From the NCBI GenBank assembly GCA_973895155.1, contig OZ316891.1:21278169-21342168 (forward strand): DNA of 64,000 nucleotides, written 5' to 3'. The stretch's first letter is position 1. Every line of letters begins with the position of its first letter. The position numbers and the translations under genes are program-made. Shown piece by piece: positions 1 through 64,000 of the stretch. The notes under the pieces are model-generated. The model was not told the origin of the DNA. It was given only the letters and a program-made list of their open reading frames with translations, and ran no database searches. Source of the DNA: Marsupella aquatica (taxonomy: Eukaryota; Plantae; Marchantiophyta).

Positions 1-137
1 AATGGGGCCCATGACTTGGTGGAAGAGTGGCTAATGGTGTCAGAAAAATGTAGTGAATATTAGCCAAAAGTGGCCAAAGGTTTTTGGGGAGGTGGAATTT
101 GGCTAAAATTTGCACTTAAAAAATACACAGAGTTGTG

Positions 138-708
138 TCCCTATCTGTGATTATCTTCTCTGGAAAACTAATCAATGGCTAGCTTTGAGGTTTCTTTATT
201 CTCAACTTTGACCTTCATTGATCGTAAGATTTTAACAAAGTATACCAGCATTGAAGTGAATACAAATAAAGCTTCTTCTCGGGCTTCTAGAGGCATGTGG
301 CTATGAAAGCATTACAATTAATATGTGTTAGCTGGCTTGAAGTAACAACTTGTCAAATGTCCTTGTTCACAACTCTTCAGAACTTTCTTATCAGAACTCT
401 AAGTGGATTGCATGAGTGTGATTCACCACCAATCAAGCAAAACTTGCTTGTGCACCAAAGCTGACTAAGCCAACTTCATCATACAGATCATCTTTGTGCT
501 TTTTACATTCACAATCAATACTTCTTAGTTCATTTGTGTACCTTAGTAATATTGTATCTTAGGTAAATCACCTTAGAAAACATTTGTGTATCTAAAATTC
601 AATGCTTCTTAGTAAATCTTAGTACCCATGAAGGCCAAAGTTGAGAATAAAACAAACACAAAGCTAGCCATTGATTAGTTTTCCCAAGAAGATAGTCACA
701 AATTGGGA
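138..708. mobile_element. Foldback/MITE-like element with ~75-bp imperfect inverted repeats
   Basis: ttatcttc..ggaaaactaatcaatggctagcttt..ttattctcaactttgaccttcat (~151-218) is the imperfect reverse complement of ~628-700. AT-rich non-coding interior. Confidence 0.5.
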
Positions 709-719
709 AGCACCTGCCT

Positions 720-1400
720 TCTAAGCCAATTTACGTAAGCCGACCTCACCTAAGCCAACTGATGAGAGAAAACCTTGCCTAAGCCAAGTTGGAGCCTACC
801 TCAAAATTTAGACCAACTTTGTCCATTTTTTATATCATTTCTACTAGTCAAAAAAAGGTGTGAGTTTACTACGTGATAGTATGGACATAGCCTTATACTG
901 TGGTAGAAGCTGAGTACTACTGAAGCTTGAAGTTGAGAAATAAAAATAGACAACGATATCCAATGATCAATTTGCTGCACTATACACAAATGTCTTGGAA
1001 GGTGATTTACCTAGATGACTGCACCTAAGCTAACCTTAACTCAATGTGACCTAAGCAGATTTAACCTCAGCCAACCTTACCTAAGCCAAATTGACCTTAA
1101 GTGACGTTACCTACACCGAGTTTGAACTTAGAGCATGGTTGTGCATTTTTACTTAGTTTCATTTCTACTTGATTTAAAAGTTGAAAGATTTTAAAGCTCA
1201 TGGAATAGACATGGTGATACATGCTGGTAAAATCTTGGTACCAACGGAGCACATGGTCAAGAATTAAAAATAAGGCAAAGGTAGCCAACATTTGATTAGT
1301 TTGTCACAAATGACATAATTAAATGCTTTCTAAGTTAATTTGATCTAGGCAGATCCAACCTGAGCCGACCTCACCTAAGCTGATCTGACCTAAGCTGTTC
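720..1400. repeat. Clustered short repeats (acctaagcc/acctaagct motif)
   Basis: Many degenerate copies at 720-790, 1020-1100 and, partly inverted, 1330-1400. Typical of subterminal TE repeats. Confidence 0.5.
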
Positions 1401-1672
1401 ATGCAAATGCTTGTGCTCTTGTTTGTTTGGGTTTGAGTGGTCTTTGCCCTCTTTCCCCCTCTATTCTGTAAACATATTTCCTGAGACAAAACTGAAAACA
1501 ATTCAATCAATCTATGCATTAATGTGGCTTGGAAAAATCAGTAACAATTAAACCTAATAAATCTTTCCATGATATGTGAAGGGTTGTGAAGTGAACATTT
1601 GTGATTTCTCACTCGACCAATAATACTGTCAATGTCCTTCTGCTTATAAATGGACATCCTTATCGGTAGTTA

Positions 1673-3912
1673 TGTTGAGATAAAATTGGACAACATGTTG
1701 TCACATGGAAGTAGTGTACAAAATATATCTATCTTGACATAGACATTTTTGGTTCACCCAGTTTAGGGTGCGTACATGACCAAAAGAAAAAATTCATTAT
1801 ACATTAACACCATACAATGGCCATACATTGGCAAGTCACAAGTAGTGGTGGACCTTGCCACCCAGCGCCTTCACCAATCCCATCACTCACACCTAAGTGC
1901 CCTTGGTGCCCGAACGCCTCCACGGAATACCTCGAGCAAGCACCCTAGTGCCCCTTGCACCACCCGCGACCCCTCCCATATGAAGCCGCACTTGCTCACC
2001 TACACGACCGCTACTCAACGGTCCTCACTGTCTGCACAAGCAACCAAGCACCTCGGTAAGTAACCCTCCAGGATCTAGAACTCGTCCAGTCTAGCATCCT
2101 AACTCAAGCTCAACAGACGTTGGTAAATAGGTCAGCGATAGGTCCTCCCGATGCCATAAGCCGGAACCAGAACCCATGTCCACTCTTCGTCCAGAACAAC
2201 TCCTTCCTTGGGCGCGGCCCGGGCTCCCCCTCGTACCTATCCATCACCAACTGACCGCCCTGACCCCAGGACATGCTCATGGCCCATATAGCGTAGCTTG
2301 TCCTAAAGCTTGTCCCAACACGCCAGGACCAGAACGGCCGAGACTATAGCAACCAACTCCCGGTTTGCCCCACTGATGGTCTAGGGGCCAAGCACCTTTG
2401 GAACTCAGCCTCCACACCTACTTGGCCTTGCCGCACCAACGCAAGCTCCCTTGGGAGACTGAACGCGGCTTGGCTGCTGTTCTGCAGGATTTGGCAAGCG
2501 GGAGAGCTAACACCCGCAAACCACGAGAACCCCTGGCACCCCCAGACCCAGCTGAGCTCAAAAGGGCGTAGCCCTCCTCAAGAGCTTTCCAACGCACCCA
2601 AGAAGTCCTCTAACGGACTTCCCGTTGGGAAGATATTGTCATTTATGTTTGGCGGTTTCCCTTAGTGTCGCGATCACCGCGGCTCACGACTTCGGCTCGC
2701 CCTTAGCCCCCAAGGAGACACCACTCCCCTCATATATGCTTCTGGAGACCTGCCAACCCCGAACCAGATTTGGTCCCTAAACATTTGGCCCCCAACCCGG
2801 ATCCTATCTCGCATAACGGGCGCGCCACCAACTGGCAACGCCCATAACTTTCCTATTAGGCATCCGCAAGCGGAGTGCCTTAGCCCGTTGTGATCGGGCT
2901 GACCAGTGCTCATGCCTAGGCCCTGAGGTCTGATCGCCGCTCGAGGTCCTCGACCGGCCCAACCCGGATCGGGCCATAACTTGCGCCCCAAGCGTGTTAG
3001 ATATTGCTCTAGTCTTGTGACTCATGAGCTAACTACAGTTAGGCTAACTCGGGTTAGGACTTAGCTAATGTTAGCGGTAGTGCTATTGTGCATATAGCCA
3101 GGGCTGATGCCAGACCCTGGTGGAACTTAGGCTCATTGTTACGGAGCTAGTTGAGAGATAGGAAGAGCTTGTGCTGTGGATGCTTGGTATGGCCGGTCGG
3201 CCTAGAGTGCAGTAAAGCTCTTGTGTGTTCCCGTGGACGTAGCCTCATGTGGAGGTGAACCACGTATCTCTCTGTGTCGACTCTTGTGCGTTGGATGGTT
3301 CATGGGCTTGCCGTTGCGAATGTCGTCTATGCTCAACAAAGCGTCCGTTGCCCATGGCGTCAACTCCATTGGCCTTGGGCCCAAGAGGAGCTCACACTGA
3401 ATCCCCCAGAACTCAAAGTCCATCCGGAGATTCGGACGGCCATCCTTGAGCCCGGCCCATTTCCCCTTGACTCGACCAGCTATCAGCTAGTCCAAGTCCT
3501 TGGTGTGTGTCCCCAGCTTGGCTCCTTGCCTCGCTAGTGCCACGTCTCATTGACCACAAGTCTCCCCATGCTAAGTCCTCCCCGGATGGCCTATCCGCGC
3601 CTGGACCATAAGGGAGCTCGGCGTCAGAGTCAGCGACGCACGGAGCTAAGTGTTAAGGTGGTCGAGTTCCAACGACTCAAGCTGAGCTCCATGACACAAT
3701 TATACTCTTCTCTCTTTCTAGTCTCCAACTCTCGACCATTGATCTCTCGTGTGAGCACAATAAAGTGTTCCTCCAAGGTATAGGCCCAACCCTCTCCACT
3801 AGTCTAACCTCAGCAGCAGCTAACCATGATTAAGTTGTGCTCCAGTTAACCTATTTAACCACTTGCTAGAGTTAAAGTATCAACAAGTTGTTAACCCTTG
3901 CTACTCTCAACA
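1673..3912 (+). mobile_element. Probable solo LTR of an LTR retrotransposon
   Basis: Inverted termini TGTTGAGA (1673) and TCTCAACA (3905-3912), GC-richer body, plant-LTR-like motif ccgtggacgtagc...gaaccacgtatctctctgtgt at ~3230-3280, no gag/pol. TSD imperfect. Confidence 0.5.
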
Positions 3913-5248
3913 ATGTTATAATGGATGGAGCACTTGTAAGAAAGAACGCACACCCTATACCTCCCCCACTTAACCCTAAACCTACGCCCCTTTCCCCTTA
4001 CCACATCAAGCAACTTTCCTAATTTGTTGGCACCAAACAAATTTTGCCTTTTGGTAGAGTCCAATTGAAAGAAAATTGGTTGGAAAATTAATGCTGAATG
4101 TTACTCTAACAAATCCTAACTAGATCCACATACGGGTTAGAAACTGTTTAATGAGCTGGAGTAAAAGGGCACTAACAGGGATTAAACTTGAAATCAGATT
4201 CTCCCGGGGGTTCTCCTTATTTTTAAAATGATTTTGTAGCTGACGTGGAAACCTCCATTGAGCAACCTGTGCAACTACTGTAGCCTGGAGGCAGGGAAAC
4301 ACTTGTTTATTTATATATTGTATTTTAAATATAATTCTACAACTACTACAAGCACCTCAGGCACAATACATATTAAACCTGCCCTAGACTGTTTTGGAAT
4401 GAAACCCATGTGACGTGCAACAGCACAACTCAAGCAGAGTCTAGTAGACTTGAGAATTCTTATCTTTAAATAAGGGCAAAGTAGACTACTATCTCTCAAC
4501 AAGCATGATGAGGGAGGACTTTTTCTTGGTTATTTTAGGGGGTACCTGCAACTGCCATGATAGCGGTATATAAAAATATAAGTAATAAAGTGCAAACAAA
4601 AGGTGTGGGTTTGCAGTCAAGAGTAGACTGAAGCCATGACAAAAGATGGCAGTTGACAATAAAGCTATCCGTAATGTAGTGAAATGATGGCAGAGTTAGG
4701 AAAATCTTGGGTGAGTTGAGTTAAACTAACTACGGTTAAGAAAATGGGGTTGAAAATTTTAGGGCTCCACTGCAAATATTTTCAACCTTGATTTTCAGCG
4801 GAAAAAAATTTTCACTGATAGTCCTGTGTGCTGCGCGCTGCTTGCTGCAACTTCTTCCAGCCAAATCGCTGTGTGCACCCGATCGCCATCTTCTATCTCG
4901 AGAGGCTGCAAGGGAGACTGGACCAAGCAACATTGTTGAAGGCATGGTCAGGAGGAGCTGCCAGGTTTTCTTTCTATTCATTTGAAGTCATTTGCAAGCT
5001 GCATCTCGCTGTATTAGGGATTCTTGTTGGGCTCTTTAGGGTAGCGCACAATTATGTTGATTTGTTCAATCCATTTCCGTTGTGCAGATTGGATGCAACT
5101 TGAAAAAAATAGGAGTTTCCAAGTGGACCGCAAGTACAAATGGGAGTTGAGGCAGTGCAACAACAGAAGCCCAAGTTTTCTGGTAAGTTGAAGGAATGAA
5201 TGGAAAAAATTGATGCTTCTAGTCGGGTTCTAATGTGATTGGTGATCA

Positions 5249-6293
5249 ATGCTTCTTTACTCGATGGATGTACTCTGTTCTGCACTGGCAAAGTGTAAAG
5301 CAATTCTTGAACATAGTAGACGATTGGAGAGTCCTCCCAAGTTTCCAGTCCAGGAGATTTCAGCAGTTCAACCTTCCAATTGTGGGAGCTCGACATCAGA
5401 TGGAGAAGATTCAGTCTCAGATGACCAGTTGGGTGCCCAAGAAATGAGTCATGAAGATTTGGCTGAATTGCCAAAAGGTAAGGGAAAGGCAAAGAGCAGA
5501 GTCGTGCCTAGGACAGGAAAGAAGTTGAGTAAAGAAATACCAATTGAGAAGTTGACCCGCCAGCTTGTGGATGATGACCATGTGGGTAAGCTGGTCCGCT
5601 GTTACAGGAAGCACTTGACAGCCGTTAGCAAGGGACGGAAGAAGAAGATAAACAGATGATTCCTAATACAGTTTGGCTGGAGGTCTATTATGACTACAAG
5701 ACGGATTTTCCAACATCAGTTTTCCAGAAAGAGAGTTTGAAGGAGCACTTACAAACTGCCCTTAAGGAGATGTCATCAGGGGTGACTAATCCAGAGAATG
5801 GGGACGGTACACAACCACAGGATGTGAATATTATGCAGGAGCTCATGGAAACAGAAGCCTCTAAAACCAGAAATGTCTTGAGGACTAGGAACGGAGCATT
5901 TTTGAAGAGCACATCAAGTTCTGGACAAGGAACCAGTGCATGGCCTGCTGTTTCTCATCCACAAGATCCCCCTCGGCCAGGGCGCCACAACTTCAGAAAG
6001 ATAGTCCAACCCAGGCAAAGGCTGTCAATGGAAAACTCCCAACCAAAAGCCAACAACTTAAAATGGCAGGGGACAACAAGTGAGTTTAAGGGGATGAAGG
6101 AGGACTTCCAGGGAGACAGTTTAGCGAAAAGAAAGCTAGATGAGGCAAGGGTGGACATCTTGAGGGACAAGCAAATATACTAGACCAGCAGAATGTTTTG
6201 GCCAAAATCCAGCTATTGAAGGAGCAAAAGGCACTGGACCTGATATCAGAAGATGAATTTAAGGCTAAATGCAGAGCTGCATTTGGGATGTAG
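5249..6293 (+). pseudogene. Harbinger accessory (Myb/SANT-like) protein, frameshifted
   Basis: ORFs 5249-5659 and 5656-6183 plus a shifted tail LDQQNVLAKIQLLKEQKALDLISEDEFKAKCRAAFGM* ending 6293. Helical KLVRCYRKH...VWLEVYYDY segment. Convergent with the transposase. Confidence 0.55.
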
Positions 6294-6673
6294 ATTCAGG
6301 CTTTGTATTACAAGCAGTAGTGGTGCCAAGTAGTATTAGTAGGACAAGATTTGTAGTTCTCTAGAGAACAAGAGATGCTCCCAAATTTAGAGTGAGATAG
6401 GATTGTAACGTACTGATATGAATCTGAAATATAATTTTTGAGTTGTGCACTAGATGCATCCAAATTTTGAATTGGAAACTAAGTGTTTTTTGTTGTTCAA
6501 TTCAAAATGTCTCCAACACTCTGTCCACCTCACACCCATTTATTTAGCATGGGAAACTGAAGACTTGTCAAAAACAAGTTACCTTTATTTCAAAATGGGC
6601 TTCACAAATGATGAAACAATTACATTTGTGTCACGATAAAATAGGGTTGCTCTGGTATACAGAGCCTGAAAAA

Positions 6674-7907
6674 CTAAGAATCTCCAACCCAACCATGGTT
6701 CTCTCTTCTAACTTCATGAGGACCTTCAAATCGTGCTTGCATATCCATCCTTCTACAATGAATGGAATTTTTCATGATTGCACAGGCCCTGAATGAGGTT
6801 GCAAACTTAGGTCTGTGAAGGTCAAACCTTTTCATCATCCTTTTCATCATCTGCCTCCATTTTTGCTTCACGCCCCAATGACCCACTCAACCCGTACTCT
6901 GTACCCAACATGCATCTGATTAAATAACTTCATGGTCCTGTCGGTAAATGCAATGTCCTGATCTCAGTTTTACTAAATCCTCTCATCACAAACTTTTCCA
7001 TTCCTGTGTAACCAGAGTCGCCTAAGAGACATTCACAGTATCCAGGCACATTCTTGAATAGTTGTCTCCAGTTGCCTTCCATCCATGAATGCTTGAGTAT
7101 AGTAACATCATGGTAAAACCCTGGGTAGCCTCCATCCACAAACCTGAACAGTCCATCATGATCAACCACAACAGTTGAGTTCATGCAGTACATCTTCTTC
7201 CGCCCCTAGAACCACTTCTTATGCTTAGGATTCTCAAATGGTCTCGTGACTCTCACCAATGTTCCGTCCACAAACCCAATGCAACCAGGGAGTTGGGGAA
7301 TGCGGGTACATAAGACCCTTCTCTCGTCTTTGTTTGGCCATGAAATTTCTTGTCCAAGTGCTTCATTTACACAACTTGCAATGAAGATGGAATTGTCACA
7401 TAAGGCTGACCTAGCCCAGATCCAGATGGAAGCATCTAAGTAGATTATATTGTCATGCTTTGTGTACATGACATAGGCAAGCACTCTCTGTTCAGCTATC
7501 AATTTGCAGGGACGACCTGAAGCTATGTGAGATGTTCCTGTGGTTCTAGCATTAGCCTGAATGATGGGACATACAAAACCACAAAATTCATGGAATTCCT
7601 CAACTGTAAAACTAGTCAACTCTTTGAAACTGGGTTTGAAATGTGATGGATTCTGGATTGTTCTACCTAGTACATCATTAGCTGGCATGTGGCTGATCAG
7701 TGTGGATTGGCTTCCTCGTGTCATCTCAATTGACTGAAAGCACTCAAGCATGCTTACATATGCAACAAGAGCCCTGCCTACAATCATAAGCATGTGCTGC
7801 AGCAAGTTCTCGCGTGCTGCATTCTCCTCATCATCGCTGCTGCCCTCAATACTATCTACGTCTGAAAAAACAATGTCACCATCACCTCCATGGTTGTCAG
7901 CATCCAT
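6674..7907 (-). pseudogene. HARBI1-like DDE transposase (DDE_Tnp_4), disrupted
   Basis: Motifs CIGFVDGT, KWF*GRKKMYCMN (in-frame TAG at 7206-7208), YPGFYHD, LLGDSGY, then after a frameshift LFNQMHVGYRVRVEWVIG and a second shift to GVKQKWR. Confidence 0.85.
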
Positions 7908-9420
7908 CCCTAAGGTTCCGCTTGTTCTATCTCACCGCTGAATCTCTTGGTCTCGATCTGAATGCAATGCACATGAAGCTGCAAGCCCTAGTTGCTGTCT
8001 AAGCTAGTCGACTATAGTGGAAACTCCGTGATGGCTGCCTCGATCAGTTCCTCCCATGTTATCAGCTCTACATTGTAAGGTCTTAATCGGTCAATCCCAA
8101 GAACAGAGCACACAAATAGTGCCCGACCCAAACGCACGGAAACTGCGACTCGTGTCCTTGGTTCACTAACTCGACCATCTTTTAAAAACTCACCTAAATA
8201 TGGGTGACTTTGCAGATATCAACAATTCACCCATGGTCTTAAAAAATCAACGATGAAAAGAAGGGTGACTTTATGGATATATCTAATGCTGCCATTGCTT
8301 TTTTTGTATTCATAAAAATGTAATGATTTTGTATATGGATCACAAGTTCACCAAGGTAGGGGAACATATACGGAAATAGTGGAATTTGTAAATACAAGAA
8401 AATTATGGCAGTTTTATAAATTCAAACATCTTTAGTGACAATATACTTAAAAAAATGTAAAAGAGTTTTACATCCTTGCCAGTATCTCCTTTAGGATGCT
8501 CTTTTGACATGCTCTATTTTACATCATCTACATTTATGTCCCAAGGAACGACAATCAAACTTGTTTGAAAAAGGGAGAACCTAAAAGGATTATGATCTAA
8601 AGGGTGACATGCAATTACCTGTGCACCCTTGACTCCAATTTTGGGTGACCAAAGCAAAATCCAGGCATATGGTCTATAAAAAATGTATCTAATAAAGTGG
8701 GATAGAAAGCTAAGATAAGGGCTTAGAATCTTGAGTGAAGTCTCATCACCTATTTACGAGCCTATCCACATCTTAAACTCCACATCTTAAACATGACTTG
8801 TAAATCCCATGTGCACCTTGACCCCAATTTTGGGGTGACCTAATCAAACTTATCAGCGCACACAGTTTGTGTGGCTGTTGTGTGGCTGTTGTGTGGCTGT
8901 TTGTGGATGCTCACCTAGAATTCTAAAATCCACGAGGGCAGGTATTGTGCGGGGTGCGTCGGTGCCTACAACACAAAAGTCATCAGAACAAATCACGAGG
9001 TGGGAATAGGTGTGGAAAGTGTCCAACCATTAAAATAATGGGATATGTCGGTTGAGCCTGGCAGCATAATGCCTCCATCGATGCCTGGCTAAAGGATAGG
9101 TCTCCAGTTTGTGGAAAGCTTTGAACGGTTGACCGCAAAGTACTGGAGTGTGAAAGACTGAAAGTTAAAGTGCCTTGGCTGGAGGGAAGACTATTTATTT
9201 CTCCTGTATAAAGATTGTTGACCTGGATGGCTGGATTTGGAGACTAAACGGTGTACTTAATGGTATGATTTGTTTTTAATATTCTTCAATGCCTTTTCAT
9301 ATTTGAATTATATTATTTTACTGTCTAAGTGCAGGCTCTCGGGCACACACCCCAAGCTTGTAGTTCATCATAAGTGCATGTTACAATGGTTCATATGTGT
9401 ATGTTACAATTTTCAATAAT

Positions 9421-9766
9421 TACACTGTTCACATTATTTAGTGTGACTAACACTAATTCGAGAACACCCATTTTCAGAGTCTACTCGTGAATTAATGTTA
9501 GTCACACTAATTTTGTACTAACACTATTTTGGCGCACATGAAATAATGTTACTCTGGTCTTAAGAGTGGAAAAATAGAAAGAAAAAACTATTTGGAAAAA
9601 TACACTACAATTAGTGTTACTTTGGACTAAATTTCATCCATTTTTAACAAGCAATTTAAACTAAAGTGAACAAAATCTGTTCTGAAAACCGACAAAAATG
9701 AGTGTTACTTGGACTCAAAATCATTTCTACCAAAAAATTTGTACACTAACTACGGTGAACAGTGTA
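9421..9766. mobile_element. MITE (~345 bp)
   Basis: TACACTGTTCAC (9421) and GTGAACAGTGTA (9755-9766), extendable imperfectly to ~24 bp. The terminal TA may be the TSD. Internal 22-bp hairpin at ~9438-9510. Confidence 0.7.
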
Positions 9767-9789
9767 CATATTACATATGAAACAGCTTA

Positions 9790-9986
9790 TGCATTTCCAC
9801 AAATGTCTTGTCAGGTCATACACATTTATTTATCATATCCAAAACAAGATTCAACTGAATAAGTGCATGAACCTAAAATTATGAAAGAGCTTAATATGCA
9901 CTTCCACAAATGTCTTGTCCGGTCATACAGATCTACTTATCATATCCAAAACAAGATTCAACTGAATAAGTGCATGAACCTAAAAT
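9790..9986. repeat. Tandem duplication, ~107-bp period
   Basis: ttccacaaatgtcttgtc..ggtcatac...aagtgcatgaacctaaaat occurs twice. Confidence 0.8.
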
Positions 9987-10675
9987 GTGTAATTATTTGC
10001 TGCACTTATCAATAAATGCTTTTAACACATGTGTTTTAATGCATCTATATTCTTATAGACTGAAAATGCCCTTATGTATTTGTAGTTTAGTGACGGGCAA
10101 CCTGCACTAGACTGTGCATTTATTGGTGCATTTACAAAATAATTTGCTCTATTACTGGGGACTACACAACCACCCTGCAATTACCCACTTAATGTAGTTA
10201 AACAGTCTGCACTTATTCATGGTAGACTGTATAATGTTCCAAAAATCTCTACCAAATTCATTTTAGGGTTTTAGGTAGATGGTAAATAAAATAAAAACCT
10301 CAATGAATCGAAAGAAAAGGCCCAGATGGACTAAGACATTGTCCTTGCCCATCCCATGAACTGCATAAAGCGGTCATCACTTTTACACCGAAAAGAAAAA
10401 AAAGAGCCCGTCATGGATCCCTGTTGACAACTTTTACTACCTTTGGAAGTAGTCAAGGCGTCATTGTGATCCTAAGCAATGGCATGATGTCTTGATGTTG
10501 TTTAGGTTCAAGGTCATCAAGTAATCAAGATACCAATAAAATCAGTTGGATAATGTAATTGAAATAGGCTGCAAAGGGCAAGGAGACTGTGTACAAGTTA
10601 AATTTCAATAAAAAATGTAAACAGTGTTATCTCAGTCAGTTTCAATGTTCTGAGCAAATCCATCCAAGCTTTGCC

Positions 10676-10750
10676 GATCCATCTGGGCTTCATCGACAAA
10701 GTGGAGGTCCATCTGGGCTTCATAGACAAAGTGGAGGTCCATCTGCGCTT
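10676..10750. repeat. 30-bp tandem repeat (~2.5 copies)
   Basis: tccatctgggcttcatmgacaaagtggagg repeated. Confidence 0.75.
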
Positions 10751-10943
10751 TAGTTTCAAATGAAACTATGAAAAAAGGAATTTAATAAGATGACTTTGCT
10801 GCAAAGATAGAACCTCTCATAGGATGGACTTTTCAGATTTGGTGTCACAGTCCGTCGACTGACACTCAGTGTGTCACACTACAACTGTTCTCGTACCCCT
10901 TTTTAACTGCACTCGTTCCCCTCGTACCTTTTCCCTTTCTTTT

Positions 10944-11000
10944 CTTTCGTTTCGTTCGTTTCGTTTCGTTTCGTTCGTTTCGTTTCGTTTCGTTTCGTTC
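10944..11000. repeat. (TTTCG)n microsatellite
   Basis: Read directly from sequence. Confidence 0.9.
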
Positions 11001-11835
11001 CTCTTGCTCGGCATTTCTCTTCGTTTGCTGGGTGATTTTGTCAGCCCCCGAGCATCTGTGTCTTGAGTTAGCAGCAGCAGCAGCATGATCCACTGCATCT
11101 AGTGATGGTCCAGTTTTGTTTTCCGTGGGGCTTCCTGCCAACAGTTTAAGTGACTTGGTTCTTTTTTCCTCTGGTCCTCTGCATGAACATCGAGAAGGAG
11201 GTCTGATCTCTCTTCAGCATTCGTGAGGTTTTTGAAAGGGGTGGGTGAAGGATGTTGCTGTAGAGCTCACGATAGATAGACGACAGGGAGACTGGTTGGT
11301 AGCAGTAGTACCGTCGCCACGCCGCTCGAGGCGGGCGAGGTGTCCCTGCAATCAGTCGGCCAGACAGATGGTCGGGAGGAGAGCACTCAGCAGCTACTGA
11401 ATTGCGAATAGTCATTGTGCACGATTCCACTGCAAAAAAATCATGCTCGATCGGCCATCTCTCTTCTGAGATCCGTCGACAGGGGGTGATTGCAGCAGTT
11501 TAAGTAAAGCATCAGCGCTCACGTCCTCCTGCCCAAAGAAGTTCTCTCGTTTCTTCTTCTTCGGAATCGAATGGTTTTTCATTACCATCAAGATTTTCGC
11601 TCGGACCTTGTGCTCAGCACCGTGGTGAGACAGACGCCATATAACGGTGGTGATTTGTTGATCTTCTTATTGGCCCTTAGACTAGAACCCCCCTAGTGAT
11701 CGATGGGCCAGAAAGCAGTCTTGGTCGTAGAAATGGTGTAGGACTCTTTGGCTCGGCTGCCTCAGCTCAGTTTAGCTCAGCTCAGCCTAGCTCGGCTCTG
11801 GCTCTTGTTTGTGAGCATTCATTTGTTGGAGTAGC

Positions 11836-11838
<3 letters not shown>

Positions 11839-11868
<30 letters not shown>
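11839..11868. repeat. (AG)n microsatellite upstream of the MFS gene
   Basis: Read directly from sequence. Confidence 0.9.
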
Positions 11869-11870
<2 letters not shown>

Positions 11871-12176
11871 TTGGAGACCTGGCGAGAGAGACGTGGCTTT
11901 CAGTTCAATCACACTGTGATGTCGAGTTTATAGATAAACAACCTACAGTTGTTTGCTGATTATGACTGTTGATGAATACTTTCGTTCATCCAGAAAATGT
12001 CCAGTAGTTTCACTTCATTAGCAGTCAAACGTGCCACTTAACAAATTTGAAACCGAAAATGGAGAATATCATTTCTTGAACATCAACTCTTGAACCTTTC
12101 GAAGGTTGGGAAGGCTAGAGCCGTCATATGATATATTATCTTATCAGTAGCAACGAGAAGTGAGGGGAGAGGGAGA

Positions 12177-13808
12177 ATGAGAGTGATGGAAATCGAAGGG
12201 CGAAGGGTTGGAATGGCGTCGCGCTTGAAAGGGTGGCGGCAGCATAGGACGCTCGTGCTGGTGATAATTGCTTCCATTCTGGAGAGAGCAGACGTGGCAG
12301 TGATCCCAGCTGTGTACAGAGAAATAGGCTTGGCGATGCATTTCAATCCAACCTCAATAGGCGTTTTCAGGCTGGTGCAGATGCTCACGCAGGCAATCTC
12401 TTCCCCATTTGCTGGATACCTTGCATTGCGCTACAAGCGGACGAGAGTGATCGCAGGGGGAGCATTCGTGTCCACCATCGCCACGTTCAGCATCGGCATT
12501 TCCACCACCTTCCCCCAGATAGCCTTTTCCATAGCTCTCAACAGTCTGGGCGTGGCTGTCACCTGGCCGGCGATCCAATCCCTCATAGCGGATGCCACCG
12601 ATGAGAGCAACAGAGGAACTACTTTTGGATGGCTCCAACTCACGTCTCACGGAGGAGCGCTCTTTGGTGGAGTGACTGCTGTGCTGCTGGCCGGCACCTC
12701 CGTGTTGGGTATCTCTGGATGGCGGGTGGCGTTCTTTCTCATGTCCGCCCTCTCGCTCCTCATTGCCGTCTCTCTCCAACTCTTTGCAGAAGAACCAGTT
12801 CAGAATTCTGGCTCTCCTCTTGGTGCTGGTGGTTGGGGCGAAGAATTAGCCAAATCCACAATGGAAAATGGAGGAGAAGGAGAAGGAGAATTAGCAGCTT
12901 GCATAGAGAAAAAACCTTTCCACGTCAAAGCAGCTAGGGAGCAATGGAAGGACATGTTAGAGGACGTGAGGCTGGTCGTGGGGGTGAAGACGTTCCAGAT
13001 GATAGTGCTGCAAGGCATGGTGGTGTCCATCGGATGGTCCGCCCTCTCGTTCTCGACCATGTGGTTGGAGTTGGTCGGATTCTCCCATCCCCAGACGGCA
13101 ACCATTTTGGGGCTCTTCATCCTGGCAGGATCTCTGGGAGGTCTCTTCGGAGGATTCATGGGGGACCGAATCACTAGAGTACTACCCAATGCAGGGAGGA
13201 TCATTCTAGCTCAGTTCAGCAATGGGATTGCCGTTCCCTTCACCACAATTCTGCTGCTTCTGCTGACGGTGAACCCCTCCACGCCCTTCTATCACGGCCT
13301 GGTGTTCTTCCTGATGGGGTGCTGCATGTCCTGGACGGCACCGGCCGCGAACTATCCCATCATGGCCGAGATCGTGCCCTCCAAGTCCCGCACGAACGTC
13401 TACGCTCTGGAGAAGGGATTCGTCAGCATTCTGGGAGCCTTCTCTCCGCCGCTTGTGGGGCTGATGTCTGAGAAGGTCTTCGGCTACGTACCCGTTCCAA
13501 AAGGAGCTGACGGAAAGCTCCTCGTGAGCATGGATAGGAAGAATGCCGTGGCTCTAGGCCATGCTATGTACGCTTGCGCTGGACTGCCTTTCTTACTTTG
13601 TTGCCTGTTGTTCACTCCACTCTACTGGTATTATCCCAGGGATCGTGACCATGTCCGTGATCAGCTTCAAGCAGGTCAGAATCCACAAGATCTATCTGCA
13701 GGAGAGAAAGCCCAGTTTTGCATCATCCCAGAGGACGAGGAGGAGCCTCTGGGAGACGAGAACGAAGACTCGCGCGGCCTTTTAGGCCAAAAGCTGAGAT
13801 CAGTTTAG
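12177..13808 (+). CDS. Major facilitator superfamily transporter, plant UNE2-like family, intronless
   Basis: 543-aa ORF with many hydrophobic segments. Family-typical ILERAD..IPAVYREIG, IQSLIADATDESNRG..FGWLQLT, GGFMGD, AEIVP..SRT and YWYYPRDRD. Confidence 0.93.
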   Translation: MRVMEIEGRRVGMASRLKGWRQHRTLVLVIIASILERADVAVIPAVYREIGLAMHFNPTSIGVFRLVQMLTQAISSPFAGYLALRYKRTRVIAGGAFVSTIATFSIGISTTFPQIAFSIALNSLGVAVTWPAIQSLIADATDESNRGTTFGWLQLTSHGGALFGGVTAVLLAGTSVLGISGWRVAFFLMSALSLLIAVSLQLFAEEPVQNSGSPLGAGGWGEELAKSTMENGGEGEGELAACIEKKPFHVKAAREQWKDMLEDVRLVVGVKTFQMIVLQGMVVSIGWSALSFSTMWLELVGFSHPQTATILGLFILAGSLGGLFGGFMGDRITRVLPNAGRIILAQFSNGIAVPFTTILLLLLTVNPSTPFYHGLVFFLMGCCMSWTAPAANYPIMAEIVPSKSRTNVYALEKGFVSILGAFSPPLVGLMSEKVFGYVPVPKGADGKLLVSMDRKNAVALGHAMYACAGLPFLLCCLLFTPLYWYYPRDRDHVRDQLQAGQNPQDLSAGEKAQFCIIPEDEEEPLGDENEDSRGLLGQKLRSV

Positions 13809-15573
13809 TACAGTCGTCCAAGTTCTGCCATAGTTATCACCGGCACAACGGTTAAAAGAAGGATGCCTCACACTTTCCGCCGTCCTCGGGGGAGCCTCTG
13901 AGCAATTGATAAAAAGTTATACTCACTTCCGAAAACATGTATCTGTTTTTTCCAGTGTCATCGTCAGTCACGCAATGGAATTCGTGATTGAACTAGTGAC
14001 CTCGATACAAGCTATCTCCACATGCCAAAAGTGCCACAACTCCAGAGGTTCGAATGACCAGAACTGGATGTAATCCAAGACAAGGTCTTTCTGCAGAGTC
14101 TGCCTCTGATCGGAGGTGACTCAACTAATGACACAGCACAATCCATTCATGCAAATCCAGCGTTGGCGAGGTGGAAACTTCACTGTTCATATATTAGGCC
14201 AAATCCAAGGCAGAAGGTATACATGGACAGGTTCACTTTGAGGTGATCCTCATTCTGAAATATGTTGGTGCCCCATCCCCAAGAATGAATACAGTTATAA
14301 TTGCAGAGAGAAATAGTTGCGAGTACTGTTCTTCCGATCAAATTTTCACCGATAGCAAGCGAGTTCTGACCCGGGCTGTGTACAGGAGGACGCATCCATG
14401 TTTTGATTTGAAGTAAGCGAAATAAGTACATACACAATCGGTCCAGTTTGGTCACCATGTCTGGAGAATGAACCACTGAGAAGAGCAGCGTCATCCGTCA
14501 CATCATTTTGCGTACTTTGATGGTAACAAAACGATATGCGTAAGAAGTTCGCTTCCTCGTATCCTGGGAATCCATTCCATTTCCTAGCCGAAGCTTTAGA
14601 GGCAATAATCGAACGCATGGCAGGCCAAGATGTTTGTACTGCAAGACCTCGTGGCGTTTACTCTGACCTCCCAGGAACTTCATCAGAAAAAGGGCTCTAC
14701 TAATGAGAGCACACAATGAGTGGATTTGAAACCTTTGCAGCAGATTATTCCACTGGTCCTTGCCAACAGACACAACTCGAAAATTGTAACTTAAGTTTTT
14801 AGGCTCCAAGCTCCAACTCATTCTCTGCCAACTACTATTAAAACACTAGTGAAGCTTCAGCACATGCCTGGGAGCTGGTATTATATCGCTCGCACCAGAC
14901 AGGTCCGCCCCATACTCAGGTCTTGACACTCCGCAGTGCAGCAACTGGCACATTCTACCACAGAAAACCTCTAGCGATGCAATAGAATTTCGTCACACTG
15001 CGACAATATGAACAGGGAGTCGACGAGATAGCAAGTTTCGGTACGACATGCTTTCCAAGATCAGGAGGCATTTCATGCCACACGCGACTCAGCTGTTCTG
15101 GAAAAGTCACTTGATAGTCAGTTCTAATTCGATACATCACAAGACAAGTGATGCGCTGTGACCTCTTAACAAGCAATGGACGCTGCTCTCCAAGGCTTAC
15201 ACACACACAACTCGCTGTCGTCAAGCATGATAAAGGGCACACCACTGAGGAATAAGATCAGACCATAGACCAAGTACGAGTACTCAACTTTGTAAAGTAT
15301 AAAACCCTTCCCTTGACAAAAACGTTTCAAGAAGAGTTAATTTCCTCCAACTTCCTATACACTTGTCTAGCTTCCTGTCAAGCATTCTACAAGGATTCGA
15401 GTGGCATCCCCTAGGCCTCGACTGCTTTCACACTGGTGAGGTTATACAAGATTTTTTAATAAAGAATTCGTCGTCTACAACTCGGCTCAAATGTGCCGAG
15501 GGTCCAGCACACAAGCTAATATCTGTTCAAATATCAAGAACTATACAAATTTTGGCCAACAACTATGAACAAA

Positions 15574-18409
15574 CTATCCTGGAGTTGTCAAGGACGTCAT
15601 GGCTGCAAGCCTTGTTAGTGTCCGCTTATGGTAAAGGATGCGTTGTTTTCTGTATTTAGAAATGAATTCAGCCATATCTATCTCGCCCTGAAGAACCTGC
15701 AGATGAGTTTTCTCAGACTCCTCGTCAGCATCGTTTGCTGCTTCTGCAAAATGTAACACAAAAGTAGTTGGACTTTGTTTAAGAAGAGCCTGATGAGAAT
15801 GGAAATGGAAAGTGATAAGAGAACAGATTTCACCTCCTCGAGTTTGGATTGTTCACAACTATCTCGTCATCACTGACTTTTGGAACTTCAAAGAGAGGAC
15901 ATACCCTGAAGCCGATCTAATAGGGAGGCCGGAGAATATTGTCCATTGATTTCCTTCTCCCGCTTCTCAACCTCCTCAAAGCTCTCACGAGCAGCTGCTA
16001 GCTGTGTGTTTCTAATAATCATACACTACAGGACGAAACAGAAAATAAGATACCATCACATCTCCATGACCTATTTGCAATGGCTAGACAGCAGAACTTT
16101 ATCACCTCTGCTTTATCTCAAAACCTCATTGCACTCAAAGCAGGAGTTGGTGAAGCTTCCCTACAGCACAATACTTCTGTAACCAAAAGTGGTGTTTTCC
16201 ACCACCGCACAACAGATCGTGTGCACTATGAGAACAGAACATGATCGCTTCAATCAGCTGAATTAACCTTTGCCTGAGATGCTAAGCAAGGGAAAAAAAC
16301 AACGCTCGACAATTACGAGAAAACTCAGGTTCGCAAAGTAGCAGAGATCTGTCAAGACCAAACGATCAGTAGGGCACGGATTCTTATTACCTGATTTCGA
16401 AGCTCAGCAATCTCTGCCTCCTTGCCCAAATTATGCCCTGATCACGGAAGACAATTGATGAATTTCAAAAACGGGAACAAATGGACTGCAAGGCGTGCTA
16501 TTTCCGACCTTGACTTTGATATGCTCAAGAAAATTTAAGTGGTTCGAAGAGCAATTTTCTATCTACTCAGAATGGACCAATACGGGCGGACAAGCTTCTG
16601 CCCGTCGCTTATCATTAACATGATAATATGTCAAAGACTGATGAAACAAACTCTATAAGATACAATTGTAAGGTATGGTAAACTGACAGCAGTCTAGCTG
16701 TACGTTAATCACAGTATCGTCTTGTGCAAGTCTTAGAAAACGACATGGAACGCTTAATCGAGATAAACAAGGAGAAATTTTGTCAACATTCCTACCAAAG
16801 AATCAATTGCGACATGCGTGTCCTGCTCTGAAAGTGATCTGCACATGCTGTCAGGAGTATGCATTAAAGGTCAAAGCCAACTCACTTGCAAGTTCTACAT
16901 TCCCTTTCTTTAGGTCGTTACGGAGCTGCAAAATCAAAGACAGGGTACCAACTCAGTTGTAAATCTCAAAATCCCCTGGAACAAACACAACTTGGTGACA
17001 ATAACCTACCCACAAACCTACAGCTTTGAAGATTACCATTATTGATCCATCCTTGCCAAGTATGCAGAAATCTAGCAGTCTGAATCACCAAATCAATACA
17101 AATAGTCTTGCCAGGACGTGTTCAAAGCACAAGCACGACATACCGCATCTAGATGTCGGACTTGATCAAGCGAATGTAAAAACGACGTGTACATGTCTTT
17201 ATCCAATAGCAGAGCACGGAGCTCGTCCACTCTGCACCCACAACCATAGTCTATGAGAACGGGCCCTAAATTAGGGCATTCATCGAATCACCAAGCGGAC
17301 ACTCAAGATAGGGAATTTGGCGCTATCGGGAAGGAACACAGGTGATAGAATGTGTCTTGGGCACCACGAATGCAATAATAAAATTGGGAAGACCTTCTAT
17401 CCCTGGCGCCAGGTAATCAGAATTTGATAGAGATTTGGCAGCTTTCTATACTCGACATGGAGGCACTCTAACCTCAAATAGACACGAGGACTCGAGGATT
17501 GCGATTTATAGAAACTAAGAGATTGGCTGTCCAGTACTCGGCTATTCCACAGCAACTATAAGAGCTTGGAAAATTAGCCTCGAAAGCTCAAGTGCCAGAA
17601 TTAAAATTTTCCACATGTAAACCAATATTCGTGGACGGTTTCCTAACAGTTTCCCAACCCAATCCAACATAACTCTCCCGAGGCTACTCCACAATGAATT
17701 CTTACTATGAATCTCGATAACTTATTCGCAAAGCTTTCCGTGCAGATAAAATATTTCCAACAAGCCGGTAGGTTAAGCAGGTTTCCACACAATTGTCGCG
17801 ACATACAGACAGGCTGCTCAAATTTGGCACACCAAACGTGTCTCAACGACGGTGACCTAAAATCCAAGAACAAGGTTCGCTATTTGCATATAAGAGAGAA
17901 ATCGCAATCCAGTCCAGGTTACTATTCTTGATCAACAACACAGGGAATCAAAGTCCAATAATAGGTATTCGTGAGCAGGAGTCTCACCCGGAGAGTTCGG
18001 TGAAATCCTTTCTAGAGGAAGGTAGGCAGGACTCGTTCACTTCTAGAGGAAGAAAGATGAAAAACCTCGAGAGTTAAAGGGAGAACAGCAAGTAAACGTA
18101 CCCCTTATCCTTAAGGGCAGGATGGGCGTTGCTGATGGAAGGCATTGGACGCGGAGACTGGGAAGAGTTGGTGGCAGGGGAGCGCGGCCTAGGAGAGTCA
18201 CTGCTCGTCGCTGCACTGGTTCTGGAAAGGGGATTCCTTGTAGATAGCCCGGAGCTGGGGGAGTTAAAAGACGAGCTTGTAGAAGGGCCCATCACAGAAG
18301 GTGGATACCACGACTGAGTGGGAATGAATGGCGTCCCCGAATCCGCTGCCACTGGCTGATGCTGTTGCTGTGGCGGCCGTCCGCCTTCTCTCATCACCAC
18401 CCCATCCAT
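15574..18409 (-). CDS. VPS37: ESCRT-I subunit VPS37 homolog
   Basis: Phase-consistent GT-AG exons 18409(or 18394)-18102, 17231-17144, 16925-16886, 16437-16391, 16025-15905, 15743-15574. They give QSWYPPSV...LKDKG VDELRALL..., EIAELRNQCMIIR, YSPASLLDRLQ, FISKYRKQRILYHKR (Mod(r) domain). Confidence 0.92.
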
Positions 18410-19399
18410 CAGCTCCCCCAACCCGAATCGACTTCCCCCCCCTATTTTCACTAACTTGCCTCCCCCGCCAACCTCCTCGATCAATCACACCACGAGAACG
18501 CAACGAACTCTCCTGATCTGCCCTGAGTGCACCAAATCCCAAGGCGTTCCGCCCCGCTCTGCCCCGCTCTGCTCTTGCTATCTGCTCTGCCTCTTCTCAC
18601 TCGCCTTGGTTGGAGCCAAATTGCACTCCGTCTATAATCGAACGAACCACAAACCTAATTGCTTAAGAAACCTCCCTGACCTTGTTCTCCACAACCGTGC
18701 TCCTCCCCTGCTTTCCTCGCAGACAAACCTCCACAGTCAATCTCACAACAATCATACCACGCAATAAACACTCTGCCTGATCTGCAAGTAAGCCTCTGGA
18801 AGTAAGCCACACACAGCCCTAAACTGCGCGCATCAAATCCACAACCTCTTCCGCTTCAGCCTCCTCTCTGCTTCTCGCTCCGCTCCGCTTTCTCCTGCTC
18901 TGCGTCCGGCTCGCCTTGGCGGTCGCCGATTCGACACCTTCCACAGTGATACACCACCAATTCGGAGCCAGCGAACACGGGGAAAAATTCACTACTCCAC
19001 CTACGACACATACACCACAGACGGGCAGACAGATCGATCGGAGCAAGAGCAGGAGCAAGGCAGTTCACTCCAGCCTCGTAGGATACAAAAGAGGGCACGG
19101 ATTTCTTCGAAAGCGAGGTCTCCAAAAGAATCCGTCCATCCACAGTGCTGCCACTGTTGCGGCGTCGTCCGGAAAGAGTGAGGCGATGGCTTTGCCGCAG
19201 CGAATGAAGGTCGGCGTGGCGCGTGTATCCCGTGGCCCCAACACAACACAACCCAGGAGGAGGTGGAGGAGGAGGAGGAGGAGGAAGATTGATGGGAACG
19301 AAAAAGAAGCGAGGAAGAAAAGGAACCGACGGGGACCGACCCACCGAAAGCGAGGGAGGGAGAGAGGGACGAGAGGAACGCTCGAGGAAGAAGAGGACG

Positions 19400-20350
19400 A
19401 GAGGGAGAATTGCAGTGCAAGGAACTATGAGACACGGTACCAGACTCGTGACCAAATCTACCTTGTCACAAGGAACTGGAAGACACATCACCAACACATT
19501 ACCAGACTCGTGACCAAATCTGCTTGGTCACAATACGGGTCTCAAAGCTGGTTGAAAGTTGGGTGGTTATAAGTTCCCGACTTCTGGAAAAAAGGGGGAA
19601 AAAAATAAATTTGGGGGGGGGGGGAGGTAGCATTGATGGGAGTGAAAAAAATGTTGGGAAGTATCCTGGTTACTAGGAAGTCAGTGATAGAAACTCAGCC
19701 ATGTCATCTTAGGATTAGCTTCAGATTAGTTCAGGTAGATCAGGCATCACAAGTTAATTGTCCTTTAGGCTTACTTTAGGTTAGCCTAAGATTAGCGGTT
19801 AGAATTATGGTAACCTTTTTAGTCCATTGATCTCTCCTTCTGTGGCGGCTTCACCAGCCACTATTTACTCTGGCCTTCGGGCACTTGTATTAACGAGTAG
19901 AAAATCATTCCAACAAAAGATCCAACCAAGAAAAGGAACCAGCAGGGACCTACCCACCAAACAAGAGGGAGGGAGGGAGCGAGGGAGCGAGGGACAAGAG
20001 AAACACTTGAAGAAGAGGAGAATTGAGGTGCAAGGAACTGTAAGACAGGTACCAGACTTGTGACCAAATCTACCTGGTCATAATAGGGGTCTTAAAGGTT
20101 TAGTGACTGCAAGTTCCAGATATATGGTCTACCCTGTAACTGCGTATGGAACCCAGTTAAGGAATTTGAGAAATGGGGGAAGGTAGCATTGAAGGGAGCA
20201 AAAAAGAAGCCACTGCAAAAAGGAACTAACCACCGAACAAGAGGGAGGGAGGGTCAAGAGGAACGAAGAGCACGGAGAGGACAAGAGGGAGAATGGCACT
20301 TCAGGGAACTGTAAGACACTACCAGAACCATGGCCAAATACCTGGTCAAA
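19400..20350. repeat. Three degenerate copies of a ~60-100-bp unit
   Basis: gagaattg..gtgcaaggaactrtragacr..taccagac...accaaat at ~19405, ~20018 and ~20290. Confidence 0.65.
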
Positions 20351-20624
20351 GTAGGGATGTTCCAAACCTCATTTGATGGACCTTAACTTAGTACTTAATG
20401 CCCTTCATGATTTTTCCCTTTGTATTTTTCAGGGCATTTTGGGAGGATAATGCCCCTGTCAAGTTCTTTAGAAAGATTCTCCCCTACTTTGATTGAAGTT
20501 ACAAAAAACAGAAATCTCTTGGGCATTCAAGTGTAGTAAGGTCATGTTTAGGAAACATTATGGGCAATATTAACCCTTCAGAAAACTCAAGCTTCTAAAC
20601 ATAACTTTACTGTATACTTAAGGT

Positions 20625-20880
20625 AATGGACAAAAACAGTTATGGAACACCAACTTTATAATTCATAACCTTTTGCCACAAAGATCGGTGATATGCCATG
20701 ACATTAAGTAGGTGATGGACAAAAACAGTTATGGAATACCAACTTTATAATCCATAACCTTTTGCCAGAGAGACTGGTTGTATGCCACGACAAGTCACAA
20801 TAGAGGCTAGTGTATTTTATTTTTTTACAGGACCGTGGAAAGCTGAGAACAAATGGCCAAAAGCCATCATCCATAGAAAT
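20625..20880. repeat. Dispersed repeat, internally duplicated, related copy at ~26720-26900
   Basis: gttatggaayaccaa...cataac.ttttgcca...tatgcc...caagtca and tggccaaaagccatcat shared between loci. Confidence 0.6.
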
Positions 20881-20964
20881 ACAAAGAGAAAATCACAGGA
20901 GGGGTTTATGGTTTTGACAATAATGTGTAGAGTATGGTTTCAAACAATTTCAATTCCTAGATGT

Positions 20965-21036
20965 GGACCCACTAGCTCAGTGGTAGAGCATTACAATGTG
21001 CAGGGGAGGGTCCTAGGTTCAATTCCTGTAAAGGAG
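20965..21036 (+). mobile_element. tRNA-derived SINE head or tRNA pseudogene
   Basis: A-box tagctcagtggtagagc and B-box ggttcaattcc, but anticodon and acceptor stems do not pair properly. Confidence 0.55.
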
Positions 21037-21697
21037 TCGTAGAGCACTACAATGTACACTAGACCCGGTCCATGTTGTCAAAAGTTGTAACAACAATACT
21101 GCGTTGAATTCCTTGCGGGGTCTATGTTGTCAAAAGTTGTAACAAGGATAATGACATGTATGCTCTGACATAAACATTTACATGCAAGGAAGAATCCCAT
21201 GATTCCGAGAGGCCTAGAACCAAATAATTATGCAAGAAAACACAAAATGTATCTCTATAGCTCTGAGAGTCCCTACCGAATGTTGTGATTACTCAAGTTG
21301 TTGTCATCGGATTGGGGAAGATGAGGCCAAAAGTGTAAATTTCTTTTAGTAAATGATGATCCAAATGGCAATTTTTCATTACCATCCACCTGTCATGCAG
21401 ATTAAGAGCAATCAAAACACCAGTTTCATATCATGATATAGGAGTACACACATCCCTTTAGGAGCACTTCACAAATTTCTCTTGGCAAAGCAAACACCAC
21501 TTTCACAACAATCATGTTATGAATGGTTGTCAATGACTAGAATTTGGCCACTTGCAAAGATGAAAAAAACAAAGTGAACTAAATTCAGCTACGCTTTGAA
21601 ACTACAAATATTACGAAGGTGATGGTTGTACACATAAAATCAAAATCCTCAGGAACTCCTAGGGCATGGTCCCCTAGGCAGAGTTAAAATGGTTATC

Positions 21698-24595
21698 TCA
21701 ACCAGGTAAATAGTAGTCCATTTTCTCAACCGGAAGATTGAGGACTGATGTCTCCACCTGCACATCGTCATCAACAGGGTGAGTACTTCCAGAAACCAGG
21801 TACGGAGACGAGAAACAAGAAACCCTGGATGACAATCTGATTATAGCCAGATATAAAACTGTACTACATTTCTGAATTAATTTAGTGCATAACAGAAGTA
21901 CATTGCAAACGATGGAAAACACTTCCATTTCATACTACTCAAGTCAAGGTAACAGCTTCTCCATGACACAAGGAGAAAACAGATGATATAGCAGCGAAGG
22001 TGGGCAGGAATCCAGTCATGTCGCCTCACTACAGACCTCTTCAAACGGTACAAATACCAGGGACGCCATTCCCCTTTTGTGGGAAACAGCAGGAACATCC
22101 GGATCATGAGATTCATATTCCTCCCATCCTTCTACAGCATTCAGCACATCCTCGTCTCTAATGTGAGTAGCATCTTCTCCAACACCAGATGTAACCAGTG
22201 AGAGTATGTCCATCCGATTGTTTGCCCCAGGAGTTGTCCCGCGTATTCTGTTCACATCCACAGCAGAATGTCACTTTGATAAAATGGAAATTTAAATTTC
22301 AATATCTTAGGGGATAATAAGTCCGAAAGCGCTCAAGCCAACACCTCTCGACAGTGTTTTCTATGCATTGAAATTAGACAGAAACTTGCAGTCCTACCCT
22401 AAAGAATGACCAAAAACGATGAAGGGAAGGAAACCATACCTAAAGCGGATTCTCAATACAGTAGGACGACGGCCAGGGTAAAGAATGGCAGCTTCAATCT
22501 GGCAGAGTGTAAAAGTCAATATCGGGCTAAATTAAATATGTATCGAGTTGACGCTGACCACGATTTCGATGTGTCAGCTTCGACATATTTCTGTAATACT
22601 AAGTCTAGTCTTATTTCCCTAATTGCGTCAAGATAAGGTTCTTTGAAGTTACAGTTCAGTCTAATGGTGGAGTAATCTTGATCCCGGAAGAAGTCCAGCA
22701 TCACAGAGCCAAAGCTGGTCATAGTCCATCATGTAGATTATGAATGTGTTTGGATTGAACACGAGGATGGTGGTAGAATACCTGGTTATCGGCAAGAGTA
22801 TACCGTCCGGCAAAGACTGAATCTGATTTAGATGAATGGCTCTGGATTACTTTGGCAACCTCCTTCAGCCGATTGGGAGATATCTACACCAACCAATGAC
22901 AAACAATCTATGTAAAAAAGTCGCATAAGTGAGGTTATTCCGGTCTTAACAAGTAAAAAATGACACATGGCTAATGAAGTGTTCACCCAGTCCATAGATC
23001 TGGAAATTGAACCGTTTTTTGCGTCACTACCGGTCTGAATATATTACCTTGTACAAACATTTCCCACTTGGATAAAACTTCATATATCTGTAGTAGCAGA
23101 CCTGTTAATCAAATAGAACTACGTCAGTGCTGCAAAAGAGGGGAATTCTTAATATCCCAGGTGACAAAACTGACGAGTACCACGTGCCATCCATTTTGCA
23201 GGACCCAGAAAGGAACCATCACAGCAGACGAAAGGTCAACAGGAATAAAATATAGGATTAGTCATACCAGGTGAACCGGATTGGTTATTTTCCATTCGGC
23301 AATGCCGGTACGTATATATGTGTTGCGAGATACATAGAGACCTGGGTCGACAACAATTAGAATCATGCAGTCACTACCACACGCACTTTGTATATTCTGC
23401 TATATTTGTGAAGATCACCGTCACTTTTCCATGGAAGATGACTGTCATCCTTCCAGTGGGATAGAGTGCGCCATGTTATGATCAGTTGTTCCTGTCTAAC
23501 AAGATAGGCACTCAGCAATAGTTCTGACAAACCCTTTCACCTATAAAAAAATTCATCAGATTGACATCCAGTAGCATTTGCCTATGCAAGACGAAGAAAA
23601 ACTCTCACCAACCATCCAAGATCAAAAAGTCACTTTGAATCGAACCCTAATAAATAATTTTCAGCCCTCTTGAAATACTCTCAACAATGTAAGCAGAAAG
23701 GTTTGTCTCTCACAGGGGACGCAAGTAGTGTCAGTTCCCTTCAGAAAAGAGTCGACAAAAACTTCACAACGGCAATAACAAACTCACCGTCAAACCGTAA
23801 CCGTGGCCGCTCTAACCACATCTTCCGCCAAGATCCTTGGTAAGAATGCTGCACTATAGACTCATTTTGTTGAACCCCACAGATCTGCATTCAGCAAGTT
23901 TACCATCTCATGTTAAACGTAGTGTCAGCCAACGAGGTAGCTGAAACTGACGTTTGTCCAGGAGCAGTAAGTGGGTACCGGTCGGCAAGGACAAAGGAAC
24001 ACATACCTGCCATGCTTTCAAGCAAGCACCGCGCCACAATGCAGGGGCTATTAGAGCATATCGCCATTTCCTACAGACACAAGCGCCTCGTCCCAAGGCA
24101 TAGGGAGAAGCACGGAGAAAAACCTACACAAAACATCCGATGGATGAGTATCTCTCATACCTGAAAATATAGTAAAGGCGGTACTTTTGCCTGAAGAATA
24201 GAATCAAAGTTACAAAAATAGTGAAGAGGCTTTGACGGGTCCTTGTACATCTCTTATGCCAAAGCCTTAAGAGCTTGGTTGCCTGGGCTGCCAATTCCCT
24301 CTTACCTCGAAAAGAAGCTCATCGGGAAGCATGCGATGGAGTAAAGAGGGATCTTGTACAGGGGGCAACCTGCTGATGCTTCCTACAGGAGCCACAGGAC
24401 GTACCCTGGTACCATAGAGACCTGACAGTGTGGCAAGAACTTTTGTGTGAGAACTTGCACATCACATTACTCTGCTAGCTTGTCTGCTCGACAATAAGAT
24501 CTCAGAACACATGTAGAGTAGATGAGTAACTCACTCAACCAAGGTCTCCAGGTTTCTAAATACTGCACACTTTTCACGTCCGTTTTGCCACCCAT
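21698..24595 (-). CDS. FBP7: F-box protein 7 (FBP7/SKIP32-like)
   Basis: Phase-consistent exons 24595-24535, 24421-24306, 24123-24007, 23884-23788, 23341-23268, 23101-23048, 22883-22782, 22498-22440, 22247-22037, 21757-21698. Motifs [70 protein letters not shown]. Start codon uncertain. Confidence 0.93.
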
Positions 24596-26519
24596 TGTAG
24601 TTGAAGTTTTTGTCTGCAGGAGGTAGTGCAGCCAGTTACAACCATTTTGCCATCAAATGTGGAACAGAAGGAAATTACGTCAAGAAGATACTCAAAAGAC
24701 TACAAACTTGTTGCCCTCATGCGCCACCTTCCGAAGAGATTTAGATACCTATATCATCCAAAGTGAGCTCGATCATGATCTCAGTAGCCGTGGATATACA
24801 CCACCAATTGTAAGGTCATTGCCTGAAAGCGTAAAAAAACACAACAGAAACACTCGACCTTCAGTACTTCAACTCTGTACAAAGTCCGCTAGCATAATTT
24901 ATGGAAATCGGATAAACCGTAACAATCTGGGATAATAAATCCTTCGATCACATCTTTCAAAGGGCAAACTAGTCTCTGACAATTCCAGATGGAAGTCAAC
25001 ACACTGCCAAACTCTCTTGCAATAAGTCTAAACCTTAACACTATAAGCTGAACGCGAGCCTAGATTCCTCAACAAAACAGAAATAGAAAGAGCTTCCCTT
25101 TCTGCCTATATCATCGTTCAGAAAATCAAAACCAAAGCATAACAAATTTTTACAACGCGATTTTAAAAGCTGAAAATTGAGCTGCTGAAGTCATTTTTAT
25201 GCTCATTCCTCTCCCACACGAGGGGATAGGAGGAGTCTGCCTTTTAGTAGTGAGTGAAGAAGCAAACTGGGTGATGTGGCGGGGGGTGGGGGGAGAGAGC
25301 AAGCAGGTAGGAGTCCGTGACGAAGGGGAAAACGGACCACAGGATTCCGATCCTCGTGGAATGCAACTCTCCAATTTCGACAAGAGCAGAGTAGGAAATG
25401 AGGAGAAAGAGCCACTGGTCTGATCACCCAAACTAAGATAACCTTGCGGCGCAGCAGAATTGGAACAGCCGCCACAACACCGCAAGGCAATGTCCTCTTC
25501 TCTCCTTTTCTCTCTTCTTGTTAAGCAACAGCACAACAACAACACCGACATGCACATGCGTTCTGCTCAACAGCAACTCCCCAGAAGAACGAGAGAAACC
25601 AAAAAGCAGCAAACCGAACTTCACCCCTTAATGAATTTCCAGATGACACAGAAAGAGAATCGTCCCAGAGATGCAAAAGCCCCATTAACTCTCCAATCCA
25701 TGGATGACCCACCCAATCAACGAAAGTCCATCCGCAAATTCTGCTGTCTTCCTTTCCTTTCCTCTCCTTCCTTTGCTTTCCTTGCTTGAATGGGATTGGA
25801 TTGCATTAAACTGAATTGAATTGCCTTGAATTGAATTGAAGCGCAGTAAAGTCAATTGAATCCAATCCTCTGGTGGTCGCGTGATCAGGTTCCTTCCACA
25901 CGTACCTTGCTGTCGGAGTAGCCTCATCGTGGAGTCAGCATAGGCAAGAACCAAATCAAGAAGGATGGACGGATGGGCGGATGGATGAACTCGGATGCCC
26001 AGCCTTGCGGTGCCTTCTAATTACTCTCTCGACGCAAAGCCCACCTTGACTTCCATCGTGCTCCTTGGGTGCTTTGCTTTTGCTCCCTGCCAGACTTGAC
26101 TGATTGCCTCCGGAATGAAATGGAATGGGATGCCCAGGCAGGAAATGGGTGCACCAAATTGAGATACCGTAGATCGAAAGCGTACTTGACAGGCAGAGAA
26201 GTCACTCTCGATTTTCGCACGAAACCTGGTACTCTACCAGAGCTGTGCCTGGCCCTGATTGTTTTTATTTGTTCTGGTCTTCAAAGGAAACGAGTAAAAA
26301 CACTTACACTCTCCCCACCCACCCCACCCCAATAGTGACCTACATTTATTGGAGGGAACCCATTTCAGTTGAGCCCCCAATGATCCGGCAAGGACCCGCA
26401 CAAGGAGGAAGAGAGTATTCAATCAGGGTCACAAATTAAAGTGGACAACCAGGGGCCGAGGAGATAATCAAAACTCCATCCAATACCCACAAAACCCACC
26501 CACACACAAATACCCTCCA

Positions 26520-26580
26520 CACTCCCGTGAGTGGAGGGGGGATTGAACCTGGGACCTTCAGTTCCAAGCTAATTCCCTTG
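26520..26580 (-). mobile_element. Possible tRNA-related SINE remnant
   Basis: Minus-strand B-box-like ggtcccaggttcaatcccc. Confidence 0.3.
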
Positions 26581-28216
26581 ATTGTTTTTGTTTATTCTTT
26601 TCAATAAGAGGTACCGCAATGCCACTAAAGTTGTGGGATATTAAGATATTGTCACTGTTGTTTATTAGGGGGTCTCAAACCTCAAAACCTGATTGCTCTT
26701 AACTTTAGTAGTTAACATTTGGGACAGACAAAGTTATGGAATACCAAATTCATAGGCCATAACTTTTTGCCATAAAGATTAAAGTTGGTCATATGCCTTG
26801 ACCACAAGTCATTGCAGAGGGTAGTGAAAAACAATTTATGCAAAACCCTGTTCAACAGCTACAGTAGAGCCATATGTATATGGCCAAAAGCCATCATTAA
26901 CAATTTTGAAGCTTTGAGACTACCTAAATGCATTTGTTATAGTGCGACCATTTGGTCCTTGGTTATTTGGGGGTTAACTTAATTGACCTCTGCAAGTCCT
27001 GTTCTCATTGCCTAAAATTTCTGTCTGGATGATTTTCCCCATCATTGCTGTTGGAATTGCTCTACAGCATTCTAAGGACAGATAGTGCTGACAGAGGAGA
27101 CCACATGCTGAGATGTGTCTTGTACAGGATGGAGTCTGACCCATGGCTAACCTTTGTCTTTTTGTTCTCCACTATTGAAGCCTGGCAGTATAAGAAATAC
27201 AATAAAAACCATGGCAGTATTATAATTACACACATTTTCTGTGACAGTACACTTGGAAGTGTTTTGAATACGTGGGTGCCCTGCCCTTGATTGTTTTAGT
27301 TTTAAATAACTGAGCTTTGTTAAACTAGAGTTTTCCATAAATGTTTCAAAACAGGGCAAGTAGCATTTTGATGAATTTGTAGCTGCAATTGCTTTCACTG
27401 GCAGTTTTACTCAAAGCCAAAAGATAAGGCCAAACAGCTGAGCGGTGTTCCCAATGTGTATATTTCTAAGTCACTCAGTAATAGGAAAACTCAAGTGGAC
27501 TTGTAGCAGTTGAATCTGCCTCACCCGCTCTAATTAGGGTAGCTCATGTGCTCCTCTCTCACTGGCATTCTTGTTGCGCCCCTCACCCTGCTCATTGACA
27601 TGAACATCTATTTTTACCATTTTTTGTGGGATACTACTTACAGCTTGCCACCCAACTTTTTGAATAATTACTACAGTGCCACTTTTTTTCATCACTGGTT
27701 AAATAATTTTACCTTGATTAGCCAAAGCGATCTATACTTTGTTTGGAGTTGGATTTTGGAAGATTACGATACTTTAGATTCTAGTCGAACTAGCAAACAC
27801 AAAATTAATAATGGATACCATGCTTAACAAAAAGGATGTTAAGTTAAAATCAAGAAGATTATAAGTTAAGGCAATATTGGGTCACACGTGTGTTGTTTGA
27901 TGTTATTTGTAACATTCAAATTGAGAACGTTACAAGTTAAGACATTAGGAGACACACATCTAGAAGGATATATAGATATACTAACTTTGTTCATAAAATT
28001 TCAGCCCAATGGGGGTTTGCAACCTCAAACATGACATTCTGTAAAGCGTTATGATGGCATGAACACAAGAGTAACCTTGCTAGCTTATACCTGCAAAGAG
28101 CAACAGTGGTTCAATGTGATGGGCAGTGCCAATGGGAGCAAGAGAGAGTGAACGAGTAACTCTTTTATGATGCTTGTCAGTGGACTTATTCTTGTATGAA
28201 TGTATCATCCCCTCAG

Positions 28217-28441
28217 GTGAATATGTGGATATGGTCAAGGCTGATATCATTGATCCAATGAACGTGATTAGGATGCTGCAAGGAAATGTCGTTCCTTGGC
28301 AATCATGGGTAAACCAATGCAGAAATAGATTTTATGTATGTTGGGTTTCTGACTTGACCTCTTCTCTTGTTGCAGTGTTTCCTCGTTATTGGGAACTGCA
28401 GTATTGGTGGTATATGGGGCATGGATGCTATAGATTATTGA
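28217..28441 (+). pseudogene. CPN60: Chaperonin-60 (HSP60) C-terminal gene fragment
   Basis: cag|GEYVDMVKADIIDPMNVIR, an intron-like gap, ttgcag|(S)VSSLLGT and a degenerate GGM-type tail GIWGMDAIDY*. Rest of the gene absent. Confidence 0.75.
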
Positions 28442-29269
28442 GGAGCTCTTGCTGACATTTTTCACTGACTTTGAGTTTACATTTGGTGTCCAGAATATTT
28501 ACATGGCCATGTGTGTTTGAACTTGAATGATCTCAGTGGTTTCTCAATTCCTTGCACTGCCAAGGAATTGCTCATATGTGGTATGAACGAGCTTATAGAT
28601 TTTTTGAGCAACCTGGATGTGCCATTCACAATTATGTCGGTATTGTATTCTAAGAACATTGAATTTTTATTTATTTTTGCCTTGAAAAAAACCAAATGAA
28701 TTCCATTCATAAAGTCAGCATACAGAAAGTGGGGGAGCTCAAAAAGGCTTGACATTTGATTCAAAGCCGACATTGTATTCAACATGCCGGCTTTGAATCA
28801 GATGTGTGTGTAGGGACAGTCTTGTAATATTTCCCGCTCACAAGGATTTTCATGTTGAGAATAAGAATTGAACATTTACTTGTAGAATTTGGATGTATTT
28901 TTGAGTGACCCCTTTTGAAGCAAGAATAAATTAGCTTTGGGTGACTTGGTACTTGTGCCTCAATGCTTATTCCTTTAGAAAGTGTCTTCTACTCAGTGCT
29001 TATTCATTTAGAAAGTGTTGGCCTCACTCCTACCCCCACATGCCATTTTTCTAGTAGACAATTCTAAACTGTTGTGAATCTCAGTCAAAAAAGTGGTGGG
29101 TCTCTCATGTTTGTTTCTCACAACTCTTGGATTTCATCACACTCTTAAGAATAGATAGTCTAGGTATCTATAGTGTATGTTTGAAGAATCAATTTAATAA
29201 AACTTGAATATAAAGATAAAACAACATAAATCTAACAACTAAAGGGCAAAATTGAAATAAAATATAGAT

Positions 29270-29410
29270 CTAAAGGGGGGTTTCAAACAAGAAGATTAAT
29301 ATGAAGCTAAAGGGGGGGGGGGGGGGGGGGTCTCAAACAAGAAGATTAATATGAAGCTAAAAAGGGGAGGGGGGGGGGGGGGGGGGGGGTTCTCAAACAA
29401 GAAGATTAAA
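29270..29410. repeat. Three-copy repeat with long poly-G runs
   Basis: tcaaacaagaagattaa three times, separated by poly-G tracts. Confidence 0.8.
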
Positions 29411-29509
29411 AACTTTAAGAGGGGGTAAAATAATTCCAAAGTTCAAAAGCACAAACCATACACCTTGTCTAAAATAAATTGAAACAAAAATTCATTTTTA
29501 AAATTATCA

Positions 29510-29905
29510 CATAAAAATCTCAATAAGATATAGTACCCTGTGTGGCTGCCCAACAAGGTAACACCAGAATTGTTCTAAGATGCTCTTTTAGGTGCTTCAT
29601 ACATATTTCTCCCCAACAAGGTAACACCAGAATCGTACTAAGATGCTCATTTACGTGGTTCATACATATCAAAAATCTAAAGAAGACAAAGTAACCTGAG
29701 TGGCAGATGCTCATTTAGGTGGTTCATACATATAAAATATCTCAATAAGACAAAGGAACCTGAGTGGCTCCCCAAGAAGAGAACACCAGAATTAAGTCCA
29801 TTTAGGTGCATCATACATATAAAAAATCTCAATACTACAAAGGAACCTGAGTCGCTCCCCAACAATGGAACACCAGAATTGTACTAAGATGCTTTAGCTG
29901 GTTCA
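29510..29905. repeat. Degenerate tandem repeat
   Basis: Recurrent aacaccagaat..gtactaagatgct..aggtg.ttcatacatat..aaatctcaata. Confidence 0.75.
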
Positions 29906-30824
29906 TTTGGGGTAATCAGATGTCTAGCTTGACCCCAATTTGCGGAATTTGCAACTTTATTCTCAACCAACTTACAACTAGACTCCATTCTTCGCTGTAC
30001 TATCCGGTAGGGAGTTACTGTAAGAAGATAAGGGAGGACTGGTATTCGAAATTCTCTACTCTAGCCTTTCGACGTAAGGTCGTCAATGAGTACTTTATTT
30101 TCTGAACTACTTGTGTTGTTGTGCAGAGAGATTCCTCTGAAAATCTCAGCTTCCAATGCATACTGTATGTACTGTGTACCTTTCCAAATATAATTTCAGC
30201 TTATTTCATACATGCAGCTCCATCCTACTCCGAACTTTGTTAACTTTGAATAGGAAGTAATTTGTCGGTGACCCGCACAGCACACTCCAATTGTGAAGCA
30301 AAACGCTGCTGGAAATACACCAGAAATCGCACATTGCCGCACTTCACAAATAACCTTTCGAAGATGCTTCGCTCATGAATCGCACATTTTGCATACCTGA
30401 AAAACGAAAACATTGCGAAATTGAACTCTTTGGAAAACCTTCGAATGTCGACGATCCAGCAGCGCAAATGTTGCGATCACAACCGTGTGGCAAACTATCA
30501 GCAATACTAACTGTACAGAATGAAGGAGCAAGACTTGAAGTAAAGGAACTCACGGGAAAGATTACAAGACACATACGGTGACGACTACTGCCCAAATAAT
30601 CCAATCGTTTGAGTACAAAAGGGGTACAATCAAACGATTGCGCACAACTTAAACTCAACAATTTCGTCGTAGCTCTGTTTTGGAAATACAGGTGGCCATC
30701 ACACGTTACCTGGAATTCGGCAACCGTTTCTCAGACCATTTTGAGCTTGGTCTTTTAGCTACCGCCTCTGATCCGGAGAACGTCTCCTTCCACCACCCAA
30801 AACAAATCATTTGTGGCGTCTTCC

Positions 30825-30983
30825 TCATACGAGAAGGAGGCAGCAGCAAAGGAAGAGAAAGTAGAAGACGAACAGGAAGAGGCCGATCTCCACGTTACAA
30901 CCCCGACCCTGAGGATGGCGATCGCCTATTTGCTTGCGAGCTACTTCAGCTAGGTAACTCTCTTCCGTGGTTGCTGCTTGCAT
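30825..30983 (-). CDS. Candidate 52-aa microprotein with C-terminal hydrophobic Cys-rich segment
   Basis: MQAATTEESYLAEVARKQIGDRHPQGRGCNVEIGLFLFVFYFLFLCCCLLLV*. Below the ORF-track cutoff, no recognised homology. Confidence 0.3.
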   Translation of the reverse strand: MQAATTEESYLAEVARKQIGDRHPQGRGCNVEIGLFLFVFYFLFLCCCLLLV

Positions 30984-31556
30984 AACGATGAATGTGCCCG
31001 CCCCTCCCGCGATTATTCAATTGAAGTCGAGTTTCTTCAGCTGCCCTCCATGATACTGTCTAGCTATAAATTTGCTTTTCAATTATAATAAAACTCTACA
31101 ACTGGGTTAGTATTATAGTACAAGTACTGTAGGTGCCACCATCTCAGGTTTCTGAGACAGATAACCGCTTTTTGTGAGGAGCTTGAAACAACTGGGTTGA
31201 TATTATTGTACAAAGGTGGAGCTTGAAACGACTCTACTCTCTAATCTCGATCAATCTATGTTTTACAAAATATGATAATGCATCATATTCAGGAATAACT
31301 GCAAGTGTGAGGAGTGACTCTACCTAATCTTGATCAATCTCTATTTTTCTTATCAAAATATGATACTGTATCATATTCAAGAACAACTTTATGTGATTAC
31401 CCCTTGCAAATTCAAAGAGACAACCCCATAGAAAGTTGTTCCTGTTACACTGTATATCATATAATGTTACACATAGATTGATCAAGATTAATGTAGATCT
31501 CCTCATCAATAGAAAAGCACATCGTGAATTCGACATATGTGTAGAGCTGATCAGGG

Positions 31557-33084
31557 TTAAATATCATCCCCGTCGTCTGCAGAGCTTGCAGTGTCTTCTT
31601 CATCACTACCACTGTCACTACTGCTACTGCCGCTTCCACTTTCAGAGCTCCCACTCCCACTGCTGCTGGAGCTCGAGCTCACCTTCGCTTCTGAAAGTCC
31701 TGCAGCTGCTTGTGCTCTCAAGGTTGCAGCGGTCTGATCTACACCCGTCTTGTCTGCATCCTCATCCTCACTGATATCCACCTCCTCATAATCACTTACC
31801 TCCTCCTCAATTTCCTCTACTACTTCCTCCACTTCAACCTGCTCCTCCTCCACTTCAAGCTTCTTTGATGGAGATGCCTCCTCTATCTCGTCATCTATCT
31901 CGATATTGACAGGGGAAGGCTCCCTCTCCCTCTTTCGTTCCGCAGGAGATGCAGGAGGTATTGGGGGTGAAGCCTTCTTGCCTTTTGGGCCTTTAGGCCC
32001 TGTGGGGGTCTTCTTATTGCCTTTCTTTTTACCTGCTCCATCAATAAATAGCACCGTTTTAATCCTCAACCGTCAGAGTGACATATCCAGCTGAAGAGAA
32101 GAGAAGAGAAGAGAAGAGAAGAGAAGAGAAGAGAAGAGAAGAGAAGAGAAGAGAAGAGAAGAGAAGAGAAGAGAAGAGAAGAGAAGAGAAGAGAAGTACC
32201 TGGTGGATCAGGCTTGGTTACCACTGGTGCCACCTCGGCCTCTATTTTTTCACTTCGTACCGCCTGTACAAAAGCCAAATTCAGCAACCCTCCTCAGGAC
32301 AACGTCCAAGGAAAACAAAGGTAATCCAAGAAAGAATCTCGTCAGCGCTGAACTAAATAGAAGTCACCATGGAAGGTTCCCCATGGTACAAAGGCAAGAA
32401 GAACGACTGCTTACTGGGCCAGCAGGTTTCTTAACAGACTTTTCGGCAGCTTGCACAGATGAGATCCTCTCAACCTGGATGCCATTGCCATCTTGAGGGG
32501 ACTCAGGTTCCGCTGCTGATGTTCCTTTCTGAGCGGCACTTGCTGCTGCAGCTGAAGACTCCCCTGGCATCCTGATATGCCGGAGGCTCTTCACAGCCCG
32601 GTGCATGCGCTCCAGCCGAAAAGACTGTCCATCAAAGAGCAACACTGCATCCAATTCCTGATAATCGCCAACATTGCCCTCAAATGCCACTTTAGGTTTC
32701 CCGGCCTGGTTATTAAAATACTCCACCGTTGATTTGTTGTCACTGCTGCTGTGTAGAGACCCTGGCCTGCTAGTGTCGATTGATGCTGGTTTGAACTCAT
32801 CTGCACCATCGACAACAGGCCAAAGTTTTTTCTCAGTCCCAATTTCCTCAAACTCCAGGACGCAAAATCCATTTGCAACAAACAGATAATACTCCACGCA
32901 GTTCAGTACCGACTTTCACATCATGATATAGTTTCCCAGCACCGACTCCCAACAAAGAAATGAGGCGCAAAGGTCACACATTACATCGCAATGAATAGAA
33001 TCGAGAGGTTGCATCGTCGGAACAGGTCTGTCCCAATTTCAGTGGATACCACTGCTCTTCAACAGGAGGGCCCTGCTTCGTCAT
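31557..33084 (-). CDS. ELL-associated factor (EAF) family Pol II elongation factor
   Basis: Phase-consistent exons 33084-32985, 32800-32415, 32263-32200, 32032-31557. EAF motifs WYPLKLG, FYSLRYEFKPASID, DAVLLFDGQSFRLERMHRAVKSLRH, and an acidic/Ser-rich tail. Confidence 0.9.
32093..32196. repeat. (GAAGA)n microsatellite in an EAF intron
   Basis: About 20 perfect copies. Confidence 0.95.
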
Positions 33085-33118
33085 CCTTCTCTTGCTCCAA
33101 CAACAGCTCGAAGCTCGA

Positions 33119-33120
<2 letters not shown>

Positions 33121-33151
<31 letters not shown>
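33121..33151. repeat. (CT)n microsatellite in the EAF 5' leader
   Basis: Read directly from sequence. Confidence 0.9.
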
Positions 33152-33154
<3 letters not shown>

Positions 33155-36100
33155 ATTGAGTCACTTCCGTTCCTCCTTCTTCACCTACGGTACTCAGTTG
33201 TGTCCTCCTCCTAACAATAACAAAAGGTCGTCTCTCTTCGCTTCCTTCTCTATGCGTGATTGATTGCCTTAATGTTCCCCCATTTTTCTAGGGCCCTGTA
33301 GAGTGCCCGTCCTAATCCCCCCTACGCTCCTGCCCGAGTATACTGGAATATAACCCAAGTCTCTACCATTTTGTCATCCATTTCTACCTGACTAACTTGG
33401 TGTGGTCAACTTTGAGTTTATGGTCTGGCACTATTTGTCATTTGCTTCGGCCTGATCTACTTTGTGCCATTGACTTCTTCCTTGTGGAGTCATGGTTTAT
33501 ATATTTTTTCCAATGGAATCATGCTTGCTTCTTAATAGAGTGAGGCAAAGTCTAGTACTTTGGATGAGAGTTGTGATTAATGATAGAGTATTGGTGTATG
33601 TTTTAGCAACTTGGGCAGGAGCGGGGCTAGTAGGTTTATGTTCTGGCAAACTCGGGCCAGAGTGGACAGCAGCATCAGGGACTGGGACGAACAGTGTGTG
33701 TGTGTGGGGGGGGGGGCGGGGGCAGGAAAATGGGGGAGCATTAACCCAATGTAGATTTAACGTGCGGTAGTACCAGGCTCTACCAGGCTTTCCAGTTCTC
33801 TCTGCCCAGTAGGATGTTAAGTAGTCAGTGTGATCTTTGGGTGGTTATTCCCTTTTAGTTGTGAGGGATCCCTGGGCTTGTTGGGCTTCGTTGGGGGTTT
33901 CCCCTTCCCCTTTACAATTTTTAGGTACTTTGCCACTAAAGATATCATAATTGCCAATACTTCCACAATTGTTTTTGCTTTTCTAGATGACAAGTTCACC
34001 AAGGTAACCACGGGACAATATATGAAAATATATAGTGGCATATTTTCCAATACAAATAAAACAGTGACAGTATTGTAAATTCAAGCATCTCTAGTATTGT
34101 AAATTCAATCATCTTTAGTGGCAATGTACTTAAGAGCTGTGCCCCTTTATCGGGTTGCTTTGCCTTTGGGATCCTATCTTCAGGTTTGTTGTTATTGTTC
34201 TTTTGCACTATATTATATTACTCGTTCCTTGAGCGGAAATAGAGGTTAGGACAAAAAAGTACCTTGAGAAAAAAACAGTCCTGACTATTTGTTTTTCATG
34301 TCTCCCCCTTCTCTGCCTTTTGTCTCCATGGAAATAGAGGTTAGGACAAAACAGTACCTTGAAAACAAAAGAATCCTGTCCATTTCTTTTCCATGTCTCC
34401 CCCCTGTCTGCCTTTTTGCCTCCACGTTCACTTTCACTTGTTTATGCCCTTACTTAGAGTGGTTGTTTCGTGTTCATCTCTCCCCTCTATATTTTTTGTC
34501 TCCACCCTAACTTTCAATTATGCTCTTTGAAGTTACAGTTTAGAGATTTCACTCTAGACAGTAGGCTTTTCAAAGTAGCTTTCCATTGCGGAATATTAGT
34601 AAGACAAACAACATGACGTGAAGGTTCGGTATTGATCTCCTTAATGCCCTTGGTGATTTGATGGAGGTTCAGTATCTCTCTCCTTAATGCCATTTGTGAT
34701 TTTGAGGGCACTCATTCAAGATTTGGATCACCTCTTTATCAAAATTATACTCTACTTATATTAAATTAGAAAAAAGAAAAGTCTCTTAGGCCTTTATGTA
34801 TACAGTAAAGTCCTGTTTAGACTACATTATGGCATACAATACCCCAAAAAACTAGAGCTTCACCTCGAGTTGTGAGGGGTCATTGCCCATTATGCTCTGG
34901 ACACAGGACCTTAGTACACTTAAAAGTCTGAGAGATGTTAAGGTTTTACAACTTGGCAGGCTAGCCAGGTAGCTGGAAATCTCATAACCCCTGGGCCAGC
35001 CAGGCAGGGGGTTTAAGGCTCACAACCCATCCCTGGAAATACAAAGTGAGTACAAATGAGGTTTACATACTCTAAAGAAGGCAGTGCTCAGAAATTACAA
35101 ACTTACCCCTAAACCCGGAATCTGCACCTTTTGCAAACCACTCTCTCAAATTTTGTGTGGTTGCTACCAGTACATTTCATGGACTGTGTCTCCAAGTAGA
35201 TGCAGTGGGTTGGACAGGCAATTATGCTTTTTTGCTTTTGCAAAAATTGAGACTTTGGTTTAAGCAAACTAAGGCCCTGCCCTTGGGAAGCTAAGGTGTG
35301 AGCCACTCTCCCCACAGCCTCTTGCCCTCAGGGGCTTACAATCAGAATCCCCAGTTTCCAGGCCCTGGAAAGCTTTTGGAATGAATTATGAGTCATAAGC
35401 TGGGATAGATGTCCATCCAAACCCTTGAACTTCAGTCAAGGGATGTCAAGATTACATACAAAGAGTATTTTCATCCATATCAGCCTAGTTAAAATACACA
35501 TTTTCATATATCGTTTCTATTTATTTTATAAAAGGGAAAGGCCATGGTCAACCCAATGTATGCCAAGGTCAACTGCTGCAAAGACCAGCGGAGCACATAG
35601 GTAAACAAATCGATGGAGCCAGACCACACGCTAACCGAGAGCTACAGTGCCATGCAAATACACATTTTCATAGATTCTGCAAGATCCAAGAAAAAGGTTT
35701 GGGATAGAAGTTCCGCCCAAGCTTACGGCTCCATGAATTAGTGACAAATAAATATCTAAAATGCTTTGAAGAAAGGCCAAATTCGACAAAAGTGCAAGCC
35801 CCAGGTTCCTGCTTGAAAATCCTACAGTTTATCCTAGTATACATGAATTAATTCCTTTCTTAACTTAGTGACACTAACTCCACACAAACAATTAATTACC
35901 CATTCTAATCACAATGACGGGTGTTGTTGTCTCCTGCCATAATACCAACAAATCTCCTTGGCAAGCTTGGCGCCATCCCAGTTACCGATAGCCAGATAAA
36001 AGCACAGATTTAAACAGAATAATTAAGTTTATCATGGTATCGACTGAACAGGTACACCATATATTGACACATATTGATGTGCAATTTACCTGGAGGCCAG

Positions 36101-36938
36101 ATTGGCCACATTTGGACTGTGATTTAAGAGGTCATATATCTTCTTGTCGGCTTTCAAGGCAAAATCATCAACAACATGATGTGAAGGTCTCGACCCAAGT
36201 GAGTCTCTACGGTGCATGTGACGTGTGAAATGATGTGAAGGTCTCGATTGAAAGTGGGTCTCGATGGGTGCATTTAAAGTGTGAAATGTCAGACAGGGAG
36301 CTCAACGGCATTTCACATTTGGTCCTTCCTCCTGTTTGTTTCAGAGTACAAAAGCTCATTCCAGCAAATCTCTGGGAGACAATTCTCAGCCTCACAGATA
36401 TATTGGTATGCATTCGTAGCTCCAAGCCTTTCTGGCTACAGCTTGCAGATCATACTGAGTTCATCAGCAACATTGCCCTCGAGAGGATGCAAGTACCAGA
36501 AATCGAAAGACGTGTCTTCTATTCAACACACATACCCTAGGGGAGAGTACAAATTACGTAAGAGGAAACGAGGACGAGAAAAACAAAAACAACTGTGGAA
36601 GCCATCAATCACAAGAGCAGGAACCTTTTATTAAATTGCTATAATGATGAATGTAACCTAACTAAGATAAATGTTGCCAAAGCAAAACATTAATTTGCAA
36701 AGAACTGCAAATCACTAGCTATGGCAATTGTGTGTCCTAATCAAATCTCAATACAATCTAGCTGACGCCGTTGCTTTTGATAATCTCTTTCTACAATCTA
36801 ACATTACTACAAGGTCTTTGACCTTACGTACGAAATCTTTGTCGTATACCATGTAATGCAAGAATTATGATTTATCTATACAATATGGAATCCATTCTCA
36901 GCAAGGAACATCTGTACTTCTAGGCTGACAATGAGAAA

Positions 36939-38795
36939 TCACGATTGACTGGTTTCTAATGAATGCTCTGCAGTCCCATTGAGACCGCGACTGTACACAC
37001 TCGAGATCACCGGCTTCCCGGGTTTTAAAGGGACCATGCTATGATCCGTTGTCAGCTGTACCCCCTCCTGCGTGAGATTATATAGACATGTCTGAAAGTA
37101 GGGCGCAAGATCATTGATACGCAGCCCATTCAAATTGTTATATGGACACGAATACCTTACCTCAGCTGTCTGGTAGCATAAATCAACAGTCGTGTCCCTC
37201 TCACAAGCAGGAAGATCATCACCCTCTCTAGTCTCGATCTTCCATGGAATTAGAGAGCCATAGGCCTGGCCCAACCCTCCAAATGTGGAGATGGGAGTGT
37301 TGAGCAGAGTGTCTGAGAAACTGAGAAGAAAAATCTCTACCAGTGACTGGGCATCCACATCCACTCCAAATGCCTGCACAGAATTGCTGGTAAGTTGGAT
37401 CAAAGTTACGTTGTCTCCAGACACCAGAGGTCTAGACAAGTACACATTCGTCATGTGGTCCTGGAACCCAGTGTAGAGCGAGGCGACAAAAACTTGTACA
37501 GCCTTTTTACCCCGCGGTTCAGGAAACGGGGTACCACTTGCATTTGTTTGCAGAGCAGGAAAAATGCCATTCTCAATAGCGCAGGACATGATGCGCTCGT
37601 TGAAGATGTCATTCATCTGGTCGTATTGAACCCTCCCATAGTAGTACCGGACCTGAATGCCCACTCTGTGATCTACCTTTGGAAAATGAGCCTTCTCAGT
37701 TTCGACCACTTTCTCCCACACATGATCCTGTGGCAGCATGATGGTCCTCAGCATCTGCGTGAGCACAAATCTGCCAGGGAAGAGAGCATCCAAAGTCTTG
37801 CGAAAGGTTGGCACTGCGAAGAACTTCGGAATGGTGTAAATGCACCCGGTGAAGTAGAGCCATGTGACTCCATAGAAACTGGATTGTTCTTTGTCGCAGA
37901 AGAACCTGTTGTCCGGATGGTACTGAGAAAGCTCCATGCTTGCAGCAAACACATTTGACTGGGGAGAGTCCAAATACGCAGAGGTGTTATTGGTCATCCC
38001 TTCATCCAGCTCCGCGTACAAATCCTTGTAGAAAACCCAGATGTGCTGGGCCTCGTCTGACCAGGGGTAAAACGAGAACGGGCTGTAGGAATCCAAATCC
38101 CATGAAGAACCAGAGAAGGGCTCGCACATGAGGGTGGTCATCAGGTTGCTTTGGGGGACCAATACCACTCTCTGAGTCAAAATCGCATACAGAATAACAC
38201 TTGTGACGGATAAGATCCTGTTGGAGAGCCCAGCAGGGATGCCAAAATCAATGTCAGCAACTGCAAACTTACAGCCTGAGCTGGTATTCATCTCTAGGAA
38301 CTGCTCTCTGAGGTTGCCACCTAATTTCTGCATACAAGTCCGGTGGAGTGTACTGTACTCCTGCAGAACCATATCCCAGAGAGGATTGTCCGCCATATCC
38401 CTCACATCCTTCCTCCTAGCGTACATAGGAGTGAGCTCTACACGACTTCGGCAAGGGTTGGTGCGAGTCCAGTTCTGATAGTCCTCATGACTAAAGATTG
38501 GCGGGTCCACCCCATTATTGGCAGCTCGAGCTGCTGCTCTGGTTGCTTCCAGCAACTCTAGGACACTCTTAGGAACGTCCGGTCTAGGTAGCGTGTTATG
38601 GACAAGAGACTCAACATGTTTGCTCTCTATGACGCTCTTGAGATGGCGGATCTCGTGGGTCCTGCTTGACAATAGCCTAAAACTGAAAACGGAGCTCAGG
38701 AAGGTAACCATTAAGATGCAGGATGCTAACTGTATCCTCAGTCCCGTGTTCATGGTCATCTTCGTTGACGTGTTCATAATCATCTTAACTGACAT
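36939..38795 (-). CDS. GT37 (xyloglucan FUT1/MUR2-like) alpha-1,2-fucosyltransferase, intronless CDS
   Basis: 618-aa ORF with N-terminal TM anchor and motifs GLSNRILSVTSVILYAILTQRV, MCEPFSGSSW, RFFCD, RVGIQVR, VFVASL, EIFLLSFSD.LLNTPISTFGGLGQ. Confidence 0.93.
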   Translation of the reverse strand: MSVKMIMNTSTKMTMNTGLRIQLASCILMVTFLSSVFSFRLLSSRTHEIRHLKSVIESKHVESLVHNTLPRPDVPKSVLELLEATRAAARAANNGVDPPIFSHEDYQNWTRTNPCRSRVELTPMYARRKDVRDMADNPLWDMVLQEYSTLHRTCMQKLGGNLREQFLEMNTSSGCKFAVADIDFGIPAGLSNRILSVTSVILYAILTQRVVLVPQSNLMTTLMCEPFSGSSWDLDSYSPFSFYPWSDEAQHIWVFYKDLYAELDEGMTNNTSAYLDSPQSNVFAASMELSQYHPDNRFFCDKEQSSFYGVTWLYFTGCIYTIPKFFAVPTFRKTLDALFPGRFVLTQMLRTIMLPQDHVWEKVVETEKAHFPKVDHRVGIQVRYYYGRVQYDQMNDIFNERIMSCAIENGIFPALQTNASGTPFPEPRGKKAVQVFVASLYTGFQDHMTNVYLSRPLVSGDNVTLIQLTSNSVQAFGVDVDAQSLVEIFLLSFSDTLLNTPISTFGGLGQAYGSLIPWKIETREGDDLPACERDTTVDLCYQTAEVRYSCPYNNLNGLRINDLAPYFQTCLYNLTQEGVQLTTDHSMVPLKPGKPVISSVYSRGLNGTAEHSLETSQS

Positions 38796-39724
38796 TTCAA
38801 CGCCGTTGCCAATAAAAGTGTCACTAATCTAAGACCTGTTTCATGAAATCCACCGAAATGCGTGGTTCATATAGTTCCGGGAACGAGAAAAATAATTCTA
38901 GCAGAAGTGGAGACCACACCATCTCCAAGACATCTCTCGCTCGGAATTCCGTCCACATCCAACCGGCCGGACTTCGAATGAATCCAAACAAGAAGTGATG
39001 TGGCTGCCAGTGACTGTTGCCGCGGTCGAACAGCAGAACCCTCCAGCTGGTCGATCCCGTCGAATAAAGTCTTGAGGTCTAAAACCCTCTGACGGACTTC
39101 CTCTCTAAGACGAGCTCTCGATTTCAAGCAGTTAACCTTGCAGCACATATTTCTGTCTCGTCCACGTGCTGTAAATATGGCGAAAGACGTAGGTGCCGCA
39201 GCCAAGTACTTCCGTCATCGTCCCGAACACCAGTACAGCTGACCATCTTACCATCTGCCCGTAAAACCACACGTGAAGCAGCTAAACCTGCTCAATCCCA
39301 CTTTGCGTTTCCCACATTCACCCTTCAGAAACGAGCCACGGTGAACCTCGATGAGCGGACAACTTTACAAGATCCGAGCTCAAGCAGAACAATAATCAGC
39401 AACTGCGTGGGAAAACCGACAGACTCGACAGCCCCCGGAGCCCATCACCCTATTACTTTGTAGAAACGATCAATTCAAATTTCCTGTACAAGTATACGAA
39501 GAAGTGTGACGGCAAGTTCTTCGCGAGACGCGACACACAAACGGGAGGCAGGCGCTTGGAAAGGAGATATTCCCTAGTCTAAGACACTACTTTTCACCCA
39601 AGTATGACGAAGACTTCAATTGCACAATAAAAAATTCCTTCCGTGGCCAACGTGTAGGAAACGACAACGCCACAAGGGTGAGATGTATAATATGAGGTCC
39701 GTCTCGGCAAAACTGAACATTCAC

Positions 39725-40503
39725 CTCACACTAAGGCACACACGATGACTGTCACATCCCCTATGGCTTGACCAAGCAATATGCACTGGCGACGAGGAAA
39801 TTGTGATCTTCTCTATAACGCTACACAGAACCAGTAACCCGAATAGGGATCGCAATCAGACGAAACTTTCACAATCGAAGCCTAAATCTAAGAATTGATG
39901 CAGGACACAAATTTACTCACTTCAAGTACTATTGGGTACAGGAAGAAACCGTACACGAAGTTGGACAAAAATGACTACCTTGTCCAGGCCGACACGCCAG
40001 AAGGAGGTTTTCACAATGTTGGCCAGAGCTTGACAGGCCATAACTGCACATTTCTCCAAAACGATGAGCTTCGATTTGTAATTAAATTCCGAAACGATAA
40101 GCTAAGCATCGACTCCAGCGCAGAGCTCTGGCATCAAGCAATAACAATCCCGCCCAAGCAGTGCAGAGAAAGCGAAGAAAATCCACACTACGACAGCGTA
40201 CAGCAGCGCCAACCCAATTCGGTTGGTTTCACAACCGATTAGAGTAACACAGCTGTGTGACAAAACCTCAAATACTTTCCGTAATGCAGAGCTCTAGAAA
40301 TATAACAGACATCTCACGTCACCGGCAGTCAGATATATCTGCATCTAGAACTGTAACTGACGTCTCACGTGACCAGCAGCCAGATAGATAGATAGGGTCC
40401 GGCATACCATTTTGAGTCCGCACACCCTGCCCTGTCGATCGTCAAACAAGTCCACGTCTGCCGGTAGAACCACAAGTGAACCACCGAAACCTCCTCAATC
40501 CCG
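39725..40503 (-). pseudogene. CCT1: 5' fragment (three exons) of CCT1/TCP-1 alpha with intact splice sites
   Basis: Exon 40503-40408: DLFDDRQ/GQGVRTQN (frameshifted). Exon 40043-39979: VMACQALANIVKTSFWRVGLDK. Exon 39785-39725: LLGQAIGDVTV. Matches plant CCT1 GDRQSGQDVRTQNVMACQAV.NIVK.SLGPVGLDKMLVDDIGDVT. Confidence 0.85.
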
Positions 40504-41572
40504 CTGTCAGTGCATTCCCCGCATTCACCTTCCAAAAACGAGCCAAATTTCCTGCGCGACCGGATATGTGCTCGTCGATGCGCCGCTACACGGCGGGACT
40601 ACTTTACAAGCTCCAAGCTGAAGCAGCACAAGAGAGTGCAACCAGCTATGTGGAAACTCCAACACAAATCAAATCCCCAAGCACAGCGAATGAGAGCTCA
40701 AACGCACGAGACGATCTCTTCCCGAACCGACTGCTTCAACGCAACCACTTCCTCTAGCAGACAACGTGAGACCGAGCTTATTGCGGACCAGCACATCAAA
40801 CCAATCCCAACACCCGCCTTCTTCATTCCCCCTTCGCTTTTCCGCCCTCATCTACAGTACTACATCCTCCTCCCTCAAATCGAATCAGCAGCCAGCGGGG
40901 AGAGATGCGGCCCGTGAGTCAGTCGTGCGCACTTGTCAAGGGATGGAGGCGCATCGATCTCCAGAGTAAAAAGTTGCAACCGCCAGAGAGCTCGAGCTCG
41001 AGAGCGAGAGCGAATGATGAATAGTTTCTTCAGCAGTAGCAAGAGCAGGAGCAGCTGACGAGGCGCCACTCGAGGAGGCGAAGGAGCCGGGCAGCGCGGA
41101 GATGGCAGAGGTGTTCGATTTTCGTGTGAGGAAATCGATGCGCTCTCTCTCCATTGCTCAGATCTCGGTGTACATGCTATCTCGGCAGGGCTCGAGCCTC
41201 GAGAGCACGATTGCACGGACGTAAAGGATAATGGCGGTTTAGTCTGGTCCACGGAATTGTACATCAAAATATGACATGTGTACGGCAAATTTCCATCATA
41301 CCGTAATAAACCTCCTCTTTATTTTCTTTAGATCAATGCACACCATATGTTACCCCCGGTTTGACCTGTCAAACTGGCCCAAAAACGAAGTCAAATCGAC
41401 AAACTGGTCTCCCGGAGTTGGGGTCGGGTCCGGGTGTGAGGACGGAGCCGGGCCGGGTGTTAGGGGGTTTGGGATGGGGTCAGGAGGAGTCTGGGCCCGG
41501 ACCGGGCCAAGGTCGGCAGGGTTTGTGATTGGGTCGGGAGGAGTCTGGGAATACCAAACAAGTAAATACCAG

Positions 41573-41595
41573 AGGGTTAGGGTTTAGGGTTTAGG
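41573..41595 (+). repeat. Short interstitial telomere-like (TTTAGGG) tract
   Basis: gggttagggtttagggtttagg. A similar short tract is at ~62431-62448. Confidence 0.55.
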
Positions 41596-41799
41596 AGTCG
41601 AGAGGAGTCTGGTAGAGAGATGTGCAGTAAGTGATGTATATGGGCTTTGGATGATGTTGTTGTTCATGACATTTCTTGATTTGAGTGTTATATCTAACAA
41701 GATGCAGATTGTTTTGCAATTGTGAAGAAAGAGAAAGCAAGAATAATGCAATCCATACTCACTTGATTGATACAAATCAAGAACAATTTTGAAAATCAT

Positions 41800-42220
41800 T
41801 TTACACTCATGAGGATGATTTACTCCTTTGTGTGAAGCAATATTTGCAACACTGTTTGCCTGCTCTGGAGGGTGACATGAGTCCTGACCTTTTCTTGGGG
41901 CCCATTCCTAATACTATGGGCAAGGTGTGTATAATCTCAAGTATAAGGTTTCTCAGGATCATGGTGGGAAGTGGTTGAGTAATATGTTGAGTTTAATTGG
42001 ATTGCCTAGTGATCTGTTTTCAAACCGAAGTGGAAGGTCCCCTTTAGTCACTTGTATGGCTGCCAAAGGAGTACTAGATGAAGTGGGATGATGATCAATG
42101 GCCACCACACAAACAATGGATACTCAAGGACGGTATGATCACACACAGGAGTTGAAAATGAATGTTGTTGTCCTTGTTTATGCTAATCCAAATGTTGATG
42201 AGGAGGGGGCGCGGCCTTGA
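41800..42220 (+). pseudogene. Tyrosine recombinase remnant, Crypton/DUF3504-like
   Basis: With frameshifts: CVKQYLQHC..PDLFLGPIP..V(W)Y..KWLSNMLSLIGLPSDLFSNRSGRSPLVTCMAAKGVLDEVGMMINGHHTNNGYSR-YDHT, i.e. NxSGR, GH and catalytic Y at the expected spacing. Confidence 0.7.
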
Positions 42221-42529
42221 TGGAAGTGTCCAAGAAATTTGTGGAGGAGAAGGTGGTCAGCAACTCAGGTCTTCTCAAATCATTCATTGACAAGGTCAGC
42301 ATAAAATTGAATCTGCACCTGTCGCGTATGAATCCAAGACTTCAGGTATTTTGGTGATTTCCAAATCTTGATGCTTGATATCTTCTTGTTGTTCATGTTC
42401 ATTTCAGAGTCTGATTTATGGTCCTATTGGTGGCAGGAAGCAAGCAGTGGAAAAGCAAGTGAAGAACTTGCACTTAACAAGGGCAACGACAAGGAAGTTC
42501 AAAAAATTCAAGAATCTTGCATGAATTGT

Positions 42530-44000
42530 TTTTTTTTAAGACTCTCCAGCTGGTCTAACAAACAGTTCTCTTTCACAGGTTGTGTTCTTCTCATCAAGCA
42601 AGTCCTACAGTCAATGACAGTCTACCACATGATGTATACTTACATTGCAGGCAGCCTTTCTAAACAGATTTGTCAAACTTGTGAAGATTTTCTATGGGGA
42701 TATAATAAAGACGGAGGCATGAAGACTCCCCTTGTTTCTTGGGATCGGATGTGTTGCAGGAAGCAGGACGGTGGCCTTGGGTTCAAAGATATTCAACCGC
42801 AAGCTTTGGCCCTGCTTGCCAGATGGACGGTCATAATGATAACGGACCCAAAGTTGGACTAGACAAAGCTTTTTTCTGCTAATATCAGATTGGTCGCTTG
42901 GAATCAGTCGGTTCTCCTAAGAGAGTCGGGATCCACTCCTATGGACAGATTCCCTTGTTCATCCCCCTTGGGTTTCCATGGTATGAATTATACTGAGGAT
43001 ATATGGCGGGCTTGGTATCAGATCTGGGAGTACTTGCACTGGCACTCTAACTCCCTTCCCCTTCCTACCCGATGGCATATAGATGACCTCCTCAGAATAT
43101 TTTTCCGTTCTCAGAGTCTCTCCATAGCTATTCTCCCAATCAGTTCTTCTGCTTGCTCCAGGTTACATATAAGATCTATTTTTGATCTTTGGGTCTGGCA
43201 TGATGACATCTAGATAGACTTCTCATTCAAAATCTCTCACCTACGTGGCATTGGGGCTTTGACCTCCATTGTTCTCTCTAACATTCTCTGCTATTTTCAA
43301 GATGGACCTCAACCATCCGGCTCTTCTTCTTTTGTTCATTCACAGTGCTATTGGAAGGGATTAATAAACATCACCATTCCCCTCGTTCTCTAAGGAGTGT
43401 TCAGGCATACAAGTATATTGATAGGTCGATCTGGAGATGACATCTGTTCATTGAACATCCGGTGGGGAACACCTGACTCCAGTTCACTTGGCAGAGAAGA
43501 TGGAGGCGGATTTGGAGGTTGGACTTGTCACATTGTGCGAAGATATTTCTCTGGCAGGTCCTTGCTACTGGTTTGTTCACGGGTCAGAGAGCTTTTCAAT
43601 GCAGCCATGGGGATGACATGTGCCCTTTTTGCCATAGTTGCCCTGAAGATATCAAGCACATTTTTGTTTCCTGTACTCAAGCATCTTAGCCTAGAATCGG
43701 ACCACATGGTTCTATGAACGGGCTCCTGCTATTCTTTGCTCCCGGGTGGCCAATCCCTCACCACCATGCTCGACCTGGCTCTAGGGAGATCTCCTTGACT
43801 ATCGGCCCGTATTTTTGTTATCTATCAAACTCTGTGGTTACTATGGAAAAATTGTAACTCCCATCACTTTTAGGGATTATCTGTTGTATATTCGCCTTCA
43901 GCAGCCTCTTCCGCTGCTCTTGAGCATAAACACTCTCTTGCCTTGGTTTGGACTCTGAAAAAAAGAGACTGCACTACACTGAGAAATATATCCCGAGTCC
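42530..44000 (+). mobile_element. 5'-truncated degenerate L1 LINE (ORF2 C-terminal part)
   Basis: RLSSWSNKQFSF..VLLIKQVLQSM, FLWG, LVSWDRMC..KQDGGLGFKD, and zf-RVT-like KIFLWQ...CPFCHSCPEDIKHIFVSC with stops and frameshifts. Confidence 0.85.
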
Positions 44001-45955
44001 CTTGCAAATCGTCTCCCTTGTTAACCTCTCTCTTTCTGTGTCTATCCTTCCCCATCACATCTCTAAATATGTTGTTTTTTTGTTTATAGATTCCCTCACC
44101 CCCCATCTGTTTGTTTATCCTCGGCCATCCGGTTATGGTTTCACACCAGATCATGATCGCTCTTCTCCTATCTATCCCTGGTTTGATGGCTTTCCTTTTG
44201 TCCTCCCTGGCGGGCTCCTTGGGTGCCCATCGATGGGTTCACATTCTGCGACCCTGGTTATCCATCTGGGAGGTTGGGTTGGTATTGGTTCCTCGTAGCT
44301 CTCATTCTCTCGGGTTGATATATGTGTAATATTTTTGGGTATGTGCAATCACTAATTGGCTGCCTCCCATCTTCTGTCCTTTCCCCGACCTCTCTTTGTA
44401 ACCGTGTTCTTCCGCTCAATGGGGAAGGTTGCTCTCCCCTTTTTCTTTCTTGCTATGCCAACCATGGATCTGCTCTGCTCTCTTCTATTTGAGTGTTGGA
44501 TCTAGTATGCTTTGGATCATCGTTAAGAAGATAGTATATATGTCTCTTGGCAGGTTAGATATTGCTATCTTCTGCCACTCTCCTTTTTTATTACTCTCAC
44601 ATGGACTATTATCATTTGTCAACGTCAGTGTATAGGATTCTAATTTAGTGTAGTGTAGCTTGGTTCATCAATATAGTAGGTAGTTTCTACTTATGAGATG
44701 TTTGATTTGCTCGGCTGCATATTGATTGGATCTCTGGCCTTGGTCTCCGGGTTGGGCTTGGGCATTCTCCTTGAGCCCATCAGTCTTAAGTAATATGCGG
44801 AGTAAGTGCAAACGCTTGAAGGTTGGTTTCTATAAATTTTGAACTAATAATTATTAATATTACCAGTAACAAGATAACTTTTTTTTATAGAAAAACAGAA
44901 ATAACAAGGGGTAAGAGGGACGGGTTCACGGTTGCAGTGGGGATTGCAGGGGGCTTCACTAATTTTACTTGGACTGAGGGCCCAGGGGGCACTCTCCATT
45001 CTCCCCGTCGGCTATCATATTTGGACAATGGCGAGTGCAAACGAATAGTTCTGAGTCCCATGGTTTTCTAGAGTCTTTTTGTTGACTACAAAGATTTTTT
45101 GCATCATGCTGCCATCCGGTCACCCATTTATAGAGTATACGTTGGCCTGCCACATCATTTTTCCTTGCTGTCTTGGGGATGGAAGCTACGGACTATATGA
45201 CTCCCTCAATAACAAAAATGGCATGGTCAACTTTTTCCTTGTTTCGCGTTCACACAGAGCCACATTGACTAAATCTCATTTGGTTCGCTATCTGCTATGT
45301 GATGGAGGTTCCTCGGTTTTGTCCTGGCCAAGGGTACCAGATAATGCCTCGAGCTTGGAGGACACAACAGTGGATCGGGTTTGTCCCTTTGGTCACAGAT
45401 GTATTCTGTGGGGCTCTCTTTGTTGGCGAACCAGATTTTATCCTTGTATAAGGGTACCATGTGAATTAAGCTGATACAAGAGAAAAGATAATAGGACAAC
45501 AGTGCATTGGGGCCAGGTGGGATGGAGAAGATGATATGGTGCCAGGGGAGATGGAGATTTGCCGGGACCCAGCCTGGATCCGGGTTGGTCTCTGTCGGTG
45601 TGTGCGGTTCTTGGATGCTTTCTCGCTGGGTAGTTAGTGGTTCTCTTCTTAGGGTGCCTCCTTTCCCCCCATGCCAGCTTGCCCCCTTTTTTGGCAGGCT
45701 GGTTGGGAGGTCCCTTTCTCCTTTTCTATGGGTGTGCTCCCTCTCTCAGCCCCCTTAATTGGTTTTTTCTATTCCCTGTCCTCCTTTTCAGGTGGGATTT
45801 TGTTTTATGGTTCCTTGGAAAGAAGGCGGGAAAGAAGGACAAGGAAGTTTGTAGTCTGTCAGTATTTCAGTGCAATGTAATTTAGGTTAATGTGTTTCTT
45901 GTGCTAATTATGTGTTGTTTCTCTCACTGGTTTTCTATGAATTGCATCAGTCCAA

Positions 45956-46208
45956 CTAACCTGTGAACTCAGCAGAGCAAGAGAAGAGGCTTGCTAAGTG
46001 GCACAAGAAGTTTGATGAGGTTGACTGGAGAGGAGAGATAACCAAGGATGACCCGGAATTTGCAGCTCGACCATTTGGTGGAGGGCCTTCTAGTTCTAGT
46101 GTTTCTATAGGTAACAGTGTTTCAGAGAATAGATTCAAAAACTGTTCTATCACCTTCATTGTGAAGGATGATAAAGAGGATAAAGACCCAATTGCAAAGG
46201 GCACCTGA
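45956..46208 (+). pseudogene. Possible C-terminal piece of the Crypton-like gene
   Basis: Coding-like ORF ending SSSSVSIGN..NRFKNCSITF on the same strand beyond the LINE. Low-complexity plus FxNC.I.F tails resemble Crypton-related proteins (inference). Confidence 0.35.
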
Positions 46209-49139
46209 TGTAATTTCCAATCACTTCTTACAGATTACAGATTGTAGAACAAACCAGATTCCATCCATAAATGTTCTAGATGATCAGGTCTTTGCTTCAG
46301 TCATTTACATTGATGCTAGTAAATAAGCATTTTCACAGATTACAAAACCATGTAAAGGGTCAGACTCTGGATTTTTTTATGAAGTGGTGACTTTCAAAGA
46401 TGAATTTGGTTGGACGGAATGGATCTAAATGTGAAAGATGGCACTATTTGTCATTCTGTTCCAAGTTTCATTGATACCACTCTGCAAAACAAAAACATAA
46501 ACTCAAATCAAAAGGAGTTAACCACATATTTGAAAAGGAAGGACGGGTGTCAAGAATGGATGGAATATGCTATTTTCCCCAAGAATATTCTAGTTTTGTA
46601 ACCCGATTGGGAGATTCTGTAAGGCTATTATGGAGTTTCCATAACACTCATTACGGTTAAACCAAATATTATGGAAATAGAGACACTAACAGAAAACTTC
46701 AAAGGCTGGTAACCCAAAGACTAACCTCTATTACGAAGGGCAGAAGACTGAGGGATGATTGGTCTTGAGAAATCCGTGGTCTTGAGAAATCCGTGTACGG
46801 TTTTGCACATGGTTCTTTTAGTTTTGAGAAACTTCTGAGAAACTCTATGAGGGAATATAGTGGTTAATGTGGAGTGTAGCAGTAGGAAGAGGAAACGGTT
46901 GGTTTAGGAGGGACTGACTGATTGAGTGAAATAATAAAATACCGTGTGGACTGGTTCCAGTAGGGTCTAAAAATGATTGACACTGGGCCAGCAGCCGTAA
47001 GGTGGACTGTGGCAAGCTTTTTCTTCTATTAACTAACCCCCTTGAAAAACTTTCTATATTATTTTCTGTGCATTCATGGAGCAGAATGCATAGTCAGAAT
47101 TTGGGTTGACTTAGTATGAATCTTCTCGAGAATCTTCTCCTATGTTTTGCTAAAACAGTTAAAATAAAAGATTTCTTAGGTTTAACGTGTGAAAGACGTT
47201 ACTCTCCTCTACAGTCTTTCTTTTGTTGAAGAGTGGGTTGGGCTAAAGCAAGGTTTAAGTAAGGGGTGATATATTAGTGTGGTGGGACCTAGCAACAAAA
47301 CCACAGTGGTGAGGGGGCACTTATGTGCTACTTTTGTTGCAAGGCGCTTGTGCTGTGTTGACATTGCTTATTTACTAGCAACAATGCTTATTAACTAGCA
47401 GTAGGTGAGTTAGAAGCGGGAGAGGCCTCAACTGCATACCAAAAGCCCTCTCCCATCCTTCTCGATAAAATTTGACGCCTGTCCAAACATCCACTGTCTC
47501 CACCTTGCAATGTTTTTCGCTCAGTGATCCTCTCACTTCTTTTCTTGCAGCATATTTGGGGAGAGGATGCAGTAGGTTGCCACCATGCACCCCTCCCTAA
47601 ACCCTCACAACTCCTTGCCACCCACCAAGAAAGTATTGTAAAAGTTTGCCTCACTAAGCTGATATTTGTCCCTCCAGACAAATTTCTCTATTTAGGAGCC
47701 TATTCCATGAAAGTCTTGCCCCAATCTGAGGGGTTTAGGTGCGAAGCATGGATTTCAATCTGTAGGAATATTATAGTTTGAACCTGCTTCCCTCATTTTC
47801 CCCAAAACCAGTTGCAAAATTAGCTTCCAAGAGTAGTCAGACAAAATACATCTTTCTAATAAAGCACGGTCAAAAACTAGGATAAGGAGCTACTTCCTAG
47901 AGTGAAGGTCGTAGACTGTGACTCAGTGAAACATCAATGGTTGGGAGTGGAACTGGAAATGGGCACCAACATGGCAATCAATTGGGTGAAATGTTACATG
48001 AATTTAACTGGTTCCAATTAACTAGAGACTGAAGCTTAACAATGTAGTTTATGTAAAGTTCTATCTTTGGAAATTTCATGAGGTGTTGCAAGAAACAGGC
48101 ATGAGACCTGGTGGTTTCAAAAGCAGTTAGAGAAAATTGAAAGCTCCATATTATTTGCCTCTTCTTTTGAGATTGGTGTTTGATAACTTTTGCTTTTATT
48201 GCGTTGCATTTATACTTCAATGCACTTTGTTTGGCTTTAATCCATTATACTATTATTTCATATTTCATTGAACGTTGTTTGGCTTTAACTCCATTGTACT
48301 TTGTTTAGCTGTTTAGTAAATCGGTCCTTTTTCTTAGTACTATGATCTTTGAGCTAGAACTTTGGATGGGACCTCACCTCCTTCATAAAGTATGTAAGGC
48401 TTCACTCTTCTTCACATCCTAGCCATTGCTCTCCTTTCTTAGATAGTGTCATCCCTGATGGTTCAGGTCCTCTGCCGAATGTTAATTATTCTTTACTTCA
48501 GTAAAAAATGCATAGCTTAATATTTTCTCCTGATTTAGTTATTTAGTTTTGAAATAACATAAACACTGAAGAGTGTGTACATCAAAATACTTAGAATACT
48601 CTTAAAATTTCCAAAGCTATTCTATATGCCATTTAACATCCTAAAGACAGTGCACACGGGCTAAAAGAGAATTTGGTATCATTTTATGGCCCCCGGGATG
48701 GGCCCCCAATGTCATGTAAAGTGAAATGCAACAGATGGTGCTAGAGTAATTTACTAGGAGACAGTTTGAGGCCCCACTCCACCGAAAAGTTACATACAGT
48801 AGTTATTTGGCTAGGGAGGTTCTTGCTCTCACAAGAGTAGATCTGATGAGGGGCAGGTGGGTCCAAAGACTCAAAATAGGAATGAGCCAAGTGGCCAGAT
48901 GAAGAGACTTCCAAAGAGAGGTGGGACAAAAATGTGCGCAAACAAAAGTTGGGTCCCACTCTATTCCATGTAGGATGGGGATACTATGGAAAGAAACTAT
49001 CCCCACTATCTTGTGAAGTGAACATCATTGTATCTGCTAATCGATGGCCCTGATCACATCTTGGAGACCAAAATTGAAAGTACCTTTTATTATATTTCAC
49101 ACTGCCAAAAAGACATAAATACCAAACCCGGACACATAA

Positions 49140-49385
49140 TCCCACATGCTAAAAGACCCAATAAAGGGAAGAAAAAGGGTAAGACCCTGAGAGGACCAAA
49201 GAGGCCCAACAAGCCAAAGAGTCCCTCACAACTACAAAAAGTCCATAAAGAGGCTAAGAAATAAAATCCTACTGGACGGTAAAGGGATAGAAAAAGGTAA
49301 GACCCTGAGAGGACCAAAGAGGCCCAACAAGCCAAAGAGTCCCTCACAACTACGAAAAGTCCATAAAGAGAGCTAAGAACAAAAA
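49140..49385. repeat. 118-bp tandem duplication, related inverted copy at ~33850-33910
   Basis: ggtaagaccctgagaggaccaaagaggcccaacaagccaaagagtccctcacaactac at 49178 and 49296. cccaacaagcc...tccctcacaacta on the minus strand at ~33855-33885. Confidence 0.75.
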
Positions 49386-49959
49386 CCCTAGTGGACTGAA
49401 AACTGAAAAGTCTAGTAAAGCTCAGGACTAATTTGAAGGCCCATAACATGGATGTGAACAACGAGCATTTATGTGTTCCAATTAAGTTTAACTGTTTGGA
49501 TAGAGATCACATCTTCGTTTCTCACGCTATTGTGTCCACTGTAGGGAATCATTCTTTCTAAAAGATAGCCGACGAAAGTGGCGAAGTGAGAGGAAAAATC
49601 TCGCTGATAAAAACTGTACAATCATATCAAGATTGAGGACCACCGGAAGTAAATGCGAACATGGATTGGAAAATGCACTGTAGACAAATGAACGAGCCAC
49701 AGTAAACCTCTCATAACTATCATACTAGTAGATAGATAGATAGATAGATCGAAATTCAAGGGCGTCGTCGTCAATGACTGTCCTGTGCTGTACATACAGT
49801 TTTGCCAGGACAAGAGTGTCCCAACCCCAACATATCAATCAGAAGATCAGTCGGAAGATCTTTCAGATTTCATATTTCTCTTTATGGGACTTTGTTTCGA
49901 ATTGCACCGTCCTGTACGTGATGGCCGATCTGAGTTGTAGCTCATCTGGAAATTGATTC

Positions 49960-50600
49960 CTTCTTCCTCATCTTTATACTATAGGGGTTTTCTGACCCAA
50001 GTCAATGGGATTCATATGGGTTAGGAGCAAGATTCGGTGTCAAATGCCTACAGACTTTAGATCCGATTTCGCACAAAGTGAAAGAACAGTTGACGCATAA
50101 TTCTTTTGGAAATTAGTTGCTTCCTCATTTGTACACTGCAGGGTTTTTCTGACCCATCTGAATCGGATTCAGGATGGAAGGCATATTGGTTTGGAGCAAG
50201 ATTCGGTGTCAAGAATTCACAGACTGTAGATCCGATTTCACACCTAGTGAAAGAACAGTTAAGGGGTCATTCTTTGGAATGCTCGGTTGGAAATCAATAC
50301 CTTCCTCACTAGTATACCGCAGGTTTGAGCTGCGGATGGGATTCGTATTGGTTTGGAGCAAGATTCGGTGTCAATAGTCTACACTGTAAATCCGATTTCA
50401 CATCTGGTGAAAGTACAGTAGGCATGAGCATTCTTTGGAACCTTTGCTTTGCACATGAATTCCTCGTTTGCGTACTGCAGGGTTTTTCTGACCCAGTTGA
50501 CTCGGATTCAGGATGGGATACATATTGATATGGAGCAGGATTCGGTTTCAAAAGTCCCCAGACTGTAGACCCGATTGCACGTCAAGTGTAAGAACAATTT
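49960..50600 (+). repeat. Four-copy array (~160-180 bp) of splice-acceptor plus exon-like units
   Basis: Each unit: ttcctc...yag then a body with the core ggagcargattcggtktcaa...actgtagatccgatt. Confidence 0.8.
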
Positions 50601-51969
50601 AAAGCATGATCATTTAAGAATGACCGGGGAGCCAGGGTTCAAAGCAACCATCGATAGAATTAATAGAGGCGGATCTGGTGGTGCGGGAAAGTCACTTTGC
50701 GCTCCGGAACACGGTCATACGACATGCGCGCATGATTGTTGATTCCTCCCCGATAATTATTCAAAGGTGGTGGATGATCCAGGCCCCGTGAACGCCTCGA
50801 TAAAGACCCTCAGCTCCCGGCCTAAAGTGCTGCATAATTTAATAAGTCCCCGGTGTGACATTGGCTAGACAAGTCAAATCAATGAACAATGCACGAGAGA
50901 TGTGGCGAGTATCCTGGCTGAGGATTTCGATCTCGGGGGCACAGAAGAATTGTAACAGAATCTTTTGGGGCATTTCAGAATGAAAGAAAGTATAATTAGA
51001 CCCCGCAGTGTGGCGTATCAATAGGCACTCACTTGTGGATCAGGTCTTTCGATCGCAGGACTCAGTGCATTCTAATTTCCACCTCCTTGGTTATTCCAAG
51101 TTGGTGGTGTCTACGTGCATGTTTTGCTTGCTAGGGTATGACATTTTTGCAATAATTGGAACCGGAGAGCAGGCAAGAGAGTGATTCACGTCACCCCTTC
51201 TTCTTCAGAAGTGTCATGCATCACTTCAATTGTAATCTGAAGGAAAACTGATCTAGGGTAGCTGTGCTGTGAAGACGAAAAGTTTGTGTGCCGAAATCCA
51301 TTGCTATGCTATCTTGCTCACGAGTGGTCACACGGTGGTCCATTCTAACTGACGTTGCTTCCGCTTTCGTTTTCACAGTGCAGCTACTCGAGATCAACTC
51401 CTAGAGTTTTATGTCTTGTGGATAGAAGGTCAAAATGGAGGAATTGACGAGCCCTAGACCAAGCTAGTTGGACCAATGTACGCACTTAGACACAGAAGCT
51501 TTGAACCTAAGTTAGTATGAAACTTGTCCAATGTTTTTGGTCAGAACTCATTACGGTAGCTCTACAGTAAGTGATCCCCAAGACATATCTTGTCTCTCTC
51601 GGATATTCATAATCTTACAAATTAGCAACAGTTTGCGAAAGTACCAGAAGAAACCTTAAAATAGTAATGACATAGACCTTCAGATTTTGCATCTTAGCAA
51701 ATAACTTGCAATTGAGTGCAAATATGATTCAAGATGAAACATTACAGCTTAGTATGTTGCAATTGCATCCCCGGCCCCTCAAGTTTGGACAAACATCAAA
51801 CATGAGCCTCTAGCTTTTTTCGAAGTCCAGCCCTGTACTTTTCCATCGGTCCTCCATCCTTTGTTTATGACTGTTGGCATTAAATCTCCCCATCGTCGCT
51901 GCAACTGCATGATCAATCAGAGCGCAACTGCAAGACAGTCTTAGAACGCAAACACAATTTCTGTTTCAG

Positions 51970-52530
51970 TCAGTAGCCATTCATGCTTCCTGGGGGAATT
52001 ACGTTTTGCAATTTCGCAATAGGGTGGTGACTGGTGCAGAATTCATGAATCCGCAATTCTGAGTTCTAGTGCTTAGTTAATCGTACTTTCCTAGGAAATG
52101 ATGTTTTACAAGTTTGCAACAGTAGCAATTCACGCTTCACTGGGGAATGGCGTTTTACAATTTCGCAACAGAGTGGTGACTGGGGCAGAATTCATGAATC
52201 CGTAATTCTGAGTTCTAGTGCTTAGTTAATCGTACTTTCCTAGGAAATGATGTTTCACAAGTTTGCAACAGTAGCAATTCACGCTTCACTGGGGAATGAC
52301 ATTTTACAATTTCGCAACAGAGTGGTAACTGGGGCAGAATTCATGAATCCGCAATTCTGAGTTCTAGTGCTTAGTTAATCGTACTTTCCTAGTAAACGAT
52401 GTTTTACAAGTTTGCAACAATAGCAATTCACGCTTCACTGGGGAATGACGTTTTACAATTTCACAACAGAGTGGTGACTGGGCCAGAATTCATGAATCCA
52501 CAATTCTGAGTTTGTTCTAGTGCTTAGTTA
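51970..52530. repeat. 149-bp tandem repeat, ~3.8 copies
   Basis: Units start at ~51970, 52120, 52269 and 52418, with high identity. Confidence 0.92.
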
Positions 52531-53830
52531 AATGCAAGACAGTCATGGTCTCGGATCGATCTTTCGTTCATGTGTTCAGAGGGAAACGTGTTCAGTGGTA
52601 TTGCAATCTTATCGACTCACTGGTGACGTGAGCTTTCCTTAAAATCTGGCGAGGTGAGCTTTCAGTCCCATGATCAATTGATACGGACGGGTTGGGAACC
52701 TATGGATGATACACAAGGCTAGCTCCAGCGAGTGAACTACCTGAAGATCATGTTCACAGCGTGGGTGATCGACATCCCAAGCAGCTGGTTACCCGTTATG
52801 CCCAGTCACGCATCGACACTTTTGCAAGGAGGATTGATCAGCCGTGGCAGTGCGCGGGCATACCCACTGAGCGGAATCCCGGCACCGGGCCGACGGGTTT
52901 CGGGTCTGTGAAGATCTCATCGTCGCCTTCCAACAGCTGGGCTACGGACCGTGAGGAATTGAGCTTCCATGAGACCAGACAGTGTCTTATCGATCATCCG
53001 CCCTTCTCGTATTTCCTTTAGTATATTTGCAGGGAAAGTCAGACGCCAGACAGAGTGCTGTCACCTATCATTCGCTCGACAACCCATGCCCACTTTATGG
53101 GCTTTGGCAACTTCGCAGTCATAGAGTCTCACTTTGTGACGTGGGATTTGAGTGCAATCTTGGAAATTAATTTCCAATGACGAATCATATTCTACGCATT
53201 GCTTTTGACGTGCATGAAGCAACAACATACTTTGTTTTGCCCACGAAGTGATTTGCTGCATTGCTCAAAGTAATGCAAGGAAACGCATCAGTCTCGAGAT
53301 TCAAGTCATATATACAAATTTACTTCATCGATACGTTAGTGTATTAATATCCGTGTGAACAGGCAATATATGAGGGAAATACTGTAGATGTCACAAACCA
53401 TACATAAAAGTGGCTAATGATGCCTTCAATTAAGAAGAATACTCATTTCTTACACCTTCACATTACACTAATGGCTTCTGAAATGCGTAGATGGTTGAAA
53501 TCAATCTATCAAACACATGTACGGTACTTAACCATCGCCCACAAGCCAAATACTGGAGTGCTAGGATGGCCAAATAGCTAAAAGTCGTGAACATACATAA
53601 GTAAATCTACCACAGGGACAATCATCGGCTGACTGGCAGACTGAAACGCACCATGTCATGAAATTGCCTGGTCAACTATTATGATGCACGAAATTACGTG
53701 AATTACAACACATCTATGTGTGCGGAAGGAACACATTTTTCCACAGCATCGCTATGGTACTGATTCAATGTCTTGTGAAGTCAGGTCTAATCTCCGAACC
53801 CCAACTCCCGTACAGTGGCAGACGTGATGT

Positions 53831-55976
53831 CTAATTGCGACTGGAATTTTGGATCAGTTCAGGTGGAGAATCACGCACCGGTTGATAATAACGCTCAACC
53901 CACGGAGCAAGTTGTTGATTATCAGGATCTCTTTCGTGTGTTCTGTAGTATTCTGACCATTTAGACTCAAAAGGTCCTCCAATTAGACCACCATTTTCTG
54001 AATCATATATACACAAGGGAAGGTTTCGCCCTTCTCCGACTTGCCCTCGTTGTCTCTCTTTGGGATAGGCCAAAGGCGCCTGGATGTACCTGTCCACAAC
54101 GGTCCGTATCGGTAAGCAATGAAGATACCAGTATATTTAATTTAAATCACAACCTGCGGCAAGAGACTTGCATCTGTATGCCGTTGCTAATCTGGCAGTA
54201 CCTTATGCCTTGCAGTGTTGTGTCCCATGCAAGATGGGTATGGCCAAAAATATGACAAGCTGTAGGACTGCCATTTTGTCCATGAATACTTCGTATTCTA
54301 GATTCCAGCCAATCGGAACCGACCATCTTCGGGAGGTTGGGGTATAGAAGCATTCGCTTCTCAGGACAAAGCTCAAATCTACAACGACACAATCAGAAAA
54401 TGAGCGCTCTCGAACGAAATCGCAGGTAGAATCCAGCGATGAAGCTAGTTCAAATTGTAGGTGAGGAGAAATACCATGGAATGAATGTCATGTACTTGTC
54501 AAAAGAACTTGTTCTTCAATTGTTTTGCAGTGAGAAATAGGCAAACCAACCCAAGAAAGAGAAGGGAGAGAGAGAGGGAGAGAAAAATCGTGGATGAAAA
54601 AATGACCTGGGAAGAAAGTGAGAGAAAGTGATAACTTGGCAATCAACCTGCTGAAGGTTCGGGATTCCTTGCAGATTGAGCACATTTAGATCGTCAAAAT
54701 GCTGAGCTACGGAATCTGTATGATTGTCTAGAGGCAGAGGCCATTTGCAGGCCGAGAAATCTGTAGCTTTCTGCAACACACTCATCCCAAGGCAAGCGTC
54801 AAGTTGGAGCATGTAAAGTGACACCGGCTCGATGCTAGTCAGGTCGGATACCACAGGATTTGCCAAATTGCAGGCCTGGGCTTTACAATACATTATAAAA
54901 TCGTACAGAACAGAAGGAGGTTGTTAAGAAGTGACCTTTTCCACAGGAGGTATATTATATCCTTCTATGTCCCTTTCCCGGTCCCAGCTCTGCAACCAAT
55001 CCAAGTTGTTAATCGCACGTGATTGTTGAGATGAAAACCTTGTACATTCGATTTTCGTCCAGACTTGACCATCAGTCTCACGAACTCGAGATGCGGTGAC
55101 GACTTCAGTCTTAACAGATTATTGAATTCATGGTGAAGAGAGATAATTGCCTTATGGTACCAGGAAAGCAGGGGAATAATCCAGACGCCATTTATATTTG
55201 CCGGGGCGGTTAGCACACCAAGGGAGTGACAGAAATCTGTGACTGCCTTTAACTTTGCCAACGAATCTTCAACCTGTACATAACCATGGCCAAGTCTCAA
55301 TAGTCTGGCTCGAAAGCCTCACATCCGAAAGGAGGAACAGGAGGAAGAACCTCAATTTTGAGTCAAGTCCCATCTAAGAAACTTAGTTAAGAGACGAAAA
55401 ATCTCTAGTATTAGACTTGCCAGAGCCACTGTCGAGAATGGGTGGGACATTCCAACGCAAGAACCGTACATCGTTCTACTTCTTTGCATGATTCAATGTA
55501 ACAAATCCAGAGAAGGCACATAATATCTCACATGATCCTCCGTTCGTCTGCACCAGAGTTCGTGATTTCCTGGAACAAAGAACACTTCCCTAAACTTGTC
55601 CTTAAACAAAGTCATACTAATCTGGAAAGTGTCGAGGTTGTCAGTGACATCTCCAGCGCAAATCAAAGTATCCTGTTTGTAGAGGCTCGATGACAGACCC
55701 CGAAGCCAGTCCATGTTGGCCTCATAGTCGGTGTGCACGTCAGAAACGACGAAAACCTTCATTGCGGCTGCAACTGGCTTGCACTGCGGATATGAGTCAG
55801 GTTGGATCTGAATACGGCATCCGAGTTGCTTTCTACTGGGTCCAAGAACCTTGAGCAGGGGCCCTCTGCTGGCAAAGCTGCTGTTGATTGCTGTGGAGCA
55901 AAATTCGGGTATCCGATTCCTATGCGGTTCCAATCCAGCAGGGGTCAAGGCTGTCGTCGTCCATCTGCACAATGAC
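53831..55976 (-). CDS. Calcineurin-like metallophosphoesterase
   Basis: Exons ~55976(ATG at 55762)-55532, 55273-55151, 54989-54936, 54770-54607, 54378-54202, 54089-53831. Motifs SDVHTD, AGDV, PGNHELW, FSHFLPR, HIFGHTH, QAPLAYPKER. N-terminus unresolved. Confidence 0.9.
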
Positions 55977-57299
55977 CTGCAAATGTGGCCACTATACACA
56001 TGAGATTGCAGACTTGGGCTTCCTCTTCACCTAGAGACCATGTCGAACACAACAAAAGTAACAGAGCGGATGACAGAGCCTAGCTTACAGGAAGAAGATT
56101 TTATTTCCATAATCTTAGAAATAAAAATCTAGTGCTCCACAAGAAGAGTAGAGGCCAGGCACAAACATCTGAGACAAAAAAGGGCTCAGAGGACTCGACT
56201 GAACTTATAAAGCAACATCCTGAGCTTTCACCTGTCATTCCCTCAAGATAATCTCCTCGGGATGACATGCCTGCAAGTTTGATTTTATGGAGTTTGCAGT
56301 GACCACCCAACGTGACTGACGGAACTCTACCTGATATCTGAGAGTAGGATGACAGGCGGGTCATATTCTGGGAGTGTCCAACAGCAATATTGCAATTGGA
56401 GAGCGATAGGAAAATGACTGTGTCCTTTTAATGAGGGTAGCCCTGAGTAGATAATCAAGAAATCATGGCTAGAGAACTGACACATACAATAGTAACAAAG
56501 CAACATAGGTCAAGCAGCAGTCTGACTAATCAATCAACACCGGCATCATCCGAGAATTTAGCCAGATTGAAGTCTGCATTATTTTAATACGATATGGACC
56601 TCAATTATGTGATGGAATGCTCCTCGCTGGCATTCATAATGTACAGGACACATTTGAACGGATTAAAAGTCCACCTATTCCCAAAGAAACGGCAGCGGAC
56701 AGAAAGGGCGACACTACCAAAGGCCATACGCAGCAGCAGCAGGTACGAATTCTTCAAAAGCACAGACAACGGAAAACCGAGACAGGAGTAGAGAAAAGCA
56801 ATACAAGAAGCGTTACATGTAGTGCCGGTGAGTTGAATTTGAAGCTCGGGAGCTCGAAAAATGAAGAATGGCCGACGACAGACTGCGATCAATGTAAACG
56901 ATCAATTCACTTCGCTGCACCTAGTCATGCCAAAATTCGACACTGTCTCTCAAAACTCACGACCGCAGAAGAATCGCCAGTGCCCGCAGCGATGCGAAAG
57001 AGCAGGAAAACATGCGGTACAGAAGCTAAGATAGATCGACAGACAGGACGAGCTGCAGCTTCTTCTCCGCCGGTGGTGACGACGATCAACTCACTGTCCT
57101 CTCCTTCCTCGCCCTTTGCCTGCAGCAATTCGAAAGGCGGGAGAGCGAGTACTATGTCATGATTGTTGTTGTGAGAACGGCCGAATGCACAACATGAATT
57201 CTACGTACTTCCAAACTTGCAATTCTTCCTCCGCTCTTCGGGAATGTTGCCATTGAGCAGAGAGAGACGAACAAGAGAGAGGAACAAGAGAGACGAACA

Positions 57300-57800
57300 A
57301 GAGAGAGGAACAAGAGAGACGATGAGGTTTTTAGTGTCCTTTTCTGTGGGCTCTCTCTTGCCGGCCATATTATAGGCCTCAGCCTATCAAAGGTTGCCAG
57401 TGTTTTTAGTGGCCACAACTTGTCAGATTCCCCCCACTGAAAAGGTTTTGGCGGCTAAAACAACGCTCTTATACCTACCGTTTCCATGAGCCAGTTTCCC
57501 ACCTAGCCACAAGCCCCGTTAGCCAGAATCTGATGGTTGTCCTTAAATCTAGCAACATCTAAAGGTCAGAATGAATCTAGAGACACTCGACATTTAATAT
57601 TCTTAGAATGTCCTCCTCCAAAGGTGAGCTTCGCCATACTGGCGAAAAAGATAAAAAAAATCGTTGTAGGTAGGGCTGTCGATGGTGTTGAGCACAGTCT
57701 CGGGGTTAGGATTCCAGAGGGAAGCGAAGAAAAATTATTGTCGTCGATACCTGCCATTACTATCGGGGAAGAAGATGCCAAGAATTTCTCTATGCTCTGT
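57300..57800. promoter_or_regulatory. Probable shared divergent promoter region
   Basis: Lies between the apparent 5' leaders of the head-to-head phosphoesterase (-) and TMEM42-like (+) genes. Inferred from layout only. Confidence 0.35.
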
Positions 57801-58577
57801 TCCGCGACACGCCTGCTTGATTCGCGCTGCTGCTTATGAACAACTGCAGCAAATTCGCTGCATGTTGAGAGTCTTTCATCATGTGTGTACACTTCAGATT
57901 TAGAAGTGCGGTGGACTAATTCCGTCATGAACCTCAAGGGTAAGATTATTGAGGCAAAGAGTTTGGGTGAAGGCGCAGATTTTGATCGTCTTATTGTAGC
58001 GAATGCGCAAGCCGGAGAATGTATGTGGGATCAATTTTGCGGGGAAGGGAGTAATTTTTTGGTTTCTCGTGGGAGTCGTGGGGTTCTGGGTCCATTTATC
58101 CGTGTAATTTTTCTTGGAGCCCAGAGAGACTGTTGATTCTGTATTGCATGATAGTCGGGTGGATGCGTTATGTTGGGATTTTGGAGCAGCAGACAATACT
58201 TCCAGCTCATTTTTGGGGGTTCACGATTCGGTGGGTTGAAAAGTTCCATCAATTACCATCAATTACAGATAGATATGAATCAGCACAATCAGGACTTCAA
58301 TGCTGTCCTGTATGTATATTTCTTGTTATCTAATGCAGAGCAGGACACAGGTTTTTCCATAATGTTTTCTATGAAATTCTCATGTGTGATTTTGCAAGGT
58401 TTGCTCCCCGTTCTGAGACACCCTGTAATGTGCAGCAATGTTATGCCCTTCAGTCCGCCATCAATCCTGGGTTCGGAATTGATGGCCAAAATAGATTGCA
58501 ATTCTGGTAGCGGACGATACTGCTCGACAGAAACATAAGAGACTTTACCCGAGAAAAGGTTTTCAAAGAAGGCGGTG

Positions 58578-59351
58578 ATGGGTATCCAGTGGGAGTGGGC
58601 ATGGGCATGTGCAGCGGGTGCTACTGCTGCCGGTTCCGCTATCATGGCCAAAATCGCCTCTCTGCTGGTATGTATGAGACATGCAGTTCACATCTTTCGT
58701 CTTGCCACTCCATTTTGTTGATTGTGCTGAAGGATCTGATCAAAGGCGTGGTAATGCTAGCTGACCAGAAGCTGACCAGATTAACCTGTTCTACAGGAGC
58801 GATGGGACTACAGAGTGGCCTGTTATGCGTTAGTGGTACTCTGTAATGTGATAATGTGGAGCTTGTATGTGCGGAGTTTGAAGGCCTTGACATCCCTGCA
58901 AGCAACTGTGGTGAATTTTGCCAGCAATTTTCTTCTGTCTGGATTAGCAGGGTTTCTCTTATTCAACGAACCAGCACACGTTCAGGTTCCTTTTTCACTT
59001 CTTTCTGGCTCTCTTCGTCTATTGTTCTGCACGCCCTATTGCAGATCTCGAAGGTGAGAACACACACTTGGATTTTTTTTAAAGAAGATTCGAGTCCCGG
59101 TCAACTGCGTCGATTGTGGATCTGCCAGGGACACCACACTTCACGTACCGTCAGGAAATCCTTTTCCTCTTTCATCTTGAGAGTCAGAGTCCCTCCTTTG
59201 TTTAATTCCATCTCGTCAAATTGAGCCTGACTCGCTGCCTCTATCTGTTCTTTGTCAGTGGTTTCTTGGGGCGGCCTTCATCGTCCTGGGTATATGGTTT
59301 GTCAGCAATGCTAGCAAGGAGATGGCCGATGACATTTCAAAGGAGGATTAG
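58578..59351 (+). CDS. TMEM42-like / EamA-superfamily small membrane protein (123 aa)
   Basis: Exons 58578-58667, 58797-58985, 59259-59351. AAGATAAGSAIMAK, CNVIMWSLYVRSLKALTSLQATVVNFASNFLLSGLAGFLLFNE, WFLGAAFIVLG. Confidence 0.9.
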
Positions 59352-60529
59352 AGGACATCATAGATAATCAGCAAAACAATTAACAATAGCGTCGGGAAGT
59401 GTGAAGGCAGACACGACAGAAACGGCAGCTAGTGAATTCCTCTGCATTGACTGTGAGGTTTTCACAGCAAGGGGGAACTTTTGGTATGAGCCTGCAGTAT
59501 TGATGTCATTCTGTTCTATATTATGAAATGATATAGAATTATATCAGATTGTTACATGGCACGGGAAAATAAATCTGACATTCTTGGCCACTGCCAAGAA
59601 TAGGGTTCGATTACCAGCGCCTTTTGGATAGTAAATCAAAGCACCGGTGCTGATTAGTGTCAAGCTTGTCACAATTAAGAAGATGCGTAGAGTCGTTAGC
59701 TTATGTGTATTGTCTGTTGTCTAGGATGTGTGGAAGATGTCCAAAATGACCTTTCCGTTTTTTCACACGAATGCTAAAATTCTCCACAATTTCTTTATGT
59801 CAGGCCCGGCCCGGCCCGGCCAGGCCGAGTGATTTCTAACTAGAGTTCGCTTTGTTGATGCACACAAGGGAGAAGTACCTGGTAGAGGAGCTAAGGTTAC
59901 AGAGGGCACGTGCTCATCAGTAGCTCAAAAGTGCATGCGCAATGATATCTTAGCGAGCTTGTCTAACTCCATAGTTGATGCCCAAGTCTTCGTTGAGCTG
60001 CATAAAGATGAATGGTCTGTTGTGCTGTGGAAAGAGCACCCTGAAACGAAACATACTTTAGATTGATATTTTATATGCTCACATATAAACCTGCTGCGAG
60101 TTATCACAGCAATTGGGCAAAGGGGGAAAAACCTGCACCCACAAATTTAGGAGAAGAGATTGTTCATGTAATCGTGTCATCTTTTGTTAAAGAAAGCTTG
60201 TTCTCGGTCCCAAACCAATTGACAGCTCCTGAAATGGCAAATGCTAGCGATACATTGAGCAGAAAATTGATCTTATAACATTTTATGAACCGGGTATTTC
60301 AAAAAAGCAATACCCAACTTACTGTCAAAATGAACTCGTAGTCCAGAAGATTGATTCATTTTGTGCGTCCTGACTATCAAACCTAGTCAAGCTCCAAATG
60401 ACATACGTCCTTACACTCAAAATTCAATCCCCTTAATGTCCACAAAGAACCTTTCTAGTTGCCCATGTTGTGACAGAGCCAGGCTAAGTAGGGTATCACC
60501 GTATCAGCCCCTGCATCTGCCCGTTTGCT

Positions 60530-61330
60530 GCGTTTCCCAGATTTTTCAATCTTCAACACACTTTGAATCAGACCGCATCAGCTAAGTTTCCCATATTTCT
60601 CAATCTCCAACACACTTTGAATCAGACCGCATCAGTTATAGTTCACGTATCTTGTAAACCAAGGATTGTGACATGTTATTGGCTGGATTTGATCCTGATT
60701 CAAGGTCTTTCCCTCAATTGAGGATGATATCGACAACATTGATTTCCTGCTCACTTTCAGAAATTCTTTTGCTTAAGAATCCTGTCGACAATGTAAATTT
60801 GCAATCGTTGTCACGAATTACTGAGTCAAAGACTCAATAAAAAGTACACGAGATTGTAAGATTGTTGTCCATTGAGAGAGTTGACAAATTGTCTAGAAGT
60901 GTGAAATACTTACTGAGAACCTCGATGGAGTACAGTTCCAAATTTACAATCCATGTCACAAATTCCCAAGTCAAGACTCAACAAAATTACACGAGAAAAA
61001 TTGCACAGTTGTTGTCCATTGAGAGAAGAATCTACAAATTATCTTGAAGTCTGAAATCCTTCATGAGAACCTCAATGGAGTGTAGCAACAGTTGCATCAT
61101 GAAAGCCCTGCCGGTAATCACACATCAAAAGGTAATATACAGTGCACTCATTGATTTAAAGAAAATAAGGTTTATCAGGTATGGAAGTGATTTCGGCTAT
61201 GTCATATTTTGATGTGCAATTATCATGACCTGAATGGAAGTGCACTCATTGATTTAAAGAAAATAAGGTTTATCAGTATGGAGTGATGTCCTCTATGTCA
61301 TATTTTGATGTTCAATTACCATGACCGGAA
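60530..61330. repeat. Cluster of three independent local tandem duplications
   Basis: caacacactttgaatcagaccgcatcag x2, ttgttgtccattgagaga...tgagaacctcratggag x2, agtgcactcattgatttaaagaaaataaggtttatcag x2. Confidence 0.75.
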
Positions 61331-61977
61331 TGAAAGTCTGTGACTCCAAACCAAGACCTAACAGAGTAGTGAGAGAGTGGGAAGATTCAACAGCTCAAGA
61401 ACCTCAACGGTTGATGACTTGATGTCCCAAAAGGAAGGGCAGCCGGTTGATGACTTGATGGCCCAAAGGAAGTTGACTAGTTCATGATTAGGTGGATAAC
61501 CACGTTTGACTGAAGGACTCCTATGGACTAAGGAAGGAAGGTGGTACTTATTAGATGGACCAAGCACTATTTCAAACCCATAAATATGAGCATTCATACA
61601 CAGAAAAGGTTTCATCTGAGTAAAAAGTAACAAGTTAGGATGGTCCCTGGAAGTTTCAGCAGTCCATCCATCTTGTTGAACGTCTTCTTGTGTAACTTGA
61701 TGCTCAGATGACCATCACACAAGCCTGACTACTACCTGTTCTATGAACAAAAATAGAGGTAAGGATAGGAAAAACCTTGCACAAAAAAAAGTGTGATACA
61801 AGAAGGCCTGATAACTGCAAACTGATCGGAAAAATCTGTATGGGAGCCAACAAAGCACACAAGAGTCCCAATCAGAGTTTAGAGGAGAGTGGCAGACCTG
61901 AGCTCTAGAACCTAAGCAACCATGGGCTACCCACCCGCTGGCCCTCAAAACACTAAACCCTTCCCTAGCCACCCCTT

Positions 61978-63465
61978 CATCAGCCAAAGCTTCAATGTCG
62001 TCCCATCTTTGGTGTCCTTGCCATTGTTAAACCTTTGGTGTGCAGTAACACCTTTAGGCCTCTAACGGGTTTCAAACCAACAAGGACCCTTCTTGACAAA
62101 ATAATATTTCATAAACAGACCATGAGAAAGAGACAACAAAAATATTTGTACATTGTAGTGTTTAGATAAATAGATAAATTGCCTGAACCTGAAATTACTC
62201 AGGTAACCATTCAGTCATCACTCCATCTAGCCATTTTTTTTGACAAAATTTTGCCAATCACTTACCTTGAAAATTTGCTGGCTAATGGTAATGGAGTTTA
62301 GCTCTCTACTATTGGCCACCATTGAATCCCCTGTGTAGGTGCATTCCCCAGAAAATTATCCTACTTTTTCCAGAAGGTATTGTACAATTGACTATCCCTA
62401 GTGCATAATTACACTAAATGCCTTGCTGCATTTAGGGTTTAGGGTTTAAATTCATCTAGTTTGCGTTGTTTCTGCTCAATTGTACTGAGCCCTTGGAGAG
62501 ACAAGGGGCCAGCCGGTGTAGCCCTCTCCCAGAAATCCTGCTCCTCCTCCATTGAATTAAGTGCATCTTCAATCTGCAAGCGCAAATTCAATCTCCACAC
62601 TTGAAGATGATCCATGACAAAAATCCTATGAAATCAGGCAGAGTGCTTTACTTTCATGAAAAGCTTCAAGGGGCACAGCTATGGAGTGTTTAGGGTACCT
62701 CAGTTCTTGCTTGCAGATTTTTCCAGTGTCTCAACAGCCGCAATGTGCTCCTGCATCGGTGAGGGAGTTTGAACCTGGGTTGCTCAGGTTTGAGCATGAG
62801 TTAATCATTTTCAGGCATCTTTTTACAAGGCATGGGTGCAACGCCTATTGTGCACCCGAGCCATATCACGATGCAGGCCTCCAAACGGCTGTGACATATT
62901 TCCCTTTGGCAGGGTTGGCCCACAAAACAGGTTGCAGATGGTCTTATTTAGCTTCTCTTTGCAAATCATCAGCTAGATGTAATTTGTCCAAGCTGTTCTC
63001 TATTGGGACAGTGCCATCAGCCAAAGCTTCAATGTGATCTTATATCTTTGTGTCATTGCCATTGTTGAACCTTTGGTGTGCAGTAACACCATTAGGCCAT
63101 CTCACGGGAAAATTGGCAAAAATGTAACCATAATTAGATCATCACTCCATCTAGCCATTTTTTTGTGGGCAAAAATTTGCCAATCACTTACCTTTAAAAT
63201 GTGCTGGCTAATGGTAATGGGGTTTAGCTCTCTACCAGTGGCCACCATTGAACTAATGGTTATGGGAGTAATTTCAGGTTGAGACAATTTATCTATCCAT
63301 CTAAACACTACAATATAATTTTGTTCTCTCTTTCTCATGGTCTGTTTATGAATGTTTGGCAAGAAGAAACCTTGTTGGTTTGAGGTGCATTGCCCAGAAA
63401 GCTACTTTAGCCAGAAAGTATTGTACAATTTGACTATTCATAGTGCATAATTACACTAAATGCCT
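61978..63465. repeat. Rearranged direct repeat pair with an inverted internal module
   Basis: Copies at ~61978-62425 and ~63014-63465. Module ~62070-62200 reappears reverse-complemented at ~63267-63383. Confidence 0.75.
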
Positions 63466-63719
63466 TTCCATTCCTACCTTCCTTTTAAACCATCTCTAGC
63501 CATGACAATAGTAATAGTACACTTTTCCTATAATGATGGAGCAAAGTGGCACCTAGAGGAGAAAAATATGAAAAGGGGAGAAGTCTTGGACCCTTCCCCT
63601 TCCTTATATATGGCGTGGCTGTGTAATGGTAGTTGCCACCTTGGCAAAAAAAATAAAAATTAAAAAAAATGGCTGCCTTTGTGTACATGAAATCCTCCCT
63701 TCCCCACCCAACGCAGCTC

Positions 63720-63925
63720 ACCCCTCCGCTCCCCTCCCCTCCCCTCCCCTCCCCTCCCCTCCCCTCGACTGGATCCCCTGCAAATTAATGGCAAACCACC
63801 TGTACCAATTTTAGCTCCTATCCATCCATTCACTCCGAGGGTCCTCCAGTCGGCCTGCTGCATGGAGCCCGACCCCCTCCCCTCCCCTCCCCTCCCCTCC
63901 CCTCCCCACCCCACCCCACCCCACG
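63720..63925. repeat. (CCCCT)n/(CCCCA)n tracts, probably the 5' leader of the next gene
   Basis: Read directly. Followed by a strong donor cag|gtgagt at ~63986. Confidence 0.7.
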
Positions 63926-64000
63926 CGTCCAGGTGGGTCTGCCTTTCGTTTCTCCCGTGCAAATCGCATTCCTTCGCTACGATCAGGTGAGTTGTGTGCT

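What the first reader, a model, noticed from the sequence alone, without database searches (positions are those of the whole stretch)
38795..41150. Fucosyltransferase appears to use a dead CCT1 chaperonin gene as its spliced 5' leader
Seen: on the same strand just upstream of the intronless GT37 ORF is a chain of exons with intact AG/GT ends (40503-40408, 40043-39979, 39785-39725, 39402-39252, acceptor at 38835, 40 nt before the FUT ATG). Known: the first three translate to the N-terminus of CCT1/TCP-1 alpha. The CCT1 frame is broken (no start ATG, frameshift, LGP changed to FWR) but splice sites survive. Inference: a chimeric gene in which FUT recruited the promoter and exons of a CCT1 duplicate.
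Basis: partly seen in the sequence, partly recalled or inferred. Interest (0 to 1): 0.85.

Follow-up and report, generated by a model that had tools for sequence, protein, structure and literature searches.

The report
Chaperonin relics before a fucosyltransferase gene
In a leafy liverwort, the 2 kb in front of an intact fucosyltransferase gene holds a dead copy of the front end of the chaperonin gene CCT1 and a likely older second copy behind it; the enzyme's mRNA likely starts in and is spliced from these relics, a known way for genes to gain a new leader, but no RNA was available to test it.

Summary
The CCT1 relic is real; the proposed five-exon chain is not supported. Exons 1 and 2 are CCT1 (E 7e-5, 4e-13) with the conserved plant intron positions. 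'Exon 3' is at best a 31-nt remnant without either ancestral splice site. 'Exon 4' is a tandem, 80% identical copy of the DNA leading into exon 1, probably followed by an older intron-1 relic. A second dead copy elsewhere in the genome shares the frameshifts, so the fragment died before it spread. Its exons and intron have diverged alike (10/161 vs 28/364), so surviving AG/GT is expected by chance (P about 0.5). The FUT is older (83% to Calypogeia fissa proteins) and the arrangement is shared with a sister organism. Only 215-420 nt of non-relic DNA precede its acceptor, and the donor at 39252 ranks 2 of 184, so a short leader spliced 39252>38835 is the likeliest use (about 45%). No RNA run was listed, so splicing is untested. 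This is a new case of a known kind (truncated duplicate fused to a neighbour). The scan's notes hold no earlier report of it.

The parts
36939..38795 (-). Intact intronless GT37 fucosyltransferase ORF, 618 aa
   Evidence: PF03254 E 4.6e-51; 83% to Calypogeia fissa P0001 and P0049
38796..38835 (-). Candidate last leader exon, 40 nt, behind an AG
   Evidence: acceptor rank only 43 of 134 under a vascular-plant matrix; splicing inferred
38836..39251 (-). Candidate 416-nt 5' UTR intron; holds 8 ATGs; strong donor
   Evidence: donor rank 2 of 184; inferred, no RNA
39050..39230 (-). Likely old relic of the 5' half of CCT1 intron 1
   Evidence: z 3.1-4.2 in 4 scoring schemes, 0-1 of 400 shuffles, 2-4 of 1336 window chunks; the 3' half down to 38836 is not significant
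39252..39421 (-).
   Evidence: score 141 vs 33+-5; 134 of 168 ungapped columns, 40 gap columns
39459..39535 (-). Segment also present downstream of exon 2 in an apparently intact CCT1 of organism B, so CCT1 intron DNA
   Evidence: joint 39535>39969 and loose end at 39459; that this record is the intact gene is inferred from contig overlap
39746..39779 (-). Possible remnant of the first 11 codons of CCT1 exon 3, ancestral splice sites absent
   Evidence: missed; inconclusive
39979..40043 (-). CCT1 exon 2 relic, 65 nt, both ends ancestral, LGP>FWR
40044..40407 (-). CCT1 intron 1 relic, 364 nt
   Evidence: position between exons 1 and 2; 28 substitutions against the second dead copy
40408..40458 (-). 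CCT1 exon 1 coding relic, frameshifted, no start codon
   Evidence: frameshifts shared with the second copy
40457..40664 (-). Upstream copy of the leader block; 40664-40518 also found at another locus of the same genome at 88%
   Evidence: record 6. CCT1 5' UTR origin is inferred, not shown
40816..41005 (-). Second shared leader block, GC-rich, also at other loci; possible first exon
   Evidence: records 6 and 22, loose ends at 40971 and 41005
41381..41640 (-). Multi-copy repeat holding a telo-box-like motif (41592); a site-II-like motif at 41381; possible promoter or transposon end
   Evidence: depth and loose ends; motif scan (motifs and their meaning recalled, not tested)

Best explanation
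An old, intact fucosyltransferase gene lies behind two tandem relics, one a clear dead copy of the front end of CCT1 and one a likely older copy, and its mRNA likely starts within these relics and is likely spliced from the strong donor at 39252 to the acceptor at 38835, so that the relic would act as a non-coding leader. Inferred history: a 3'-truncated CCT1 5' segment landed upstream of the FUT; in that FUT-proximal copy most CCT1 coding DNA was deleted and a new donor arose. A better-preserved, already frameshifted CCT1 fragment of a small dispersed family lies in tandem upstream. Its exons 1 and 2 may be spliced in as optional upstream exons but show no sign of selection. No CCT1-FUT fusion protein can form: every join tested meets a stop before the FUT ATG, and the leader would add short uORFs that would lower translation.
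For: Shown: CCT1 identity and intron positions of exons 1-2; tandem copy 39421-39254 with a continuation that aligns to intron 1; FUT intact, in a 100-support clade with two C. fissa proteins (quick tree), with no gaps in three organism-B pieces over 36312-38495; arrangement bridged in organism B by contigs 36312-39854 and 39051-40037. Only about 215 nt (to 39050) or 420 nt (to 39254) of non-relic DNA precede the acceptor. Donor 39252 ranks 2 of 184 and has no counterpart in the upstream copy. The splice would remove 8 ATGs, leaving 2. The FUT-proximal part is less diverged from organism B than the upstream part (33/987 vs 47/828, Fisher p 0.02) and nearer the coding rate (51/2214).
Against: Acceptor 38835 ranks 43 of 134 (matrix from 25 vascular-plant introns, poorly calibrated for a liverwort). 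The intron-1 likeness of the older copy is weak: one control pair reached z 2.2, the 3' half is not significant, and at 3 sites where the second copy and organism B both differ from the window the older copy carries the window's letter, against expectation. No intact CCT1 5' UTR was aligned, so the leader blocks may come from another gene. The divergence contrast is one test on two contigs and may be regional mutation rate. Even the short leader keeps 2 uORFs.
Confidence: 0.45

Rival explanations
1. The relics are inert neighbours. The FUT has its own short promoter and unspliced 5' UTR within about 400 nt of its ATG.
For: Neutral-looking decay (exon 10/161 vs intron 28/364, p 0.59); a second dead copy keeps the same splice dinucleotides with no known FUT beside it; weak acceptor score at 38835.
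Against: Little room; 8 ATGs within 416 nt upstream of 38835; strong new donor at 39252; lower divergence of 39051-40037 from organism B.
Confidence: 0.25
2. The leader blocks (41005-40816, 40664-40457 and the copy at 39421-39254) belong to the FUT's own or another gene's or element's leader, and only 40457-39430 is CCT1, inserted by a template switch or carried in a Pack-type mosaic. The promoter is then not CCT1's.
For: The two block copies agree up to the point where CCT1 coding likeness begins, at a 5-6-nt shared stretch. Related records break at 40518, 40506 and about 40501 and carry different neighbours; one locus has both blocks at 88% but no CCT1 exon was laid from it. A multi-copy repeat lies just upstream.
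Against: The proximal copy continues into intron-1-like DNA. No inverted-repeat pair flanks the relics. Copy number is low.
Confidence: 0.2
3. The first reader's exact chain 40408>40043>39785>39402>38835 is the main FUT leader, kept by selection, under the CCT1 promoter.
For: All AG/GT present; donors rank 1, 2, 6 and 14 of 184.
Against: Acceptors 40503 and 39785 rank 57 and 51 of 134; exon 3 lacks ancestral sites; 5 upstream ATGs with a 40-codon uORF; one organism-B record lacks about 270 nt that include the 40503 acceptor; no excess conservation.
Confidence: 0.1

Closest known systems
3'-truncated human segmental duplicates with fusion transcripts (SRGAP2B/C, NOTCH2NL-NBPF, ARHGAP11B); GTF2IP1/4 led by a GATSL2 duplicate; CHRFAM7A (PMC6169893: abstract, section 6 and passages read)
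   Same: A partial duplicate keeps a gene's 5' end and splices into neighbouring sequence; fused exons are mostly non-coding; CHRFAM7A models have a multi-exon 5' UTR with uORFs.
   Different: Here the downstream partner is an old, whole, intact gene; there are two tandem relics of different age; fusion transcripts are not shown.
jingwei (Adh retrocopy behind three exons of the duplicate Yande) and Sdic (PMC3449122: passages read)
   Same: Single-exon enzyme ORF behind the 5' exons of an unrelated duplicated gene.
   Different: jingwei comprises three Yande exons plus a retrocopy (that they are protein-coding is recalled); here the CCT1 frame is dead, no fusion protein is possible, and nothing shows the FUT is a retrocopy.
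Pack-MULE and Helitron gene-fragment capture (PMC5861414: passages read)
   Same: Dispersed dead gene fragments at several loci beside a repeat; read-through fusion with nearby genes is described.
   Different: No terminal inverted repeats or transposon ends found around the relics; very low copy number.
Drosophila 'tinkering loci' composite transcripts (bioRxiv 10.64898/2026.08.09.743762: abstract and section 9 read)
   Same: Duplicated fragments without an ORF co-transcribed with other genes; loci both receive and disperse fragments.
   Different: Only one donor gene is identified here, and transcription is untested.
Plant GT37 fucosyltransferases (Marchantia Mp2g16920, Mp4g23180 listed in PMC12398305: passages read)
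   Same: PF03254 above cut-off; 45-48% to the nearest Marchantia and Riccia proteins.
   Different: A long-branch clade shared only with C. fissa among 18 proteins placed in the tree; substrate not tested.

Membership tests
Unprocessed partial CCT1 duplicate (pseudogene fragment) | Significant likeness to CCT1 alpha | tested here: met
   exon 2 and exon-1 tail
Unprocessed partial CCT1 duplicate (pseudogene fragment) | Ancestral introns retained (DNA-level copy) | tested here: met
   intron 1 and intron 2 donor positions match
Unprocessed partial CCT1 duplicate (pseudogene fragment) | Broken frame, neutral decay | tested here: met
Unprocessed partial CCT1 duplicate (pseudogene fragment) | Intact parent elsewhere | tested here: inconclusive
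   an organism-B record reads in frame over 30 nt of exon 1; no such record laid in organism A; no whole genome held
Chimeric gene with a recruited leader | Transcripts join donor-gene exons to the ORF | not testable with these tools
   no RNA holder listed
Chimeric gene with a recruited leader | Donor gene's promoter included | tested here: inconclusive
   blocks upstream of exon 1 are duplicated elsewhere but not tied to an intact CCT1
Chimeric gene with a recruited leader | Selection on splice sites or exons | tested here: inconclusive
   no exon-intron contrast (p 0.59); test has no power for 8 letters; proximal part less diverged (p 0.02)
Chimeric gene with a recruited leader | Arrangement kept in a relative | tested here: met
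   organism B, 2-6% diverged; C. fissa DNA not available
jingwei-type protein chimera | In-frame fusion of donor exons to the ORF | tested here: not met
   all upstream ATGs in 6 candidate leaders stop before the FUT ATG
Pack-MULE | Terminal inverted repeats and target-site duplication around the fragments | tested here: not met
   none flanking; decay could hide them
GT37 fucosyltransferase | PF03254 above gathering score, whole ORF | tested here: met
   174 bits vs 23.4
GT37 fucosyltransferase | Fucosyltransferase activity | not testable with these tools
   needs assay

The most novel reading that the evidence does not exclude
A dead CCT1 front end works as a portable promoter-and-leader cassette in this liverwort lineage: the FUT took it up twice in series, other loci carry it too, and it gives its hosts a housekeeping-type promoter with uORF-damped translation.
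Probability: 0.12. Interest if true: 0.62.

Novelty: new member of a known kind. Interest (0 to 1): 0.33.

Why it matters
If RNA confirms it, this is a plant example, in a poorly sampled lineage, of an old enzyme gene swapping its 5' control region for relics of a housekeeping gene without any change of protein. Two relic ages in tandem and a dead sister copy elsewhere give built-in controls for asking whether such leaders are selected or merely tolerated. The kind of event is well known from animals, so the surprise is moderate.

Tried and rejected
No RNA holder listed; the four runs laid behave as genomic contigs and show no GT-AG joint; this is no evidence on expression. X1 matches the window letter for letter and may be its source, so it is not independent support. 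No whole genome held. A homologue search with the 59-aa exon-2 frame found 0 of 6 candidates. A liverwort-biased exon-2 pattern found 0 loci; the wider one found 14, none named as a liverwort. None of the named proteins among the 120 CCT1 hits listed, of 3937, is from a bryophyte, so the parent's start codon and 5' UTR stay unknown. The longer C. fissa FUT (691 aa) is extended at its C-terminus, not by CCT1. A likeness of the leader block to CCT1 exon 4 was rejected (13-14 of 60 shuffles; no nhmmer hit in the region). Homology of the whole 416-nt intron to CCT1 intron 1 down to the acceptor was rejected. The break at 40435 in run X2 is a doubled GATC, likely a ligation junction, not an insertion allele (library not on record). 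No Rfam match. A search meant to give this organism's own introns returned 2 unrelated low-complexity proteins. The bacterial promoter scan is irrelevant. The careful tree did not finish; only the quick tree was used. Paper searches (listings only) showed nothing on a CCT1-FUT chimera; the library lacks most subscription papers and no supplements were read.

Full report
Setting. The ORF at 38795-36939 (minus) is a 618-aa GT37 fucosyltransferase. Its nearest relatives are two Calypogeia fissa proteins at 83%, then Marchantia and Riccia at 45-48%. The window thus comes from a leafy liverwort, and the FUT gene is older than anything datable upstream.

Observation. A degenerate exon-2 pattern fetched 14 plant CCT1 loci, which show intron 1 after the QN codons, a 65-nt exon 2 and a 90-nt exon 3. 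The window's exon-1 donor and exon 2 fit this exactly, and both score well (E 1e-5; 0 of 60 shuffles with each of 3 queries; E 7e-5 and 4e-13). No other CCT1 coding exon was found in the 64 kb. 'Exon 3' is doubtful: 1-2 of 60 shuffles reach its score; it is the top nhmmer hit but at E 0.54 over 31 nt, and a whole-CDS profile misses it.

A second dead copy. Laying contigs on 39965-40525 shows another copy in the same genome, about 92% identical, from 40506 down to 39793. It has no indel between 40408 and 40486, so it shares the exon-1 frameshifts. It reads LGR where the window reads FWR and has its own replacement changes. The fragment was therefore dead before the two copies parted. Of 44 differing letters reported, 38 are listed: 10 in 161 exon bases and 28 in 364 intron bases (Fisher p 0.59). 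At this divergence all 8 splice-site letters survive by chance with probability 0.54.

What 'exon 4' is. 39421-39254 is a tandem copy of 40664-40457, the block leading into CCT1 exon 1 (score 141, shuffles 33+-5; 134 of 168 ungapped columns). Behind it, 39230-39050 aligns to the 5' half of CCT1 intron 1 (z 3.1-4.2 in four schemes, 2-4 of 1336 real chunks as high). The 3' half does not align, one control pair reached z 2.2, and the column-level check gave 3 of 7 and three sites against expectation, so this link is likely but not firm. The simplest reading is two head-to-tail relics: a better-preserved one (about 41005-39430) and a more decayed one next to the FUT that lost most coding DNA and gained a donor at 39252.

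Sister organism. Runs X3 and X4 (organism B, one study) carry the same order: one contig spans 36312-39854 with 91 substitutions, another 39051-40037 with 33, and overlapping contigs go on to 41338. No single contig spans all of it. Three pieces over 36312-38495 have no gaps. Organism B also has a record whose exon 1 reads in frame and whose intron 1 does not align at 82%, likely the intact parent; a record overlapping it also matches 39535-39459, which makes that stretch CCT1 intron DNA (linkage inferred). Other records share blocks 41005-40816 and 40664-40518 but continue differently at 40518, 40506 or about 40501. The leader is thus a small dispersed family, and its upstream blocks are not proven to be CCT1's own UTR or promoter.

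How it most likely works. With a matrix from 25 introns of 4 CCT1 loci, donors 39979, 39252, 40408 and 39725 rank 1, 2, 6 and 14 of 184; acceptors 39402, 40043, 38835, 39785 and 40503 rank 5, 16, 43, 51 and 57 of 134 (acceptor scores are poorly calibrated for a liverwort). Only 215-420 nt of non-relic DNA precede 38835, and the 416-nt stretch holds 8 ATGs. The proximal part differs less from organism B (33/987) than the upstream part (47/828; p 0.02), with the mostly coding pieces at 51/2214. Shown: anatomy, homology, conservation. Inferred: start site, splicing, history. I give the short spliced leader 0.45, inert relics 0.25, a non-CCT1 leader with an inserted CCT1 piece 0.20, and the exact chain 0.10.

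Comparison. 3'-truncated duplicates that keep a promoter and fuse to neighbours, mostly through non-coding exons, are described as common among human duplicates (PMC6169893, section 6 and passages). jingwei and Sdic are older chimeric cases (PMC3449122, passages), Pack-MULEs and Helitrons do the like in plants (PMC5861414, passages), and composite transcripts with ORF-less fragments are reported in Drosophila (10.64898/2026.08.09.743762, section 9). The locus works like these if spliced, fails the tests for a protein chimera and for a Pack-MULE, and cannot be filed as a chimeric transcript without RNA. Searches showed no paper on this locus, and the scan's notes hold none.

Verdict. A real, tandem and dispersed CCT1 5' relic in front of an old FUT, probably but not demonstrably used as its leader, and in a shorter form than proposed. 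New member of a known kind; interest 0.33.

Noticed in passing
window 12177-13808 (+): Intronless 543-aa major-facilitator transporter (PF07690, E 4e-39).
   Followed up: no
window 6933-7931 (-): Broken DDE_Tnp_4 transposase (PF13359, E 5e-10 on 6933-7205), likely PIF/Harbinger type (recalled).
   Followed up: partly
window 42332-43500 (+): Decayed frames that look like the 3' part of a LINE reverse transcriptase (by eye, recalled); Pfam gave no supporting hit. It bounds the FUT upstream region.
   Followed up: partly
window 41238-41338 and 61149-61334: Inverted likeness of 72-80% over 40-85 nt, twice near 61.2 kb, 20 kb apart; likely a dispersed repeat.
   Followed up: partly
window 62072-63383: Nested inverted repeats of 29-63 nt around about 1.1 kb, MITE-like.
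   Followed up: no
window 51971-52512: Tandem array with a 149-nt period and palindromic units.
   Followed up: no
window 38795-38740 (-): The FUT N-terminus has short Met-rich repeats whose number differs among the window and the two C. fissa proteins.
   Followed up: no
P0049 (C. fissa CAM6088085.1): The second C. fissa copy departs from the family after residue 554 with an unrelated tail; mis-annotation or a damaged copy.
   Followed up: no
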